Part shown: positions 1 through 64,000 of the stretch, in pieces | Numbering within the stretch: the stretch's first letter is position 1 | How the letters are laid out: each line of letters starts with the position of its first letter | DNA from: Lachnospiraceae bacterium | GTDB lineage: Bacteria > Bacillota > Clostridia > Lachnospirales > Lachnospiraceae | NCBI GenBank assembly: GCA_050944475.1 | Contig: JBMNRD010000004.1 | Coordinates: forward strand, 113,963-177,962 | Direction of reading: 5' to 3' | DNA: 64,000 bases | Notes under the pieces: model-generated | Databases searched by the model: none | The model's input: only the letters and a program-made list of their open reading frames with translations | Told to the model about the DNA's origin: nothing | Made by a program: the position numbers and the translations under genes

Positions 1-1161
1 CATCTGTGTAAGACCGCACGGTTCAAAACGGGAAGGCATCAGAACCACGTCCGCGCCGGCATACATCCGATGGGCAAGGTCGTTGTTAAACTGAACAGAC
101 GCGGAAAATTTTTGCGGGTCGGTACCGGCATAATATAAAAAGGCATTCTCATACTTTTGATCACCAATGCCTAAAACCGCAAGCTGCATGGAATGCTGCT
201 GAAATTCCGGAAGCAGATAGCTCACCAGATCCATTCCTTTCTGTTCGGTCAGACGGCTGATGATTACAAAAAGCGGAATCTCTTTTTTAACCTCAAGCCC
301 CAGTTCCTTTTGCAAAAGAAGCTTGTTCTCATGTTTTTTTGCAAGAGACGAGACATCGTAGTTCACCGGTATTTTCTTATCTTTTGCCGGATTCCAGACT
401 TGATAATCAATACCGTTTAAAATTCCGGACAGAGCATCTTTTCTTCTGTTAAACAGCCAATCCAGACCTTCTCCGTAATACGGCATACAGATTTCTTCCG
501 CATAAGTCGGACTGACTGTTGTAATCCGGTCGCAATAAATTGCCGCGCCCTGAAGATAATTTGCCGTATGTTTATCACTTAAAAGCTGAGCGGCTGCCGG
601 TGTTTTGGCAAGACCGCAGATGTCTCCGATTACAAAGTCTGAAAATTTTCCCTGGAATTTCAGGTTATGGATCGTAAATACGGTTTTGATACGTGTGAAT
701 TCCGGAATATCCATATACTGTTCCCTTAACAGGACAGGAACCAGCGCTGTATGCCAGTCGTTACAGTGAATAATATCCGGAACAAATTCGTCCGCAGACA
801 GGATGAATTCCAGAACCGCCTTGGAGAAAAAGGCGACTCGTTCGCCATCATCAAACTCCCCGTATACCTGATCCCGCTTAAAATAGTATTCGTTATCTAA
901 AAAGTAATACAGAATGCCTTTATGCTTTAAACGGAACAAACCGCAGTATTGATTGCGCCATCCGAGCGGTACGGAAAAGGCGGTGATAAATTCCATCTTC
1001 TTCACATATCTTTCCGGGATGGCGGAAAGCTTCGGCAGTACAACCCGGACATCAAAAGCAGAGGAGAAAATTGCGGCGGGAAGCGATCCTGCCACATCCC
1101 CTAAACCGCCGGTTTTTACAAAAGGAGCTGCCTCAAAGGCGGCAAATAATATTTTGGTCAA
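1..1161 (-). CDS. glgA: glycogen synthase (GT5), partial; C-terminus lies beyond the window start
   Basis: Not in the ORF track because its stop is off-window. Reverse translation from TTG at 1161-1159 reads TKILFAAFEAAPFVKTGGLGDVAGSL, the GlgA N-terminal KTGGL motif. The start overlaps the glgD stop (TTGA). It is the last gene of the glg cluster. Confidence 0.85.
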   Translation of the reverse strand, partial: MTKILFAAFEAAPFVKTGGLGDVAGSLPAAIFSSAFDVRVVLPKLSAIPERYVKKMEFITAFSVPLGWRNQYCGLFRLKHKGILYYFLDNEYYFKRDQVYGEFDDGERVAFFSKAVLEFILSADEFVPDIIHCNDWHTALVPVLLREQYMDIPEFTRIKTVFTIHNLKFQGKFSDFVIGDICGLAKTPAAAQLLSDKHTANYLQGAAIYCDRITTVSPTYAEEICMPYYGEGLDWLFNRRKDALSGILNGIDYQVWNPAKDKKIPVNYDVSSLAKKHENKLLLQKELGLEVKKEIPLFVIISRLTEQKGMDLVSYLLPEFQQHSMQLAVLGIGDQKYENAFLYYAGTDPQKFSASVQFNNDLAHRMYAGADVVLMPSRFEPCGLTQM

Positions 1162-2180
1162 ACAATCTGTCCTTTCTGTACATAGTATGGAGTCTCCATC
1201 GTGCCTTCCACACGTACATTTTCCATAACGTGTACTCTCTTATCGCAAATAAAGTTATTCAGATAAGCGCCCTCGCTGACGTTGCAGTCCTGCATCAGCA
1301 CGGAATTTTTCACTTTCGCGCCTTTGCGGATGTAAGAACTTCTGAAGATCACGCTGTTTTCCACTTCCCCCTCGATCATGCAGCCGGCCGCGATCAGGGA
1401 GTTTTTGACTTTCGAAGAAGGGCCGTAGAATGTTGGCGCTCTGTCCTGCACGTTTGTATAGATTTGGTTGTCCGGGTTAAAGAGAGCCGCCCGAATATCG
1501 TTATCCAACAAGGAAAGATTACCTTTCAGATAATCATGCATATTCTCAATGATTATCACTTCGCCGTCAAAATCATATCTGCCGATGCTTGCATCGCCAT
1601 GATAGTTTTCAATGATTGTCCGGAGTCCGAAGAAATCCAGGTTGCCGAACCAGGAGACAATGTCTATCAGGAAAGACCGGTTGATGATTACGCAATCAAG
1701 AGGGATATCCTTTCCATCCTTAACCGTATAAGCAACAGTCAGATCGTTGCCGCTTTGTTCATGCTGCTTGATCATAGGCTGGAAATTCATGTTGAAGATT
1801 TTATTGACCCCGCACAGGATTACGTAGTCCGCATTATCATAATCAATAAAACGAAAATTTAAAATAATATCTCTTAAAAGAAACCTGTCCGCGTCATTTT
1901 TTCTGCCGTAAACACTTCCCGGCAGCATAAACAGGTTGTTTGCTTTACGTCCGAATCCCCATGCTTTTCCGGCTCCGATATGATCAATCAGCGAACGGCT
2001 GTTGAAGGGCGTAATGATGCCGACGCAGCTGACGCCGGAATTTTTCAGGTTCGAAAGCGGAAAATCAATCAGCCGGTATCTGCCGCCGAAAGGCAGGGCT
2101 GCCAGACCACGCTCCTGTATCTTCGGATTGATTTCTTCAATGGCATAATTTGCGGAAATAAGTCCAATGGTTTTTTTCAT
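1158..2180 (-). CDS. glgD: glucose-1-phosphate adenylyltransferase regulatory subunit GlgD
   Basis: ORF 1158..2198. The motif LPFGGRYRLIDFPLSN is ADP-Glc pyrophosphorylase-like but lacks the GlgC GGxGxRL loop. It sits between glgC and glgA as in Bacillus. The likely start is ATG at 2180 (MKKTIGL), preceded by GAGGTGAG. Confidence 0.85.
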   Translation of the reverse strand: MKKTIGLISANYAIEEINPKIQERGLAALPFGGRYRLIDFPLSNLKNSGVSCVGIITPFNSRSLIDHIGAGKAWGFGRKANNLFMLPGSVYGRKNDADRFLLRDIILNFRFIDYDNADYVILCGVNKIFNMNFQPMIKQHEQSGNDLTVAYTVKDGKDIPLDCVIINRSFLIDIVSWFGNLDFFGLRTIIENYHGDASIGRYDFDGEVIIIENMHDYLKGNLSLLDNDIRAALFNPDNQIYTNVQDRAPTFYGPSSKVKNSLIAAGCMIEGEVENSVIFRSSYIRKGAKVKNSVLMQDCNVSEGAYLNNFICDKRVHVMENVRVEGTMETPYYVQKGQIV

Positions 2181-2185
2181 AATTC

Positions 2186-3319
2186 TCACCTCGCCCATTC
2201 ACTGTCGGCGCTTACTACTACGATTCTGCCGTCCGGATCTTTTATTACAGAGCCGTCTTTGACAGATACGCCTTCGTTAACAATCGCTTTTGTAATTTTG
2301 CAGTTTTTGCCGATCTGCGCGCCCGGCAGAAGCACGGAATCTGTGATTCCGGATCCCTCTCCGATAGTTACGGACGTAGCCAGACTGGATCGGGTCACAC
2401 TTCCGTCAACTACGCAACCGTTACAGACCAGAGACGTTTTGACCTTTCCCTTTTTCCCGATATAGTGGGCAGGGTAGAGGTTGGAATTGGAATAAATCTG
2501 ACTGCCTTCCCGGAATATCAGACATCCGATATCCCTGGTAATCATTTCCATTTGCGCTTCATAGTAGCTTTCTATTGTTCCGATATCTTTCCAGCAGCCC
2601 TCAAAAGAATATGAAAACAGGCGCTTTTTTTCTTCCAGCAATTTAGGAATAATGTTTTTTCCGAAATCGTGTTCGGAATCTTCTGCTTCATGGTCTTCCA
2701 ACAACGCTTTGCGAAGAATTGGCCACTTGAAAATATAAATTCCCATCGAGGCCAGAGTGCTGTCCGGTTTTTTCGGTTTTTCCGCAAATTTATAGATGCG
2801 GCCCTCCTCATCTGCGGACATGATGCCGAAGCGGCTTGCTTCTTTAAGAGAAACATTATATACGGAAATCGTAAGATCCGCGTCATGCTCGATATGCTCT
2901 TCCAGCATATCCGCGTAGTTCATTTTGTAAATATGATCTCCGGAAAGAATCAGCACATGTTCCGGGTCATAAATATCCACAAAGTCTATATTGTTGTAAA
3001 TAGCATCGGCAGTTCCCGCATACCAGCTGCCGCCGGTTTCTGTCGCGTACGGCGGGAGGATATGAACACCTCCGTGCGTGGAATCGAGATCCCAAGGCTC
3101 GCCGGTTCCGATATAGTGATTGAGCACAAGCGGTTTGTACTGTGTTAAAACACCGACGGTATCGATTGCCGAATTGACACAATTAGAAAGACTGAAATCG
3201 ATAATCCGGTACTTTCCTGCGAAAGAAACCGCCGGTTTGGCAATGTTTTTTGTCAACGCGCCGAGACGTCTGCCCTGGCCGCCTGCAAGAAGCATGGCAA
3301 TACATTTCTTTCCAGACAT
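2186..3319 (-). CDS. glgC: glucose-1-phosphate adenylyltransferase
   Basis: ORF 2186..3328. It contains [13 protein letters not shown] and [14 protein letters not shown] motifs. ATG at 3319 follows GGGAGGTG. Confidence 0.9.
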
Positions 3320-3344
3320 TTGCTGCACCTCCCTTTATTGTTTG

Positions 3345-5789
3345 TTATCGATGCTCCACATGCCAGATCTCATCCGCATATTCACGAACCGTACGGTCAC
3401 TCGAGAAAAAAGCGGATTTAGCAATGTTAGTCAGAGACATGGCACCCCATCTGCCCTCATCTCTATAAATTCGATCCAGATTTTCAAACGCTTTGATATA
3501 AGCGTCAAAATCTTTCAATACAAAGTACTCATCTCCCCGGGTCAGAAGATTATCATAGATTCCCCAGAATCCTATGGATTGTATATGTTCGTCCTTCAAG
3601 GTTCCGTCAACCAGCTGTGAAGTGATCCGTTTCAGTCTGAGATCCGCTTCAGCGGTTTCTTTGGCGTTATAGCCGCCATACATTGTAAAGCGGGATGTTT
3701 CTTCGGAAGTGAGTCCGAAAATTTCCATGTTTTCCTTCCCGACCTGCATAAGGATTTCCGCGTTGGCACCGTCCAGTGTGCCCAGCGTAACGGCGCCGTT
3801 CATCATGAATTTCATGTTCCCGGTTCCACTGGCTTCTTTTCCGGCGGTAGAAATCTGCTCGGAAATATCAGCGGCCGGATAAATCAGCTGGCCATTGGAG
3901 ACGCAGAAGTTTTCCACAAACACCACCTTGATTTTTTTGCTGACAACGGGATCGTTATTGACCAGGTTTGCCACTACATTGATCAGATGAACGACTTCTT
4001 TCGCAAAAGCATATCCCTGGGCGGCCTTTCCTGCAAAGAAAAATGTATAGGGAAGGATATCAAGGTCCGGATTTTGTTTAATGCGATTATAAAGATCCAT
4101 GATCTTAAATATATTTAAAAGCTGCCGTTTATATGCGTGGATTCGTTTAACCTGAATATCAAAAACGGAATCCGGATTTACGGATATTCCGGCGGTCTTT
4201 TTCATGTATTCAGCAAGTTTTTGTTTATTTTCTTTTTTAACCTGCCGGAGACGGGCTGTGACAGAAAAGTCGTCTTTATAATCCAGAAGCTTTTCTATCT
4301 GATTGAAATCACGGAGCCATTCGTCCCCGATTACATCGGTGATGAGTCTTGCAAGAGCCGGGTTAGACTGAATCATAAATCTTCTGTGGCTGACCCCGTT
4401 GGTCTTGTTATTGAAACGATTCGGATAGATTGCCTGAAAATCATAGAACACGTCATTCTTTAAAATTTCGCTATGCAGGGCGGCAACACCGTTTACGGAA
4501 TGGCTGCCTATGATCGACAGATTTGCCATACGGACCATATTATCCCATAAAATGGATGTTCTGCGTAATGTCTCATAATCCGCGCAGCCGCGCTTTTCCA
4601 TTTTTTCCCGGAAACGACGGTCAATCTCCTCGATAATCATATAGACACGAGGCAGCAGTTCCTTGAACATACCGATTGGCCAGCTTTCCATCGCTTCCGG
4701 CAGGATAGTGTGATTTGTAAAGGAAACGGTTTGCAGGGTAATTGTCCACGCGTCATCCCAGTCCAGATTTTCCTGATCAAGCAGCACCCGTATCAGCTCC
4801 GGAATACAAAGTGTCGGGTGGGTATCATTAATATGAATGCTGATCCGTTCAGGAAAACTAAGCCACTGGTCGGTTCCGTAGAGAGCCTTATAATTTCTGA
4901 CAATATTTTCAATGCCTGCCGCAACCATCAGATATTCCTGCCGGAGTCTGAGCTTTCGTCCCATGCCGTTGCTGTCATCCGGATAAAGGATGCTGGTCAT
5001 GGCATCAATATCACAGCGTTCTTTCATTGCCGCCGCATAATCTCCGCGGTTGAAAGCATCCATATCAATGGTCTCGCGCATCGGCTGCGCGTCAAAGAGA
5101 TGAAGCACACCGACATTTTCCCCGCCTTCTCCGACTATCGGCACGTCGTACGGAACAGCGTAGACACATTGGTAACCTTTATGCGCGAAATGGGTGACTC
5201 CGTCTATATAGGTTCTCTCCACATGGCCGCCGAACCGCACGATGACAGTATCTTCCGGATGCTTGACTTCCCATGGATAATCATTTTGCAACCATGTGTC
5301 CGGGAGCTCGATTTGTTTGCCGTTTTTAATCATTTGCCGGAACAGACCGAATTTATAGCGGAGGCCTATACCGGCGCCATCGATTCCGATAGCGGCCATC
5401 GAATCTAAAAAGCAGGCGGCAAGGCGGCCGAGACCGCCGTTTCCGAGACCCGGATCCGGTTCGAATTCAAATAACTCCTCCAGATTGTCCCCCATCTCTT
5501 CCAGTGCCTCTGCGACAACATCCCGCACGCCAAGGTTATAGAGGTAATTTTCCAAGAGTCTTCCAATAAGAAACTCCATGGAAAAATAAAAGACTTTCTT
5601 CTGGCCGGTCTCAATGGAGGTGTTTACATTTTCAGAGCGAATGCTTCCGGCCTCGGTAGCTATCATCTCTGCAAGCGCCATATATTTTTCGTAACCGGTA
5701 CAGTTTTTATATGGTTTTGCGTAAATGCTTCTGAGCGTTTGCTCGAAATGATGTTTAAAGTTTTCTTTGTTGCTGAACATACATGTCAT
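3345..5789 (-). CDS. glgP: glycogen/maltodextrin phosphorylase (GT35)
   Basis: 814 aa. It has the PLP-lysine motif EASGTGNMKFMMNGA. ATGA overlap with the glgB stop. Confidence 0.9.
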   Translation of the reverse strand: MTCMFSNKENFKHHFEQTLRSIYAKPYKNCTGYEKYMALAEMIATEAGSIRSENVNTSIETGQKKVFYFSMEFLIGRLLENYLYNLGVRDVVAEALEEMGDNLEELFEFEPDPGLGNGGLGRLAACFLDSMAAIGIDGAGIGLRYKFGLFRQMIKNGKQIELPDTWLQNDYPWEVKHPEDTVIVRFGGHVERTYIDGVTHFAHKGYQCVYAVPYDVPIVGEGGENVGVLHLFDAQPMRETIDMDAFNRGDYAAAMKERCDIDAMTSILYPDDSNGMGRKLRLRQEYLMVAAGIENIVRNYKALYGTDQWLSFPERISIHINDTHPTLCIPELIRVLLDQENLDWDDAWTITLQTVSFTNHTILPEAMESWPIGMFKELLPRVYMIIEEIDRRFREKMEKRGCADYETLRRTSILWDNMVRMANLSIIGSHSVNGVAALHSEILKNDVFYDFQAIYPNRFNNKTNGVSHRRFMIQSNPALARLITDVIGDEWLRDFNQIEKLLDYKDDFSVTARLRQVKKENKQKLAEYMKKTAGISVNPDSVFDIQVKRIHAYKRQLLNIFKIMDLYNRIKQNPDLDILPYTFFFAGKAAQGYAFAKEVVHLINVVANLVNNDPVVSKKIKVVFVENFCVSNGQLIYPAADISEQISTAGKEASGTGNMKFMMNGAVTLGTLDGANAEILMQVGKENMEIFGLTSEETSRFTMYGGYNAKETAEADLRLKRITSQLVDGTLKDEHIQSIGFWGIYDNLLTRGDEYFVLKDFDAYIKAFENLDRIYRDEGRWGAMSLTNIAKSAFFSSDRTVREYADEIWHVEHR

Positions 5790-7726
5790 CCTTTTCTATT
5801 TGTTCTTTTCCATACAGCGCCTCCCACCGGAGGGATTGTAATTTCGATGGAATACGGCTGTCCGTGCATCGGAATTTTCTGTGCCGTAACCGGCTTGTTT
5901 AAGATCTGACCGCTTCCGCCGTAGGACGGGGCATCAGAATTAAATATTTCTTTATAAATTCCCGGTTTCGGGACTCCGATCCGAAATCCTTTGTAGGTCT
6001 GCACTCCGAAATTCAAAGCGCAGATCAGGCGGCTTCTGCCTCCGGCGCTGGTTCTTATATAACTTAAAATGTTCTGCTTGCTGTTATCCGCATCCAGCCA
6101 TGTAAAACCGAACCAGTCATGATCGTTGCTCCAGAGGGCAATTTCCGACTTATAAAAATAATTCAGCGCTTTGACATAATCTTTATGCTTGGCATGCGCT
6201 TCATAGTCCAGAAGGAACCACTCCAGCTCTTCATATTCGCGCCATTCGATAAAGACCGCGAGTTCGCTTCCCATGAAATTCAGCTTCTTGCCCGGATGCG
6301 TCATCTGGTATAAGAGCAGCAGACGAAGATTCGCAAACTGCCTCCAGTAATCGCCCGGCATCCGGCCGATCAAAGATTTTTTCCCATGAACCACCTCATC
6401 ATGTGATAAGGGTAAAACAAAATTTTCATTAAACGCGTACATCATGGAAAAAGTCAGACGTTCGTGGAATTCGCTGCGGGACGGAAAATCTGTCTGCATG
6501 AAGCTGAGCGTATCATTCATCCAGCCCATGTTCCATTTATAGTGAAAGCCCAGCCCTCCGACATCCGGCGGATAAGTGACCAGCGGCCACGCCGTACTTT
6601 CCTCCGCGAAAGTATAGACCTCCGGAAAATACCGGCCGATCATGCGGGAGAGTTCCTGCAAAAATACGATCGCGTTCAGATCCGAATCGGAGCCGTCCTT
6701 ATTGAACCGTTTTTTCTTTTCATCATCAATACCGAAGTTCATATATAAAATGCTGCTGACGCCGTCGACACGGATTCCGTCAGCATGGAACTGTTCCAGC
6801 CAGAACATGGCGGAGGAAAGGAGAAAACTGCGCACCTCGCCTCTTCCGTAGTCAAACTTGAACGTGCCCCAGTTCGGATGTTCCCGTTCTTCATAAAGCT
6901 TCCGTCCGTTAAAGGAGCAAAGACCATGGGCGTCTCTGCAGAAATGCCCCGGTACCCAGTCTAAGATTACGCCCAAACCGGATTGGTGACAGCGGTCGAT
7001 AAAATACATCAAATCCTGCGGTGTGCCATACCGGGAGGTAGCGGAAAAGAAGCCGGTCGTCTGATATCCCCAAGAGGCATCAAAGGGGTGCTCCATGACC
7101 GGGAGGATCTCAAGATGGGTGTATCCCATGTTCTTAACATAAGGGATCAGGATATCTGCCAGCTCTCTGTAAGAATAAAATTCCGGGCATGCCGTATTGT
7201 CCGTATCATCTCTTACCGCCGGGGGCCTCTTCCAGGAGCCTAAATGCACCTCATAGATATTTCCGGGTTCTTTGAAATGATCTTTCTGCTTTCTCTTTTC
7301 CATCCACAGCTGATCCTGCCACCGGTATTCTATATCCCAGATAACGGATGCCGTATCCGGACGTTTCTGGGAATAAATCGCATACGGATCTGCTTTGTAG
7401 AGTAGCTTTCCTCCGGATGTTTCAATCAGATATTTATAGCACATGCCTTTTTCAGGACCTTTCAGAACACCGGTCCATACGCCGCCGGTTCCGAGCGGTT
7501 TCAGATAATCACCGCCATCCGAGCAGCTGCCCTTTCGGCTTTTCCAGTCATTCCAGTCTCCGATAACAGACACGCTTTTCACAGAGGGAGCCCAGACGGT
7601 AAAGCGCACGCCCGCTTGCTCAATGTGAGAGCCGAAAATATGATAAGCGTGGTAATATTTTCCCTCGCCGAAAATATAGAGCAAATCTTCTGTTGGAACG
7701 GAAGATATCGTTTTCAATCCCGGCAA
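5786..7726 (-). CDS. glgB: 1,4-alpha-glucan branching enzyme (GH13)
   Basis: 646 aa with GH13 motifs (GVILDWVPGHF, GIRVDGVSS, AEESTAWP). The start is a TTG and is uncertain (7726 or 7717). GAGGAGGGA lies upstream. Confidence 0.9.
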   Translation of the reverse strand: MPGLKTISSVPTEDLLYIFGEGKYYHAYHIFGSHIEQAGVRFTVWAPSVKSVSVIGDWNDWKSRKGSCSDGGDYLKPLGTGGVWTGVLKGPEKGMCYKYLIETSGGKLLYKADPYAIYSQKRPDTASVIWDIEYRWQDQLWMEKRKQKDHFKEPGNIYEVHLGSWKRPPAVRDDTDNTACPEFYSYRELADILIPYVKNMGYTHLEILPVMEHPFDASWGYQTTGFFSATSRYGTPQDLMYFIDRCHQSGLGVILDWVPGHFCRDAHGLCSFNGRKLYEEREHPNWGTFKFDYGRGEVRSFLLSSAMFWLEQFHADGIRVDGVSSILYMNFGIDDEKKKRFNKDGSDSDLNAIVFLQELSRMIGRYFPEVYTFAEESTAWPLVTYPPDVGGLGFHYKWNMGWMNDTLSFMQTDFPSRSEFHERLTFSMMYAFNENFVLPLSHDEVVHGKKSLIGRMPGDYWRQFANLRLLLLYQMTHPGKKLNFMGSELAVFIEWREYEELEWFLLDYEAHAKHKDYVKALNYFYKSEIALWSNDHDWFGFTWLDADNSKQNILSYIRTSAGGRSRLICALNFGVQTYKGFRIGVPKPGIYKEIFNSDAPSYGGSGQILNKPVTAQKIPMHGQPYSIEITIPPVGGAVWKRTNRKG

Positions 7727-7751
7727 TCCCTCCTCTTTTTAATGTAATTAT

Positions 7752-7760
7752 ATTATATCA
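7752..7760 (-). promoter_or_regulatory. extended -10 element (TGaTATAAT) upstream of glgB
   Basis: The minus strand reads TGATATAAT about 25-35 nt upstream of the glgB start and its SD. The -35 is weak. Confidence 0.45.
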
Positions 7761-7837
7761 CAGAGGGTTGCTATCTGGAATGCTCATTATAGAGAAAAAG
7801 CACGCCGTTATGTGAAATTTAGTTCAAAAATTTTTTG

Positions 7838-7870
7838 ATAAAAAACCGACCTGCTTTAAGCAGGTCGGTT
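7838..7870 (-). terminator. rho-independent terminator (usable on both strands, better on minus)
   Basis: 9-bp GC-rich stem CCGACCTGC / GCAGGTCGG with a 5-nt loop. On the minus strand a U-run (TTTTTTATC) follows it. Confidence 0.7.
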
Positions 7871-8316
7871 CTTGGTGTGGTCTTTACTCTTTTTGCCGCC
7901 CGAGGAGAATCGGCGGGACTTGTTGCGATTTTTGGAACAGCTTGTAAGGCATTTGTGAGTATTTCCACTCTTCCCCCAATTTCTTTTTTCTCGTATTTGG
8001 GGTTGCTTTTCCTATAAAAACAGGGCTTTTTTATGTTTTTATTATTTATCATATCTCGCATTGCAAAAAGTGTTGCAAAATGGACTAAAAATAATAACGA
8101 GTGGCTATAGGATTATACCAACAATCAATCACAATTTGCTACTCTTTCCTTATCAGACGATAAAATAACTATCATTTATAATTATTTACCAATATTAGCA
8201 GCAAGCCTTGAAATCTAAAAAACAATGCACACAAGACATTTTAATTTTGATTATAATCACCTCATTCTTACATGTATTATAAAAAATCATTCTTGTATGT
8301 TTCATTTTTTGATAAG

Positions 8317-9783
8317 TTATTTCGGATATTTAATATTTTCATCTTTCCAAGTTTTTAGAACAAAATTGTAGCAGTTACCGTTTGAATCCATCATTTTATT
8401 TACAATTGGCACCATTTTTTTTACCGAATCAGAGTGGGAAGATGCCAATAATATTCCTGCTTTCGGATTATGGCCATCCATGACAAGACCATCCCAATAC
8501 ATTCTCAATTGATATAGATCTCGTAAGGTCGTAATGTCACGCTTCCCTTCATAAAGCGTTATTTCACCATTCAAACTAATAAAAAGATCTATACGCATCT
8601 TCTCTTCAACAGAAATAAACGCAAATTGTTCAGTAGTAACCGTTTTGGGCTCAGGCAAATGAGTTTCTTTAGCCTTTTTAAGCTCGTCAATTAAATCAAG
8701 TTCATTATCTGTATCGGCAAGATGCTTTGGAGGCTCGGGCATGTGACTTCTTATCCATTCATATAGTTTGTCGAGCTTTTCATCACCTTCACGAAGCCCG
8801 TTTTTTGATGTACGGGTTGGAGGTAAATATTCTTTCTTGTCAGATACTAAATTTATCTGTACTAACAAATGATTATACGAATTGTGTTTCTCAGTTGCCC
8901 AAATTTCTTTGAACAGATTGTAAGCAAGTACTCTACCATTAATGCGTAACTCTACGCCTGAAGAGGACATATTCCTTTTGTAATATTTTTTGCTATCAGT
9001 TTTCTCCTTAATGCCACCAAAAGAATATTCTATTTTTACAACGCCTTTACCAAGATCCTTTTCAGCAGTACCGTTTCCTGGCTGATAAAATTGCTCCCAA
9101 TCAGGTTCAATTGCCTTTACTTGTGTTGTAACATTGCCCCCTTGATTATCATTTTTTTCAACCACAATAGTTGCATCTCCATCTTTTATGTTTCCAGCAT
9201 AAATAAATCCCAAATCTTCAACTAACAAATCGAGAATAGTATTAAAGTTTGCATAGCTACCTCGCATTCCTCTATGAATTGTCTTAAACATTTCTCTAGA
9301 ACAAGTAAACTCAACAATTGTTCCAGTTCTAAACGGCCCTTTCCAACCTTTCTCAACGGCTGCTTTTAAACTTCCCATTTGATATGGTGCAGTTATTACT
9401 ACATGTTCATCTTTTTTGGCATTTTCATCAGTTCTAGTTAATATTTTCCAATTATCGTTAAGGGGATTAGCACTCGCTAAGGCATGCTTAAACCCAAAAC
9501 CGTGTTTGTTAAGAGGTGTTTCTGAAGCATCTTGATTGCCTAAAGTAAATGCTTTATCAAGCTTTTTGATGCCAGTACCAGTGTCCTTAATTACAACTCT
9601 TATTTCAGGTTCTTCATAAAATTCTATTATTATGTTTTTAATTGAAGAATTATTCGCCTTTAAATTCGAAATGCTATTGTCTACAAATTCACATATTATT
9701 TGAACTAGCGAATCAAAGTGCCCTCCAATGCCTTGCCAAAGATCATTTGCAGATGGGGTGTTTTTAATAATAAAATTGCTCAT
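8317..9783 (-). CDS. MORC-like GHKL ATPase fused to a putative PD-(D/E)xK nuclease domain
   Basis: 488 aa. Bergerat-fold motifs are present: N box E32-FVD-N36, G1 D67-T-G-T-G71, G2 HGFGFKH (94-100), then GTIVEF (154-159). An S5-like segment GVELRINGRVL follows. The C-terminus has RID399LF...LYE412GK414, followed by QLRMYW. SD-like GGTGA lies 4 nt upstream of the ATG. Confidence 0.65.
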   Translation of the reverse strand: MSNFIIKNTPSANDLWQGIGGHFDSLVQIICEFVDNSISNLKANNSSIKNIIIEFYEEPEIRVVIKDTGTGIKKLDKAFTLGNQDASETPLNKHGFGFKHALASANPLNDNWKILTRTDENAKKDEHVVITAPYQMGSLKAAVEKGWKGPFRTGTIVEFTCSREMFKTIHRGMRGSYANFNTILDLLVEDLGFIYAGNIKDGDATIVVEKNDNQGGNVTTQVKAIEPDWEQFYQPGNGTAEKDLGKGVVKIEYSFGGIKEKTDSKKYYKRNMSSSGVELRINGRVLAYNLFKEIWATEKHNSYNHLLVQINLVSDKKEYLPPTRTSKNGLREGDEKLDKLYEWIRSHMPEPPKHLADTDNELDLIDELKKAKETHLPEPKTVTTEQFAFISVEEKMRIDLFISLNGEITLYEGKRDITTLRDLYQLRMYWDGLVMDGHNPKAGILLASSHSDSVKKMVPIVNKMMDSNGNCYNFVLKTWKDENIKYPK

Positions 9784-9823
9784 AATTCACCATTGCCTTT
9801 CTTGTTTTATGTGACATATATTT

Positions 9824-9851
9824 AAAATATTAATAATCAAAATGTTGACAA
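9824..9851 (-). promoter_or_regulatory. possible sigma-A promoter for the GHKL gene (TTGTCA-N16-TATTTT)
   Basis: Read on the minus strand, about 40 nt upstream of the ATG at 9783. In AT-rich DNA this could be a chance match. Confidence 0.3.
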
Positions 9852-10470
9852 TTCGTTCCTTAAACGAACAACTACTTCTCTAAAAAAAGCAACATCCAAA
9901 ATAAAAATATTTTTCTCTAACATATAAAATCCTGAAGCAATTTTATCATTTTTTAAAAAATAAATCAGCACCTCAACGATTTTTTCAAATGGTGAATATG
10001 TAGAAAACAATTTGTGCAACTCCACGATTTTATCCCTTAATATAAAAACATATTCAATAGGGGAAGATTGCGCGACTCTCCTCGATTTATGGGGTCATAT
10101 CCTTTTTCTAATACTGTCTTATTCCCACTCTCCATTGGTAAAAATTCAAAGGGTGAAAAGATTGGTATTTTAATCTTTTTAACAGCTCATATCCGTTTTG
10201 TTCGCCTTGTTTCAACTCATTTATATATTGTTTTACCCGTTCCAGTCCCAGTTCCGGTTTATAAATTAACTTATTTTTTCCCCTCTTTTCAGTTTCTTTG
10301 TGACTTCATAAAACTGTATTTGTTTTCAATCTGTTACATAATTTAATATGAAATACTCACCCAATACCCCTAAGAGCTTTCCTTTATCCATTTTAGATGT
10401 ATGTGTATAAAATAGCATTCCTATCTCATTATATTTATCGTTTCTCGCAGGCTGTTTTCCATCATTATTA

Positions 10471-10784
10471 TTACACTAAAAATTTTAGATTTAGAGATAA
10501 CAATATCAGAGCAGCATAAGCAATTTTTAACCTCTCTATTGTATTTTCTATATAAGTTACCATCTCATCCGTTGAGGTAACAGGATATTTAGCATTAATC
10601 TTTACCTTTTGATTAAGTAAATTCCGAACGTCTTAACAATACTGAATTCTTGTCCTTAAAAAAAAGTGCTTTTCTCATTTCTAAAAAAATATGATATCGA
10701 TTTTTCTTAAGGTAAATTAAAAATGGAACGTATTACCATCTCCAATTCTTTATAAGCTTGAATATATTTATCAGCATTGCCCAT
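10471..10784 (-). pseudogene. decayed small ORF, possibly a second HEPN-like gene
   Basis: AAGGAG-N9-ATG follows the TGA of the upstream gene directly. The ORF reads MGNADKYIQAYKELEMVIRSIFNLP*, then EKSISYFFRNEKSTFF*. After a frame change it reads DVRNLLNQKVKINAKYPVTSTDEMVTYIENTIERLK. That is two in-frame stops plus a frameshift, and the RNxxxH-like motif carries Q in place of H. Confidence 0.35.
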
Positions 10785-10799
10785 TCTTTATCACTCCTT

Positions 10800-11711
10800 T
10801 CAAAAAAACTCTTCTTTCTTAGAAAGTATAATTTTTTTCCACTCTGCTAATATTTCCAAACTAATAATTCCACGTGCAGATACCTTGCCTTGATAAACAT
10901 CTTGAAATATAAAATAATTTTGAAATCCATCTTCAATTATTAAAAATGAACCATGTGCAATAGAATTACGTAAATGCCTAAACAAACTTAAATATTGATT
11001 TTTTAGAGAGTCAACCATAACGACCCTCCCTTCTCTATTCAAATTATCTAACATATGTTCATTTAATTTAAATAACTGAAATTCCTCTACCCTTTCCTTA
11101 AGATCATCATTATTTCCTGCAATTCCTCCAGTATTGTCATTTATCCCCTTCACTTTAAACTCTGATAACTTAGCTCTTAATTGTTCTCTATCTCCTCTCT
11201 TAAAACAATCTTTACCCCAAAGAGCATAAACATCTGTAAATTGTTTTGTTGGTGTGCTTTCTTCCTTTGCAGGAGAATTTAATAAATAAAACCTTAAAAT
11301 GTTATTATATTTATCTATTAAATTCTTCTTATTTAGCTTCCAGATAGAATCATCCCAAGTTTTAGCTTTAACATCTCCACTACAATATCTTGAACTTGAC
11401 CTGGTCTCAACATCTATTTCATTATTTTTCTTTTGATATACACGTAAATAATAAGTTCGTTGCAAAGCATAACCTTTTTCTTTATGACCTTTTTTTATCA
11501 AATAAACTCTAAAAAATTTAGGAAGTTTTTCATTGAGTGTTAAATCAAATCTAAAACCATCTGTTACCATAAACTCATCTTGCACTATCTTCCAGTCCTT
11601 TTCACAAAGAACACTTCTTTCAATTTGATATTTATTAAAATCCAAACTTTTATTTTTATCAATTTCTACATATTTCTTATCTTTGGAAATTTTAAATTTT
11701 ATACGAGTCAT
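10800..11711 (-). CDS. HEPN-motif protein with an unrecognised N-terminal domain (putative RNase effector)
   Basis: 303 aa. The C-terminal helix region LFRHLR248NSIAH253GSF fits the R-x4-H HEPN signature (DNA CGTAATTCTATTGCACAT at 10970-10953). The first ~200 aa are beta-rich and lysine-rich with no motif I recognise. SD GGGAG lies 6 nt upstream of the ATG. Confidence 0.55.
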   Translation of the reverse strand: MTRIKFKISKDKKYVEIDKNKSLDFNKYQIERSVLCEKDWKIVQDEFMVTDGFRFDLTLNEKLPKFFRVYLIKKGHKEKGYALQRTYYLRVYQKKNNEIDVETRSSSRYCSGDVKAKTWDDSIWKLNKKNLIDKYNNILRFYLLNSPAKEESTPTKQFTDVYALWGKDCFKRGDREQLRAKLSEFKVKGINDNTGGIAGNNDDLKERVEEFQLFKLNEHMLDNLNREGRVVMVDSLKNQYLSLFRHLRNSIAHGSFLIIEDGFQNYFIFQDVYQGKVSARGIISLEILAEWKKIILSKKEEFF

Positions 11712-11761
11712 AATATCTCCCTAAATACTCATATTTATATTTATGTTTATATTCTCTACTG

Positions 11762-11813
11762 GGAAACGCACTTTCGAAAGTCCACCGCCTGGACTTCTGA
11801 GGATGCGGTTTCC
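11762..11813 (-). promoter_or_regulatory. extended imperfect hairpin in the leader of the HEPN gene
   Basis: Basal stem GGAAAC(C)GCA (11813-11804) pairs with UGCGUUUCC (11770-11762). Apical stem GAAGUCCA-GGCGG-UGGACUUU spans 11797-11777. No U-tract follows, so it is not a classical terminator. Confidence 0.4.
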
Positions 11814-11941
11814 ACTACATAAACTCTTATCATAAAACTCTACTCAGCCGTGAAATTCTGACTCTAGCTTGTACTTACTTGTCTCTCTCAACCTCTATGA
11901 AACAGCACCTCAGTTTTCTAATCGACACGAGTTTCTGGCAG

Positions 11942-11996
11942 AAAGAGTACCTACGCCTCGAATAGCGCCCTTCGGGCTTACTTGCGTTCGGCACTC
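11942..11996 (-). terminator. possible guaA terminator (weak)
   Basis: GAGUGCC (11996-11990) pairs with GGUACUC (11951-11945). An inner ACGC/GCGU stem and a GCCC-GAA-GGGC hairpin lie inside. Only UUUCU follows. Confidence 0.3.
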
Positions 11997-12970
11997 TACT
12001 CCCACTCAATACTACTCGTCGGTTTATCTGATATATCCCACAGCACCCTGTTAATCCCCGGAACATTTTCGATAATGCGGTCTCTGATGGTGCAAAGCAT
12101 CTCCCATGGAAGCTCCATCGACCGGGCGGTTACGGCATCAACCGTATTAACCGCGCGGATGACGGCCGCCCATCCCATGTGGCGTTTGCCGTCTTTGACA
12201 CCGGTGGAAACCAGATCCGGAATGGCTACGTAATACTGCCACGGTGTCGGGTCCATTTTGTCGATTTCTTCTCTGGCGATGGCATCAGCCTCGCGGACTG
12301 CTTCCAGGCGCTCTCTGGTGATGGCGCCGGTGCATCTTACACCAAGGCCCGGGCCCGGAAAAGGCTGACGATAAACCATTTTATCGGGAAGTCCGAGAGC
12401 CTTTCCAACCACCCTGACTTCATCCTTGTAAAGGAATTTTATCGGTTCGCACAGTTCAAACTGCATATCCTCCGGCAGGCCGCCCACGTTGTGGTGTGCC
12501 TTAACTCCGTCGCTTTCTATGATGTCCGGATAAATGGTTCCCTGAGCAAGAAATTCGACTCCCTCCAATTTGCGCGCCTCTTCTTCAAATACTCTGATGA
12601 ATTCCGCGCCGATGATTTTTCTCTTCTGTTCCGGGTCCGCAACGCCCGCCAGCTTGTCTAAAAATCTGTCAACCGCATCCACATATACAAGATTGGCATC
12701 CAGCTCGTCTCTGAATACGCGCACGACCTCTTCCGGCTCTCCCTTGCGAAGCAGGCCGTTATTTACGTGAACGCAGGTAAGCTGTCTGCCGATTGCCTTT
12801 ATAAGCAGAGCGGCAACTACTGACGAGTCAACACCGCCGGACAGCGCAAGCAGAACTTTTTTATCGCCGACCTGAGCCCTTATCCCGGCTACCTTCTCCT
12901 CAATGAAAATCCGGGCATGCTCCGGGGTTGTGATACGGACCATTGTTTCCGGACGTACATTTTCTGACAT
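11996..12970 (-). CDS. guaA: GMP synthase ATP-pyrophosphatase plus dimerisation domains only (no GATase domain)
   Basis: 324 aa. It has the PP-loop LALSGGVDSSV and ends in the canonical GuaA C-terminus SSIEWE. ATG at 12970 follows AGGGGGA, and an in-frame TAG lies 5 codons upstream. Confidence 0.85.
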   Translation of the reverse strand: MSENVRPETMVRITTPEHARIFIEEKVAGIRAQVGDKKVLLALSGGVDSSVVAALLIKAIGRQLTCVHVNNGLLRKGEPEEVVRVFRDELDANLVYVDAVDRFLDKLAGVADPEQKRKIIGAEFIRVFEEEARKLEGVEFLAQGTIYPDIIESDGVKAHHNVGGLPEDMQFELCEPIKFLYKDEVRVVGKALGLPDKMVYRQPFPGPGLGVRCTGAITRERLEAVREADAIAREEIDKMDPTPWQYYVAIPDLVSTGVKDGKRHMGWAAVIRAVNTVDAVTARSMELPWEMLCTIRDRIIENVPGINRVLWDISDKPTSSIEWE

Positions 12971-13150
12971 GAGATTGTCCCCCTAAACTAAATATACCAG
13001 CCAAAATCAAAATATCTCAACTAAATCAAGCCTTTTAGACGGGCTCTCTAAAAATATCTGCTGCCGAATGCAGCACAGCCTTCACCCGGCATATCCTGTC
13101 CGTGGCGGCCGTTATGCAGCGGTGGCACTCTTGCTAATAAAATAGCATAT

Positions 13151-16048
13151 TTACAAATGTTTTTGCAAAAATCTTCCGGTGAAGCTGTCGGGATTCATCG
13201 CAATTTCCTCCGGCGTTCCCGTGGCAATGACAGTGCCTCCCTTGTCACCGCCCTCCGGCCCGAGGTCAATTATGCAATCCGCCATCTTTATCACTTCCAT
13301 ATTGTGTTCAATGACAACAACCGAATTGCCGCTGTCGCTCAGCCGTCTGAGAATGTCCACTAATTTGTGAACATCGGCAAAATGCAGGCCGGTTGTGGGT
13401 TCGTCAAGTATATACATCGTCTTTCCCGTGGGTCTGCGGCTAAGCTCCGTGGCAAGCTTAACCCTTTGCGCCTCACCCCCCGACAGGGTGGTTGAGGACT
13501 GCCCCAGCTTAATATACGACAGGCCTACCTCGTCCAGAGTCTTAATCTTATTATATACCTTGGGCACGTTTTTAAAGAACTTCAGGGCCTCTTCCACCGT
13601 CATGTCTAAAACGTCAAAAATATTCTTGCCCTTGTACTTTACCTCAAGGGTCTCTTTATTGTACCTCCTGCCCCTGCAGGTTTCGCATTTTACGTAAACA
13701 TCCGGGAGGAAATGCATGGCAATCTTGATAATGCCGTCGCCGGCGCAGGATTCGCACCTGCCGCCCTTGACATTGAAACTGAACCGTCCCTTATTGTAAC
13801 CCCTGATTTTGGCATCCGTGGTTTGGGCAAACAAATCCCTTATCAGATCGAACACCCCCGTATAGGTGGCCGGATTGGACCGGGGAGTCCTTCCTATAGG
13901 GCTCTGGTCAATGACAATGACCTTGTCAAGCTGCTCGACCCCTATAATCCTTTGATGTTTCCCGGGAATCGTATGGGCGCGGTTCAATGTCCTGGCAAGG
14001 GATTTGCTGAGAATTTCATTTACCAGAGAAGATTTGCCCGAACCGGACACGCCGGTTACCGCAGTCATTACCCCCAGCGGGAACCTGACATTTATATTTT
14101 TCAGGTTGTTTTCCCTTGCGCCCTGAACCTCAATCCATCCTTTCGGCTCGCGCCTTTCCGAGGGCACCGGAATAACTCTTCTTCCGGCAAGATAGTCTCC
14201 GGTAACGGACTCGGGACAATCCATAATATCCTGAGCCGTTCCGATAGCCACAATCTCCCCGCCGTGGTCACCGGCACCCGGTCCGATGTCCACAACACAG
14301 TCCGCCTGTTTTATGGTTTCTTCGTCGTGCTCGACAATTATCAGCGTGTTTCCAAGGTCACACAGCTTTTTCAGGGTCGCCAGCAGCTTTTCGTTATCAC
14401 GCTGATGAAGACCGATGCTTGGCTCATCCAGAATGTACAGCACTCCCGTAAGACCGGAGCCGATCTGGGTTGCAAGCCTTATCCTCTGGGACTCGCCTCC
14501 CGACAAAGAGGCGGCATAGCGGGTCAGCGTCAGATATTCCAGACCCACATCAAGTAGAAAGGTAAGCCTTTCCCTCACTTCCTTAAGAATAGGCGTGGCA
14601 ATTTCCGTCTTCATTTTTGAAAGTTTGAGATTGGAAAGAAAATCTCTGCTTTCCCGAATTGTCATATCGGATACTTCAAATATATTCTTCCCCCCTACGG
14701 TAACCGCAAGGCTTTCCTTTTTAAGACGCCTGCCGCCGCATTCCTCACAGGGGCTGATTCTCATAAATTCCTCATACTCGTGCCTGAAGCTTTCCGGACA
14801 TTCCCTGTATCTTCTTTTGCTGTTCTCAATCAGACCCTCGAAAATAATCGGATAAACCCCCTTGCCTCTCTGGCTGGTGTAGTGAACATCCACAGAAACG
14901 GTATCACCCTTCCAGAAAATATCCTGAATCTTCCTGGGCAATTTGTTGAAAGGAGTGTCCAGGCTGAATCCGTGAGCCTCGGACAAGGCAACCAGTATGG
15001 CATTGGTAAAGCTGCCCGCCTTTTTTGCGCTGCCCCAGCCCACAATCGCTATTGCTCCCTCATTCAGGCTGAGGCTCGGATCAGGCATGATAAGCTCCGG
15101 GTCAAATTCCATCTTGTAGCCCAACCCGGCGCAGGCAGGACATGCTCCGAAGGGATTGTTAAATGAAAAGCTTCGCGGCTCGATTTCAGCTATGCTGATG
15201 CCGCAGTCGGGACAGCTGAAACTGCTTGAAAAATGGATTTCGTTGTTGTCATCCACAATCAGGCTTCTGTCCTCACCCACTGCAAGGGTTTGGCCGGTGG
15301 CCTCCTCACCTTCAGGCCAACCCGCAACCTCCACAGTCATCAGCCCCTCCGCCATGGAAAGAATTGTTTCCACAGAGTCGGCCATTCGGGATTCTATCCC
15401 CTCTTTTATTACAAGGCGATCCACGATTATGTCAATGTTGTGTTTATTGTTCTTGTTCAGCTTGATTTCCTCGTCCAGCTCGTACACTTCCCCGTTAATG
15501 CGGACACGCACGTAACCGGATTTTCCGGCGGATTCGAGAAGCTTTGTATGCTCTCCCTTCCGTCCCCGCACAACCGGAGCCAGCAGCTGGATTCTGGTTC
15601 CTTTCGGCAGACACATGAGTGCCTCCACCATCTGGTCTACGCTCTGCCGGGTAATTTCCCTGCCGCATACAGGGCAGTGCGGTACGCCTACCCGCGCATA
15701 GAGCAATCTTAAATAATCATGTATTTCCGTCACGGTTCCCACGGTTGACCTCGGGTTCCTGTTGGTGGACTTCTGGTCAATGGAAATGGCCGGAGAAAGG
15801 CCCTCTATCGATTCTACGCGGGGCTTTTCCATCTGTCCCAGGAATTGCCTTGCATAGGATGACAAAGACTCCATATAGCGTCTCTGGCCCTCCGCATAGA
15901 TGGTGTCAAAGGCCAAAGAAGATTTCCCCGAGCCCGACAGACCGGTGAAAACCACCATTTCATTTCTGGGAATGTCCAGATTTATGTTTTTGAGATTATT
16001 CTCCGATGCGCCTTTTATTCTGATATACTTTTGTTCCTTAGCTGCCAT
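13151..16048 (-). CDS. uvrA: excinuclease ABC subunit A
   Basis: 965 aa with two ABC modules ([12 protein letters not shown] and [10 protein letters not shown]) and Zn-finger CxxC pairs. Confidence 0.95.
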
Positions 16049-16083
16049 GCCGTTTCCTGTCTGCTGCCTTTATTTGCCCTCTA

Positions 16084-18063
16084 TTAATCCAATTTTCCCC
16101 TCAGCTCCAGCATCTGGTCGCGAAGCTGAGCCGCTGTTTCAAAATCAAGGTCTGAGGCGGCCTTCTCCATTTGCCTGCGTACCTTTGCAATCACAGTCTC
16201 CAACTCCTTGCGAGTCATGGACTCGGGATCCTTCTCCAATCTGTTGTATACCTGTGCCGCTTCCTTGGTAATGCTGATCAGGTCGCGGACTGATTTTTTG
16301 ATGCTTGTGGGGGTAATCCCGTGCTCCTCATTGTATTCCTGCTGTATTCTGCGGCGACGATTCGTCTCATCTATCGCCGCCTGCATGGAATCCGTAATCG
16401 TCTCTGCATACATTATTACGTGGCCCTCGGCATTCCGCGAGGCTCTTCCGACTGTCTGTATAAGACTGGTCTCGCTTCGCAAAAAGCCCTCTTTGTCCGC
16501 GTCAAGAATTGCCACCAAGGAAATCTCCGGAATGTCCAGGCCCTCCCTGAGCAGGTTGATTCCGACAAGGACATCGAACACGTCAAGACGCATGTCCCTA
16601 ATGATCTCCGTCCGTTCAAGGGCCGCTATGTCGGAATGAAGATATCTTACTCTGACCCCGGCCTCTCTCAGATAATCCGTCAGGTCCTCGGCCATTTTTT
16701 TTGTCAACGTGGTCACGAGCACTTTATTGCCCTTATCCGCCTCTTTGTGTATTTCACTCAAAAGGTCGTCAATCTGACCCTGCACCGGCCGCACAAATAT
16801 CTCCGGATCGACCAGCCCCGTAGGCCTGATTATCTGCTCCGTCCTCATCAGCTCGTGAGCGGCCTCGTATTTTCCCGGAGTTGCCGAAACGAACAGCATC
16901 CTGTCAATTTTGCTCTCAAATTCCCCGAAATTCAACGGCCTGTTGTCCAGAGCCGAGGGCAGGCGGAAACCGAATTCCACTAATGTCTCTTTCCTGGAGC
17001 GGTCTCCCGAGTACATTGCGCCTATCTGGGGAATGGTCATATGGGACTCATCCACAATAATAAGGAATTCATTCCTGAAAAAATCAATCAGCGTTGCGGG
17101 CGGAACTCCCGGCGCCAGTCCGGTCAGATGCCTTGAGTAATTTTCTATCCCGGAGCATACTCCCGTTTCGCGGAGCATCTCCATGTCAAAATTTGTCCTT
17201 TCCCAAATGCGCTGAGCCTCCAGGAGTTTGTCCTCGCTGCGGAAATATTCCACCCTCTCATTCAGCTCCTTTGCAATGCCTTTCAGCGCCTTGTCCATCC
17301 GATCCTGCGGCACCACATAATAAGATGCCGGAAGAATGGCCACGTGCTCCATCCGGGCCCTTACCTCACCGGTCAGGATATCCACTTGGGTTATTCTGTC
17401 TATTTCGTCCCCGAAAAACTCTATGCGTATGGCGTTCTTGACGGTGGTAGCGGGCAATACCTCGATAATATCACCGCGCACACGGAAAGTTCCGCGCCGG
17501 AAATCCATGTCATTTCTTTCATATTGTATCTTAATCAAATCCCGGATAACCCGGTTTCTCTCCTTCTTCATTCCGGGTCGGAGAGAAACGCATTGCCTGG
17601 CGTATTCTTCCGGGTCGCCTATTCCGTAAATGCAGGATACGGACGCGATGATAATTACGTCCTTTCTCTCGACAAGGGATGTAGTGGCGGAGTGCCTCAG
17701 CCTGTCTATTTCGTCGTTTATGGAGGAGTCCTTTTCTATGTATGTGTCGGTGGAGGGTACATAGGCCTCCGGCTGGTAGTAGTCATAATATGAAATGAAA
17801 TATTCGACAGCGTTATCCGGGAAAAACTCCTTGAACTCGCTGTACAGCTGGGCCGCCAAAGTCTTGTTGTGAGCAATAACAAGGGTGGGGCAGTTCAGCT
17901 CCTGTATAACATTTGCCATGGTAAATGTCTTTCCCGAGCCCGTCACTCCAAGAAGAGTCTGAAACTGGTTGCCCTCCCTGAAGCCCTCCACGAGCTCTTT
18001 TATGGCTCTCGGCTGGTCGCCTGTAGGTCTGTATTCCGATACCAGATTGAATCTGTCCGCCAT
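16084..18063 (-). CDS. uvrB: excinuclease ABC subunit B
   Basis: ORF 16084..18096. It has the helicase motif GVTGSGKT and the C-terminal UVR domain. The likely start is ATG at 18063 (MADRFNL) after AGGAGA. Confidence 0.95.
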
Positions 18064-18111
18064 AATTCTCCTGTGCTCATTCACGGCATTCAACACCTTG
18101 CTGCTGTGGCA

Positions 18112-18120
18112 TTATATCAC
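18112..18120 (-). promoter_or_regulatory. extended -10 element (TGaTATAAT) upstream of uvrB
   Basis: The minus strand reads TGATATAAT about 50 nt upstream of the uvrB ATG, inside the 70-nt yolD-uvrB gap. Confidence 0.45.
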
Positions 18121-18166
18121 ATAACCATTGCATGGATAGTACATACTTGCGGAAACCCGCGCTCTA

Positions 18167-18403
18167 TTATTTCCGGGCGTCCTCCTCGAAAATATCAATC
18201 CCCGGTGCGTCCTCGGCACATAAATAATTAAAGTCCTCAAAATTGCGGATACGTTCCGGATCTTTTGTAGAATGATTATCTATTATTTCACTCATGGCTC
18301 CTTCCAGTGAGCCAAGCGCCGCATACGGGGCGAACTGCTTGGCCCTTTCTCCCACGTCCATGGGAGGCCTGACTTTTGGCGGCCTTTCTGTCCTTGTCAT
18401 CAT
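18167..18403 (-). CDS. YolD-like protein
   Basis: 78 aa with the motif RAKQFAPYAALGSLEG. Its ATGA overlaps the upstream Y-family polymerase, the usual YolD context. Confidence 0.6.
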   Translation of the reverse strand: MMTRTERPPKVRPPMDVGERAKQFAPYAALGSLEGAMSEIIDNHSTKDPERIRNFEDFNYLCAEDAPGIDIFEEDARK

Positions 18404-19719
18404 GACTGCTCCTCCGGCCTTTGCAGCGTTTCATCACCTTCCTGCGGTAAGGCCGAACTCCTGTGCCCTCCAATCTGAGCATTTCTCTCAACCGTTGTCC
18501 CCGCCTTTTCAAGGTTCATGCCTTTAAGAAGCGCATTCTTGCCGTATTTGGTTTTTATTTCAATGGCTGCTTCCTGCAGCTTTCTGTCCTTTTCCATAAT
18601 CCGCAAACCGGTAAACAAATCGGTCTGCTCCATTTCCTCACCCTGCAGGTTGTTAAATCCGATATAGACCCTTCTGTAATAAATGTCCCTGTCCGCAATC
18701 TCATCATAGAGCTTTATCATGGCCTCACCCAGAATCCTGTTGGAACTGGTTCTGACAGTCAATGTGCGGCTCGATGAAATGGGCTTCCTGTCAATTCCGT
18801 AAGTATAACCCAGCGTCAGGGAAATATTGTCTGTCACCTTATGCTTGCTGACCAGCTCCAGACAGAGCAGGTCGCACATTTCTTTTACAATCAATCTGCA
18901 ATCCGTCCAGTTATAATCCCTCATAAGCACCTGTCCGCTTGAAATGGATTCGGACTTTGTTCTGTATCTCTTAATATCTCCTATTGTCGTGGGTTCAATT
19001 CCCCAGGCATGGTCCATCAAAAGCTCGGCATTTACTCCAAATAATCTGAACAACAGGTTTTCATCGGACATGGCGATATCCCTCATAGTATAAATGCCTA
19101 TCCCTTCGAGACGCTTTCGAGTTCCCTTTCCGACCATCCAGAAGTCTGTCAGCGGTCTGTGGTCCCATAACTGCTTTTTATAACTGTCCTCATCCAGCAT
19201 TCCGATAAAATCCGGTGAGCGTTTTGCCAAAATATCCAATGCGATCTTGGCAAGATACAGATTGGTTCCTATGCCGCAGGTAGCCGAAAGACCGAGGCTG
19301 TCGTAAATATCTTTCAGGATGATTTTTGCCAGCTCCTTAACCGGCAACCTATACAGACTCAGATAATGAGTCGCATCTATGAAGACCTCGTCCACCGAAT
19401 ATACGTGAATGTCCTCCGGGGAGAAATATTTCAGGTAGATATTATATACCTTCATGCTGTAGTTAATATAGAGCTGCATTCTGGGGGGCGCCGTGATGAA
19501 CTTGATATGCTTCGGAATCTGGAACAGCCGGCATCTGTTGGGAACGCCCAGCTTTTTAATGGCCGGCGAGGCCGCCAGGCAAATGGTTTTCTCCGTGCGT
19601 ACTGGGTCGGCAACCACAAGATTGCAGGTCATGGGATCCAAGCCTCTCTCCACGCATTCCACAGAGGCAAAAAAAGATTTTAAATCTATGCAGATACAGG
19701 CGCCGGTTTTTTCAGACAT
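18400..19719 (-). CDS. Y-family (UmuC/DinB-like) translesion DNA polymerase
   Basis: ORF 18400..19791. The N-terminus CIDLKSFFASVE and the later motif YSVDEVFID are typical of the family. The likely start is ATG at 19719 after GGAGAGGGG. Confidence 0.85.
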   Translation of the reverse strand: MSEKTGACICIDLKSFFASVECVERGLDPMTCNLVVADPVRTEKTICLAASPAIKKLGVPNRCRLFQIPKHIKFITAPPRMQLYINYSMKVYNIYLKYFSPEDIHVYSVDEVFIDATHYLSLYRLPVKELAKIILKDIYDSLGLSATCGIGTNLYLAKIALDILAKRSPDFIGMLDEDSYKKQLWDHRPLTDFWMVGKGTRKRLEGIGIYTMRDIAMSDENLLFRLFGVNAELLMDHAWGIEPTTIGDIKRYRTKSESISSGQVLMRDYNWTDCRLIVKEMCDLLCLELVSKHKVTDNISLTLGYTYGIDRKPISSSRTLTVRTSSNRILGEAMIKLYDEIADRDIYYRRVYIGFNNLQGEEMEQTDLFTGLRIMEKDRKLQEAAIEIKTKYGKNALLKGMNLEKAGTTVERNAQIGGHRSSALPQEGDETLQRPEEQS

Positions 19720-19739
19720 TTTCCCCTCTCCGAGCGTTA

Positions 19740-19753
19740 CAAACATTTGTTCG
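19740..19753 (-). promoter_or_regulatory. LexA (Cheo-type) box candidate CGAACAAATGTTTG
   Basis: One mismatch to CGAAC-N4-GTTCG. It lies 21 nt upstream of the polymerase ATG. Confidence 0.55.
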
Positions 19754-19813
19754 GATTGTATCACGAATAGAGGCAAGTTGCAATACAACACATCGATATA
19801 TCCGTCATGCGAA

Positions 19814-19841
19814 GCAAAAGAGCCGACCGTTGTCGGCTCTT
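19814..19841 (-). terminator. rho-independent terminator downstream of ftsH
   Basis: 10-bp stem AAGAGCCGAC / GTCGGCTCTT with a 4-nt loop. A U-run follows on the minus strand. Confidence 0.7.
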
Positions 19842-19935
19842 GAAAAAGTAAAATATGAACGTCCGGACGCTATAGTATCATGACGTCATAAGTCACGGTG
19901 CCATGATATCCCGGCATCCGTGACGTCAATTCCTC

Positions 19936-21804
19936 TTAAAGCTCCGGAATTCCCTCGACTTCATCAGTGTTAACAGCGTCCTCGCGCCGGAAAAGGCCCT
20001 CGAATTCCTCGCGCATAATCTTTTCTTTTCTTAACAGCAGCTCAGCGCAGGCTTCAAGAATGTCTCTGTTGGCGATGATTATATCCTTTGCCTCCTGGTA
20101 GCAGCGGTCCATTATTTCCTTAACCTCTTCATCAATTTGAGCTGCAATCGCCTCTGAATATGGCTTGGCCTGACCCCAGTCACGGCCGATAAATACTTCC
20201 TCACTGTCGGATGGAGCATAATCAATAGGACCCAATTTGTCGCTCATGCCGTATTTGGTAACCATGGCTCTTGCAATACCGGTTGCCTGTTTAATATCCT
20301 GACTGGCGCCGGTTGTAATATCGTTGAATACCAGCTCCTCGGCAATACGCCCGCCAAAAGCGGCCCTGATGTTGTCAAGCATCTTGCCCTTGGAGTTGAA
20401 CATTTCATCCTTCTCGGGAAGCGGCATTGTGTAGCCTCCTGCCATCCCCGTAGGAATGATGGATACCATGTGGACAGGTCCCACCTCGGGGAGCAAATGG
20501 AAAAGTATGGCATGGCCCGCCTCGTGGAAGGCTGTAATCCGGCGTTCTTTTTCGGAAACCACGCGGCTCTTCTTTTCCGTGCCCACTCCGACCTTTATAA
20601 AGGCCTTGTCAATGTCCTCCTGCTTAACATACAGACGTCCGGAGCTCGCCGCGTTGATGGCAGCCTCATTGAGAAGATTCTCCAGGTCGGCGCCGGAAAA
20701 TCCCACGGTGGTTCTTGCGGTGTTTTCCAGATCAACGTCCTCGGCAAGAGGCTTGTTGCGGGCATGAACTTTCAGAATATCTTCACGGCCCTTAACGTCC
20801 GGCATACCCACAAAAACCTTGCGGTCGAATCTGCCGGGCCTTAAAATAGCGGGGTCAAGTATATCAACCCTGTTTGTGGCGGCCATTACGATAACTCCCT
20901 CATTGATGCCGAAGCCGTCCATTTCAACCAGAATCTGGTTGAGAGTCTGCTCCCTTTCATCGTGGCCGCCGCCAAGGCCGGAACCCCTACGCCTTGCAAC
21001 GGCGTCAATTTCATCTATGAAAACAATACATGGTGCGTTTTTCTTGGCATCTCCGAACAAGTCCCTTACCCGGGATGCGCCTACGCCTACGAACATCTCC
21101 ACAAAATCCGAACCGGAAATATGGAAAAAGGGGACATCGGCCTCTCCGGATACTGCCCTTGCCAGAAGCGTTTTTCCTGTTCCCGGCGGTCCAACAAGAA
21201 GAATTCCCTTGGGAATTCGAGCCCCCACCCTGGTGTACACCTGGGGATCCTTAAGGAAGGACACGACCTCCTCCAGCTCCGCACGCTCCTCCTGAAGACC
21301 GGCAACATCCTTGAATGTAGTCTTGTTATCATTGGGTTCCGAAGTCTTTGCTCGGCTCTTTCCGAAGCTCATAACATTGCCGCCGGCACCGCCCTGACGG
21401 TTGGCGATAACAATGAAAAAGACGAACATTACCGCCAGCATTATCAGCATGGGGAGCAACGCCATGAAAAAACTTTCCCTGGTTACATCCTCAAGAATGT
21501 AGGAAACATTTCTCTCTTTAAGCTCCTCCGTTATTGTGGAAACATTTTCCACATAGAGTACCTTAGTGGTGGAATCCTTAAATGTAATTGTAAGCACGCC
21601 TGTAGGCACTTCGCCGTTCTGATTGATGATAATCTTCTCAACGGCACCCGACTCCAGATCGTCTATCATTTCACTATAGGTATAATCATCGTCAACCCGG
21701 GAGGAGTTCGTTATGAAGTAAACAATGCTGAATACCGCCAAAATGATGATGGCATATATCAGCACCCCTCGAAAACCGCCTGATCCTTTGTTTTTATTAT
21801 CCAT
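19936..21804 (-). CDS. ftsH: ATP-dependent zinc metalloprotease FtsH
   Basis: 622 aa with AAA Walker A GPPGTGKT, the SRH, and the HEAGH zinc motif. Confidence 0.95.
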
Positions 21805-21821
21805 ACTAAATCTTTCGAAAA

Positions 21822-22340
21822 TTATTCTTTATAGACACCGACAAATGTCAGATCTCTGTATTTCTGGTCAAAATCCAGTCCCCAGCCAACCACGAAGACA
21901 TCGGGAATCTGAAAGCCCACATAATCCGCCTGGAAATCCACAGCCCTTCTGTCGGGCTTATCCAGCAGTGTTACCACCTCCAGGCTGGCGGGCTCCTGCT
22001 CTTTAATCATCTCGGTAATCAGCTTCAACGTGCGTCCGGTATCCAATATATCTTCGGCAATAATTACGTGTTTGTTCTTCAACGGCCTTTCCAGGTCTTT
22101 AGTAATGATGACGTTTCCGGATGACTCCAAACTCGCGCCGTAGCTGGATGCGGCCATGAAATCAATCTCCACCGGGACCGTCATCTCCTGGGCAAGAGCC
22201 GTCAGGAAAAACACGGCTCCGTTCAGGATTCCGATAAGCAGGACTTCCTCGTCCTTATAATTTTCGCTCAGGGCTGCTGCCAGCTCCTTAATCCTGTTCC
22301 TTATTTCCGCCTCTCCGATAAGAACTTCAACACTACCCAT
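21822..22340 (-). CDS. hpt: hypoxanthine phosphoribosyltransferase
   Basis: 172 aa with the PRPP motif VIIAEDILDTGRTL. Conserved tilS-hpt-ftsH synteny. Confidence 0.9.
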   Translation of the reverse strand: MGSVEVLIGEAEIRNRIKELAAALSENYKDEEVLLIGILNGAVFFLTALAQEMTVPVEIDFMAASSYGASLESSGNVIITKDLERPLKNKHVIIAEDILDTGRTLKLITEMIKEQEPASLEVVTLLDKPDRRAVDFQADYVGFQIPDVFVVGWGLDFDQKYRDLTFVGVYKE

Positions 22341-23835
22341 TATTACCTCCGGTTATTGAAACTTCCAGCACCCTGTCGGTCCGGTCAGTTATTTTGTATT
22401 GCTCGCCGATTCTGTACCCCACAACCCACAGTGTACTGTTTATATCACGTAGAATCAGTAGCCGGTCCCTCACTTCAAACGGGATCTTTTCATCCACAAA
22501 AAACTTTCGCAAGGTCTTTGTTCCGCCTGCAAAGGTAATCTCGTCATCCGCCTGGGGTCTGCCTAAAATTAAACTGCCTTTTATTGTATCATAATCAAAC
22601 CATTTCGTGTGTAAAATATTTTTTGTAAGGGCTTCCCTGTCACAAACCGCAATATCCATAACCCGAAAGGTCATTCTGCTGCCGTCTGCCATGATCAGAC
22701 TCTTGTCACCATTCTCCAGTTCCGTCAGGGAAATATTGATGTGAGAACCCATCCGTATGGCAGATGCGTTCTCCGGTTCCGACTGCGGCGCTTCTATTCT
22801 TATGACGATGTTCTCGTAGCTTCTTCTTGCCACCAGACCGTAGGGAAGCTCAATTCTTCTTCCGGTCTGCTTTTCCGCAAGAGAAAGCACATCCATTACA
22901 TGGGTCCGGGTAATATCTTTCGATGTTCCCGCCACTTTGGAAATACAACGGTGAATGACACCGGTTCTCAAGACAATATCATAGTCCGACAAAAATCTTA
23001 CATTAATAACTTCCCTGTCCTCACGGGAGTCCGCGACCTGAATCATGGCAGCTTCGATCTGACGCTCTAAATAGTTATGTATCAGGGCAATTTCGCCGGC
23101 TGTATCGGCGATGTGTTCTGTCGCTCGACTGTTTGCCCGCTGCATCTCCGGTATGACGTTGAGGCGTATTTTGTTCCGGGTATATTCATCGCGGCTGTTT
23201 GTCGAATCCTCAACGAACCGCAAGCCCTCTTTCTTGATATACCGTTCTATTTCCCTGCGCTCCACTTTCAAAAGAGGCCTGATAAAGGTGAGCTTGTCAA
23301 TTTTACTTACAGGCAGCATGCCCTTAAGTCCGCTTATCCCGGTGCCCCTTATCATATTCAGCAGGACGGTTTCGACATTGTCATCCATGTGATGGGCCAG
23401 CACTATCTTGGCCTCGGCAAAAGCCTCACCCCCCGCAAATCTGCGTGCGGCGGCTTCAAACGCTCTTTTTCTTGCCAGCCTTCCGGCCTCCTCGACGCTG
23501 AGTCTTGTTGCTGCTGCCAACTCGTTTACATTGGTATTGACCGCCATACAGGGCACATTTAACTCTTCACACAGGCTCCGGACAAATTCCTTGTCCCTCT
23601 CCGATTCACTTCCGCGCAGCATATGATTAACATGAACGGCGAAGACCTTAAAGCCCAACCGGCTCTCCAGCTTATGAAGGACATGCAGCAAACACACCGA
23701 ATCCCTGCCGCCGGACACGCCGACGATAACGTTCTCTCCGGAACGTACCATGTTATGGTTTTTCAGTTGTTCGGCAATGGTCTGTTCGAAGTCTTTAATC
23801 ATCTTTTCGGAAAATAATCTCGTCCGGATAAACAT
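22333..23835 (-). CDS. tilS: tRNA(Ile)-lysidine synthetase
   Basis: It has the PP-loop VGVSGGRDSV. The start may be the internal ATG at 23802 (MIKDFEQ). Confidence 0.85.
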   Translation of the reverse strand: MFIRTRLFSEKMIKDFEQTIAEQLKNHNMVRSGENVIVGVSGGRDSVCLLHVLHKLESRLGFKVFAVHVNHMLRGSESERDKEFVRSLCEELNVPCMAVNTNVNELAAATRLSVEEAGRLARKRAFEAAARRFAGGEAFAEAKIVLAHHMDDNVETVLLNMIRGTGISGLKGMLPVSKIDKLTFIRPLLKVERREIERYIKKEGLRFVEDSTNSRDEYTRNKIRLNVIPEMQRANSRATEHIADTAGEIALIHNYLERQIEAAMIQVADSREDREVINVRFLSDYDIVLRTGVIHRCISKVAGTSKDITRTHVMDVLSLAEKQTGRRIELPYGLVARRSYENIVIRIEAPQSEPENASAIRMGSHINISLTELENGDKSLIMADGSRMTFRVMDIAVCDREALTKNILHTKWFDYDTIKGSLILGRPQADDEITFAGGTKTLRKFFVDEKIPFEVRDRLLILRDINSTLWVVGYRIGEQYKITDRTDRVLEVSITGGNNG

Positions 23836-24085
23836 ATCCGATGGATTTAGCCTTTTCTTCGATATATTTGCGAGTCTTTACATAAATCGCCTCATCTTCA
23901 AGTTCGACTCGTCTGCGCTCTTCCTCTGCAAGCAGCTGTTCCAATCTTTCCTTGCGTGCCTCAAGCTGCCTGTTCCTGCTGTTCAGCTTAGCAATCTGCA
24001 CACCCATTATTACACAGACGATAGCGGCGATGACCAGTATCATTATGACCAGTATTAATCTTTTTTGTTTCCCTGTGAATCTCAT
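23795..24085 (-). CDS. septum formation initiator (FtsB/DivIC family)
   Basis: 96 aa with an N-terminal TM helix followed by a coiled coil. Confidence 0.7.
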   Translation of the reverse strand: MRFTGKQKRLILVIMILVIAAIVCVIMGVQIAKLNSRNRQLEARKERLEQLLAEEERRRVELEDEAIYVKTRKYIEEKAKSIGYVYPDEIIFRKDD

Positions 24086-24321
24086 AACAGCTCGTACATC
24101 TGAACGGCCTCATCCCTTTTCGGTGACTCCGTCAAGCTCAGGACCTTTGCTCTGACTGTCCTGCCCCCGAATGCAATCTCTATTTCATCCCCGACCTTTA
24201 CATCATAAGATGCCTTGACCTGCCGGCCGTTCACGCTGATTCTTCCGGCATCGCAAGCGTCATTGGCAACTGTTCTCCTTTTTATCAGTCTGGATACTTT
24301 TAAATATTTGTCAATTCTCAT
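24082..24321 (-). CDS. S4-domain RNA-binding protein (YabO-like)
   Basis: MRIDKYLKVSRLIKRRTVA is an S4 motif. The start at ATG 24321 lies within the longer ORF 24082..24396. Confidence 0.75.
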   Translation of the reverse strand: MRIDKYLKVSRLIKRRTVANDACDAGRISVNGRQVKASYDVKVGDEIEIAFGGRTVRAKVLSLTESPKRDEAVQMYELL

Positions 24322-24392
24322 TTTATGCTTCTTTTTCGAAATGGCATTATAGAATGTTGTTGTGAATATTCTAAGGCTTTTCCGTATTGTAG

Positions 24393-24428
24393 TCAAACAA
24401 AAAGCACTCCGTTTTCACAGAGTGCTTT
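24393..24428 (-). terminator. rho-independent terminator downstream of hup
   Basis: 9-bp stem AAAGCACTC / GAGTGCTTT. UUUGUUUG follows on the minus strand. Confidence 0.6.
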
Positions 24429-24445
24429 CATACCGGTGATCAGGA

Positions 24446-24718
24446 TTAGTTAAGTGCATCCTTGAACGCCTTGCCGGCCTTGAACTTCGGTGATTTGGAG
24501 GCTGAGATCCTCATGGTCTCGCCGGTCTTGGGGTTTCTTCCCTGACGTGCGGCCCTCTTGCTTACCTCAAATGTTCCAAATCCTACCAATTGAACCTTCT
24601 CGCCCTTCTTAAGTTCTGCCTGAACGGTATCCGTAAAGGCCTTAAGAGCTGCTCCTGCGTCTTTCTTGCTAATGCCGGCTTTCTTGGCGATTTCAGCAAT
24701 TAACTCAACTTTATTCAT
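24446..24718 (-). CDS. hup: DNA-binding protein HU
   Basis: MNKVELIAEIAKK...GFGTFEVSKRAARQGRNPKTGE. ATG at 24718 follows AGGAGGAG. The tracked ORF is longer. Confidence 0.9.
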   Translation of the reverse strand: MNKVELIAEIAKKAGISKKDAGAALKAFTDTVQAELKKGEKVQLVGFGTFEVSKRAARQGRNPKTGETMRISASKSPKFKAGKAFKDALN

Positions 24719-24883
24719 TTCGCTCCTCCTCGTATAAATGAAATAACCATTTTTTCCCTCTCCCGGAAAAACTGTTTCTATATTTATACCCCATGACCGG
24801 GGCTTTGTCAACGGAAAACATTGAGAAATAGGCATTTTTGACTTGATGTTGACTTTTCACGAACTCTGCAATAAACTGTTTTT

Positions 24884-25492
24884 ATGCGCTTCAGTAAAAA
24901 AGATATTTTCACTATTCCAAATATTATGTCATATTTCAGGATTCTTCTGGTTCCTGTATTTATCATTGTTTATCTTAACGCCAAGGATTTATCCGGATAC
25001 ATCTGGTCGATTGTTGTGGTTGTGATTTCAGCCGGAACGGACGTGCTCGACGGCATCGTCGCCCGCAAACTGAATCAGGTTACGGACCTGGGAAAAATCC
25101 TGGATCCCATAGCCGATAAGGCTATGCAGTTTGCCATTTTGTTTTGCGAGGTTATCAGATATCCGTGGGTGATTCTTTTGATTGTTATCTTTGCGCTAAA
25201 AGAAATTATTTCTCTTATCTTCAGCGGATATCTGTTTGCCCACAACAAAAACATCGGCGGCGCCATATGGTGCGGAAAGCTGTGCACCGTAGTGCTTTAT
25301 TGCGTTATGCTTACCTTCATTGCGTTGCCCAATCTGCCCAAAAAGGTTGAAATAACTCTTGTCCTGATTGCCGGAGCTTTTATGCTTCTTGCCTTCACGG
25401 TTTACATGAGCGCCTATATAAAACTGCTTGTTGAACTACGCCGGGAACAGAGAGCTGCAAAAAAAACTTCCGCTGAAGATTCGCATCCATAG
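24884..25492 (+). CDS. CDP-alcohol phosphatidyltransferase (PgsA-like)
   Basis: It has the D-G-x2-A-R-x8-G-x3-D-x3-D motif (DVLDGIVARKLNQVTDLGKILDPIADK). Confidence 0.8.
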   Translation: MRFSKKDIFTIPNIMSYFRILLVPVFIIVYLNAKDLSGYIWSIVVVVISAGTDVLDGIVARKLNQVTDLGKILDPIADKAMQFAILFCEVIRYPWVILLIVIFALKEIISLIFSGYLFAHNKNIGGAIWCGKLCTVVLYCVMLTFIALPNLPKKVEITLVLIAGAFMLLAFTVYMSAYIKLLVELRREQRAAKKTSAEDSHP

Positions 25493-25560
25493 TTTTTTTC
25501 GCTGAAACTGTTATTCCCCGTAAATTAAATGTATAATATTTTCGAAAGGAAATATTATTT

Positions 25561-26877
25561 ATGAAAAAAATCAGACGCGGCCTGCCCGCTTTATTTGTAA
25601 TTTATATTTTGTTCGGGTTTGCTCAGGCCTCCAATGAATATCGTGTTCTTTTCCTTGAATCCCGGGGAATGTCCGCGACCCGGTGCGGCTGGATTCTTGC
25701 CGGCGCCGGGCTCCTTGGCGCAATCTCCAGACCCCTTGCCGGTGCAATTGCAGACAAACTCCACTCACGCAGAATAGTCTACATCTTATCCATAATTCTA
25801 TGGATTATACTGCTCGCGTTGCTGCTTCTTCTGCAGCAGGTATATATTGCCGATTTTCTGCTCTGCGCAGGGATTGTTCCTCTCCTTAGCATCTGCGAAC
25901 CGGTAACCTACGGGATGATTGAGGCAAGCGGTGTTCAGGCAACAATAAAATATCCCGAAATTGATTACAGCCTGATACGGGTTGCCCTGAGCATCGGCTA
26001 CAGCTTAATCAACTTCCTTTACACTCCTATTATAAACCGTTTCGGCCCGCTGGCACCCTTCGGCTTTACGCTTTTCTTTGTCGTTATTCTGCTGATTTTA
26101 TCCGGGAGTCTGCGACATTTTGAAAGCGGCACTTCGGCGAGCATGACCGATTACAAGGAAGCGAACGCATCCGATCTCAAAGCGGTAAACGAAGCCAATA
26201 TTAATGCGACGAGCACGGCCGATCACAAGGCGGCAAGGACACCTTCCGGCGGCTCCGAAAAGCTCCGTTTCGACCTCCTTTTCAAAAGCTATTATCTTAT
26301 AGTATTTGTTTTGCTTAATTTCATTCTTACCCTGGGCTCCAACACCCAGAGCTATCTTGTTTTCCTGCTGAACCATGTGGAACTTGAAACCTCCCTTGTC
26401 GGCGTAGCCTCGGGGATACGTGTCGTAGGTGAAATAATCATGATGCCCCTTATCCCGCTGATAAAGAGGAAAATTTCCCTGCCGCTTCTGCAGGCAATTG
26501 CCTGCTGTTTTACCATAGTTCAAATGGTTCTGTATATCACTTATCCGGTTCCCGTTATCATTATCGGAGGAATATTGCTTAAAGGCCTTGCCGGCGGCAT
26601 AGCCCTCGGGACCACCGCAGTCTACCTGCGCATGATGGCCCCCGAGGGTCTCGATACTACCACGCTGTCCCTCAGCACGGTAATGATGGGGCTCGGTTCC
26701 ATTGTCGTGAATTTAGCGGGCGGAATGATTATTGACTCCGGCGGCATCATGGTGCTTTACCGCTGTTCACTGATAATTCTTCTGGCCTGGCAGCTTCTTT
26801 ACTTTGCCACGTGGTTTGTGGGTGTGAAAATCCTGAAAAAGACTCCTCCCATGCCCATGTTTTTAGGTAAAGGCTGA
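25561..26877 (+). CDS. MFS-type transporter
   Basis: 438 aa, polytopic and hydrophobic, with a central hydrophilic loop. Confidence 0.6.
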   Translation: MKKIRRGLPALFVIYILFGFAQASNEYRVLFLESRGMSATRCGWILAGAGLLGAISRPLAGAIADKLHSRRIVYILSIILWIILLALLLLLQQVYIADFLLCAGIVPLLSICEPVTYGMIEASGVQATIKYPEIDYSLIRVALSIGYSLINFLYTPIINRFGPLAPFGFTLFFVVILLILSGSLRHFESGTSASMTDYKEANASDLKAVNEANINATSTADHKAARTPSGGSEKLRFDLLFKSYYLIVFVLLNFILTLGSNTQSYLVFLLNHVELETSLVGVASGIRVVGEIIMMPLIPLIKRKISLPLLQAIACCFTIVQMVLYITYPVPVIIIGGILLKGLAGGIALGTTAVYLRMMAPEGLDTTTLSLSTVMMGLGSIVVNLAGGMIIDSGGIMVLYRCSLIILLAWQLLYFATWFVGVKILKKTPPMPMFLGKG

Positions 26878-26891
26878 TTTTTTCATAAAAA

Positions 26892-26930
26892 GGCTGCCGC
26901 ACAGTTTACTCTGCGTGGCAGCCCTTTTTT
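26892..26930. terminator. bidirectional rho-independent terminator
   Basis: 13-bp stem GGCTGCCGCACAG / CTGCGTGGCAGCC with A-run and T-run flanks, between convergent genes. Confidence 0.75.
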
Positions 26931-26953
26931 GTCCGAAAAATATCTTAAGTATG

Positions 26954-29900
26954 CTACATGAAATCGACTTCAATGATTTCCCTGAGTTCGTTGTCACCCT
27001 TCTTGGAAAATGCCGAGAACAACCGTCCGACGTTTCTCTTTTCTGCACGGGCAATCGCCTCGTCCATTAAATCCATTACATCATTATATCCCAGTCGCAC
27101 GGTCGGCTTGTTCAGCTCGTTTATCTTGGCGTGGAGTGCCAGTCTGGCCATGTCATCAAGAATATATCCCCTGTCCTTCGCATAATCCGCAGCAAGATCA
27201 GCCCACTGGATAATGCTTAATTCGTTGATATCTATTCTTGTCTGAATCAGCTCCCTTAATTCCGGGAAATTGCCAAAAATGTTTTCCGCCGCCAACTGGT
27301 TGCCCTCAAGCGCCACTAAACTGTCGTATCGTTTCAGGGAAAGCACTCTTATCAGCTCATTGATTGTGTCATCTTCAAAATAACCTATATTTTCGATAAT
27401 AAGGTCGTTTCCGGCTATCTTCTCAAAGACCTTTTCAAGATTCTTGCCGTTAAGTGCGCCCGCCTGAACTTTGGCGACTGTGCCGTTTCCCCCCTTGAGT
27501 TCTTCCGTGACCGCCTTGATTATGGAAATCGTAAGATAGGTCTTGCCGCTCTTTGCATCACCGGTTATGACTAAATTGCCTCCCGTCCGGTCACCGTTTC
27601 TGATGGTGGTAACGATATGGCTTACCGCATCACACACCATGTCCTCCATGCCGTCTATCAGAAGGTATTCAGCAATTTCTTTCCTTATTGTATCGGACAG
27701 TTCATACCTGTAAGGATGCTTCTCAAAGTGTTTTTCCGCATCGGCGGCGGGCTCTGTGCCCTCTTCATTGTCATACTCGGCATACTCATCTCCTGCCATC
27801 CACTCGGCAAGAGAATCGCCCAGCTCGTCCAGCTCTTCATCGTCGCTAATCGATATTTCCTTCTCCCTAAGGGCCTGCTCGAACTCGGCTATTGCCTTTT
27901 CCGCATCACCTAACCGAGGCTCAACGGGCAAGCCGTTATACGTCTTCGCCTCTTTTTCTTCATCTTCATCAAAATTTATCTCATCGAACGGAACAAATAC
28001 CTCCATCAGCTCCTCGTCCGACATTTCCGGCTCTTCTTCATCTTCGCCTGTAATGTCAATGCTCTCGGGCTCTTTTTCGAATTCTTCCGTCAATTCAGCA
28101 TCTTCCAATGCCGACTCTTCCGGAGAAGACTCCTCGCCTTCCTGCTCCGCAGATAAAATCTCGGCGGCATCGTCTGCTGCCTCTGATTTTCCTTCTGATT
28201 CTTTTGACAAAACTGACGCTGACTCAACCGGCGTAACGTCTGCTATTTTTTCCACTTCTATTCCTTCAAAATATAAATCGTCCATGGAATAGGGCAGTAC
28301 TACAGGAGCCGACAGGTTAACGGCGTTTTGGATTTGCCTCAGCCGTTCCGCTTCCACCTCAGACACCTGATCCATATTTTCCTCAACCTTATGTGAGTAG
28401 ATGTCAAAAACCTCGTCAAAGGACAACTGCCCTTCAATATTCTCATCCCCTGCGGACAGGAATTCAAGATTGAGTGTCAACTGGCTTCCTTCTTCCCCGG
28501 TTAACGGAATATATGATAAATCGACGTCCTCAAGGAAGCTGACATTCTCCGGCCTTTCGGCTCCGCCTTTAAAGGTCTTCGTCCGGCCGGCGGCTTTGTT
28601 CCGTCCCGGCGCCGGCCTGACAACCATGGGTGCAAAGGCTGACACTGCTGCACTAACCGCTCCGAGCTTGGCTGCTGAAGCTGCCGGCAGGTTTATAATC
28701 TCTCCCGCAATAAGACCGGTGTCCGACATCCTGCTGCTTTCAGGAGCGAACTTTTCCGTATGGCGAACCTCGCGGATCTCTTCAGGCACGACAAAAATCT
28801 CCTTCTTTCCTTTATCTGCTGCCTGTATTTCTCCGATCATTCCGGCAGGTTCCTCAGGTTCTTCTAAATCTTCATCCGGCTCTTCAATTTTTTCGGTAAG
28901 CTCCTCGAATTCTATTTCCGCCTCCTCGATTTCTTCGGTAAACTCCTCGAATTCTATTTCCGCTTCCTCGATTTCTTCGGTAAGCTCCTCGAATTCTATT
29001 TCCGCCTCTTCAATTTCCTCAACGGACTCCTCTAAATCTTCGTCCGGCTCTTCGATTTCCTCGATAAGCTCCTCCGGCTCATCGACGGGAACTGCCGGTT
29101 CGGATTCGACATCTGCTCCATTTTCCGCAAGAAGTGCCTCAAGCATTTCCCTATTTAACACCCGGGTCTCTTCTATTTCTCTGTCCTCATCCTCATAAAA
29201 TTCGGGAACGACGGGCTCCTCTTCCATGCGGTCGGGGACAGCAGACCCTTTCATTCTGCGCAAAATCTCACTGCGGCTGATTACCCTTGTATCGGCAAAT
29301 TCTTCCTCTTCAAGGGCGGCCTCCTCGGCAATTATCCTTTCAATCCAGTCTTCTTCATTCTCGGGTTCCGGTTCAACTTCAGGCTCCGCCTCAAATTCAG
29401 GCTCGGCCTCAACTCCGGTCTCTCCCTCCAATGCATCAAAAGTCTTTGCAAGCTTGGCAAACATTTCCCGGGATGTTTCAAAAGTCTCCGCCCCCTCCGG
29501 CATATCACAATCTTCCGGGCTCTCTTCTATGCCGCTTTCTTCGTTATCCCTGTCAAGTCCTGCGACGCTGTCAAGCTCCCGTCTGATTTCATCAATGGGT
29601 ATAACCCTGGTGTCATCTATTTCGTCTGAATCGTGCCCGCAGAGAATTCTCCTGTCAGGAGCGCAACTGTCCTCCGGCAAGAAATCTTCTTCAAGTTTCT
29701 CAAAATATTCCTCTTCGTAATTTTCTTCGTCAAATGCTTCCCCGTCCTCATCCTTAACGTCCTCTCCGTAATCCTCCGGGTACACCACGGTGTATTCCGC
29801 TTTCGGGACCCCGTCCAAAGTCTCCTCGAATATAATTTCCGAAGTTGTTTCCGCATGGACAGGCCGCGCATGTTCCGGGTGCATAAATTCCGACTCCGTC

Positions 29901-30661
29901 TCCGGTGCCAAGGCGGTTGAAGGTGCGGACAAGGGTGCGGTGTCCGCGAAGTATTCCTTATAAAATTCTTCGGCCATCTTCTCGCTTTCTTCCGACTCTT
30001 CCTTGCCGGTTACGGGTGTCATTTCCCCTTCGTCCATGTACTCGCGCATCATATGTTCATACTTAATCTGCTGCTGCGGAGTAAGAGCGCAATGAGCAAA
30101 CTTCAGCTCCAAGGCCTTTTTTACATATTTACCGTCTGCATACCACAGGGAAATATCGTCGCACATAGCCACACATTTTTCAACCTGACCGGTTTCGTGA
30201 TACAGCTGTGCCAATTCACACTGCCATTTATCATCCTTTTCCCGGGAAACATAGGCTTCCAGCACTTTTATCAATTCGCCCTTTGGAATGCCGCCGGCTT
30301 TTCCGATTTCATATTTCAAAAGGAGCCTCTTACTGTCATTCTTGGCCACACTGCAGAAATCCTCATAGAACCCGACGGCACTGTCCAAATCATCCACCTT
30401 TATGGACAATTCGCTCAGCTTGTAAACAATCTGCCTGCCGATGTTGGCATGATTGCGCTCATAGGCAACAAGAAGGGCCTCTCTGGCCATGTCATAATTA
30501 CCCCGTTGCTCATACGAATCGGAGATAATCTCAAGAATTTTCGTTTCCTTGATTTTTGCAAGATCAATCTGATCGGCAAACGCCGTGACCCTTTCATAGT
30601 TGCCTGCTTCGTGGCTTCGTCTGATTTCTTCCAGAAATTCACGGTATTCCTGCTTGTCCAT
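26954..30661 (-). CDS. large polyacidic protein: N-terminal TPR-like region, ~750-aa Glu/Asp-rich disordered region, C-terminal SpoVK/CbxX-like AAA+ module
   Basis: ORF 26954..30685. The likely start is ATG at 30661 after GGAGA, just past the recR stop. Walker A is GDAKSGKT. The Walker B position reads DLIIENIG, not hhhhDE. Confidence 0.7.
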   Translation of the reverse strand: MDKQEYREFLEEIRRSHEAGNYERVTAFADQIDLAKIKETKILEIISDSYEQRGNYDMAREALLVAYERNHANIGRQIVYKLSELSIKVDDLDSAVGFYEDFCSVAKNDSKRLLLKYEIGKAGGIPKGELIKVLEAYVSREKDDKWQCELAQLYHETGQVEKCVAMCDDISLWYADGKYVKKALELKFAHCALTPQQQIKYEHMMREYMDEGEMTPVTGKEESEESEKMAEEFYKEYFADTAPLSAPSTALAPETESEFMHPEHARPVHAETTSEIIFEETLDGVPKAEYTVVYPEDYGEDVKDEDGEAFDEENYEEEYFEKLEEDFLPEDSCAPDRRILCGHDSDEIDDTRVIPIDEIRRELDSVAGLDRDNEESGIEESPEDCDMPEGAETFETSREMFAKLAKTFDALEGETGVEAEPEFEAEPEVEPEPENEEDWIERIIAEEAALEEEEFADTRVISRSEILRRMKGSAVPDRMEEEPVVPEFYEDEDREIEETRVLNREMLEALLAENGADVESEPAVPVDEPEELIEEIEEPDEDLEESVEEIEEAEIEFEELTEEIEEAEIEFEEFTEEIEEAEIEFEELTEKIEEPDEDLEEPEEPAGMIGEIQAADKGKKEIFVVPEEIREVRHTEKFAPESSRMSDTGLIAGEIINLPAASAAKLGAVSAAVSAFAPMVVRPAPGRNKAAGRTKTFKGGAERPENVSFLEDVDLSYIPLTGEEGSQLTLNLEFLSAGDENIEGQLSFDEVFDIYSHKVEENMDQVSEVEAERLRQIQNAVNLSAPVVLPYSMDDLYFEGIEVEKIADVTPVESASVLSKESEGKSEAADDAAEILSAEQEGEESSPEESALEDAELTEEFEKEPESIDITGEDEEEPEMSDEELMEVFVPFDEINFDEDEEKEAKTYNGLPVEPRLGDAEKAIAEFEQALREKEISISDDEELDELGDSLAEWMAGDEYAEYDNEEGTEPAADAEKHFEKHPYRYELSDTIRKEIAEYLLIDGMEDMVCDAVSHIVTTIRNGDRTGGNLVITGDAKSGKTYLTISIIKAVTEELKGGNGTVAKVQAGALNGKNLEKVFEKIAGNDLIIENIGYFEDDTINELIRVLSLKRYDSLVALEGNQLAAENIFGNFPELRELIQTRIDINELSIIQWADLAADYAKDRGYILDDMARLALHAKINELNKPTVRLGYNDVMDLMDEAIARAEKRNVGRLFSAFSKKGDNELREIIEVDFM
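28895..29020 (-). repeat. 3 x 42-bp in-frame tandem repeat (EEIEEAEIEFEELT units)
   Basis: The units are 28895-28936, 28937-28978 and 28979-29020. They differ at a few positions and lie inside the acidic protein CDS. Confidence 0.9.
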
Positions 30662-30662
30662 A

Positions 30663-31259
30663 TTAAATCTCCACTCTTCCGTCAAGTGCCCTTAATAAGG
30701 TTACCTCGTCAATACATTCCAAATCTCCGCCAACCGGAACCCCGCTGGCGATTCTGCTGACCTTTATGCCCGCCAGCTTTATGTGCTTGCTGATGTACAT
30801 TGCCGTCGTCTCGCCCTCAATGGACGAATTGGTTGCGATAATGACTTCCTTTACATCTCCCCTGAGTCGCTCAATCAGTTCCTTCAGCCTGATATCGCCG
30901 GGTCCTATTCCCAGCATGGGAGAAATGGCCCCGCCCAACACGTGGTACACTCCCTCATATTTGCCGATTTTCTCGTATGCGGCCATGTCACGCGTATTTT
31001 CAACAACCATTATCGTGCCGTGGTCTCTTTTTTTACTCCTGCAAATGGGACATTCTTCCTCATCCGTTATCGTAAAGCAGGTTTTGCAAAAATGTATGTT
31101 CTGCTTTGCCTCAAGAATTGCCGTGGACAGCGCCCTGACATTTTCCTCCGGCTGGTCAATTATGTGAAAGGCCAGCCTTGCTGCCGACTTTGGTCCTATG
31201 CCCGGCAACTGGGACAATTCACCGATAAGTCTCGAAATATGATTACTGAAATAGTCCAT
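30663..31259 (-). CDS. recR: recombination protein RecR
   Basis: 198 aa with Hh[15 protein letters not shown], a C4 zinc finger, and Toprim. Confidence 0.95.
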
Positions 31260-31605
31260 CCGCGCTTCCCATGCCTTCGGCTATCCGGGACATTCTCTCC
31301 CGGGACAGCTCTTCCATTTTCCACAGGGCCTCATTTGCCGCTGCCATTACAAGATCCTCAAGCATCTCAACATCATCGGGATCCAAAACATCCTTGTCTA
31401 TCTTGACGGATGTTATCATCTTTTTTCCGGATACCGAAATCTCAACAGCTCCGCCGCCGGCGCTTGCACTGACAACCTCATCTTCAAGAGCTGCCTGCGT
31501 TTCTTCCATCTGGCGTTGCATCTTCTGGGCCTGCTTGAGCAGATTGTTCATATTTCCCGGCATTCCGCCGCCGAAATTACCGTAGCTGCCTTTTCCCTTT
31601 GCCAA
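31243..31605 (-). CDS. ybaB: nucleoid-associated protein YbaB/EbfC
   Basis: 120 aa with [12 protein letters not shown]. Conserved dnaX-ybaB-recR synteny. Confidence 0.9.
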
Positions 31606-31606
31606 A

Positions 31607-33208
31607 CTACATTTCCTCCGTTCCTATGTCGAAATTTATATTTCTGCTTAACAATTCCTCCGGAAATGTCTTGTCCGTCTCCGTTACAGGAGGGGCAGAA
31701 GTCACTTCTTTTACCGATAACCGGACATTGCGCCCCGTTACCTGAAGAATGTTTTTTTCTATTTCCTCTGCATACTCCCTGATCGAGCCTGCGCTGGCAC
31801 CGCTTTCTATGCTCAGTACTGCCACGTCCCCTGTTTCTTCCACGGAAAAGACCTTCTTTATTGCAGCCTTCACCCTGCCCTCGCACATTGAAACTATATC
31901 CTTCCAGCTTGCCCAAATCAGGCCGTCATCGGATTGCGTGAACAGCTCCGCCTGCGTTGCCGGCTCCGGCGGCGCCTCTTTTCCCGTTTCGACATTTTCA
32001 TGGGAGAGCTGTTCGGCACTTACAAGGGGCTGCATCCGTAACTTGGTCTTTGCGGCCACTGCTCTTTCTTCCATCTGTCTTATTCTGTCCGCAAGAGAGC
32101 CCGCGTCTGATTCCATTTGAGGCACGGCCATTTTTATAACTGCGACCTCTGCCAATATCCGCCTTGATGGGGAAAATTTAATATCCGCCAAAAGCTGCGA
32201 AAGTATCCTTATGTATCTGACAAGGACTTCTCCGTCGGCTCCCCTTGCATCCTCCATGAGGGCATCTATGTTCTCCCTTGAGATTCCCAGCAGTTCTTCA
32301 CATTCACCGCCGCTTATCCCCGCCATCAGCAGGTTTCTTATGTACCAAACAAAATCGTTTACAAAACGGCTGAGATCCTTGCCCTCGTTCACCGCATTGT
32401 TTAAAATCTTCAATGCTGCTTGTGAGTCTCCGGCATATATGGCCCGGAACATCCGGGAAAATGTTTCCGTGTCCACGGCACCAAGGGTCAGCAACACATT
32501 TTCATAGGTAAGCGCGTTCCCTAAATTAAAGGCAATGCACTTGTCCAAAAGGCTGATTGCGTCACGCATCGAGCCGTCGCCCATCTGTGCTATGTAGGCC
32601 AATGCCTTATTGCTTGCATCTATTCCTTCCTGTGTTGCCAGTTCGGCAAGATTATCTGCAATAACCTCGTTGCCGATTCTGTGGAAATCGTACCGCTGAC
32701 ATCTGGAAAGAATCGTGATAGGCAGCTTGTGGGGCTCGGTGGTTGCCAGAATAAATACCGCATAAGCCGGGGGCTCCTCCAGCGTCTTCAGGAATGCATT
32801 GAAAGCAGGACCCGACAACATGTGAGCCTCGTCAATTATGTACACCTTGTATTCCCCTTTAACGGGGGGATACTGGACTTCTTCTATGATGCGCCGGATG
32901 TCGTCCACGCCGGTATTGGAGGCTGCATCCACTTCAACTATGTCCATGAAAGCATCCCGTATTGCGGCAAGGCAGTTCTCACACTCGTTGCAAGGCTCGC
33001 CTCCGGCATTTGCCGGACAGTTGATGGCACGGGCAAACAGCTTGGCTACCGAGGTTTTTCCTGTTCCCCGGGTTCCGGTGAACAGATATGCATGCCCGAT
33101 CCGGCCGTTCTTTATCTGATTGGTAAGTGTACGTACGACATGTTCCTGGCCTTTAACCTGCCCGAAGGTACGGGGTCTGAATTTTCTGTATAAGGCCATA
33201 TATGACAT
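31607..33208 (-). CDS. dnaX: DNA polymerase III subunit gamma/tau
   Basis: 533 aa with YRKFRPRTF, GTRGTGKTS and the zinc module CxxC. Confidence 0.95.
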   Translation of the reverse strand: MSYMALYRKFRPRTFGQVKGQEHVVRTLTNQIKNGRIGHAYLFTGTRGTGKTSVAKLFARAINCPANAGGEPCNECENCLAAIRDAFMDIVEVDAASNTGVDDIRRIIEEVQYPPVKGEYKVYIIDEAHMLSGPAFNAFLKTLEEPPAYAVFILATTEPHKLPITILSRCQRYDFHRIGNEVIADNLAELATQEGIDASNKALAYIAQMGDGSMRDAISLLDKCIAFNLGNALTYENVLLTLGAVDTETFSRMFRAIYAGDSQAALKILNNAVNEGKDLSRFVNDFVWYIRNLLMAGISGGECEELLGISRENIDALMEDARGADGEVLVRYIRILSQLLADIKFSPSRRILAEVAVIKMAVPQMESDAGSLADRIRQMEERAVAAKTKLRMQPLVSAEQLSHENVETGKEAPPEPATQAELFTQSDDGLIWASWKDIVSMCEGRVKAAIKKVFSVEETGDVAVLSIESGASAGSIREYAEEIEKNILQVTGRNVRLSVKEVTSAPPVTETDKTFPEELLSRNINFDIGTEEM

Positions 33209-33318
33209 TGTCGGTTCTCCAATCGGTCGCTGAAAAATAAAGATAAATTGTCACAATGTATAGTAACATACCGAACCGCCATTATCAACATTTTGACTTT
33301 TTAAAATAAAGAAAAAAA

Positions 33319-33359
33319 GTAAAAAAACATGTCCTTCCGCAACTGCGCAAAAACATGTT
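33319..33359 (-). terminator. terminator following the SRP RNA
   Basis: 7-bp stem AACATGT / ACATGTT. A run of 7 U follows on the minus strand. Confidence 0.55.
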
Positions 33360-33380
33360 CGGCGTCCGTACATTATTTTT

Positions 33381-33533
33381 CATAGCCGCTTTACACGGCG
33401 CAGCTCCGCTCCGGCTTCCCGGCGTCACACGAGAAGCACCTCTTAGTGCTGCTCCGTTCCCGGCCTGACACGGTTCGCGGGTTCTCGTTGCGTCGGACCG
33501 AAACATCATCGCTCTCCGTGCAAAACGGCTATG
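33381..33533 (-). ncRNA. ffs: signal recognition particle RNA
   Basis: The minus strand contains GUCAGGCCGGGAACGGAGCAGCA (domain IV motif with a GNRA loop). An 18-bp terminal helix CAUAGCCGUUUUGCACGG / CCGUGUAAAGCGGCUAUG closes the molecule. It occupies the tadA-ffs-dnaX position seen in Firmicutes. Confidence 0.8.
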
Positions 33534-33553
33534 AAAAACAATGTGCATCGAAT

Positions 33554-34072
33554 TCAGGTGAAATTATAAGTCCCGTCATTGCCTGTGTCAAGATTCTTTC
33601 GGTTCGTCTTTGGCTGTCTCAGCTCGGCAAAGAAGGTTTTCAGCATGGCGGCACATTCCTCTTCAAGGATTCCTCTTTCCACCTCTACACGGTGATTAAA
33701 TCCGGGTACTTCAAATATATTGAGAAGGCTGCCGGCACAACCTGCCTTCGGATTCATTGCCCCGATGAAAAGCCTTCTTATCCTTGCCTGGATAATTGCC
33801 CCGGAGCACATCTGGCAGGGTTCAAGGGTCACATACATTTCCGTCTCATCCAGGCGCCAGTCTTTCACATGCTTGCAGGCCCTTTTTATTGCATATATCT
33901 CGGCATGGGCAAGAGCAGAGCGGTCTGTCATCCGCCTGTTATAGCCGCGCCCGATAATCCTGTCATTGAGCACAATAACGCAGCCAATGGGGACCTCCCC
34001 CTTTTTGGCGGCTTTCTTAGCCTCCCGGACGGCCTCCCTCATATACTTTTCTTCACGCGTCAATCCGTTCAA
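33554..34072 (-). CDS. tadA: tRNA adenosine(34) deaminase
   Basis: It has the HAE and PCxMC deaminase motifs (AHAEIYAI, EPCQMCSGA). Confidence 0.9.
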   Translation of the reverse strand: MNGLTREEKYMREAVREAKKAAKKGEVPIGCVIVLNDRIIGRGYNRRMTDRSALAHAEIYAIKRACKHVKDWRLDETEMYVTLEPCQMCSGAIIQARIRRLFIGAMNPKAGCAGSLLNIFEVPGFNHRVEVERGILEEECAAMLKTFFAELRQPKTNRKNLDTGNDGTYNFT

Positions 34073-34084
34073 TTTCCGATACTC

Positions 34085-34930
34085 CTACTTCATATCGTTG
34101 CGATCGGCCTGTTCCTTGCGAAGGCGCCCCTCTTTCAGCAACTGCATAAGAACCTCTTCGTCATTGTTTTTCAGGGCATCTTCATATTTTTGCAGCGCCT
34201 CTATAAGCTCTGTGGTTTCCCGAAGAAGATTTTCCCTGTTTTCTAAAAACAACTCTGCCCACATAACCTCGTTCAGCCGCGCAACTCTGGTCAAATCCTT
34301 GTAGCTGCCTGCGGAAAATCCCTTATGCGCCAGCGCGGTTTCGCTTTTCACAAATGCGCTGGAGGCCACATGGGCCAGCTGGGAGGTGTAGGCTATAATC
34401 TTGTCATGACGGACTGCCGTTGTGATTTCAAGGTTGGTGAATCCAATGGCCCCCCAGAACTTTTTAAGCTGCTCAAGCAGTTCTATCGGCGCTCCCTGCG
34501 GCGGAACCAAAATAATGGAAGCATTGTTAAACATGCTCCGGTTTGAATTTTCAAAACCGCTTCTTTCAATGCCCGCCATGGGGTGGGCTCCCACAAAAAC
34601 AAACCCGTTTTCCTCCGCCAAGGGCATCAGTTCCTTACAGATGCATTCCTTTACGCCGCAGGTATCCATGACGATTGCTCCCGGCTTGAATTTGCGGTAA
34701 TTGTTCTTTACAAAATCTATCGTATCCCCGGGGTACAGGGCAACTATCAGATAATCGCATATTCCCAGACGCTCGTCATTCAGCTCGGCATCAATTGCCT
34801 CCAGAAGCTTTGCCTTGTAAATAACGGTCTCATTTATATCCATGCCCATGACCGTGTCGGCCGTTTCATGCTTGATTGCCCTTGCGATACTTCCGCCGAT
34901 CAGTCCCAGGCCTATGATTCCTATGTTCAT
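34085..34930 (-). CDS. tyrA: prephenate dehydrogenase
   Basis: 281 aa with the Rossmann motif IGIIGLGLIGGS. It is adjacent to a DAHP synthase gene. Confidence 0.8.
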   Translation of the reverse strand: MNIGIIGLGLIGGSIARAIKHETADTVMGMDINETVIYKAKLLEAIDAELNDERLGICDYLIVALYPGDTIDFVKNNYRKFKPGAIVMDTCGVKECICKELMPLAEENGFVFVGAHPMAGIERSGFENSNRSMFNNASIILVPPQGAPIELLEQLKKFWGAIGFTNLEITTAVRHDKIIAYTSQLAHVASSAFVKSETALAHKGFSAGSYKDLTRVARLNEVMWAELFLENRENLLRETTELIEALQKYEDALKNNDEEVLMQLLKEGRLRKEQADRNDMK

Positions 34931-34953
34931 CCCGTATCCTTTCCTTCCGGCTT

Positions 34954-35967
34954 TTATCCGCCGTACTTATGTGCGAACGGTCTTATGGCATTTACCGCAC
35001 GTACAATCTCATCAAATGCCTCCGGTGTCAATGACTGAGGACCGTCGCACAATGCGTGCGCGGGGTCGTTATGCACCTCTATCATCAGTCCGTCCGCTCC
35101 TGCTGCCACAGCCGCCAGAGACATGGGCATAACCAGCTCGGACTTGCCGGTTGCATGGCTCGGATCCACGATTACAGGCAGATGCGACATTTTCTTCAGC
35201 ATTGGTATAGCAGATAAGTCCAGGGTATTTCTTGTGGCTGTCTCAAAAGTTCTGATTCCCCTTTCGCAAAGTATTACATTCTCATTCCCACCGGCCATAA
35301 TATATTCGGCGCTCATCAGCAACTCTTCAAGAGTGTTTGCCAAACCTCTTTTGAGAAGCACGGGCTTGTCCGTATGGCCAAGCTCTTTAAGCAATTCGAA
35401 ATTTTGCATATTGCGGGCACCCACCTGAATCAAATCCACATTCTCAAAAAGCGGCAGATGGCTCAAATCCATTATTTCGGTTACTATCGGCAGTCCGCTT
35501 TGGCGCTTTGCCTCAAGCAGGAGCTCTAACCCCTCATTTCTCAATCCCTGAAACGAATACGGTGAAGTTCTGGGCTTAAAGGCTCCGCCGCGAAGAAGTG
35601 TTGCTCCGGATTTTCGTACACTTTCCGCAACCATGCACATTTGCTCCACACTCTCAACAGAGCAGGGACCGGCAATAATATTAAAGTTGCCGCCTCCGAT
35701 CTTTACCCCGGCAACATCCACAACCGTATCTTCCGGATGAAATTTTCTGTTGGCATTCTTGTACGGTTCCTGAACCCTTTTGACATCTTCAACAATATCA
35801 AGCGCCATTATCAGGTCTATGTCGACCCCCGACGTGTCTCCCACAAGGCCGACGATATGTGTTCCCGCCCCGCGGCTCTCGTGAATGTCTAAATCCATGC
35901 TTCTTAGCCATAAAAGAAGATTGTCATACTGTTCCTTCTTGGGGTTGTCTTTTAAAATTACTATCAT
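34954..35967 (-). CDS. aroF: 3-deoxy-7-phosphoheptulonate (DAHP) synthase, type I-beta with N-terminal regulatory domain
   Basis: 337 aa with motifs GPCSVES, KPRTSPYSFQG and DPSH. Confidence 0.85.
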   Translation of the reverse strand: MIVILKDNPKKEQYDNLLLWLRSMDLDIHESRGAGTHIVGLVGDTSGVDIDLIMALDIVEDVKRVQEPYKNANRKFHPEDTVVDVAGVKIGGGNFNIIAGPCSVESVEQMCMVAESVRKSGATLLRGGAFKPRTSPYSFQGLRNEGLELLLEAKRQSGLPIVTEIMDLSHLPLFENVDLIQVGARNMQNFELLKELGHTDKPVLLKRGLANTLEELLMSAEYIMAGGNENVILCERGIRTFETATRNTLDLSAIPMLKKMSHLPVIVDPSHATGKSELVMPMSLAAVAAGADGLMIEVHNDPAHALCDGPQSLTPEAFDEIVRAVNAIRPFAHKYGG

Positions 35968-36047
35968 TTCATTTTCCTTTCGTATTCCTAAACGAAAAGT
36001 CGAATGCCCAGAATGAAAACTGAATATCCGGCATGTTTTTAAACTTC

Positions 36048-36076
36048 AAGGGGTGTCTCCCTGAGAAACACCCCTT
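36048..36076 (-). terminator. possible terminator downstream of the GH18 gene
   Basis: 9-bp stem AAGGGGTGT / ACACCCCTT. The U-tract on the minus strand is interrupted (UGAAGUUU). Confidence 0.4.
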
Positions 36077-36119
36077 TGTTGATGCATCTTGCAGATAAGC
36101 GAAAGGCTTATCGCGGCTG

Positions 36120-37892
36120 TCAATAGGCGGCAATGTGCTCCCAGACTGTGGACCTTTCCTGGCCAAGCTGCCAGAACGCGACTCCGCCCAGATTATACTG
36201 CTTCACCGTATTCAGCTTTTCTCTGATAGAGTCCGCGCTTTCAAGCCATGCGTCGACGGTTTCGTTTCCATAATCGTAATGAGCATAGTCCAATCCGTCC
36301 TCAGCATTCCACTGTGCGGTCACATTCATCTGTTCCAGAAGTTCCCATGCCTTAGACATGGAATATTCTTTTCTGCTGTACTTCGGCTTATTTGAATCCC
36401 CGTTATTGTCAGCATCGTCAGTGCTGACAGTATTGTCAGTGAACCAGAACCTTGAATAGAAGGGCAGGGCGGCAATCAGCTTTTCGGAAGCAACCTTGGA
36501 GGTTGAAAGGTCCATTGATTTCCTTACAAAGGGCAGTGATGAATTGGGGCCGATTTTTCCGCTTCCGACATAGTCATCATAGACCATGATGATTACGTAG
36601 TCACATATCCTCCCCTGCTCCTCAATATGGTAGCAGGCATTGAATTCGTAAGGCGTATAGTTATCAACCGTCAGGTAAAGGCTTTCCTTTCGGCATTCTA
36701 CAGACAGCTCCCTGATAAACTGTATGAAATCATCTCCATATTCAGCCATTATCCGCTCAAAGTCCACGTTAACGCCGTCTATATCCTTCTCCTTCATATC
36801 GGCAATAAGGGTTTTTACCATCTCCCGCCTTACGGAGGTATGTGTAAGCGCCTGCTCCACGAAATCATAATCCTCATCACTGAACAATGCCCAGACAAGA
36901 TACCCGTCCTGATGTGCCTGCCGGACGATTTCAGCATCCGAAAGCATAGTTATCTTGCCCTGTCCGTCCTTTAAAAAATACCATGTGGGACTGTAAACAT
37001 TCAATATTCCGTCGGCATCCCTCGTGTATTCATTGTAACGGTCATTCGCATCGGCAACAAACACTCCCGCCCAGCCAAGCTTGACGGTTTCTCCCATATT
37101 CAGGGAAGTATATTCGGGTTCGTCGTAGTCACTGACAACAACTTCGGTGTACTTATCTTTAACGGCCGAGGTTGCCACGTATCCGACCCAGCCTTCTGCG
37201 CTCACAACCTCAAGCCAGTCGTCCAAGTCTTCGATAACCTGCAGTTTGTCACCGCTTTTGATTGTTCCTACAACTCCTGACTTGATACCGCCCCTTTCCC
37301 TGATCCAGGTCTTCTTTTTGGCGTCAACAAATGTCTTTTCGCCGATTTTATGGGTAATCACCAACCTGGGCGGCTCTTCATATGTCTGATATTGTACACT
37401 GCTGAAAGCTTCAACAAATTTCACTGCCAAATAAATCTTGTCTTTCTTCTCAATCAGAATGACATAATCCGTTTCAACCCTCTGATCATCGATGGTATAG
37501 CTGCTCTGGTCCATCAGTACGGTAATATTCTGAAGAGCATTGGTAAAAATCAGCATTTCTTCATTATCGTCAAAATAGAACCTTTCATCTATACGTGTCT
37601 TAACCAGCTCATGGCTGATATATATGGTGCCTTCATGGAGAAATGCCCTCTCGTTTAAGATTTCTTCCTCCAATACAATTGCCATCTCATTTTCGGCAGC
37701 TGCGTCTCTGCCCTGCAAGGGAGCTATCGTAAGATTGTAATATTTTTCCAGATCTGTAACTTCCTTGGACGGGGAGTATCTGCTGGCAAGGACAATCACT
37801 CCCACTATACCTGCAATCATTATCATTACCACTGCAAGAATCGCCCAGGGCTTGATGTGTCCGGTTTTCCTTCTTCGCCTACGTGTTGCCAT
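36120..37892 (-). CDS. membrane-anchored GH18-family hydrolase with SH3-like domain
   Basis: 590 aa with an N-terminal TM helix, an SH3-like segment (GDKLQVIEDLDDWLEV...GWVGYV) and the GH18 motif DIDGVNVDFE. Confidence 0.75.
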   Translation of the reverse strand: MATRRRRRKTGHIKPWAILAVVMIMIAGIVGVIVLASRYSPSKEVTDLEKYYNLTIAPLQGRDAAAENEMAIVLEEEILNERAFLHEGTIYISHELVKTRIDERFYFDDNEEMLIFTNALQNITVLMDQSSYTIDDQRVETDYVILIEKKDKIYLAVKFVEAFSSVQYQTYEEPPRLVITHKIGEKTFVDAKKKTWIRERGGIKSGVVGTIKSGDKLQVIEDLDDWLEVVSAEGWVGYVATSAVKDKYTEVVVSDYDEPEYTSLNMGETVKLGWAGVFVADANDRYNEYTRDADGILNVYSPTWYFLKDGQGKITMLSDAEIVRQAHQDGYLVWALFSDEDYDFVEQALTHTSVRREMVKTLIADMKEKDIDGVNVDFERIMAEYGDDFIQFIRELSVECRKESLYLTVDNYTPYEFNACYHIEEQGRICDYVIIMVYDDYVGSGKIGPNSSLPFVRKSMDLSTSKVASEKLIAALPFYSRFWFTDNTVSTDDADNNGDSNKPKYSRKEYSMSKAWELLEQMNVTAQWNAEDGLDYAHYDYGNETVDAWLESADSIREKLNTVKQYNLGGVAFWQLGQERSTVWEHIAAY

Positions 37893-38015
37893 AATAACCT
37901 CTCAAATTCTACATAAATTGACAAAGTATTATATCACTGTTATTTCTATAAAGCAATGGGATAAATCCGGTCAGAAATTCTCCTTCCTGTAAGGGGTCGC
38001 CGCTGAGACTTCCCT

Positions 38016-38246
38016 TCATTCGTTGCTTACTTTATTGAAATTGACTTCGCGAAGAACTCCCTTGTCATCCATGTGATAATCACACATGTAGCAGTCATCT
38101 TCCCTGAAAATACAGGTGGACGCAATGTGGACAGAATCGGTGAGTTGTCCGTTCAAAAGCAGTCTGGTCCCTCGGCGTGCAGCCCTGTCCAGCTCGTCCT
38201 GAAGTGACATGAATTCTATGAATCTGCGTTTTTCACTTTCTGTCAT
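38016..38246 (-). CDS. hypothetical small protein
   Basis: ATG at 38246 follows AGGAGGG. 76 aa with no recognisable motif. Confidence 0.45.
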   Translation of the reverse strand: MTESEKRRFIEFMSLQDELDRAARRGTRLLLNGQLTDSVHIASTCIFREDDCYMCDYHMDDKGVLREVNFNKVSNE

Positions 38247-38495
38247 GGTGCCCTCCTTTCTGAAAAATTTACACAGAACAAGGCGGTGCGTCGTGATAAT
38301 ATTCTCCATGTCCTGCGCATTTCACATAAGAAATGAGTCTGAAAAATATAAAATAGGAAATCCGGATTCAGAAATCGAATCCATTTGAATGTAAAGAAAA
38401 AGTTGCCGCAAGATGCATCGGCCCGACTTCTTATGTAAGGAATATTATATTATTTATCTATTGATTTTTCAAGCGTTTTAAAGTATTCTTTTTAT

Positions 38496-39248
38496 ATGAA
38501 AATAGAACTTATAAATGAAAACCAAATCAAATGCACCCTGAGCCGTTCCGACCTTGCATACCACCAGATTAAAATCAGCGAACTGGCCTATGGGACCGAA
38601 AAGACGAAAGCGCTCTTTCAAGATATGATGGATCAAGCCTTCAACGAATTCGGTTTCGAGGCAGGCGAATCCTTAATGATTGAGGCAATCCCGGTTTCCA
38701 TGGACTGCATTATTCTGATGATTACCAACGTGGACGCCCCCGAGGAGCTCGACCAGCGCTTTTCAGGGTTATCTCGCGTGTCTGATTTTATCATATCCGA
38801 GGAAAACGGGGATGAAGAGGCGCTGGATGCGCTTATAGACAACCTGTCTGATGACCGTTTTCTTGAAGACGGTCTCGGTCCCGCCCCTTCAAAGCCTGCG
38901 CGCCACGCAATGCCTTCAAAACCTGCGCGCAAGCCTCAAACTGTTCCCGCCGGCCCCCTTGAAAGGATTTTTTCCTTTGACAATCTGGAGACTGTAATTG
39001 ACTTTGCTCACAAGAGCGCCTCCTCCTTCAAGGGGCGAAGCTCTCTTTATAAATCTCCTGAGGACGGCAGGTACTATATGGTTCTTACCGACTCGGCGCG
39101 TTCGGTAAATGTATTCGGGCGTATATGCAACTTGGCGTTGGAATATGGCTGCAAGGAACCTTCGGGTTTTGCCAGGAGCGCATTTATAAGCGAGCATTTT
39201 GATGTAATCATTGCTGAGGATGCACTCCAAAAACTTTCTGATGTTTAG
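38496..39248 (+). CDS. mecA: adaptor protein MecA
   Basis: The N-terminus MKIELINENQIKCTLSRSDL is MecA-like. An acidic linker and a C-terminal ClpC-binding-like domain follow. Confidence 0.8.
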   Translation: MKIELINENQIKCTLSRSDLAYHQIKISELAYGTEKTKALFQDMMDQAFNEFGFEAGESLMIEAIPVSMDCIILMITNVDAPEELDQRFSGLSRVSDFIISEENGDEEALDALIDNLSDDRFLEDGLGPAPSKPARHAMPSKPARKPQTVPAGPLERIFSFDNLETVIDFAHKSASSFKGRSSLYKSPEDGRYYMVLTDSARSVNVFGRICNLALEYGCKEPSGFARSAFISEHFDVIIAEDALQKLSDV

Positions 39249-39263
39249 CGGAGGGCAAAACTA

Positions 39264-40382
39264 TTGTGTGCATTAATTTCCCTTAGGAATCTTGTGATGG
39301 AGTTCGACGGCGTACGTGTGTTGGACTCCATCAATCTTGATATTGAAGATAAAAAGTTCATGACTCTGGTTGGGCCCTCCGGCTGTGGTAAAACCACAAC
39401 TCTCAGGATAATAGCGGGCTTTCAAATCCCCACCGGCGGAGATATCCTTTTCAACGGAACCGATATCAGTAAAGTCCCTGCCTACAAGCGCCAGATTAAC
39501 ACCGTTTTTCAAAATTATGCACTTTTCCCCCATTTGGATGTATATGACAACATCGCTTTCGGATTGAGGGTTGCAAAGCTTTCCGAGGCGGAGATTGACA
39601 TGCGTGTTACGGAAATGCTTTCCTCCGTATCCCTTAAGGGCTTTGAAAACCGCAAGATTGCATCCCTGTCGGGCGGACAGCAACAGCGTGTTGCTGTGGC
39701 AAGAGCCCTTGTCAACCGCCCCAAAGTGCTGCTCCTTGATGAGCCCTTAAGCGCCCTGGACCTTGCTTTGCGCAAGGACATGCAAAACGAGCTGAAGCGC
39801 ATCCAGCAGGAGGTTGAAATTACCTTTGTATATGTAACTCACGACCAGGAAGAGGCTTTGTCCATGTCTGATACCGTGGTCGTAATGGACTCCGGACGGA
39901 TTCAACAGATAGGAACTCCCGAAAACATTTATAATGAGCCGGCCAATGCCTTTGTTGCCGACTTCGTGGGCGAATCCAATATCATTGACGGCATCATGAT
40001 TCGTGACTTCCGGGTTAAGATATTTGACAGGGAATTTGACTGTGTGGACAAGGGATTTGCTCCGAATGAGAATGTCGACGTGGTTATTCGGCCGGAGGAT
40101 ATAGACATTGCGCCTGCCGATTCCGGTCACCTGTGCGGCACAGTTACATCGGTAACCTTCAAGGGCGTCCACTATGATACAATTGTTGATTTCAAAGGCT
40201 TTAAGTGGCTTATTCAGACCACGGATTACTGCCCGGTCGGCTCATATATCGGCATCAAGCTGGATCCGGATAATATTCATGTAATGCGTAAGAGTGAATA
40301 TTCCGGCCAGTTTGGAGATTATAGTTCATATTCCGTAGAATATGATGAAATGGCGGAATCCGAGGAATCACAGGAGGAGTAG
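39264..40382 (+). CDS. potA: spermidine/putrescine ABC transporter ATPase
   Basis: It has Walker A GPSGCGKTT and the signature LSGGQQQR. TTG start follows GGAGGG. Confidence 0.9.
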   Translation: MCALISLRNLVMEFDGVRVLDSINLDIEDKKFMTLVGPSGCGKTTTLRIIAGFQIPTGGDILFNGTDISKVPAYKRQINTVFQNYALFPHLDVYDNIAFGLRVAKLSEAEIDMRVTEMLSSVSLKGFENRKIASLSGGQQQRVAVARALVNRPKVLLLDEPLSALDLALRKDMQNELKRIQQEVEITFVYVTHDQEEALSMSDTVVVMDSGRIQQIGTPENIYNEPANAFVADFVGESNIIDGIMIRDFRVKIFDREFDCVDKGFAPNENVDVVIRPEDIDIAPADSGHLCGTVTSVTFKGVHYDTIVDFKGFKWLIQTTDYCPVGSYIGIKLDPDNIHVMRKSEYSGQFGDYSSYSVEYDEMAESEESQEE

Positions 40383-40385
40383 CCC

Positions 40386-41201
40386 ATGAAGCGTAAGACA
40401 CCGGCAGCTCCTTATATCGCATGGATGCTGCTTTTTACAATAATCCCCTTGGGAATCGTTTTTTATTTCACCTTTACCGAACAGGGAACGGGGAATTTTA
40501 CTCTTGCCAATTTGGAGAGCATCCTGGACTACACCCCCATTTTTCTCAGATCAATCTGGCTGAGTGTGGCTGCAACACTGCTGTGTCTGCTTATCGGATA
40601 CCCCGTGGCATACTGCATTGCCCAGTGCAGGCCCCGTACGCAGTCCATCCTGCAGATGCTCATTATGCTTCCCATGTGTATGAGTTTCCTGCTCAGGACC
40701 CTTGCCTGGGTGGCCATTCTCGAGGATACAGGCATTATTAACAATCTGCTGCTTTCCCTCGGAATTACGCCTCTGCCGCTTATCAGAAACGGCGGTGCCG
40801 TTATTCTGGGCATGGTATATAATTATCTCCCGTACATGATTCTGCCGCTTTATACAAGCATTATGAAAATTAACCCCCGGCTTATTGAGGCAGCCGAAGA
40901 TTTGGGCTGCAACAAGTCTCAGGTTCTAAGGCGGGTGACCCTGCCGCTGTCCCTTCCCGGGATTACCTCGGGCATCACAATGGTGTTTGTTCCTGCAGTA
41001 TCCACATTTTACATTTCACAAAAGCTCGGTTCTCCGGGAACCGTAATGGTTGGTGACATCATAGAATCCCAGCTCAAGGGTGCCTACAATCCCAACCTGG
41101 GAGCGGCAATGTCACTGATATTGATGATTCTCATTTTCATCTGTGTCGGAATTTCCAACCGTTTTACAAAATACGACGATACGGAGGGTTCCTTATCATG
41201 A
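40386..41201 (+). CDS. potB: spermidine/putrescine ABC permease
   Basis: 6-TM permease with an EAA loop (IEAAEDLG). Confidence 0.85.
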   Translation: MKRKTPAAPYIAWMLLFTIIPLGIVFYFTFTEQGTGNFTLANLESILDYTPIFLRSIWLSVAATLLCLLIGYPVAYCIAQCRPRTQSILQMLIMLPMCMSFLLRTLAWVAILEDTGIINNLLLSLGITPLPLIRNGGAVILGMVYNYLPYMILPLYTSIMKINPRLIEAAEDLGCNKSQVLRRVTLPLSLPGITSGITMVFVPAVSTFYISQKLGSPGTVMVGDIIESQLKGAYNPNLGAAMSLILMILIFICVGISNRFTKYDDTEGSLS

Positions 41202-42019
41202 GAAATGCCTCCAGGATTATTACCGTTTTGGTTTTTATCTTCCTTTATATACCCATACTTGTACTTGTTGTTGCCTCATTTAACACGGGCACCGATCTGG
41301 CTGTTTTCAAGGGATTTACCTTCGGCCAATACAGAGAGCTTTTTGAGGATTCCTCCTTGCTCAAGCTTTTGCTTAATACTGTTATCATCGCATTGTCCTC
41401 TACCGCAATTGCTACCCTTTTAGGGACCATGGCTTCCGTGGGCATTTACAATATGCGCGGGAAAATGCGTTCTCTCGTAATGAGCATGACCAATATTCCA
41501 TTGACAAATCCGGACATTGTCACAGGTGTTTCTCTTGCTCTGATGTTCGCCTTTACGGGGACCTTGCTGAAAATCAATTCCGTACTGGGTTTCGGAACTC
41601 TTCTTATTGCCCATGTAACCTTTAACCTGCCCTATGTAATACTTAACGTCATTCCCAAGCTGCACCAAATGGACCCCAACCTGACCGAGGCCGCGCTGGA
41701 CTTGGGATGTACCCCTCTCAAGGCATTCTTCAAGGTCACCATCCATGAAATCATGCCGGGCATCGTTGCCGGGGCCATCATGAGCCTGACAATGTCTCTG
41801 GATGATTTTGTCATTTCCTATTTTGTCACGGGTGCCGGCTTTGTTACCCTGCCGGTGGAGATATACAATTATGTAAAAAAGCCTATTCCTCCAAGACTTT
41901 ATGCACTGTTCACCCTGATGTTTGCGGTCATTCTTATTCTGATGACAGCTATGAACGTCATCCAGGCCTCGGATCGCAAAAAGACCCGGCGTATCCTTGA
42001 GGAAGAGGTGCCGCAATGA
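41198..42019 (+). CDS. potC: spermidine/putrescine ABC permease
   Basis: It has an EAA loop (TEAALDLG). Its start and stop both overlap the neighbouring genes by 4 nt. Confidence 0.85.
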   Translation: MRNASRIITVLVFIFLYIPILVLVVASFNTGTDLAVFKGFTFGQYRELFEDSSLLKLLLNTVIIALSSTAIATLLGTMASVGIYNMRGKMRSLVMSMTNIPLTNPDIVTGVSLALMFAFTGTLLKINSVLGFGTLLIAHVTFNLPYVILNVIPKLHQMDPNLTEAALDLGCTPLKAFFKVTIHEIMPGIVAGAIMSLTMSLDDFVISYFVTGAGFVTLPVEIYNYVKKPIPPRLYALFTLMFAVILILMTAMNVIQASDRKKTRRILEEEVPQ

Positions 42020-43209
42020 AGAAAATTGCTCTGTTTCTAACGGTTTTCATATTTGCGGCAATGTTTCTCCCGTCGGATGTGAAGGCTGCGAAGACCGTCA
42101 CCATTACGGTCTACAACTGGGGACAGTATATTGCGGACGGGACCGACGACTGCGCGGACATCATTAAGCTTTTTGAAGAGGCCTATCCCGATATCAAGGT
42201 CAATTATCTGACCTTTGACAGCAATGAGACCATGTACACGAAGCTGAAAACCGGCGGCGACTCATATGATGTCATTGTTCCTTCGGACTACATGGTGGAA
42301 AAACTGATTGAAGAGGATATGCTGCTGGAGTTGAACTTTGACAATATTCCCAATTATGAATATGTTGACGACAACTTCAAATATCTTCCCTATGATCCTG
42401 AAAATAAGTACTCCGTACCGTATACCTGGGGGCATGTGGGGCTTATTTACAATTCAAAGTATGTCAATGAGGAGGATGCCACCGGCTGGGAGCTGATGTG
42501 GAATCCCACATATGCCGGCAAAATTCTCATGTTTGATAACTGCCGGGACGCCTTTGCCATCGGAGAATCCCTTCTGGGCTACAGTCTTAATACCGAGGAC
42601 CCCGATGAACTGGCCGCCGTTGCCGCCAAGCTGGATGAACAAAAATATCTCATCCAAAGTTATGTAATGGATCAGATTTTTGAACGGATGGAGAGAGAGG
42701 AGGCATGGATTGCCCCTTATTACGCGGGGGACTTCTTAACCATGTATGAGGAAAACGATGCTCTCCGCTTTCTTACTCCCGATCAAGGATTTAATGTTTT
42801 TACAGACGCCCTTTGCATACCGAAAAGCGCACGGCATAAAGAAGAGGCGGAGTGTTTCATAAACTTTTTGTGCGAACCGGAAATTTCCGGGCTGAACATG
42901 GACTATATTTGTTATTCCTCTCCCATTTCGGCCGCCAAGGAATATATGGACGAAGAGTTGGCCTCCAGTGAGATAATTTATCCCCCTGAAGATCTCCTGT
43001 CCAAGGGGGAAGCCTTTTTTGCGCTTTCCATGGAAGGAACTCAACTGATGAACCGCCTTTGGCTGGATGTAAAGGCCGGCGATGACATGCTTGCCTCTTA
43101 TTTGTGGATTACCGGCGGTGCAATTGTCTTTGTAATAGCCCTGTGGCTTTTCTTCAAAATCCGGCGCGCCCGCCGGATTGCACGGAGATGTACCCATTTG
43201 CCGGATTAA
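42016..43209 (+). CDS. potD: spermidine/putrescine-binding protein with C-terminal TM anchor
   Basis: Signal peptide, YNWGQY motif, and the C-terminal hydrophobic helix WITGGAIVFVIALWLFF followed by KIRRARRIARR. Confidence 0.8.
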   Translation: MKKIALFLTVFIFAAMFLPSDVKAAKTVTITVYNWGQYIADGTDDCADIIKLFEEAYPDIKVNYLTFDSNETMYTKLKTGGDSYDVIVPSDYMVEKLIEEDMLLELNFDNIPNYEYVDDNFKYLPYDPENKYSVPYTWGHVGLIYNSKYVNEEDATGWELMWNPTYAGKILMFDNCRDAFAIGESLLGYSLNTEDPDELAAVAAKLDEQKYLIQSYVMDQIFERMEREEAWIAPYYAGDFLTMYEENDALRFLTPDQGFNVFTDALCIPKSARHKEEAECFINFLCEPEISGLNMDYICYSSPISAAKEYMDEELASSEIIYPPEDLLSKGEAFFALSMEGTQLMNRLWLDVKAGDDMLASYLWITGGAIVFVIALWLFFKIRRARRIARRCTHLPD

Positions 43210-43304
43210 AAGTGAAATAGCTGCGCACCGTTCCCGGAAAGGCAGATGCAGTTTCGCAGTGTAATGCCCGTCCTCGGAAACTGCAGCACCTCATTGAGAA
43301 GTTT

Positions 43305-43943
43305 TCAGTCTTCCGCCTCCGGATTAGGCTCCATATAATATATTGCGGAATGCTCAATGAAAAAAACCGAAAGAACAAAAACAACCGTAGCGGCCAGCAG
43401 CAGCAGGTCCAAGATAAACAGACCTGCTGTTTCTTTTTTTATGATTCCGTATACGATACGTATTATGAATGTACAGCCGCTGAAAAGAATTGCGAGCTTC
43501 AGTGCCAGACGGTAGTGCTTAACTCCCAGCCTGTATTGTCTTACAGTCATCCGTGCCGGCGCGAATGTAAAGTAAAACAGCCCGTAAACCGTCCAGGCAA
43601 AGGAAAGCAGACTCAAACCCTGTGCCAGGGCCATATACCAGAGCCGATTTATATCCGCATCCCTTACCGCCGCAAATATGAAAAGGGTGATTGCCGCAAT
43701 CATGGCAGCCCAAGATAAAATACATTTCAGGGTAAACCTCTTTACCTGCCTGACGTAATACTCCGCCACATATTTTCGCACCGCTCCCCGGCGCTTCTTT
43801 CCGGGAATCTCCACAACCTCTTCTATATACCCTTCAAAATACCTTTCGTAGGCGCGGCTCGGAGGGCGCACTTCACTTCCGGCAAGACCGCCTTTTTTGT
43901 AGCTTTCCTTTAAATCGGTTTTAAGATTTTCCTGTTGTCCCAT
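43305..43943 (-). CDS. hypothetical membrane protein (4 predicted TM helices)
   Basis: ORF 43305..44048. ATG at 43943 (MGQQENL) is preferred. No motif recognised. Confidence 0.5.
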   Translation of the reverse strand: MGQQENLKTDLKESYKKGGLAGSEVRPPSRAYERYFEGYIEEVVEIPGKKRRGAVRKYVAEYYVRQVKRFTLKCILSWAAMIAAITLFIFAAVRDADINRLWYMALAQGLSLLSFAWTVYGLFYFTFAPARMTVRQYRLGVKHYRLALKLAILFSGCTFIIRIVYGIIKKETAGLFILDLLLLAATVVFVLSVFFIEHSAIYYMEPNPEAED

Positions 43944-44060
43944 TTTCTCGCGCCGTTTTATTGTTTTGTTTATTCTATTCCATACAATATATCCTTTGCA
44001 AGGATTTAGACAAAAAATACGGGCTATCCCATACAGGATAACCCGCATTCAGAAGAGTTT

Positions 44061-45011
44061 TTAGCCGATCTCTTTTATTCTGCAGCAGGATACAAAATGC
44101 TCTGAAGATATTTCCTGCAATATCTGTGGCTGCTCGCAGTCTTCAGTGGCATACGGACATCTCGGCGCAAAGCGGCAGCCCGGAGCGGGATTGATTGCCG
44201 TGGTGATTTCCCCCTTTAATTCAACCCTTTGCACCGGCTTGAAAATATCCGTGGACGGGATCGCCGAAAGCAGGGCTCTGGTGTAGGGATGCATCGGATT
44301 TTGGAAAAGTTCCTTGGAAGGACTCTTCTCAACCAGCTGTCCCAAATACATCACGCATATGCTGTCTGAAATGTGTCTTACAACCGACAGGTCGTGCGTT
44401 ACAAACATATACGACATGCCGTTCCGATCCTGCAGATCCATCAGAAGGTTCAGCACCTGGGCCTGAATACTTACATCCAGCGCCGAAACCGGCTCGTCGC
44501 ATACGATGAATTCCGGATTCAATGCGAGTGCCCTGGCAACACCTACACGCTGCCGGCGCCCTCCGTCCAGTTCGTGCGGATAAGACAGCCTCAGGCGCTC
44601 ATCTATGCCTACAAGCTCCATCAGGCGGTTTGCCTCGGACTGAATCTCTTTTCCGGATAACCTGCCTGCAATTGCAAGGGGTTCTTTGATGGTGCTGTCA
44701 ATACGCTTTCGCGGGTCAAGAGAGGAATATGGATCCTGAAAAATAATCTGCACTTTTTCCCTGAACTTGCGCAGCTCGCGCCCCCTTACATGGGTAACGT
44801 CCTTTCCGTTCATGAGCACCTGACCGCCTGTAGGCTCCAAAAGGTGGATTATTGTTCTGCCAAGGGTCGACTTGCCGCAGCCCGACTCTCCGACTACTCC
44901 CACCGTTTCGCCTTTATTTATAACAAAGGAAACATCATCCACCGCATGAACATAACCGCCCGGAGTCTTGAAATACTTTTTCAGATTTTTTACTTCAATC
45001 AACGGCGCCAT
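44061..45011 (-). CDS. oppF: oligopeptide ABC transporter ATPase
   Basis: It has Walker [10 protein letters not shown] and a C-terminal Cys-rich oligopeptide-type extension. Confidence 0.85.
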
Positions 45012-45012
45012 G

Positions 45013-45984
45013 TTACACCTCCCCTATTCTGCAGCATCTGCACTTGTGTTCCGATGAAATCTCCACCAAAGGAATCTCGCCGCTCTTGCAGGCATCCGTT
45101 GCAAACGGGCAACGGGGATGGAATGCGCAGCCTTCCGGAAGATTTGTGGGATCGGGCATCGAACCGAGGATAGGCTTAAGCCTGTCCGCATCTTTGTTCA
45201 TATCCGGAAGAGAGTTAAACAGTCCTTTTGTGTACGGATGGGTTCTGTTAATGAATATTTCATATTTGGAACCGTACTCAATAATACGTCCCGCGTATAC
45301 AATGGCAACGCTGTCACAATGTTGGGCAACAACCCCCAGGTCGTGTGTAATCAGAATCATTGAAGCGCCATATTGTTTCTTCAAGTTTTCCATCAGTTCC
45401 AGTATCTGGGCCTGAATGGTAACGTCAAGGGCGGTTGTAGGCTCGTCTGCAAGAAGCAGCTCGGGGCTGCATGCAAGCGCCATAGCTATTACAACCCTCT
45501 GCTTCATTCCTCCTGAAAACTCGAAGGGATAATCGTTATACCGTCTTCTCGAGATTCCTACAAGGTCGAACATTTCTCTGGCCTTTTCCCTGGCAACATC
45601 AGAGGAATAATCGTTATGAAGCAAAAGCCCTTCCTCAACCTGCTTGCCCACGGTTATTACCGGATTCAATGCCGTCATGGGGTCCTGGAAAATCATGGCT
45701 ATCTGCTTTCCCCTTACACGCAGCATGTCGGCCTCTGGCTTTTTCAGCAAGTCTTCTCCTTTCAGGAAAATCTCTCCCCCGACAATCCTTGCCGGAGGAT
45801 CCGGCAGAATTCTTAAAATAGATTTGGCAATGGTGGTCTTTCCCGCTCCGGTTTCTCCAACCAACGCAAGAGTCTCACCCTGCTTCATGTCAAACGAAAC
45901 ATTATTTACTGCATGGATGATACTTCCCGCCGAGGTGTATTCCACGGTAAGATTCTTAACCGATAAGAAGTTCTCATTACTCAT
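45013..45984 (-). CDS. oppD: oligopeptide ABC transporter ATPase
   Basis: It has Walker A GETGAGKTT. ATG at 45984 follows GGTGAGGTG. Confidence 0.85.
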   Translation of the reverse strand: MSNENFLSVKNLTVEYTSAGSIIHAVNNVSFDMKQGETLALVGETGAGKTTIAKSILRILPDPPARIVGGEIFLKGEDLLKKPEADMLRVRGKQIAMIFQDPMTALNPVITVGKQVEEGLLLHNDYSSDVAREKAREMFDLVGISRRRYNDYPFEFSGGMKQRVVIAMALACSPELLLADEPTTALDVTIQAQILELMENLKKQYGASMILITHDLGVVAQHCDSVAIVYAGRIIEYGSKYEIFINRTHPYTKGLFNSLPDMNKDADRLKPILGSMPDPTNLPEGCAFHPRCPFATDACKSGEIPLVEISSEHKCRCCRIGEV

Positions 45985-45995
45985 ATGTATACACC

Positions 45996-46892
45996 TCACC
46001 TTCTAAGCTTGGGGTCGAGTGCATCACGAAGCCCGTCACCGACTAAGTTGGCCGCAAGAACAGTGAGTGCAATAAACAATCCCGGGAAAATAATCATATA
46101 CGGATGGCTCATGATATAGCCCCTTGCACTTGATAAGAGCGCTCCCCACTCAGGTGTCGGCGGCTGCACACCCAGGCCGATATAACTGAGAGAGGCCGCA
46201 GCGGTAATATTATCACCGATGCCCATGGTCAGGCATACTATCATGGGAGAAATAGTATTGGGCAGCAAATGTTTGAACATAATGCTGACCTTGGAGCAGT
46301 TTATGCTCTCGCAGGCCTCCAGATACTCTTCTCCCCTCTCCGCAAGTATCTGCGCCCTCATCATTCGTGTGCTGGCCGGAATCTGTCCGATAGACAATGC
46401 CAGCACCGTATTGAAAAAGCCCGGTCCCAGAGCTACGGAAATCATAATACAAAGCAGAACCGACGGAAGAGCAGACAACACGTCCATTATTCTCATGATG
46501 ACGGTCTCAACAATGCCGCCGAAATATCCTGCAACACATCCAAAAATAATAGACATTACCGTTGAAAAGATTGAAGCGGCAAAACCCAATGCCAGAGAAT
46601 ATCTTCCACCGTACAACAGTCTGGAGAAAAGGTCGCGTCCCATCGCATCGGTTCCCATCGGATGCTCTAACGACGGGGGCGACTTCAAGCAGCTTAAGTC
46701 CAGCTCGTTCGGTCCGTACTTTGTAAGCAAAGGAGCCAGCACTGCCGACATAATCATGATCAATAAAATTATGGCGCCAATCTTTGACGAGGGGGAGCGG
46801 ACCGTTCCCTTAAGAATATCCAGAAACATGGAGGAGCGACGGACTTTTTTGATCTCTGTGTTTTGTTTCGCTACTGTCTGCATAAATCTCAT
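45996..46892 (-). CDS. oppC: oligopeptide ABC permease
   Basis: 298-aa BPD-type permease. Confidence 0.85.
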   Translation of the reverse strand: MRFMQTVAKQNTEIKKVRRSSMFLDILKGTVRSPSSKIGAIILLIMIMSAVLAPLLTKYGPNELDLSCLKSPPSLEHPMGTDAMGRDLFSRLLYGGRYSLALGFAASIFSTVMSIIFGCVAGYFGGIVETVIMRIMDVLSALPSVLLCIMISVALGPGFFNTVLALSIGQIPASTRMMRAQILAERGEEYLEACESINCSKVSIMFKHLLPNTISPMIVCLTMGIGDNITAAASLSYIGLGVQPPTPEWGALLSSARGYIMSHPYMIIFPGLFIALTVLAANLVGDGLRDALDPKLRR

Positions 46893-47830
46893 CTCCCCCC
46901 GCTTGAAAACTTGGCTTTAATTCTCGGATCGACCGCCGCATAGGCCAGATCAACCAACAGCATTATCAGGGAAATCATAACCGCAAAGAACAATACGCAA
47001 GCCCTTACTACCGGGTAATCTCTTGTATTGATTGCCGTAAGCATGTACATTCCGACTCCCGGTATGGAAAAAATAGCTTCAATAACCGGTGAGCCCGCAA
47101 TTATCGCGCCCAGAATTTTTCCTATATTGGTAATTGTCGGCATCAGGGCGTTGGGAAGCATATGCTTATAAATAACCGCTCTCTCCTTCAATCCCTTGGC
47201 CCTGGCGGTAGTTATATAATCAGCACGCAGAACCTCCACGATGCTGTTTCTTCCGAATCTGGCATTTACAGCTATTCCTGTTATCGCACTGGCTATGATC
47301 GGCATAATATAACATTGCCAGCTGTCTATTCCGTACGGAGGCAGCCAGTGGAGTTTTGCCGAAAACAGCACTATCATCAGCAGTGCCACCCAGAAGTTCG
47401 GCGCGGCAATAAGAATCATGGCAAGGCCCATTACGACCGAATCCTGCCATCTGCCTGCGTGAACTCCCGCAAATATACCGAGCAGAAGACCAAGGGTCAG
47501 GTTGATTACCATTGCGCAGACACCTATGACTAGGGTGTATGGCATTCTATCCGCAAGCTCTTTAAACACCGGGGTCCCGAAGGTCCATGAATTACCGAAG
47601 TCAAACTTTATAAACGTCTTATACATAAAGACTCCAAGTTGAACTATGTAGGGCTTGTCCAGTCCCAACTTGGCTTCCAGAGCCGCTTTATCCTCCAGTG
47701 TTGCATTCGCGCCCAGCAACGCATCTGCGGGATTCGCCGGTGTGATATACAACATCGAAAAAATAAGAAACGCCGCCAGCACAACTATAATAACCGTGGC
47801 CAACAGACGTTTTAATACAAACTTGATCAT
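46889..47830 (-). CDS. oppB: oligopeptide ABC permease
   Basis: 313-aa BPD-type permease (ITTARAKGL). Confidence 0.85.
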   Translation of the reverse strand: MIKFVLKRLLATVIIVVLAAFLIFSMLYITPANPADALLGANATLEDKAALEAKLGLDKPYIVQLGVFMYKTFIKFDFGNSWTFGTPVFKELADRMPYTLVIGVCAMVINLTLGLLLGIFAGVHAGRWQDSVVMGLAMILIAAPNFWVALLMIVLFSAKLHWLPPYGIDSWQCYIMPIIASAITGIAVNARFGRNSIVEVLRADYITTARAKGLKERAVIYKHMLPNALMPTITNIGKILGAIIAGSPVIEAIFSIPGVGMYMLTAINTRDYPVVRACVLFFAVMISLIMLLVDLAYAAVDPRIKAKFSSGGR

Positions 47831-47927
47831 ATTTTGCTCCTTTTAGGCATACATTCGATTTTTCCCCCTCCGCCCTAAGGCGAAGGGGGACCATAAGCTT
47901 AAAGAGCGTATCGCTTAGGATATACTA

Positions 47928-49481
47928 TCAGCCTAAATTGTATGTGCAGCACTGTGGAAGAATTACACTATCCCAATAGTAGAAGCCGGTAATATCATTG
48001 GTTGCAACTGCAGACGCATTCATATACATCATTACATAATGATAGCCCATATCGGCAACATATTCAAACATAGCGGTAAGGGTATCCTCGCCCCAAGTAT
48101 CGACATTGTTTGCCTTGCCGAAGAGCTCCCACAATTTTTCATCAACTACGAAGCCGTTTGAATACTCGCCGCCGAAATCGGAGGTATTGTACAGACGGTT
48201 CATGGAGTTAACCAGGAATGATCCGCCGGCGGTACCTACGTTAATATCCCACTTTGTAGGATCGGTATTGTATGCGTTGGCGGTAGCCCTGTCAACGGTC
48301 TCAATGTCACTCTTAACGCCAATCTGCTCCCAGAATACCTGGATCATGGTTGCTATATTCTTAATGTTTTCATCACCTGCACAGGTTATATGGAGGTTTT
48401 CACCCTTATAGTCGGACTGGCCGAGGAGCTCCTTTGCCTTGTCAACATCATAGGTGTTGTAGAAGGTCTCGATGTCTTCCCAGGCCTTAACATAGTCCGG
48501 AGATGCCGGTGAACCGTATGCTTTGGTGGCTGTTGAACCGGTAACCGTGGTTGAAAGTGCTTCGCTGTCAATTGCATAGAACAATGCCTTACGCATATTT
48601 GCATCGGGGATTGTCTGGCAGTTAACTGAAAGAACATAAATCTCGTTTGTGGGAACAGATGCGGTGAAAAACTTCTCATCTGCTGCAAAATTCTCGAAAT
48701 CCTCTGCAGGAATATTGCTGCTGATGTCCAGTGAGCCCTCTTTAAGTCCGATAACGTTCTGAGCGGCTTCAGTTACGATTGAATACTCAATTACGTCAAC
48801 ATTCTGCTTACGCATCTCGGTCGGATTTGCATTCCAATAATCTTCGTTAACTTCAACTACAACCTTGGAGCCGCCAACATATTCAACCAGTTTGTAAGGA
48901 CCGGTTGCAACAGGCGCGGTTGCAAACTTTTCTGCATCCCACGCAGCTTCAGTGTAGAGCTGAACGTTGCAAAGCACGTGGTCAAGAGCTGCTACTCCCG
49001 TGTTCTTGTTTGCCCAGGTGAACAGAAGTGTGGTGTCATCCTTAGCCTCAACGCTTACAAAGTTGTTAAACTTAACGGCAAAGCCTGAATCAACATAGTT
49101 AGTGTAGCAATGTACAATATCCGATGCTTTCAGGGCATTGCCCTCCCAGTCCTTAACATTGTCGTTAATCTTTACTTCCCAGTGAAGATCGTCGATCTCC
49201 TCGTATCCGGTTGCAACGTTGGGAACATACTCGCCGTTTATGAAATCAAACAGAGTATCATAAATAGCAGTGTAAATTATCTTGCGGCTGTTACCCTTTG
49301 AGTCCCATGGAAGAAGGTTGGTGGGGTCACTCGAAACGGCCATGTAAACCTTGTCAATTCTTCCGTTTCCGTCTGCATCTGCTTTGCCTGCCGCATCCTC
49401 ACCGCCGGGTTTTTTGCCTTCGCAGGCTGCCAGTGAAAGGATTATTGTCATTGCCAAAAACAAAACTAATAGTTTCTTCAT
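47928..49481 (-). CDS. oppA: oligopeptide-binding lipoprotein (SBP family 5)
   Basis: ATG at 49481. MKKLLVLFLAMTIILSLAAC is a lipobox. Confidence 0.8.
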   Translation of the reverse strand: MKKLLVLFLAMTIILSLAACEGKKPGGEDAAGKADADGNGRIDKVYMAVSSDPTNLLPWDSKGNSRKIIYTAIYDTLFDFINGEYVPNVATGYEEIDDLHWEVKINDNVKDWEGNALKASDIVHCYTNYVDSGFAVKFNNFVSVEAKDDTTLLFTWANKNTGVAALDHVLCNVQLYTEAAWDAEKFATAPVATGPYKLVEYVGGSKVVVEVNEDYWNANPTEMRKQNVDVIEYSIVTEAAQNVIGLKEGSLDISSNIPAEDFENFAADEKFFTASVPTNEIYVLSVNCQTIPDANMRKALFYAIDSEALSTTVTGSTATKAYGSPASPDYVKAWEDIETFYNTYDVDKAKELLGQSDYKGENLHITCAGDENIKNIATMIQVFWEQIGVKSDIETVDRATANAYNTDPTKWDINVGTAGGSFLVNSMNRLYNTSDFGGEYSNGFVVDEKLWELFGKANNVDTWGEDTLTAMFEYVADMGYHYVMMYMNASAVATNDITGFYYWDSVILPQCCTYNLG

Positions 49482-49674
49482 TTCTTCTCTCCTCTCTATG
49501 AAGCTGTTGTGTATACAATGCACAACAGTGTTTCAAATCTATTGTGCATTGTGTCGTTTGCAAACACTGCTTACTGTTCGATTTTAGTATATTTCCGCCA
49601 TAAATACAATATTCTCCACCTCATTATAGCATTCAAAATTCGCACACACTTATTCGCTTATTGCATATATTGCT

Positions 49675-49691
49675 TTTCAGAATTGCTGAAA
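49675..49691. promoter_or_regulatory. perfect inverted repeat TTTCAG-N5-CTGAAA containing a T-N11-A core (LysR-type site candidate)
   Basis: It lies in the divergent oppA/LysR intergenic region, about 165 nt from the LysR ATG. Confidence 0.35.
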
Positions 49692-49854
49692 TCTTTTTTA
49701 ACGTTTCCGTTTTTTCTCTTTTTATTTCTTGCGGAAAATGTATAATTTTTGAGCCGGAACTGCATAAATCTTTGACTATAATATACTTGTCTGCTATATT
49801 TATTTGTGATGAAAGCAGTCCTTGTACCAAAAAATAATCAAAGCGAGGTTCATC

Positions 49855-50754
49855 ATGGATATTACTTTATTGCATGAGTTTGTCGTGCTTGCCCAATCTG
49901 AAACCTTCCTTAAAGCAGCTGAACTGCTCTATGTTTCTCAGCCTACTTTATCAAGGCACATTAAAAGCCTTGAGACTGAACTTGGAGTTTCTCTTTTCGA
50001 GCGCACAACCCGAAAGTGCAAACTGACAAAATACGGACACCTTTTGCTCCCTTATGCCACACATATAACAGAACTTTACAGCACCTTTTTTAATGACCTG
50101 CGAGCGGAAAAGCAGGAAGAACTTACCGGAATCAGGATAGGCTCAAGTCCCGCAATGGGCTATTACGGAATCAATAATTTCCTTTCCCATTTCAGAAAAA
50201 CCTTCCCTGAAGTTAAAATCGAGCTTATTCCACAGCATAACATGGATGTTATCAAGATGATGGAAATGCATAACTGCGAATTTGCTTTTGTCCGGGAAAA
50301 TCCTGATGACATATACGAGAACTTTGTTCACCATCCTCTTGCTATGGATCATCTGGTTGCCGTCGTACCTTCCGGACACGTTCTTGCTGACAGAAAGACT
50401 CTATCGCCCGCAGATATCGGTGACGAGAAAATTCTATCTCTTCCTCCGGAAACCATCATATGTGAAGCCACCGTGAATTCGTTCCGACAAGCAGGAGCCG
50501 AAGCTAATATCATTATGCATAACCACAATGTCGAACACCTTCTTAATTGTGTCCAAATGGGGATGGGGGTTGCAGTGGTGCTTAGTTCCCAAGCCGAACG
50601 CTTCCTTGACCAAACTGAAAATCTGAGAATTATCGACATAACTCCCCTTGCGCGGTTACAGATCAGCCTGTGTTACCTGAAGTCTGCCGACCTAACCGAC
50701 GATGGAGAAAAATTTATCAAGCTGTTCAGTAAAAATTACGAAACTTCCTTTTGA
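49855..50754 (+). CDS. LysR-family transcriptional regulator
   Basis: The N-terminal wHTH is FLKAAELLYVSQPTLSRHIKSLE. ATG at 49855 (MDITLLHEF). Confidence 0.85.
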   Translation: MDITLLHEFVVLAQSETFLKAAELLYVSQPTLSRHIKSLETELGVSLFERTTRKCKLTKYGHLLLPYATHITELYSTFFNDLRAEKQEELTGIRIGSSPAMGYYGINNFLSHFRKTFPEVKIELIPQHNMDVIKMMEMHNCEFAFVRENPDDIYENFVHHPLAMDHLVAVVPSGHVLADRKTLSPADIGDEKILSLPPETIICEATVNSFRQAGAEANIIMHNHNVEHLLNCVQMGMGVAVVLSSQAERFLDQTENLRIIDITPLARLQISLCYLKSADLTDDGEKFIKLFSKNYETSF

Positions 50755-50778
50755 GACCGTTCGCCGCCTCTGCACAAG

Positions 50779-50812
50779 ACATCCCGTCGGCATCGCCTGC
50801 CGGGATGTTTTT
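50779..50812 (+). terminator. rho-independent terminator after the LysR gene
   Basis: 8-bp stem ACATCCCG / CGGGATGT followed by TTTTT. Confidence 0.7.
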
Positions 50813-50945
50813 GTAAGTCCGAATCCGGGAAACGTGCTTTTATGCAGGAAGTCATAAAAAGTTCCTGAAGTTTGAATAAATTTTTGCGCATCTGTGTGTT
50901 ATATTTATCTATACAATAATGTAATAAATCAAAGGTGGTATTATT

Positions 50946-52205
50946 ATGAATAGACACAAAGTTACAGCAACCTTTATGCGGCCCGCCCGGCATATGCAGG
51001 GAATGCTATATGCGCCCGAAAGAAAAGGAGATCGCAGTCATATCGGCATTATTCTCATGCACTCCGACAACGACTACCTTGACCAGTCTGCCGGATTTGA
51101 AATGTCCGCAAGGGGATATCAGGTGCTGTGCGCCAATCCCTCCATGTCGGCCCAGAGTTTTAATAACAAAATTAAAGAAGTGTCTGCTGCCGTCGAACTT
51201 TTGAAGAAGCAGGACGGCATTGAAAAAGTAATGCTTATAGGGCACAGCGGCGGAGCCTCGCTGATGTCCGCATATCAGAATCTCGCAGAAAACGGCGCAA
51301 AAACCTTCCAGGGTTCTGAAAAAATAATCAAATGTCCCGATTTTCTTGACGGTATGCCGCCTTCAGACGGCTTTCTCTGTCTTGATTCCAACTGGGGTAA
51401 CGGCGCCATGCGGCTGTTCGGAGTGGATCCTGCCGTAATTGATGACGACGACGGCCTGAATATAGATGAATCGCTCAACCTTTTCAATCCTGCCAACGGC
51501 TTTAGTCCGGAGGGTGCCACATATACCGATGAATTCCTCGAAAAATATTTCAGGGAGCAGCATCTGCGCAACATGCGCCTGATTGACTATGCACTGGAGC
51601 GCCTGGCCTTTATTGAGGCCGGCAAGGGACGCTACAACGACGATGAGCCCATGATTGTTGCAGGAGCTTCTCATTTCGGCCCGAACAACAAACTGTTCCC
51701 TCAGGATATCCGTTTCCTTTGCCGTACCAAGCAGGAGCGTACTCTGCTTAGGCCCGGCGAATCCACCTGTGAAATTGTACGTACCGTGAGAAAACCCCGG
51801 AATCTCCGTTCACTTACGGGAGACTTTGCCTTAGGCGCAATGCAGACTACCGTCCGCCGGTTCCTTGATACCCACGCAGTTCGCACGCTTGACGGCTATC
51901 ACTATGATGACTGTCAGGTTTTCGGTGTTGACTGGACTTCAAGTTATAACTGCACGCCGGGTAACGTTATCGGCATTTCCGTGCCCACGCTGATTCTTTC
52001 CATGAATGGCAGCTATGAATTCACGGCTGCGGAAACCATATATAACAACTGCACGTCCGCGGATAAGACCCTTGCCTTCGTTCATGGAGCCGGACATAAT
52101 TTCTACCCTGAAGCTGATTGTGAAAGCTACCCGGGGGAATTCGGCGATACCGTCAAAATTATATTTGACTATGCCGACCTCTGGCTTGCCGAAAGATTCT
52201 TGTAA
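50946..52205 (+). CDS. alpha/beta-fold hydrolase
   Basis: 419 aa with the nucleophile elbow GHSGG. Substrate unknown. Confidence 0.6.
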   Translation: MNRHKVTATFMRPARHMQGMLYAPERKGDRSHIGIILMHSDNDYLDQSAGFEMSARGYQVLCANPSMSAQSFNNKIKEVSAAVELLKKQDGIEKVMLIGHSGGASLMSAYQNLAENGAKTFQGSEKIIKCPDFLDGMPPSDGFLCLDSNWGNGAMRLFGVDPAVIDDDDGLNIDESLNLFNPANGFSPEGATYTDEFLEKYFREQHLRNMRLIDYALERLAFIEAGKGRYNDDEPMIVAGASHFGPNNKLFPQDIRFLCRTKQERTLLRPGESTCEIVRTVRKPRNLRSLTGDFALGAMQTTVRRFLDTHAVRTLDGYHYDDCQVFGVDWTSSYNCTPGNVIGISVPTLILSMNGSYEFTAAETIYNNCTSADKTLAFVHGAGHNFYPEADCESYPGEFGDTVKIIFDYADLWLAERFL

Positions 52206-52252
52206 ACTGCATCGGAACATCAACCTGTTTCCCGATAACAAAACACCGACCG

Positions 52253-52287
52253 CACTCCCGGTGCGGCCGGTGTTTTTGATGAATATA
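52253..52287. terminator. bidirectional rho-independent terminator
   Basis: The stem is ACACCGaCCGCAC / GTGCGGcCGGTGT. TTTTT follows and AAAA precedes it. Confidence 0.75.
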
Positions 52288-52297
52288 ATTTTTCGGA

Positions 52298-52501
52298 CTA
52301 CCTTGCTGCGAGATAGGTATTCATCTTTGACGCAATCTCCTCAGCATCGGTTCCGTGAACCTGACATGCTTCAGCCAGACTCTCTGCCTGCGCTGCAGGA
52401 CAGCCGAGGCAATGCATACCCGCTTCCAACAAAATCGGTACCAACCCTTCATCGATTCTTAGGATATCTCCAATTGTCATATCTGTTGTAATTGTTGCCA
52501 T
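52298..52501 (-). CDS. DUF1858-type small redox protein (hybrid-cluster-protein-associated family)
   Basis: It has TIGDILRIDEGLVPILLEAGMHCLGCP. ATG at 52501 follows GGAGGAG. Confidence 0.65.
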   Translation of the reverse strand: MATITTDMTIGDILRIDEGLVPILLEAGMHCLGCPAAQAESLAEACQVHGTDAEEIASKMNTYLAAR

Positions 52502-52728
52502 TTTCTCCTCCAAAAACATTTTTCCAAATGGTAGCGGAATTATAGTATATAAAACCGTCATTTTCAACCGTAGTGCTGTGAAACTGTGGAAATGCATAAA
52601 TTTATCCGTTTTTACATTTTTTTATTTGTTCAATAATATGATGATTATTTTGATTTTCCTCTTGAAATTGGCCGGTAATGCCATTATTATTATTTCAAAC
52701 ACGGGGAAACCCAAAGGAGGATTATTGA

Positions 52729-52899
52729 ATGGCATATGTGATTTCCGATGTCTGCATTTCATGCGGTGTCTGTGCGAGCGAATGTCCTGTGGAGGCAATC
52801 TCTGCGGGTGAAGAACAGTATGTGATTGACCCCGATATCTGCCTCTCGTGCGGTTCATGTGAGGCTGTTTGCCCGACCGGCGCTATTTCTCAGGAATAA
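52729..52899 (+). CDS. 2x[4Fe-4S] ferredoxin (56 aa)
   Basis: Below the ORF-track length cut-off. AAAGGAGG-N8-ATG precedes the ORF MAYVISDVCISCGVCASECP...CLSCGSCEAVCP, which has two CxxCxxCxxxCP motifs. Confidence 0.85.
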   Translation: MAYVISDVCISCGVCASECPVEAISAGEEQYVIDPDICLSCGSCEAVCPTGAISQE

Positions 52900-52925
52900 T
52901 TCAGTCGATTTTTACAGACAAGAAC

Positions 52926-52962
52926 ACGGGAGACCCTTTAAAAAGGCGTCTCCCGTTTGTTT
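52926..52962. terminator. rho-independent terminator between ferredoxin and dnaB
   Basis: 9-bp stem ACGGGAGAC / GTCTCCCGT followed by TTGTTTTG. Confidence 0.7.
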
Positions 52963-52981
52963 TGTATTTTTATTTAATTTT

Positions 52982-54322
52982 TTATGTAAATGTTCTTTCC
53001 AAACCGACGAATTTAGTATACATCGGCTGCCACGCCAGCTTGATTGTCCCCACCGGGCCGTTGCGCTGCTTGGCAATGATTATCTCCGCAACGTTTTTCT
53101 CTTCGGTATCGGGGTGATAATAATCATCCCTGTAAAGGAACATGATTACATCCGCATCCTGTTCAATGGCGCCCGACTCCCTGATATCCGACAACAAGGG
53201 TCTGTGGTCCTGGCGGCTATCGGCAGCACGGTTCAGCTGTGACAACACAACCACCGGTATATCCAACTCTCTTGCAATTCCTTTCAGCGCTCTGGAAATA
53301 TCCGAAATTTCCTGCTGCCTCGATTCGACATTTTTTCCGGAACTCATAAGCTGAATATAATCGACGATAACCATTTGTATGTCATGTTCCAGCTTGTATT
53401 TACGGCATTTGGATCGCAGCTCCGTAACGGAGATGCCGGAAGTGTCATCGATGATGATTTTAGATTTACCCACTGCATCCGAACTGTCCATCAAAGACTC
53501 CCACTGGCTGTCGCTTAATTCACCCGTTCTGATAACCTGTGCATCAATATTGGAATCCATTGACAACAGACGGTGAACCAACTGCTCCTTGGACATTTCC
53601 AGACTGAAAATAGCCACACTCAGGTCCTTCTTCAATGCGGCGTATTTTGCCAGTGACAGGGCAAATGCGGTCTTTCCCATTGAAGGCCGACCGGCAATCA
53701 GTATAAAATCCGACGGCTGCAAACCGTTGGTTTTCTTGTCCAAGTCTGCAAAGCCCGTAGACACGCCGGTCAGATGTCCCTTTGTCTTGGCTGCCTCTTC
53801 TATCCTGCGAAGTACGGTCATTACAACTTCCTTGATAGGAACATGCTCTTTGCTGTTTCTTGTCTGTATCAGGTTGAAAATGCTTTTTTCGGTTTCCTCC
53901 AAAATGTCATCCAGCCCGTCATTTTGCATATAACAGTCCGCCGAAATTTTTTCGGAAGCCTTTATCAGCTTCCTCAATGTGGATTTTTCATGCACAATCC
54001 GCACATATTGTCTTATGTTAGCAGAGGTCGGCACGGCACCGATGATTGCTTTAATAAATTCCGTGCCCGTTATCTCCTCCGGAGCACCCTTTTCCCTCAG
54101 GCGATCGCTTAAGGTAATGACGTCAACGGGCTTGTGTTCCGCCCATAGTTCAACCATGGCGGTAAACATTACTCCGTTCTGCCTTGCATAAAAATCATCC
54201 TCGGCCAGATACTCCGCCGCCACGTCAATGGCCTCCACGTCCATCAGCATGGAACCTATTACGGACTGCTCCGCCTCTAAGCTGTGGGGCATTATCTTTT
54301 TAATGAGTACTTCATCTTCCAT
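52982..54322 (-). CDS. dnaB: replicative DNA helicase
   Basis: 446 aa with Walker A GRPSMGKT and the N-terminal LEAEQSVIGSML. Confidence 0.95.
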   Translation of the reverse strand: MEDEVLIKKIMPHSLEAEQSVIGSMLMDVEAIDVAAEYLAEDDFYARQNGVMFTAMVELWAEHKPVDVITLSDRLREKGAPEEITGTEFIKAIIGAVPTSANIRQYVRIVHEKSTLRKLIKASEKISADCYMQNDGLDDILEETEKSIFNLIQTRNSKEHVPIKEVVMTVLRRIEEAAKTKGHLTGVSTGFADLDKKTNGLQPSDFILIAGRPSMGKTAFALSLAKYAALKKDLSVAIFSLEMSKEQLVHRLLSMDSNIDAQVIRTGELSDSQWESLMDSSDAVGKSKIIIDDTSGISVTELRSKCRKYKLEHDIQMVIVDYIQLMSSGKNVESRQQEISDISRALKGIARELDIPVVVLSQLNRAADSRQDHRPLLSDIRESGAIEQDADVIMFLYRDDYYHPDTEEKNVAEIIIAKQRNGPVGTIKLAWQPMYTKFVGLERTFT

Positions 54323-54771
54323 TACTGTTCCTCAACGACATTTATCGTCAGTTCCGCTGTGACATCCGGATGCAGGCGTGCCTTGACTATGTGTGTGCCT
54401 ATTTCCTTAATCGGCTCGTCAAGAAGGATCTTTTTCTTGTCAATCTCAAGCTGCCAACTGTTTCTGTAAGCAATTGCAATCTCTTTACTGGAAATGGCTC
54501 CGAACAATTTCCCGCTTGTCCCGCTCTTAACTTCAATGGTTACCGGACAGCCGTCAATCTTTGCGGCCAGTTCCTCTGCAGCCTCCTTTGCTTCTCTGGC
54601 GCTTTTTTCTTCATTTGCTTTCTGTAGTTTCAAGGTGTTCATTGCGGCGGCATCAGCCTCCACGCCTTTCTTTTTGGGGATGAGAAAATTCCTTGCATAA
54701 CCGTCACTGGCTTCGACGGTTTCACCCTTTTTCCCCAGCGATTTAATGTCTTCCAATAAAATTACTTTCAT
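54322..54771 (-). CDS. rplI: 50S ribosomal protein L9
   Basis: MKVILLEDIKSLGKKGE. Confidence 0.95.
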   Translation of the reverse strand: MKVILLEDIKSLGKKGETVEASDGYARNFLIPKKKGVEADAAAMNTLKLQKANEEKSAREAKEAAEELAAKIDGCPVTIEVKSGTSGKLFGAISSKEIAIAYRNSWQLEIDKKKILLDEPIKEIGTHIVKARLHPDVTAELTINVVEEQ

Positions 54772-56816
54772 TGCAATATTCCCTCTTCTATCATTTTTCT
54801 GATTATGAGTTTCAGTTTTTTCTCAGCCTCCTCTATGGAACTGTTTTTAAGTTGTGCGCCGGCAACATTCATGTGCCCGCCGCCACCCATCCTTTCCATG
54901 ATAAGCTGTACGTTCAGATTGCCCTTTGAGCGGGCGCTTATATGTATGTCCCCTGAAAAATCTACCATCACGAAGCTTGCCCTGATGCCGCTGATTGTCA
55001 GCAGTTCGTTTGCTACCTGAGCTGCAACGATAGTGGGGTTTTCCACACCTTCCGTGGGACTGACCGCAATCGCAAAGCCGTCCGCAAATATCTCCGCGGT
55101 CTTAATGGTCTCCGCCTTCAGCTTGAAATCCTGGAGAGTATCGCTGAACATGCCGTTCACTCGGTTGATATCCACTCCGTTCTTACGAAGATACGCCGCA
55201 GCCTCGAAAGTCTTTACTCCGGTGTTCTTGGTAAAGCCGTCCGTGTCAATCAGAATCCCCGCATAAAGAGCTTCCGCTTCAAGCTTTGTCAGCCTTATAT
55301 CCCCTGCTATATATTGCAGCAGTTCGGTAACCATTTCCGAGGCCGAGGAGGCCGACGGCTCCACATACGACAAGACAACATTATCAATACGATCTCCGCT
55401 TTGGAGATGATGATCAATCATTATTATGGTTTTTGTTTTATGAATAAGGTCGGGGCACTCAAAGATCTCCGGCCTGTTAACGTCAACTATCACCAAGGCG
55501 GTATCTTCGTCAACATATTTAGCGGCGTCATTTGCCGAAACGAATGCCTCCTCACCGTAGTCCTCACTGTCAAGGAAATCCTCCAATATGGGCTGGACTG
55601 AATTGCCGAGCTCGTTAAGCACTATATATGCCTTCTTTCCAAGTTCTTTGGCGGCCCTGCTGATTCCCACCGCCGCTCCGAAACAGTCCGCATCCCCTAT
55701 CTTGTGGCCCATTATTACCACCCGCTCACGGCTTGACAGAACTTCTCTAAGTGCCAGCGCGGTTACCCTTGCGCGCACTCTGGTGTTCTTCTCAACCGAC
55801 TTTGTTTTTCCTCCGTAGAAATAGGTCCTCTCGCCCTCTTTGATAACCACCTGGTCGCCGCCCCGACCAAGTGCAAGCTCTAAGGCAATTCTGGAATAGT
55901 CCTGACTTTGGTGGTAACTGTCCCCCACTCCGACACCGACGCTGATTGTAACGGGAACGTCATCATCCGAATCAATCTGCCTGATGGTATCCAGCAGGTC
56001 GAATTTGTTGCGCTGCATGAGCGCAAGATATTTGCGCTCAAACATGACGAAGTATTTATCCTTTTCGGTCTTTCTTATCAGGCCTCCGACCTGAGAGAAA
56101 TAATCTGCAATTTCCTTGTCAATAAAGGCCATTAAAAGTGATGTTCGTATATTGTCAACCTGTTCAAATACCTCATCGTAATCGTCTATTGTAAGTGAAC
56201 AAATAACAGCCTGTTTCTCAACTGCCTGTTGCATCATGGTTACAATTTCTGTCTCATCTATCATGTAGACCGCCAGAACATAACCGTCCTTACGGGAAAG
56301 ATCCACTATTTTTTTTGAGTTCATCTGGCCGGAAAGTGACAGCTTCGTAAAATGCAGACGGTAATTTCTACGGTCATAGACAACTGCCACATCATTCTGT
56401 CTGCCTTCAAATTCCAGGTCACTTAAACGCATTTCTTTGAAAATATCAAAAAGACTGCCTTCCTCCGGACTGCCGTCATAAATCCGTCCGAAGCGCTTGT
56501 TATACATGAATATAACGCCATTCTTGTCCGTAATGGCATAAGGCAACGGAAAATCATTTATCATCCTGCCTTCCATGGTTTCATAATCGCGGGCAAATTC
56601 CAACAAGTGCTCTGCAAAACGCCGCTTATTTACAAGTACGAAAATCAATGTGGCTGTTAAATGTACCAGAAAAACAACCGCCGCCAGATAGCCGAATTCC
56701 TTGTTCATCAAAAAGGCGGGGACTGCGGCCAACAGCAAAACAGCATTGGCAATAACGGGAAATATCAGAGCTCCCTTTACCATTGTACCCACTTTGATTG
56801 TTTTTGCCTTCTTCAT
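54768..56816 (-). CDS. gdpP: GdpP-type DHH/DHHA1 phosphodiesterase (c-di-AMP PDE family)
   Basis: 682 aa with two N-terminal TM helices, a degenerate GGDEF region and DHH (IDHH). Conserved position upstream of rplI-dnaB. Confidence 0.85.
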   Translation of the reverse strand: MKKAKTIKVGTMVKGALIFPVIANAVLLLAAVPAFLMNKEFGYLAAVVFLVHLTATLIFVLVNKRRFAEHLLEFARDYETMEGRMINDFPLPYAITDKNGVIFMYNKRFGRIYDGSPEEGSLFDIFKEMRLSDLEFEGRQNDVAVVYDRRNYRLHFTKLSLSGQMNSKKIVDLSRKDGYVLAVYMIDETEIVTMMQQAVEKQAVICSLTIDDYDEVFEQVDNIRTSLLMAFIDKEIADYFSQVGGLIRKTEKDKYFVMFERKYLALMQRNKFDLLDTIRQIDSDDDVPVTISVGVGVGDSYHQSQDYSRIALELALGRGGDQVVIKEGERTYFYGGKTKSVEKNTRVRARVTALALREVLSSRERVVIMGHKIGDADCFGAAVGISRAAKELGKKAYIVLNELGNSVQPILEDFLDSEDYGEEAFVSANDAAKYVDEDTALVIVDVNRPEIFECPDLIHKTKTIIMIDHHLQSGDRIDNVVLSYVEPSASSASEMVTELLQYIAGDIRLTKLEAEALYAGILIDTDGFTKNTGVKTFEAAAYLRKNGVDINRVNGMFSDTLQDFKLKAETIKTAEIFADGFAIAVSPTEGVENPTIVAAQVANELLTISGIRASFVMVDFSGDIHISARSKGNLNVQLIMERMGGGGHMNVAGAQLKNSSIEEAEKKLKLIIRKMIEEGILQ

Positions 56817-56989
56817 ATACTTCTCCGTTTTCGCGTTTGCACCGGCAGTCGGCAGACGTTTTCGCTTTCCGAAAGGTATTTAATTATATCAAAAATGTTG
56901 AATAAATACAACAACCATGCAATTCAAAAACTGCCGCGGCAAAAGCCACGGCAGTTTTCAACCGACCTCTAATGAATTTACATAACAAT

Positions 56990-57934
56990 CTAACTGATAT
57001 CCTTCTTTTCTCTGCGCTGCCTCTTTCTTTTCCTCGCTATCTTAATCGGTATGAATATCGCACAAAATACCACTGCGCAAATAGCCAAAATCGGCAACGC
57101 GGCAATTGCTACAACAATAGCATCCTCAAAGAACCGGCCCAGCCCCTTAATAACCACATTGAATGCCCTTGAAATCCTGTCTCCGAGGCTGTCCCTCGAT
57201 ATGGCCACCTCGGTATATTCCACGACTTCATTAAGGTTGACTCTGACGGTGCACAGCTCAATCAGGTCATCCATGTAACGCTTGTTTCCCTTTAGAGCGT
57301 CAATCATGTAAAGAACTTCTGTCATCTCGCTTTCAATTGTAATAACATCCGACATTTCCGTGGCCTTGTCAAGGTAGTCCATCAACTTATCGTAATGCTT
57401 CTCATAAAGATCGATCCGGGCTTCATTGTCGTAATACTCGGTTGTAACATCGTCGGTACTGCGATTTTTCTTGGTAATGGATCCCACGCCCTCAAGACTG
57501 TCGAGGAAATTTTCATACGTATCTATGGGAATCCTGAACTCCAGTGACGAGCTCCTGCCCGAATCTCCATATACCGCGGGCTTTGTCCCCCATGTTTCCT
57601 CGGATGGAACAAATCCTCCCGCTTTTTCCACGGCGGCTATTATTGTATTGTAATCCTCTTCAAAATTCTTGGTTTCGATGGTATATCCGGAGGTATAAAT
57701 AAGCTTACGGTCATTGTTCACATAAGCGGCCTCATCGAGTCCTCCGATGGAAGCGGATTCGTTTGAAGATTCCGAATCAACAATCTCCGGCATATCAAAA
57801 TCTTCTTTTGCATATCCCGCATCTCCATTGTAGTATGCATCTTTTCTCGCTTCTCCGCCGCAACCAATAGAAAATACGGAACACATGCCAAGGATAATTG
57901 TTATTACCAAAAGCAAAGAAAGTTTATGTTTCAT
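56990..57934 (-). CDS. DUF4349-like lipoprotein with C-terminal TM helix
   Basis: ATG at 57934. It has the lipobox FSIGC and a coiled central region. Confidence 0.6.
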   Translation of the reverse strand: MKHKLSLLLVITIILGMCSVFSIGCGGEARKDAYYNGDAGYAKEDFDMPEIVDSESSNESASIGGLDEAAYVNNDRKLIYTSGYTIETKNFEEDYNTIIAAVEKAGGFVPSEETWGTKPAVYGDSGRSSSLEFRIPIDTYENFLDSLEGVGSITKKNRSTDDVTTEYYDNEARIDLYEKHYDKLMDYLDKATEMSDVITIESEMTEVLYMIDALKGNKRYMDDLIELCTVRVNLNEVVEYTEVAISRDSLGDRISRAFNVVIKGLGRFFEDAIVVAIAALPILAICAVVFCAIFIPIKIARKRKRQRREKKDIS

Positions 57935-58078
57935 AATGTTTTTCCTTTCTAACAAACAATCTTGTTAATAAAATAGCATTCCCCTTGTAATCATAATAAT
58001 AACGCCTGCAGGAAATCTCGCAGAAATTATATCAAAGCCCGCGGGAAATGTAAATATTTAGAATGTGACTATCATATA

Positions 58079-58110
58079 AGAAAACGGTGCAGCCTTTACA
58101 GGCTGCACCG
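58079..58110 (-). terminator. rho-independent terminator after rpsR
   Basis: 10-bp stem CGGTGCAGCC / GGCTGCACCG. A U-run follows on the minus strand. Confidence 0.75.
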
Positions 58111-58172
58111 TCGCTTACATATGACTATCCGCCACCGGCGTGGTTGACTTAAAATAAATTCAACTACCTGAA

Positions 58173-58436
58173 TTAATCAACAGAATATGGTAACAAAGCA
58201 ATATGCCTGGCTCTCTTAACAGCTGTCGTGACAGCTCTCTGATGCTTAGCACAGGTGCCTGTGATTCTTCTCGGAAGTATTTTTCCTCTCTCTGAAATGT
58301 ACTTCTTGAGAGTATTTACATCCTTGTAGTCAGCAGGCGGAACGTTCTCACCACAGAAAGCACAGGTTTTCCTTTTTCTGCGAACAGTAGTTCTTCTTCT
58401 CGGAGCTTCGCTCCTGTCTGTTTTGTTATATGCCAT
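58173..58436 (-). CDS. rpsR: 30S ribosomal protein S18
   Basis: 87 aa with [16 protein letters not shown]. Confidence 0.95.
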
Positions 58437-58462
58437 TATTATGACCTCCCTTTACATACGGT

Positions 58463-58915
58463 TTAATTGAATGGCAAACCCTCGTCTTCCAATCCGTCCG
58501 GAATGCTCATGAAGCCTTCAAGAACTGCCTCTGTGGGAACAGGCGCCCCTTGTGCAGGCTGTGATTGCGCCTGCCCTGCCGTACCGCTGCTTGCAGCCTT
58601 GCTCTCGGCAAATTCCACATTCTCAATGACTACATCGGTAGTATAAACCTTTTGTCCGTCCTTGTTTGTGTAACTGCCCGTCTGAATTCTGCCCTCGGTA
58701 CAAATCTTGGTGCCCTGTTTAATGTACTTTTCAAAAAACTCTGCTGTCTTTCCAAAAGCTACACAACTGATAAAATCCGCACTCTGGTCTCCATCGCGCT
58801 TGAATCTTCTGTCTACCGCAAGTGTAAATCTGGCAACCGCTATGGATGATTCGCCCTGTGAATATCTTATATCGGGATCTCTTGTGAGGCGTCCCATTAG
58901 TATAACCCTATTCAT
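58463..58915 (-). CDS. ssb: single-stranded DNA-binding protein
   Basis: MNRVILMGRLTRDP and the acidic tail DEGLPF. Confidence 0.95.
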   Translation of the reverse strand: MNRVILMGRLTRDPDIRYSQGESSIAVARFTLAVDRRFKRDGDQSADFISCVAFGKTAEFFEKYIKQGTKICTEGRIQTGSYTNKDGQKVYTTDVVIENVEFAESKAASSGTAGQAQSQPAQGAPVPTEAVLEGFMSIPDGLEDEGLPFN

Positions 58916-58959
58916 AAGTAACTCCTTTTCTGCGAGTGTTTAGTGCCATTTGCCGCTTA

Positions 58960-59253
58960 TTACTCTTCGTCTTTTCTGACAACCAGAAATCTGATAACTC
59001 CGTCCAAAATTCTCAGCTCACGCTCGAGATCGTTAGGACATTCAGAATTCTCCGACTCAAAATGTACAAAGTAGTAGTAGGCTTCGCTCATTTTCTGAAT
59101 CTCGTAGGCCAGCTTCTTAAGGCCCCAGTCATCGACATTTGTAACGGTTCCCTGATACCTTTCAATAAAACCTTTGACTTTTTCGATAACTGCCACGCGA
59201 TCTTCTTCTTCGAGCTTAGCACTGACAACAACTGCTGTTTCATATTTGCTCAT
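58960..59253 (-). CDS. rpsF: 30S ribosomal protein S6
   Basis: ATG at 59253 follows AAGGAGGTG. The N-terminus is MSKYETAVVV. Confidence 0.9.
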   Translation of the reverse strand: MSKYETAVVVSAKLEEEDRVAVIEKVKGFIERYQGTVTNVDDWGLKKLAYEIQKMSEAYYYFVHFESENSECPNDLERELRILDGVIRFLVVRKDEE

Positions 59254-59358
59254 GTCTCGCACCTCCTTTTGGTCTCTGGCCCCCCAACAAGTGGAGAGCA
59301 AGGAATATTATCACGGAAGAATATGGTAACATGCGTTTTGCCAATTTGCAAGAACGAA

Positions 59359-60555
59359 TTATTGCCTTATCGTATCTATCAGTTTAACAAAATCATCATG
59401 CCCCCAGATCTGCGGCACGGGATAAAGAGGATTGGCCTCCTTCATTGCCCAGGCAATGATCTGCTCGATATCCTCGTCCTTAATAACATCGGTTCCCACG
59501 GGGATATCCATCTGCTTTTTCAGATCTTCGATCCAGGCAATGAATTTCTCCGCCTTTTCACGGCTGTCCTTGCCTTCCATTCCGCATTCCTGCGCAAGCT
59601 CCGCAAGCCTGTCATAAACGGAAGCTCCGAACTGGCGCATTACGTGCGGCAGAATAATTGCCATGGCAAGACCGTGAGGAACTCCGTACAGGCCGCTGAG
59701 CGTATGCCCGACTGCATGAACGTAGCCCACGCAGCCTCTGGTAAATGCCCTGCCCGCACAAAAAGCCGCTATTTGCATGTTCTGTCTGGCATCCGGATTT
59801 TTTCCGTCTCTGTAAACCACTAAAAGATTTTCATGTATCAGCCTGACTGCCTTCTTTGCCAGCCTGTTCTCCAGTTTTGTGTTGTATGTACGGTTGGTAT
59901 AGGCCTCTACTGCATGGCTCAAGGCATCAAGACCCGTTGTGGCGGTAATGAACGGAGGCAGACCTACGGTCAACTCCGGATCCATAACCGCATATTTGGG
60001 CAGGATTGAAGGATCGTTTATCGACGCTTTACGGTGAGTTGCGCTGTCCGTAATAACCGTGGCGACGGTTGTCTCCGAGCCGGTTCCGGCGGTTGTGGGA
60101 ACCGCAAAGAGTAGAGGGATTTTCTTATGCACCTTCAACAATCCCTGCAATTGGACAATGCTTTTCTTCGGGTGTGCAACCTTGGCTCCGATTGCCTTGG
60201 CACAGTCTATCGGGGAGCCTCCACCGATGGCAACGATTGCCTGACAACCCTCTTTTTTATAAAGAGCAAAACCTGCCTCAACATTGTCGCTAGTGGGATT
60301 TGGCGATACGTCGGAATAAAGCGCGTACGGGAAACCTGCCTCATCAAGGGCGTCCAGCAGGCCGTTTGGCAGGCCTATCTTCATAAGGCCGTTATCGGTT
60401 ACAATCAATACCTTTCCGGCACCCTTTTCCTTAAGCATGGCCGGAAGTTTTTTGATTGACCCCGGTCCATCAATATACTCGGGCATTCTGTATCCCATAA
60501 AATAATTTCCGACCTTCAGCACGGCCTGGAAAATTCTGCAATATATTTTTGACAT
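59359..60555 (-). CDS. iron-containing alcohol dehydrogenase
   Basis: 398 aa with GGGSPIDCAKA and conserved His clusters. Confidence 0.85.
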   Translation of the reverse strand: MSKIYCRIFQAVLKVGNYFMGYRMPEYIDGPGSIKKLPAMLKEKGAGKVLIVTDNGLMKIGLPNGLLDALDEAGFPYALYSDVSPNPTSDNVEAGFALYKKEGCQAIVAIGGGSPIDCAKAIGAKVAHPKKSIVQLQGLLKVHKKIPLLFAVPTTAGTGSETTVATVITDSATHRKASINDPSILPKYAVMDPELTVGLPPFITATTGLDALSHAVEAYTNRTYNTKLENRLAKKAVRLIHENLLVVYRDGKNPDARQNMQIAAFCAGRAFTRGCVGYVHAVGHTLSGLYGVPHGLAMAIILPHVMRQFGASVYDRLAELAQECGMEGKDSREKAEKFIAWIEDLKKQMDIPVGTDVIKDEDIEQIIAWAMKEANPLYPVPQIWGHDDFVKLIDTIRQ

Positions 60556-60897
60556 AAGCTTTGCTCCTTCCGTTTTTGAGGCTCATGGTCCTCAAATTAA
60601 ATTTCGATTGCGTTCTTCGGGCACTTCAGCGCTCGTTCTTTTTTAATTTTTCTATTTCTTTTATATAAAATCCGTGTGGATTTGTCCATTGAAAAAAATT
60701 TTATTTGCCGAAAGACCTGATTTTCCCAAGGCAAGAGCATAAAAACACAAAAACAATCTAAGCATAATAACCGCCGGTGTGATAACTGTCTGATAAGCTG
60801 CTGCAGAATATAAGTTAAACGGCCGAATATGACTAAGGACGTAATACGTATTGCGCTCCTTTTTTATGCGCCTTTTTCACAAAGATTTTTTTGGATA

Positions 60898-60926
60898 TTG
60901 ACTTGCCGGCGGATGCATTTTAAAAT
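60898..60926 (+). promoter_or_regulatory. sigma-A type promoter TTGACT-N17-TAAAAT upstream of the Tad-like locus
   Basis: Read directly on the plus strand. The spacing is exactly 17 nt. Confidence 0.55.
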
Positions 60927-61001
60927 GTGTTCATCATCTGATTTCTCAGGATGTCACCGTTTCATATCGAGGCGGAATTTCACAAAAAAGAGGACACAGC
61001 C

Positions 61002-62066
61002 TTGTCAAAAAGTATTTTGGCTATCTATGATAGCCCGGATTACGTCAACCGCTTTCTGATGTTTTTAAGAACTCATAAAAGTCTTCCGTTTGAACCAATC
61101 GGCTTTACGAGTCTGCATGCACTGCAAGAATACTTGGCAGTCAGTGTGGTTAATATATTGCTGCTTTCCCGGGATATTATTACAAAAGATACATCGGCAG
61201 TCATTACGAACAAGACAGGAAGGGAGGAACTGCAATCCGGTGTTATTGAAAATATCCGGAATGCAAATGAAATCGTGTTCCTGGGAGAGCAGCAGCTGCT
61301 GGAGGGAGAAATAAAATTTCTCAACAAATACCGCTCCATGAGGCATGTGCTTAAGGACCTGATAAGTCTTTGCCGCGCCCGGGGATATGAAGAAGTATCC
61401 CCGCAGGCTGCTGAAATATACGGCATTTATGCCCTTGACCCCGTCCGGGACAGAGCCTCATTTGCCCTGAACATTGCCGGCTCCCTTTCTTCTGCGGGAC
61501 CGGTTTTGTATATCAATCTTGACCGCTTTGCGGGGTTGGATGAGCGCTTCCTTCTTACACCTTCGGACGGCATTTCGGAATTGATTTTTTATTTCAAAAC
61601 AAATCCGGAACTTTTCCGACGGCACGCCTCCTCCATAGCGGGAAGCGACGGCAGCGTCGACATACTGATTGCCCCCGATTTCCCGGAGGATCTGGATGAG
61701 ATTACGTCCCTGGAAACGGAGGACTTCTTTTCGCAGCTTGCCGCCTACGGCGGATATTCTGCCATTGTTATTGACCTCACCGATTCCGTAAAAGACTTGA
61801 TTAAAATTTTTGAGCTGTGCAAAAGCATTTACATATACAGCGAAGCTCTTTTTGCCGGACAGACTTCCGACGAGTCGGCCGCCTTTCTCATTTCCGCCTT
61901 CAGAGCAAATGCCTTCAGGAAAATGCTTCGGCGGCATAATATGGACAGACTCGAAGAAAAAATGCTCCCTGCAGCCATCACGGGAAGAACTTCCGCTTCG
62001 GGACCTGAAAGTCCTGCCGGCAGACAGTCAAGACGTAAAACAGGAGGCAGTTATAGAGATGATTGA
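61002..62066 (+). CDS. TadZ/CpaE-like protein: pseudo-receiver N-domain plus ParA/MinD-like domain with degenerate P-loop
   Basis: ORF 60951..62066. TTG at 61002 follows AAGAGGA, whereas the ATG at 60951 has no SD. Where KGGxGK[ST] is expected, the sequence reads LDPVRDRASFALNIAG. Confidence 0.5.
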   Translation: MSKSILAIYDSPDYVNRFLMFLRTHKSLPFEPIGFTSLHALQEYLAVSVVNILLLSRDIITKDTSAVITNKTGREELQSGVIENIRNANEIVFLGEQQLLEGEIKFLNKYRSMRHVLKDLISLCRARGYEEVSPQAAEIYGIYALDPVRDRASFALNIAGSLSSAGPVLYINLDRFAGLDERFLLTPSDGISELIFYFKTNPELFRRHASSIAGSDGSVDILIAPDFPEDLDEITSLETEDFFSQLAAYGGYSAIVIDLTDSVKDLIKIFELCKSIYIYSEALFAGQTSDESAAFLISAFRANAFRKMLRRHNMDRLEEKMLPAAITGRTSASGPESPAGRQSRRKTGGSYRDD

Positions 62067-63219
62067 GGGACTGAAAACCAGACTGATCAACAGCATCGAC
62101 ATTAACCGTAATCTGCCCGATGAAGAACTTGAGAGTATTATCTCCCGGATGGTCGCCGAGGAATACAGTGGCCGCCACCTTCCTGTCAGAGAAAGAATTA
62201 AGGTTGCCCGTAGTCTGTTCAATTCCATACGTGGACTGGATATCCTTCAGGAAATCCTGGAGGATGATGAAATCACGGAAATCATGATAAACGGGAAAGA
62301 TGATATTTTCACTGAGAAGGAAGGCTGCCTGTCAAGGTACGAGGGCAGATTTACATCCGTCCAGAAACTGTCGGACGTCATACAGACCATCGTGGGCAGG
62401 GCCAATAAAAGGGTTAACGAGGCTTCTCCCATCGTCGACACAAGACTTCCTGACGGCTCCCGCATAAATGTGGTGCTGAAGCCCGTTTCCGTCAACGGGC
62501 CCACTGTCACAATCAGAAAATTCCCGGCAACTCCGATTACGATGCAGACTCTGATAAGGCTCGGCAGCATTACAGAGGAGGCTTCCGCTTTTCTGAATGA
62601 GCTGGTGATTTCGGGATATAACATTTTTATCAGCGGGGGCACGGGTTCCGGAAAAACGACCTTTCTGAATGCCCTGACCGATTTCATACCGGCAGATGAA
62701 CGGATAGTCACCATCGAGGATTCCGCCGAACTTCGCATAAACAACATTGAAAATCTGGTGAGCCTCGAGTGCCGCCAGGCAAATACGGAAGGGGATAACG
62801 AGATTACAATCCGTGATCTGATAAGGACCTCCCTCAGGATGCGGCCAAGCCGCATAATCGTTGGGGAAGTCAGAGGCGCAGAAGCCTTCGACATGCTCCA
62901 AGCCATGAATACCGGCCACGACGGAAGTCTGTCGACCGGACATGCCAATTCTCCCGCAGACATGCTTACAAGACTCGAAATGATGGTCCTGATGGGGGCT
63001 GACATGCCCCTGTTCGCAATAAAAAGCCAGATTGCCTCCGCTGTGGACATCCTTGTGCACTTGGGCAGAATACGGGACGGCAGCCGGAAAGTCCTGGAAA
63101 TAACGGAGGTTGCGGGCCTTGAAGAAAACGCTTTCATCCTCAATCCGCTTTTCATTTTCGAGCAAGGTGCACTGCGGCGGACCGCTTCACAGCTTACTTG
63201 CTCAAAGGGTTTTTATTAA
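62059..63219 (+). CDS. cpaF: CpaF/TadA-family secretion ATPase
   Basis: ATG at 62059 follows AGGAGG. It has Walker A GGTGSGKTT, Walker B RIIVGEVRG and a His box GHDGSLSTGHAN. Confidence 0.9.
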   Translation: MIEGLKTRLINSIDINRNLPDEELESIISRMVAEEYSGRHLPVRERIKVARSLFNSIRGLDILQEILEDDEITEIMINGKDDIFTEKEGCLSRYEGRFTSVQKLSDVIQTIVGRANKRVNEASPIVDTRLPDGSRINVVLKPVSVNGPTVTIRKFPATPITMQTLIRLGSITEEASAFLNELVISGYNIFISGGTGSGKTTFLNALTDFIPADERIVTIEDSAELRINNIENLVSLECRQANTEGDNEITIRDLIRTSLRMRPSRIIVGEVRGAEAFDMLQAMNTGHDGSLSTGHANSPADMLTRLEMMVLMGADMPLFAIKSQIASAVDILVHLGRIRDGSRKVLEITEVAGLEENAFILNPLFIFEQGALRRTASQLTCSKGFY

Positions 63220-63237
63220 ACATATAAAGGAGCAGTC

Positions 63238-63951
63238 ATGAAATACAAGGAACAACTGAAAGAGCTTGCAGTATATGGCCTTTTTGCGGCAATTCTTTAT
63301 CTTTTCTACCGGTCTTTATGGTCCTTTATCCTGCTGCCTCCGGCCATATTTTTCTATCACCGGTTTAATGCCGGAAATCTTAAAAAAAAGAGGCGGGAAG
63401 AGCTTGCAAGACAGTTTAAGGACGCTCTTTCCTCTATGACGGCGGCATTACGGGCAGGCTATTCCGTTGAAAACTCCATATCGGAAAGCCTGAAGGAAAT
63501 GTGCGGCCTCTATTCTGAAACGGCGCCCATCTGCACGGAGCTTTCCATGGTCATCAACGAAATTCGCTTAGGAATAAGCGTGGAAAACTCCTTAATCAGC
63601 CTTGCCGAGCGCACCGATGTTGAGGACATCAACACCTTTGCCACGGTATTTTCAATTGCCAAAAGAAGCGGCGGAGACTTGGTGGAAATAATCAGGAAGA
63701 CTTCTGACGATATCGCCTCCAAAATCGACACTCAAAGCGAAATCGCGGTCCTGATAAGTGCCAAAAAGTTCGAGCAGACCATCATGACCTTCACGCCCCT
63801 TGGGATAATCATTTACATCGGCATAAGCTCTCCTGAACTTCTGTCTCCCCTCTATGGGAATGTTCCGGGAATTGTCATCATGACTCTGTGCCTGTGTATC
63901 TACATCATCGCATATTTCCTGTCACTTAAAATCACAAAAATCGAGGTGTGA
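63238..63951 (+). CDS. TadB-like (T2SS-F family) membrane protein
   Basis: 237 aa, placed immediately after cpaF. Confidence 0.7.
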   Translation: MKYKEQLKELAVYGLFAAILYLFYRSLWSFILLPPAIFFYHRFNAGNLKKKRREELARQFKDALSSMTAALRAGYSVENSISESLKEMCGLYSETAPICTELSMVINEIRLGISVENSLISLAERTDVEDINTFATVFSIAKRSGGDLVEIIRKTSDDIASKIDTQSEIAVLISAKKFEQTIMTFTPLGIIIYIGISSPELLSPLYGNVPGIVIMTLCLCIYIIAYFLSLKITKIEV

Positions 63952-63952
63952 C

Positions 63953-64000
63953 ATGGTTTATATATACTCGTCGCTGCTGATAATTATTTTAATTCCCGCC
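63953..64000 (+). CDS. start of a TadC-like membrane protein (partial)
   Basis: GAGGTG-N4-ATG, then MVYIYSSLLIIILIPA, running off the window. Confidence 0.4.
   Translation, partial: MVYIYSSLLIIILIPA

Follow-up and report, generated by a model that had tools for sequence, protein, structure and literature searches.

An AT-rich islet at the 3' end of guaA in a Lachnospiraceae genome that probably carries two unrelated single-gene conflict systems

Downstream of guaA, the Lachnospiraceae bacterium studied here (GCA_050944475.1) carries a short AT-rich islet that is probably a small, horizontally acquired variable region holding two unrelated and independently mobile single-gene conflict systems. 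The window is the whole 64,000-nucleotide stretch of DNA that was analysed (JBMNRD010000004.1:113963-177962), and positions are counted from its first letter. Computation shows the domain architecture, the conserved motifs, the occurrence of each gene alone, a patchy spread across phyla, carriage on plasmids and the defence genes around relatives; the enzymatic activities, the triggers and the anti-phage function of both genes are what we infer. The features of the locus are as follows.

7841-7873, minus strand: GC-rich hairpin followed by a T-run, a likely intrinsic terminator (sequence, inverted repeat I5, Rfam alignment)
8317-9783, minus strand: ORF-A, 488 aa, GHKL ATPase with S5-type transducer and PD-(D/E)xK nuclease (Pfam, AlphaFold2, Foldseek, conservation)
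9784-10799, no strand assigned: AT-rich spacer of 1016 nt, 29% GC, with no recognisable gene
10800-11711, minus strand: ORF-B, 303 aa, N-terminal all-beta domain and C-terminal alpha/beta domain (alignments, AlphaFold2)
11712-11995, no strand assigned: junction of 284 nt from the guaA stop codon to the ORF-B start (sequence searches)
11996-12970, minus strand: guaA, ATP-pyrophosphatase part of GMP synthase, 324 aa, whose 3' end is an insertion hotspot

From 8000 to 11995 the GC content is 31.7%, against 47.3% in the glgP-glgB flank and 51.0% in the guaA-uvrA flank. Both genes of the islet are intact: stop to stop they span 489 codons (ORF-A) and 306 codons (ORF-B), while 500 shuffles that preserved the islet's dinucleotides gave maxima of 184 and 139 codons, and both are full length, with 98-100% coverage against their respective homologues. 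Coordinates, composition and shuffle test thus agree with the preliminary description, which had reported an AT-rich islet with two intact, co-oriented long ORFs. Their shared orientation is uninformative, because the entire neighbourhood from glgP through uvrA lies on one strand. On the guaA side, the junction contains no ORF, has no match in Rfam and bears no likeness to the other loci compared; a GGGAG ribosome-binding site stands 7 nt 5' of the ORF-B ATG. At the other end, the hairpin coincides with the terminator-like part of an Rfam STnc370 alignment, and likely closes the islet as an intrinsic terminator ahead of the glgB promoter region. The same insertion point recurs elsewhere: in several loci (L001-3, L010-12 and L037) homologues of ORF-A or ORF-B come directly after a guaA homologue, and in two others (L097 and L027) the guaA homologue borders larger islands.

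Do the two genes then belong together? In a linkage survey covering 1.31 Mb of flanks around 93 GHKL loci and 0.92 Mb around 97 loci of the ORF-B family, both genes were found within ~10 kb of each other in 0/93 and 0/97 loci. Each occurs by itself in the slot after guaA on related contigs, ORF-B in L001 (61% identity) and the GHKL gene in L011 (78% identity), and the pair is known from a single contig only. It had been proposed that the islet is an unrecognised two-gene module in which the GHKL ATPase-nuclease and a HEPN RNase cooperate, possibly as an eroding operon; this proposal finds no support in the survey and is now very improbable. The genes do share one AT-rich islet and one orientation, and no terminator is predicted between them, so that they could be co-transcribed in this genome. 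A functional precedent also exists in proteins where a paraMORC ATPase is joined to a HEPN domain of the Ymh family (Anantharaman et al. 2013, PMC3710099); they resemble this locus in joining a GHKL ATPase with HEPN in a conflict-system context. The paraMORC-Ymh proteins (PF09509), however, are single fused polypeptides with another HEPN family, whereas here two separate genes lack conserved linkage, are divided by 1016 nt free of genes, and include an ORF-B with no Pfam match to Ymh. The module is largely refuted by the co-occurrence test: ORF-A and ORF-B do not work together and are neighbours in this genome only. The fallback offered at the time, that of two independent single-gene systems, fits both the survey and the solo loci downstream of guaA.

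ORF-A opens with a GHKL (Bergerat) ATPase domain (residues ~20-160) in which motifs I-IV are intact and which is matched by HATPase_c_3 (E 2e-8) and HATPase_c (E 2.8e-6) in Pfam. It is followed by an S5-type transducer or middle domain (~200-345), recognised with AlphaFold2 and Foldseek, and by a NucS/EndoMS-like PD-(D/E)xK nuclease (~355-480), a restriction-endonuclease-fold domain carrying E-D-ExK. The key residues are E32, N36, D67xGxG71, G95xG97, T155, K327 (within a T-S-K-N-G motif), E361, D399, E412xK414 and Q425xxxY429. Across 32 family members, E32, N36, D67, G69, G71, G95, G97, T155, K327, E361 and K414 are invariant, and D399, E412 and Q425 are conserved in at least 90%. With a mean pLDDT of 89.7, the AlphaFold2 model can be aligned over ~370-430 columns with the GHKL and transducer parts of SMCHD1 (6mw7), GyrB 43K, MutL (1b63) and MORC3 (5ix2), and its best PDB matches in Foldseek are the SMCHD1 ATPase, Hsp90, GyrB 43K, MORC3 and MutL (E 1e-13 to 1e-11). 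In the C-terminal domain, modelled with an alpha-beta-beta-beta-alpha-beta topology, a sequence profile matches NucS (2vld) at E 2.9e-5 with the D, ExK and Q aligned; among 25 C-terminal domains of relatives, NucS_C is matched in 7 and Cas4 in 4 (11/25 together, all sub-threshold). The Bergerat motifs, S5-like segment and C-terminal D...ExK announced in the preliminary description are confirmed by Pfam, conservation, model and NucS profile. The "MORC-like" label is unspecific: MORC3 is one of several families matched, SMCHD1, Hsp90, GyrB and MutL matching about equally well.

This architecture has been described before, and "uncharacterised" is too strong a word for it. Iyer, Abhiman and Aravind (2008; PMC2292703) described paraMORC3 as combining a GHKL domain, an S5 domain and a restriction-endonuclease-fold nuclease with E-D-ExK; its members turn up sporadically among bacteria and archaea and in some cases stand alone, with no linked restriction-modification genes. 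ORF-A matches that description in its intact GHKL domain, its S5 domain, its C-terminal E-D-ExK nuclease, its sporadic spread and its stand-alone occurrence. The two differ in range and company: paraMORC3 was reported to be prevalent in proteobacteria and Bacteroidetes, with SF-II helicases and methylases as frequent linked genes (PMC2292703), whereas the ORF-A family is common in Bacillota too and had no recurrent helicase or methylase neighbour in the neighbourhoods examined. A second comparison is with VcSduA of Vibrio cholerae, a type I-D Shedu and a validated single-gene anti-phage protein (Adams et al. 2025, PMC12137116; for the Shedu classification, see Gu et al., bioRxiv 10.1101/2023.08.10.552793). 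It guards against T1-like phages, robustly at every MOI tested, and E27A and K557A abolish protection (PMC12137116). The Shedu nuclease itself is nearest to EndoMS. Like ORF-A, VcSduA is the single polypeptide of a single gene, joining a GHKL ATPase, a clamp-like middle domain and a C-terminal EndoMS-related PD-(D/E)xK nuclease, with E27 and K557 equivalent to E32 and K414. The nucleases themselves differ: that of VcSduA is Pfam DUF4263, with its lysine at 557, whereas ORF-A has its lysine at 414 of 488 aa and its best sequence matches in NucS_C and Cas4. DUF4263 (PF14082) was not matched at E up to 1 by ORF-A and 10 distant relatives, nor at E up to 10 by 25 C-terminal domains of the family; neither Pfam DUF4263 nor any PADLOC Shedu model was matched by ORF-A and 35 relatives, ORF-A matched no PADLOC model of any kind, and no Shedu chain was among the PDB sequence matches of its C-terminal profile. 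Because no DUF4263 or PADLOC Shedu match was found, homology of the ORF-A nuclease to that of VcSduA is unsupported. NucS/EndoMS (2vld, 5gke) gives the best sequence-profile match, catalytic D, ExK and Q included, but has its own N-terminal DNA-binding domain, a PCNA-binding tail and a repair role, where ORF-A has a GHKL-S5 ATPase and behaves like a mobile accessory gene. By its architecture, ORF-A is thus of an already described GHKL-S5-nuclease type, paraMORC3- or VcSduA-like, with its activity predicted by analogy.

The family is sparse and widely scattered, with 124 matches among 185,579 species genomes, distributed patchily across phyla in both bacteria and archaea. Homologues sharing 45-55% identity are spread over Bacillota, Bacteroidota, Pseudomonadota, Actinomycetota, Saccharibacteria, Spirochaetota, Halorubrum and Thaumarchaeota. 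Some relatives sit on small mobilizable Lactiplantibacillus plasmids, adjoining a Sau3AI restriction enzyme or a toxin-antitoxin pair; others lie between GmrSD/SLFN/Dcm-MutH and type I CRISPR-cas genes or in a restriction island of a Priestia plasmid, and many are flanked by housekeeping genes with no obvious defence island. In the GHKL loci examined the gene stands as a single-gene system with no conserved partner, and when 142 neighbouring proteins were scanned with PADLOC, the defence matches were only scattered and revealed no common partner.

ORF-B consists of an all-beta domain (residues 1-104) and an alpha/beta domain (~120-300). The first, unplaced here as in the preliminary description, is an extension of ~110 aa limited to a small subfamily: most of the 647 representative relatives matched are proteins of ~190 aa that cover residues ~120-297 only. 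The second carries the motif S-L-F-x-H-L-R248-N249-x3-H253-G, which contains the Rx4-6H of HEPN proteins. R248, N249 and H253 (R248-N249-S-I-A-H253) are invariant in 7/7 close homologues, and in a wider set of 41 relatives R248 never varies, while H253 is conserved in at least 90%. PF18736 (HEPN pEK499_p136) is matched by 14/41 of these relatives (best E 2e-5), and is the only Pfam family to be matched repeatedly; a second HEPN family appears in 2/41. ORF-B itself gave no Pfam match reaching threshold and none to PF18736 in hmmscan, while a weak precomputed PF18736 match exists. A profile alignment of ORF-B to pEK499_p136 by hhalign covers only 20 columns (E 0.016, probability 2.8%). The pEK499_p136 family was described from restriction-modification and Pgl/BREX loci (Anantharaman et al. 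2013, PMC3710099), and the protein of the E. coli plasmid pEK499 (WP_000528932.1) is annotated "HEPN family nuclease". Relatives of ORF-B keep similar company: they are flanked by a PglX-type Eco57I methylase and PglZ, adjoin AbiJ, or form part of an island with the order hsdM-hsdS-DUF3644-ORF-B-AbiTii. A HEPN-MNT toxin-antitoxin reading is not supported, no MNT nucleotidyltransferase antitoxin gene adjoining ORF-B in the window or being listed in the neighbourhoods of its close homologues.

Two further readings concern what each gene does by itself. ORF-A might have no part in immunity, and be either an accessory factor in DNA repair or recombination, in which a MutL-like ATPase is coupled to an endonuclease of NucS/EndoMS-like type for mismatched or branched DNA, or a selfish addiction gene belonging to mobile elements. 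Its nearest detectable nuclease relatives are indeed the NucS/EndoMS mismatch endonucleases, its ATPase module resembles MutL and GyrB, housekeeping genes surround many homologues, and Iyer et al. (PMC2292703) raised roles outside restriction-modification, repair included, for stand-alone paraMORC3. But a patchy spread through both prokaryotic domains at ~50% identity, homologues borne on plasmids, a foreign AT-rich islet here, restriction, CRISPR or toxin-antitoxin genes beside some homologues and the anti-phage role of VcSduA, a validated protein of the same architecture (PMC12137116), together fit an accessory conflict gene better than a repair gene, and make this reading unlikely. The case of ORF-B is less one-sided, for it may not be a HEPN RNase at all: the H-x-R-N-x3-H-G motif could belong to an alpha/beta fold that has not been solved before and that does something else, for instance as another kind of nuclease or in nucleotide binding, perhaps with a regulatory rather than a toxic role. 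The AlphaFold2 model is reasonably confident (mean pLDDT 82.6), and its motif ends a helix that is followed by a three-stranded sheet, as against the all-helical bundle of HEPN proteins with the motif at the dimer interface. A Foldseek search gave it no PDB match, the best E being 0.21, and brought up none of the many HEPN structures that the library contains, but this is one model and one search, and hence weak negative evidence; no PDB sequence matched at E up to 10. Set against this are the PF18736 and second-family matches of the relatives, the Rx4H spacing of the HEPN signature and genomic contexts that agree with those published for the pEK499_p136 family. pEK499_p136 itself also shows this local pattern, in the form of RNSVAH and then a hydrophobic strand, and differs from ORF-B in the absence of the N-terminal beta domain. 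A non-HEPN ORF-B accordingly seems rather unlikely, if less so than a repair role for ORF-A. The earlier HEPN call holds as far as the conserved Rx4H goes, while the links to PF18736 remain sub-threshold and the fold search does not favour it; sequence weakly suggests that ORF-B is a putative pEK499_p136-type HEPN-like nuclease.

Under the preferred reading of two separate conflict systems, ORF-A would act on the model of GHL ATPases and VcSduA: dimerisation would be driven by ATP binding in the GHKL domain, with E32 as general base and N36 as magnesium ligand. A clamp would then be closed on DNA by the S5 transducer, in which K327 is the likely gamma-phosphate sensor, and the closed clamp would license the NucS-like nuclease (E361, D399, E412, K414 and Q425) to cut invading DNA, in which case immunity would be direct and not abortive. 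ORF-B would act alone as an effector: the beta domain at its N-terminus would serve as sensor or regulator, and its pEK499_p136-like domain (R248/N249/H253), probably dimeric, would cleave RNA as part of a response of the Abi or toxin kind. It is a tentative but tenable suggestion that the ORF-A family forms a distinct, widespread branch of GHKL-clamp nucleases encoded by single genes, NucS-like and not DUF4263, that ORF-B combines an unsolved alpha/beta "HEPN-like" fold with a new beta-rich sensor domain, and that both are candidate defence genes at a cross-phylum guaA-3' hotspot. If so, the ORF-A branch would span bacteria and archaea, chromosomes and small plasmids, and would have been missed by PADLOC 2.0.0 and by the Pfam Shedu model.

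As for the spacer, the "decayed ORFs" once placed between the genes correspond to a real gap of about 1 kb, but the short ORFs it contains match no family, and decay is unsupported. The promoter-like element reported upstream of ORF-A exists (TTGTCA-16-TATTTT, at 9851-9824), but such sites are no commoner in the islet than in shuffles (19 seen, 19.5 +/- 3.6 expected). Within the spacer, a block of ~140 nt (10118-10261) is conserved in two unrelated loci.

The AT-rich islet that separates glgB from guaA carries two genes and a long interval between them:

8317-9783, minus strand: ORF-A, 488 aa, GHKL-S5-nuclease gene
9784-10799: spacer between ORF-A and ORF-B, 1016 nt, no recognisable gene
10800-11711, minus strand: ORF-B, 303 aa, putative HEPN-type gene

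Both sets of gene coordinates are exactly those of the preliminary description. The two longest open frames in the islet, of 489 and 306 codons, exceed the maxima of 184 and 139 reached in 500 dinucleotide-preserving shuffles of the same DNA, and since full-length homologues of both proteins also exist, ORF-A and ORF-B are real, intact genes. The islet is compositionally foreign, with 31.7% GC over its ~4 kb compared with 47.3% in the glgP-glgB flank and 51.0% in the guaA-uvrA flank. As glgP, glgB, ORF-A, ORF-B, guaA, and uvrA all lie on one strand, the shared orientation of the two genes is no evidence for an operon. For the decayed ORFs proposed in the 1-kb spacer, searches with Pfam, by tblastx against all loci, and by tblastn against plasmids gave no gene remnant, and although the hexamers of a promoter-like element are indeed present before ORF-A, such sites occur at chance level (19 against 19.5 ± 3.6 expected). 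The 590-nt stretch from ORF-A to glgB holds no convincing gene. On the glgB side the islet ends in a strong, intrinsic-terminator-like hairpin, AACCGACCTGCTT/AAGCAGGTCGGTT followed by a T-run (7841-7873, minus strand), which lies ~450 nt past ORF-A in the direction of transcription and ~115 nt before glgB begins.

Whether two adjoining conflict-type genes of an AT-rich islet may be called a system has first to be tested by their linkage across genomes. Six-frame translations of 93 GHKL loci, whose flanks total 1.31 Mb and reach at least 5 kb on either side in 53 cases, and of 97 ORF-B-family loci, with 0.92 Mb of flanking DNA, were searched with profiles of both families. In none of the 93 or the 97 did the two families meet; among the loci compared, the window alone has them together. 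Each gene can instead be found alone immediately after guaA. In comparison locus L011, a GHKL gene of 78% identity begins 30 nt past guaA, with a hydantoinase gene next, while in L001 only 4 nt separate guaA from an ORF-B gene of 61% identity, behind which come genes for pilin and sortase; the guaA proteins encoded on the two contigs share 65-67% identity with that of the window. In Psychrobacter sp. ER1, guaA directly precedes a GHKL gene, and in Collinsella and in L097, a locus with an ORF-B homologue, it bounds larger islands. With no joint loci and with each gene alone after guaA, the best reading is that ORF-A and ORF-B are cargo genes independent of each other that came to lie side by side in an insertion hotspot, used recurrently, 3' of guaA, and that their linkage is coincidental, arising from this shared site. 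The two-gene GHKL + HEPN defence module originally proposed is thus not supported, and its fallback, two independent single-gene systems, fits. A functional link between GHKL and HEPN domains does have a precedent in the paraMORC-Ymh fusions (PMC3710099), but these involve a different HEPN family within one fusion protein, while ORF-A and ORF-B are separate genes, and after the failed linkage test we regard a single module as highly improbable.

Across phyla, the guaA 3' end serves repeatedly as a point of insertion (window 11996-12970; comparison loci L001-3, L010-12, L027, L037, and L097). What follows guaA directly can be a GHKL gene, a homologue of ORF-B, or a restriction-modification/Abi island of larger size, the cases coming from Lachnospiraceae-like contigs, Psychrobacter sp. 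ER1, Collinsella, and a metagenome contig. The same 3' end is targeted by integrative elements, GIsul2 among them. In the window, no integrase was found in the islet, a search for att-like direct repeats flanking it gave none that were convincing, and there are no tRNA genes. The guaA ORF itself (11996-12970) encodes 324 aa, comprising the ATP-pyrophosphatase and dimerisation part only, and, compared with the guaA ORFs in L001 and L011, lacks ~100 aa at its N-terminus. Since it is short and no glutamine-amidotransferase domain occurs between it and uvrA, this guaA may be split or truncated.

ORF-A belongs to a family of more than 314 clusters. Pfam recognises only its GHKL domain (HATPase_c_3, E 2e-8), PADLOC and NCBIfam give nothing specific, and a PDB sequence-profile search with the full-length family gives nothing useful. 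Across 32 family sequences, E32xxxN36, D67xGxG71, G95xG97, T155, K327, E361, G413-K414, Y424, L426, and Y429-W-D-G are invariant, with D399, E412, and Q425 at least 90% conserved. The AlphaFold2 model (mean pLDDT 89.7) matches SMCHD1, Hsp90, GyrB 43K, MORC3, and MutL over ~370-430 columns (E 1e-13 to 1e-11); these being GHKL-plus-transducer structures, the GHKL+S5 module is confirmed, but the label "MORC-like" first attached to it is no better than "MutL-like" or "GyrB-like." Foldseek against viral structures returned generic GHKL proteins only (e.g., rIIA, topoisomerases). The last 130 residues are modelled as an alpha-beta-beta-beta-alpha-beta unit bearing D399, E412xK414, and Q425xxxY429. 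Together with a profile match to NucS, this topology bears out the PD-(D/E)xK call on the C-terminus and refines it to NucS-like: a profile search with 25 diverse C-termini of the family matches Pyrococcus NucS (2vld; E 2.9e-5), where the catalytic residues align, and less strongly EndoMS (5gke), while seven of the 25 match NucS_C and four match Cas4.

This architecture, initially called uncharacterised, was in fact described in 2008 by Iyer, Abhiman and Aravind as paraMORC3, that is, GHKL+S5 with a C-terminal RecB-like restriction-endonuclease-fold domain carrying E-D-ExK, sporadic in bacteria and archaea and including stand-alone versions (PMC2292703). It was validated in Vibrio cholerae VcSduA, formerly annotated as paraMORC3, which blocks T1-like phages in E. 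coli, loses protection with E27A (ATPase) or K557A (nuclease), and protects robustly at every multiplicity of infection tested, read by the authors as direct restriction (Adams et al., 2025, PMC12137116). On account of its DUF4263 nuclease domain, the same authors filed VcSduA as type I-D Shedu (PMC12137116). EndoMS is the closest structure to the Shedu nuclease, and some Shedu proteins carry GHKL N-terminal domains (Gu et al., bioRxiv 10.1101/2023.08.10.552793). ORF-A has the same architecture as VcSduA and equivalent catalytic residues; however, neither DUF4263 nor the PADLOC Shedu models match ORF-A, 10 distant relatives, or the 25 isolated C-terminal domains. ORF-A is therefore likened to VcSduA, and its architecture agrees with paraMORC3, but it is not filed as Shedu. 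It adds a divergent member to a GHKL-nuclease class that was already described and has recently been validated, its branch being new in that the models tested (PADLOC 2.0.0, Pfam) miss it. If confirmed experimentally, it would extend VcSduA/paraMORC3 single-gene immunity to this overlooked, compact 490-aa branch.

Homologues of ORF-A at 45-55% identity occur in Lachnospiraceae, Flavobacteriia, Chlorobiota, Psychrobacter, Collinsella, Veillonella, Treponema, Saccharibacteria, Halorubrum, and Thaumarchaeota, and such identity across taxa this distant points to horizontal transfer. The homologues stand alone: when the nearest ORFs of the GHKL loci, up to eight with four per side, were clustered, no common partner emerged. 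Their settings include the position after tuf, a site with prfC on one side and an unknown gene on the other, the interval between GmrSD/SLFN/Dcm-MutH and a type I CRISPR-cas locus, a Priestia plasmid restriction island, and mobilizable Lactiplantibacillus plasmids of 10.7 and 22.5 kb, where they adjoin a YafQ toxin-antitoxin pair or the Sau3AI restriction enzyme. PADLOC on 142 neighbours gave scattered restriction-modification and PDC-S01 matches, as per-family counts, and only two copies of the family occur among 2.9 million IMG/VR viral contigs. A distant subfamily at 35-37% identity to ORF-A (L052-L072; Oscillospiraceae, Clostridia) has a large serine recombinase immediately upstream in 5-7 loci, suggesting carriage on integrative elements or prophages. 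In six loci a conserved ~300-aa protein comes next after the gene, and this subfamily alone thus has a possible partner.

ORF-B has only six close homologues (48-61% identity), all solo, but a profile search of 1.84 billion representatives retrieved 647 relatives. Most are ~190 aa long and match only residues ~120-297, so ORF-B combines a widespread C-terminal domain with a subfamily-specific N-terminal one. The motif S-L-F-x-H-L-R248-N249-x3-H253-G-x-F is conserved throughout the family. No direct match to ORF-B came from Pfam, PADLOC, or NCBIfam; among 41 relatives, 14 match PF18736 (HEPN pEK499_p136; best E 2e-5), the only family matched repeatedly, and two match HEPN_MAE_28990, while precomputed annotation gives a weak PF18736 match for ORF-B and its homologues. 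Protein pEK499_p136 (L192:41727-42227, annotated "HEPN family nuclease") has the same local motif pattern; hhalign aligns the two over 20 columns only (E 0.016). In the model (mean pLDDT 82.6), residues 1-104 form an all-beta domain, and the alpha/beta C-terminal domain places the motif at a helix end followed by a three-stranded sheet. The HEPN assignment made earlier is consequently plausible from sequence family and context, but its fold is not confirmed by the model or by Foldseek against PDB (no match, best E 0.21), and a non-HEPN activity is a minority reading, though one to be taken seriously. By sequence, ORF-B is probably a member of, or close to, the described but uncharacterised pEK499_p136 family. 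Searching PDB sequences with an ORF-B family profile found nothing; as these relatives are distant, pEK499_p136 itself appears to be without a solved structure, and the domain, as modelled, would be new in having no structural match. If confirmed experimentally, ORF-B would be the first handle on structure and activity in a "HEPN" family common on clinical IncF plasmids.

The ~190-aa relatives (L099-L176) recurrently sit between a PglX-type Eco57I methylase and PglZ (BREX), and in 22 loci, many of them near-duplicates from human gut assemblies, they adjoin a divergently transcribed DUF4869 protein and a P-loop ATPase; ORF-B relatives also lie next to AbiJ. These settings, like the L097 island described below, are of the kind that Anantharaman et al. 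(PMC3710099) gave for the pEK499_p136 family. The pEK499_p136 gene adjoins vapBC pairs on the E. coli plasmid pEK499 (L192), and at 74% identity or more it is present on 746 enterobacterial plasmid records, mostly conjugative IncF. In L097, positions 5262-12160 form a compact defence island of hsdM, hsdS, DUF3644 (HEPN family), the ORF-B homologue (48% identity), and AbiTii, starting ~3.7 kb downstream of guaA (623-1546).

By analogy with VcSduA, the GHKL domain of ORF-A would bind and hydrolyse ATP and so drive N-terminal dimerisation, the S5 clamp would close on DNA, and this closure would bring the NucS-like nuclease into position, or set it free, to cut foreign DNA; beside this proposed immune function, a role in repair or as a selfish gene strikes us as unlikely. 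In ORF-B, the beta-rich N-terminal domain may sense a trigger, upon which the C-terminal domain would cleave RNA via R248 and H253, as Abi-type HEPN effectors do.

A ~140-nt non-coding block lies in the spacer (10118-10261, minus strand, starting CCGGAACTGGGACTGGAACGGGTAAAA). It gives no signal as structured RNA (z = +1.5) and no Rfam match, and searches of the rest of the window, of plasmids, and of phages turned up no copy. At 81% identity it matches L097 9748-9892, just upstream of the ORF-B homologue there, and it is partly kept in an IMG/VR contig (L179, about 3028-3170), between an SLFN/AlbA_2 gene and the IS21 gene istA.

Follow-up and report, generated by a model that had tools for sequence, protein, structure and literature searches.

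The 303-residue protein encoded at 10800–11711 on the minus strand of the window (the whole 64,000-nucleotide stretch of a Lachnospiraceae contig analysed here) is, as judged from its sequence, a divergent member of the pEK499_p136 family of HEPN proteins, and represents a rare two-domain variant of this known, computationally defined family. On balance, we favour the view that the gene is a self-contained, horizontally acquired HEPN-type ribonuclease of this family, which probably acts as a single-gene, abortive-infection-like defence effector.

Location of the gene in an AT-rich islet

The gene follows guaA on the same strand. The features of the locus referred to below are:

10800–11711 (−), stop codon included: 303-aa open reading frame (from the ORF list), comprising an N-terminal beta domain and a pEK499_p136-like HEPN module.
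11712–11995 (−): leader of 284 nt, from the guaA stop to the HEPN ATG, with the Shine–Dalgarno sequence GGGAG at 11717–11721.
11996–12970 (−): guaA, ATP-pyrophosphatase half only, 324 aa (Pfam GMP_synt_C and PP-loop matches).
8317–9783 (−): GHKL ATPase/nuclease-like gene of the same islet, whose product has 488 aa and carries a HATPase_c_3 (GHKL) domain at the N terminus.
7835–7872 (−): intrinsic terminator closing the minus-strand transcription of the islet, ACCGACCTGCTT/AAGCAGGTCGGT followed by TTTTTT (inverted repeat and reading of the sequence).

The reading frame at 10800–11711 is unbroken in the ORF list of the window, its Shine–Dalgarno sequence is situated 5 nt ahead of the ATG, and the gene is single-copy in the 1.85-Mb genome. 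The gene has a G+C content of 0.28 and belongs to an AT-rich islet of ~4 kb (roughly 8000–12000), whose G+C content of ~0.30 contrasts with ~0.49 on either side. The HEPN gene and the GHKL ATPase gene are separated by ~1 kb of gene wreckage; the GHKL protein has no PADLOC match and its gene is not linked to HEPN homologues elsewhere. The islet contains no recombinase gene, a repeat search found no repeats flanking it, and neither a tRNA/tmRNA search of the window nor an Rfam scan of 7000–13500 gave a match. A search at the left border of the islet for an att-type direct repeat of the 3′ end of guaA was negative, 322 of 500 shuffles equalling the best local alignment.

The terminator at 7872–7835, which was overlooked by the consensus terminator scan, is the first clear intrinsic terminator on the HEPN strand. 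We note that it is preceded by ~240 nt of non-coding sequence of normal G+C content (within 7835–8120, minus strand), starting at an extended −10-like TGGTATAAT (about 8118–8110). This stretch has no credible open reading frame and no Rfam match, and may represent either a small RNA or what was originally the 3′ region of guaA.

The Rx4H motif and the HEPN-type module

The C-terminal two-thirds of the protein and the motif within it map as follows:

10803–11384 (−): HEPN-type module, residues ~110–303, homologous to ~190-aa stand-alone pEK499_p136-like proteins (alignment of relatives, AF2).
10953–10970 (−): Rx4H motif R248-N-S-I-A-H253, inside F-R-H-L-R-N-S-I-A-H-G-S-F (alignments).

The first-pass annotation of this DNA had placed the R248-N-S-I-A-H253 sequence in a helical C-terminal region, and this is borne out by the models, in which the motif occupies the C-terminal end of a predicted helix (residues 240–253 in the full-length model and 239–252 in the model of the C-domain). 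Conservation of the RNxxxH residues among homologues, which the annotation had named as a test of its reading, is also observed: Arg248, Asn249 and His253, together with Arg280, are invariant in 30 relatives. Since these relatives are only 17–61% identical to the query, RNSIAH is, at the level of the alignments, no chance match. Near-invariant in the same 30 relatives are Phe141, Pro147, Leu213, His246, Gly254, Asp271 and Leu288. The R248-N249-x3-H253 pattern is likewise invariant in two further alignments (A3 and A4), and in another (A5) the arginine and histidine are invariant and Asn249 is nearly so. Across the relatives the extended motif reads F-R-H-(I/L)-R-N-x-h-A-H-G-x-F, which agrees with the HEPN signature Rx4-6H having a polar residue (N/D/H) immediately after the arginine. 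In addition, the acidic residue Asp203, located on an upstream helix, is conserved in most sequences and may be the counterpart of the second acidic residue in published accounts of HEPN domains.

The full-length AlphaFold model (mean pLDDT 70) has, after the beta domain, a disordered linker and then a poorly resolved helical region. The C-domain was modelled by AF2 as residues 121–303 alone, from 27 sequences (pLDDT 78.8, pTM 0.80), and comprises several helices, including the motif helix 239–252 with Rx4H at its end; the modelled position of the motif agrees with the published description of HEPN domains, where the motif is found at the ‘end of helix-3’. The motif is followed by a three-strand beta meander (residues 255–284), which carries Arg280 and Asp271 and resembles the published beta-hairpin insert after the motif in Csx1, and by a long C-terminal helix (residues 285–301). 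With regard to a four-helix HEPN core, the models are helical and have the motif in the expected place; Foldseek gave no significant match to a solved HEPN structure, with no match at E ≤ 0.001 (best E = 0.088) for either the full-length model against PDB and BFVD or the C-domain model against PDB. The HEPN fold is consistent with the models, but is not confirmed by them, because Foldseek gave no HEPN match.

Membership of the pEK499_p136 family

Searches of the HEPN protein against Pfam, NCBIfam, PADLOC and PHROGs gave nothing usable, and PDB sequence and profile searches (that with profile alignment A2 included) gave no real match, a glucanase match in the PDB sequence search (E = 0.025) being spurious. 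On PF18736 (‘HEPN pEK499 p136’, gathering score 26.6 bits) the window protein has no match even at E ≤ 10 and does not reach the gathering threshold; a precomputed weak PF18736 call exists for it and for all six of its nearest homologues. The homologue search returned six close relatives of 285–303 aa with 48–61% identity, and an exhaustive phmmer search of 1.84 billion representatives returned 79 matches, ~11 of them full-length (280–303 aa) and most others of ~190 aa, aligning to query residues ~125–296. One relative, P0032, is matched by the window protein in phmmer with E = 4.7e-6 and itself scores 31.6 bits on PF18736, above the gathering score. PF18736 is matched at E ≤ 0.01 by 19 of 27 relatives, and no other family is recurrent among them.

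The window protein is in this way transitively homologous to bona fide PF18736 members, and the HEPN reading of the first-pass annotation, supported by these family matches and by the invariance of the catalytic residues, is valid at the level of the family. The stand-alone ~190-aa architecture typical of PF18736 is not that of the window protein, which has an extra N-terminal domain of ~108 aa. The pEK499_p136 family was defined by profile–profile analysis in the 2013 HEPN survey of Anantharaman et al. (PMC3710099), which linked it to restriction-modification, ART/Macro, NamA and Pgl genes (PMC3710099). This survey is the only publication we found that names the family, our literature search having found no experimental work on it, and the HEPN assignment of the entire family is a profile–profile prediction dating from 2013. 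A kinship to the AbiJ and DUF3644 HEPN proteins present at some homologue loci was considered and rejected (hhalign of the C-domain profile, probability <1%). The phage collection searched contained no relative of the HEPN protein, and the plasmid collection contained relatives in just two large replicons, in the short form.

The N-terminal beta domain

11388–11711 (−): N-terminal extension, residues 1–~108, all-beta (about eight strands), family-specific and highly variable (AF2).

The unassignable N-terminal domain had been put at ~200 aa. Short relatives begin at about the ‘SG-x-V-K...W’ linker, and the extension therefore comprises only residues 1–~108; residues ~110–235 align with the N-terminal helices of the ~190-aa stand-alone members. 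Residues 1–105 are modelled by AF2 as all-beta with pLDDT 83–93. Profile searches of 11 N-domains against Pfam and PDB gave scattered single noise matches only, and Foldseek gave no significant match for this domain either. A single weak match to RnlB_antitoxin (E = 0.45) was not reproduced in the 11 N-domains and was discarded. By phmmer the N-domain is present in only ~11 full-length representatives or clusters, and never in another architecture. Its amino acid identity to homologues is 22–46% for most pairs, as compared to 54–79% for the C half.

Probable expression from guaA

A promoter-like site is present ahead of guaA at 13020–12991, whereas a consensus scan of 11995–11712, the interval from the guaA stop to the HEPN ATG, found neither a sigma-70-like promoter nor a terminator-like site. 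The earlier remark that no good promoter precedes the HEPN ATG consequently extends to the entire interval from the guaA stop (11996) to the ATG. The dependence on read-through from guaA, proposed along with it, appears plausible in the window and is almost forced at the locus of the closest homologue (L007), where the HEPN ATG is located 4 nt after the guaA stop. Because no promoter or terminator lies between the two genes, and because of this 4-nt spacing at L007, co-transcription of guaA and the HEPN gene is likely in the window and, on the same sequence grounds, nearly certain at L007, which makes guaA the probable transcriptional driver of the HEPN gene.

At L007 (7985–8003) the last guaA codons, GAG TGG GAG TAG, are the only purine-rich, Shine–Dalgarno-like stretch before the HEPN ATG, an arrangement that implies, from the sequence, coupling of HEPN translation to guaA. 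The guaA of that host (6746–7996) encodes 416 aa, with a short N-terminal stretch replacing the full glutaminase domain. As in the window, guaA is of the ATP-pyrophosphatase-half type in each of the seven relatives checked (L014–L020).

Neighbours of homologues and the question of a partner

The surroundings of the full-length genes differ from locus to locus:

Window locus: ~1 kb of gene wreckage, then the GHKL ATPase gene.
L007: bare open reading frame, ATG 4 nt past the guaA stop, in a host of 58% G+C, with unrelated DNA downstream.
L001: beside AbiJ, DUF4357, DUF6904 and AAA_14 genes.
L004: alone, between ilvE-like and degV genes.
L021 and L025: after an N6-methylase/Eco57I gene, an S subunit gene and DUF3644, and before AbiTii.

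Across five distinct full-length contexts and seven short-form contexts no neighbour is shared, and tblastn of the flanking genes of the homologues against the islet gave no match. The first-pass annotation had seen no antitoxin at the window locus, and the comparison agrees, as no MNT or other antitoxin-like neighbour is present there or beside any homologue. The conserved adjacent antitoxin gene that characterizes a type II toxin–antitoxin system is thus not found. A GHKL or HATPase gene, likewise, stands beside no full-length or short homologue examined. Short-form relatives adjoin Ubl-E1-E2 operons, integrase-linked type I restriction-modification genes, AbiE, DUF262 with IS21, Fic and small serine recombinases. 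Defence neighbours and a patchy, horizontally transferred distribution, the marks of a defence gene, are both observed, as a description of contexts and not as a statistical enrichment.

Two arrangements recur among the short-form relatives. Genes of the short pEK499_p136-like form are repeatedly situated just 3′ of, and on the same strand as, a small serine recombinase gene of the resolvase type (~195–205 aa; L027:5183–6510, L033:1474–3079 and L030:2623–5795), and the two genes may together form a small mobile cassette. At L028:16–3065 and L030:5118–10265, which come from separate Clostridia MAGs, the HEPN gene is of the short form and is directly followed by genes for a ubiquitin-like protein (~98–103 aa), an E1-like ThiF protein (~390–400 aa) and a large E2-like protein, and this order looks like a Bil-type ubiquitin-like defence operon.

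Two elements adjacent to the gene had been put forward as partner candidates, the decayed open reading frame downstream and the structured RNA upstream. The former is:

10471–10787 (−): decayed open reading frame, remnant of a different RNxxxH-type protein (three-frame translation).

It begins 13 nt after the HEPN stop with its own AAGGAG, and contains three stops, one frameshift and a Gln instead of the His in its RNxxxH-like motif. Its weak intact relatives (E ~5e-5; L039–L043) are proteins of ~240 aa that combine a CBS domain with an N-terminal region reading ‘VVRNFLVH’ (RNxxxH). In a different family of the order, their genes keep a conserved transporter context next to a pair of ABC-transporter genes; these proteins may constitute a housekeeping HEPN-like+CBS family. 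No counterpart of the decayed frame is present beside the HEPN homologues, and the frame is what is left of a second RNxxxH protein and not of an antitoxin. Folding of the 284-nt leader is somewhat more stable than that of shuffled sequences (z-score −2.9, with a hairpin at 11762–11813). The leader has no Rfam match; upstream of the homologues nothing of it is conserved except the end of guaA, and in relatives the DNA that follows guaA gave no match to it. Since no neighbour is conserved among the homologues, neither the decayed frame nor the leader qualifies as a partner, and neither suggestion is supported.

Horizontal acquisition, recombination and selection

In 30 related genomes only the genes on either side of the islet were matched, and the ~4.2 kb that separate them (~7730–11995) were not. 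A profile search across the order found members of the HEPN family in 5 of 300 other genomes; the 31 genomes from the same taxonomic family had none. The HEPN gene has a G+C content of 0.28–0.29 in hosts of 0.49 and 0.58. Comparison with L007 divides the gene in two, at a position given here as:

11340–11390 (−): recombination breakpoint, position approximate (gene nt ~347), where the two domains meet (identity jump against L007).

The DNA identity between the window and L007 is ~50% over gene nt 1–346 and rises to 87% (468/540) over nt 347–886. In accordance with this jump, the N and C halves have amino acid identities of 31% and 79%, dS values of 1.33 and 0.30, and dN/dS ratios of ~0.54 and ~0.37, respectively. 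The guaA products of the two hosts are 65% identical (~70% for the nucleotide sequences), which is below the identity of the HEPN C half. Furthermore, the N-domain of the window protein has 42% identity with its counterparts in P0003 and P0004 but 31% with that in P0002, and for the C half this ranking is reversed. The identity jump, the contrast in dS, the divergence of guaA and the reversed rankings together indicate, at the level of sequence comparison, recent horizontal transfer of the HEPN gene along with recombination at the domain boundary. By comparison of the coding sequences the HEPN half is shown to be under purifying selection.

Alternative explanations

An alternative that we regard as unlikely keeps the HEPN-like character of the protein and removes it from defence, making it an RNase that processes or regulates RNA and is linked through guaA to purine metabolism, or a non-catalytic binding protein. 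Two of the five full-length contexts are indeed straight behind guaA, with probable co-transcription, and the nuclease fold has no confirming structural match. However, the gene has a foreign composition and no match in the relatives searched, the other homologues reside in restriction-modification and Abi islands without guaA, and the invariant Arg, Asn and His speak for catalysis. It is distinctly improbable that the gene instead belongs to a decayed mobile element, as a selfish gene for addiction or competition, and is a drifting relic from which the host gains nothing. This would fit an islet that has much gene wreckage and no recombinase, and the frequent proximity of short-form relatives to small serine recombinases or IS21 elements; it fits poorly with an intact frame that has a good Shine–Dalgarno sequence, a dN/dS of about 0.37 in the catalytic half and a fully conserved motif.

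The remaining alternatives supply the gene with a partner. That it is the toxin of a toxin–antitoxin pair, persisting intact and silent or weakly expressed after decay of its antitoxin (10471–10787) or under the control of an RNA (the 284-nt leader), is in our estimate very unlikely. The broken frame, which starts 13 nt past the HEPN stop and has an AAGGAG of its own, and the leader z-score of −2.9 against shuffles, are what such a remnant might leave, but neither element is found beside any homologue: at L007 the ATG is 4 nt from guaA and the downstream DNA is unrelated, and the flanks at L004 and L001 are unrelated as well. Moreover, the broken frame is kin to RNxxxH+CBS proteins and not to MNT or other known antitoxins, and the C half is under purifying selection. 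We give least credence to a two-gene defence module formed with the GHKL ATPase/nuclease-like gene (8317–9783); the two genes do share a strand and an AT-rich islet between guaA and one terminator, yet ~1 kb of wreckage lies between them, no homologue examined has a GHKL or HATPase gene beside it, and the neighbours are different at every locus. Each of these alternatives thus appears to be at odds with either the comparative context or the selection signal.

Comparison with known systems and implications

The first-pass annotation stressed the missing antitoxin and noted that HEPN effectors are usually restrained by an antitoxin or a sensor domain. A premise that they require an antitoxin is outdated, as solo HEPN defence without an antitoxin has only just been demonstrated for HepS (2026; PMC13043305), and the absence of an antitoxin is no longer anomalous. 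HepS (‘HEPN Solo’), an abortive-infection protein of the Gifsy-1 prophage, is a lone HEPN protein that lacks a partner gene and is made constitutively as a self-inhibited tetramer (PMC13043305); a phage tail-tip protein activates it, after which it acts as an anticodon nuclease (PMC13043305). The window protein resembles HepS in being a single HEPN protein with a canonical Rx4H, in having no partner or inhibitor gene, and in its defence-type genomic setting. In contrast, HepS is prophage-borne and lacks a separate N-terminal domain. Because no sequence or Foldseek similarity between HepS and the window protein was detected, the parallel is an analogy of mechanism and not one of membership.

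The likeness to pEK499_p136 proteins (PF18736) lies in the C-terminal ~190 residues, in the motif hxHhRNxhAHGxF with a beta meander and a final helix after it, and in a sporadic occurrence beside restriction-modification or other defence genes; the differences are a score below every Pfam threshold and the additional ~108-aa all-beta N-terminal domain. Like PrrC, RloC and the Abi proteins AbiJ, AbiD/F, AbiU2 and AbiV, the window protein combines an N-terminal module, regulatory or sensory in those proteins, with a C-terminal HEPN RNase (a predicted one in its case), and these systems also occur in or beside restriction-modification or Abi islands (AbiJ directly adjoins one homologue). Unlike in PrrC, RloC and AbiJ, the N-module is a small beta domain, and not an ABC ATPase or AbiJ-NTD. 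With the type II toxin–antitoxin systems HEPN-MNT and RnlA-RnlB it shares, as predicted from its motif, the Rx4-6H RNase toxin domain, but it has no MNT, no RnlB and no conserved adjacent gene of any kind.

In the single-gene reading that we favour, the HEPN protein would be made constitutively, here probably on the guaA transcript, and, like HepS, would need no antitoxin to stay inactive, being restrained through its intramolecular or quaternary arrangement. The variable N-terminal beta domain may serve as the specificity or sensor part that recognizes a component of the invader. Once activated, the paired Rx4H sites of a dimer would cut RNA (tRNA or mRNA) in a metal-free reaction, and growth of the infected cell would stop. 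Evidence against this reading comes from the ~190-aa relatives, which lack the N-domain and are also without a partner; the N-domain, therefore, cannot be the sole means of control. Further points against it are that the window protein matches nothing in Pfam, NCBIfam or PADLOC, that the Foldseek and PDB searches were negative, that the HEPN assignment of the family goes back to the 2013 profile–profile prediction, and that the phage collection yielded no relatives. A bolder version, which we hold to be doubtful, joins two proposals. The N-domain would sense the invader, gate the HEPN nuclease and be exchangeable as a cassette; this would make the HepS principle modular, recombination where the domains meet shuffling the specificities. 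At the same time, the gene would spread as a cassette without a promoter of its own, inserted after the guaA stop and ahead of the guaA terminator and carried on the guaA transcript, one host using the last codons of guaA (GAG TGG GAG) as ribosome-binding site, and a latent suicide nuclease would thereby be expressed constitutively at housekeeping level with no recombinase in sight.

If none of this were true, the locus would simply add to the accessory HEPN genes that are uncharacterised, here within a small defence islet. As it stands, the locus presents itself as a compact two-module system, in which a conserved, putative nuclease half is combined with a beta domain that varies strongly and has evidently been exchanged between lineages. 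The repeated placement of the gene at the tail of guaA, with no promoter or terminator in between, bears on how toxic defence genes obtain safe and steady expression. If the beta domain is the sensor of the trigger, its exchange between natural variants would bear directly on how solo HEPN nucleases gain new phage specificities.
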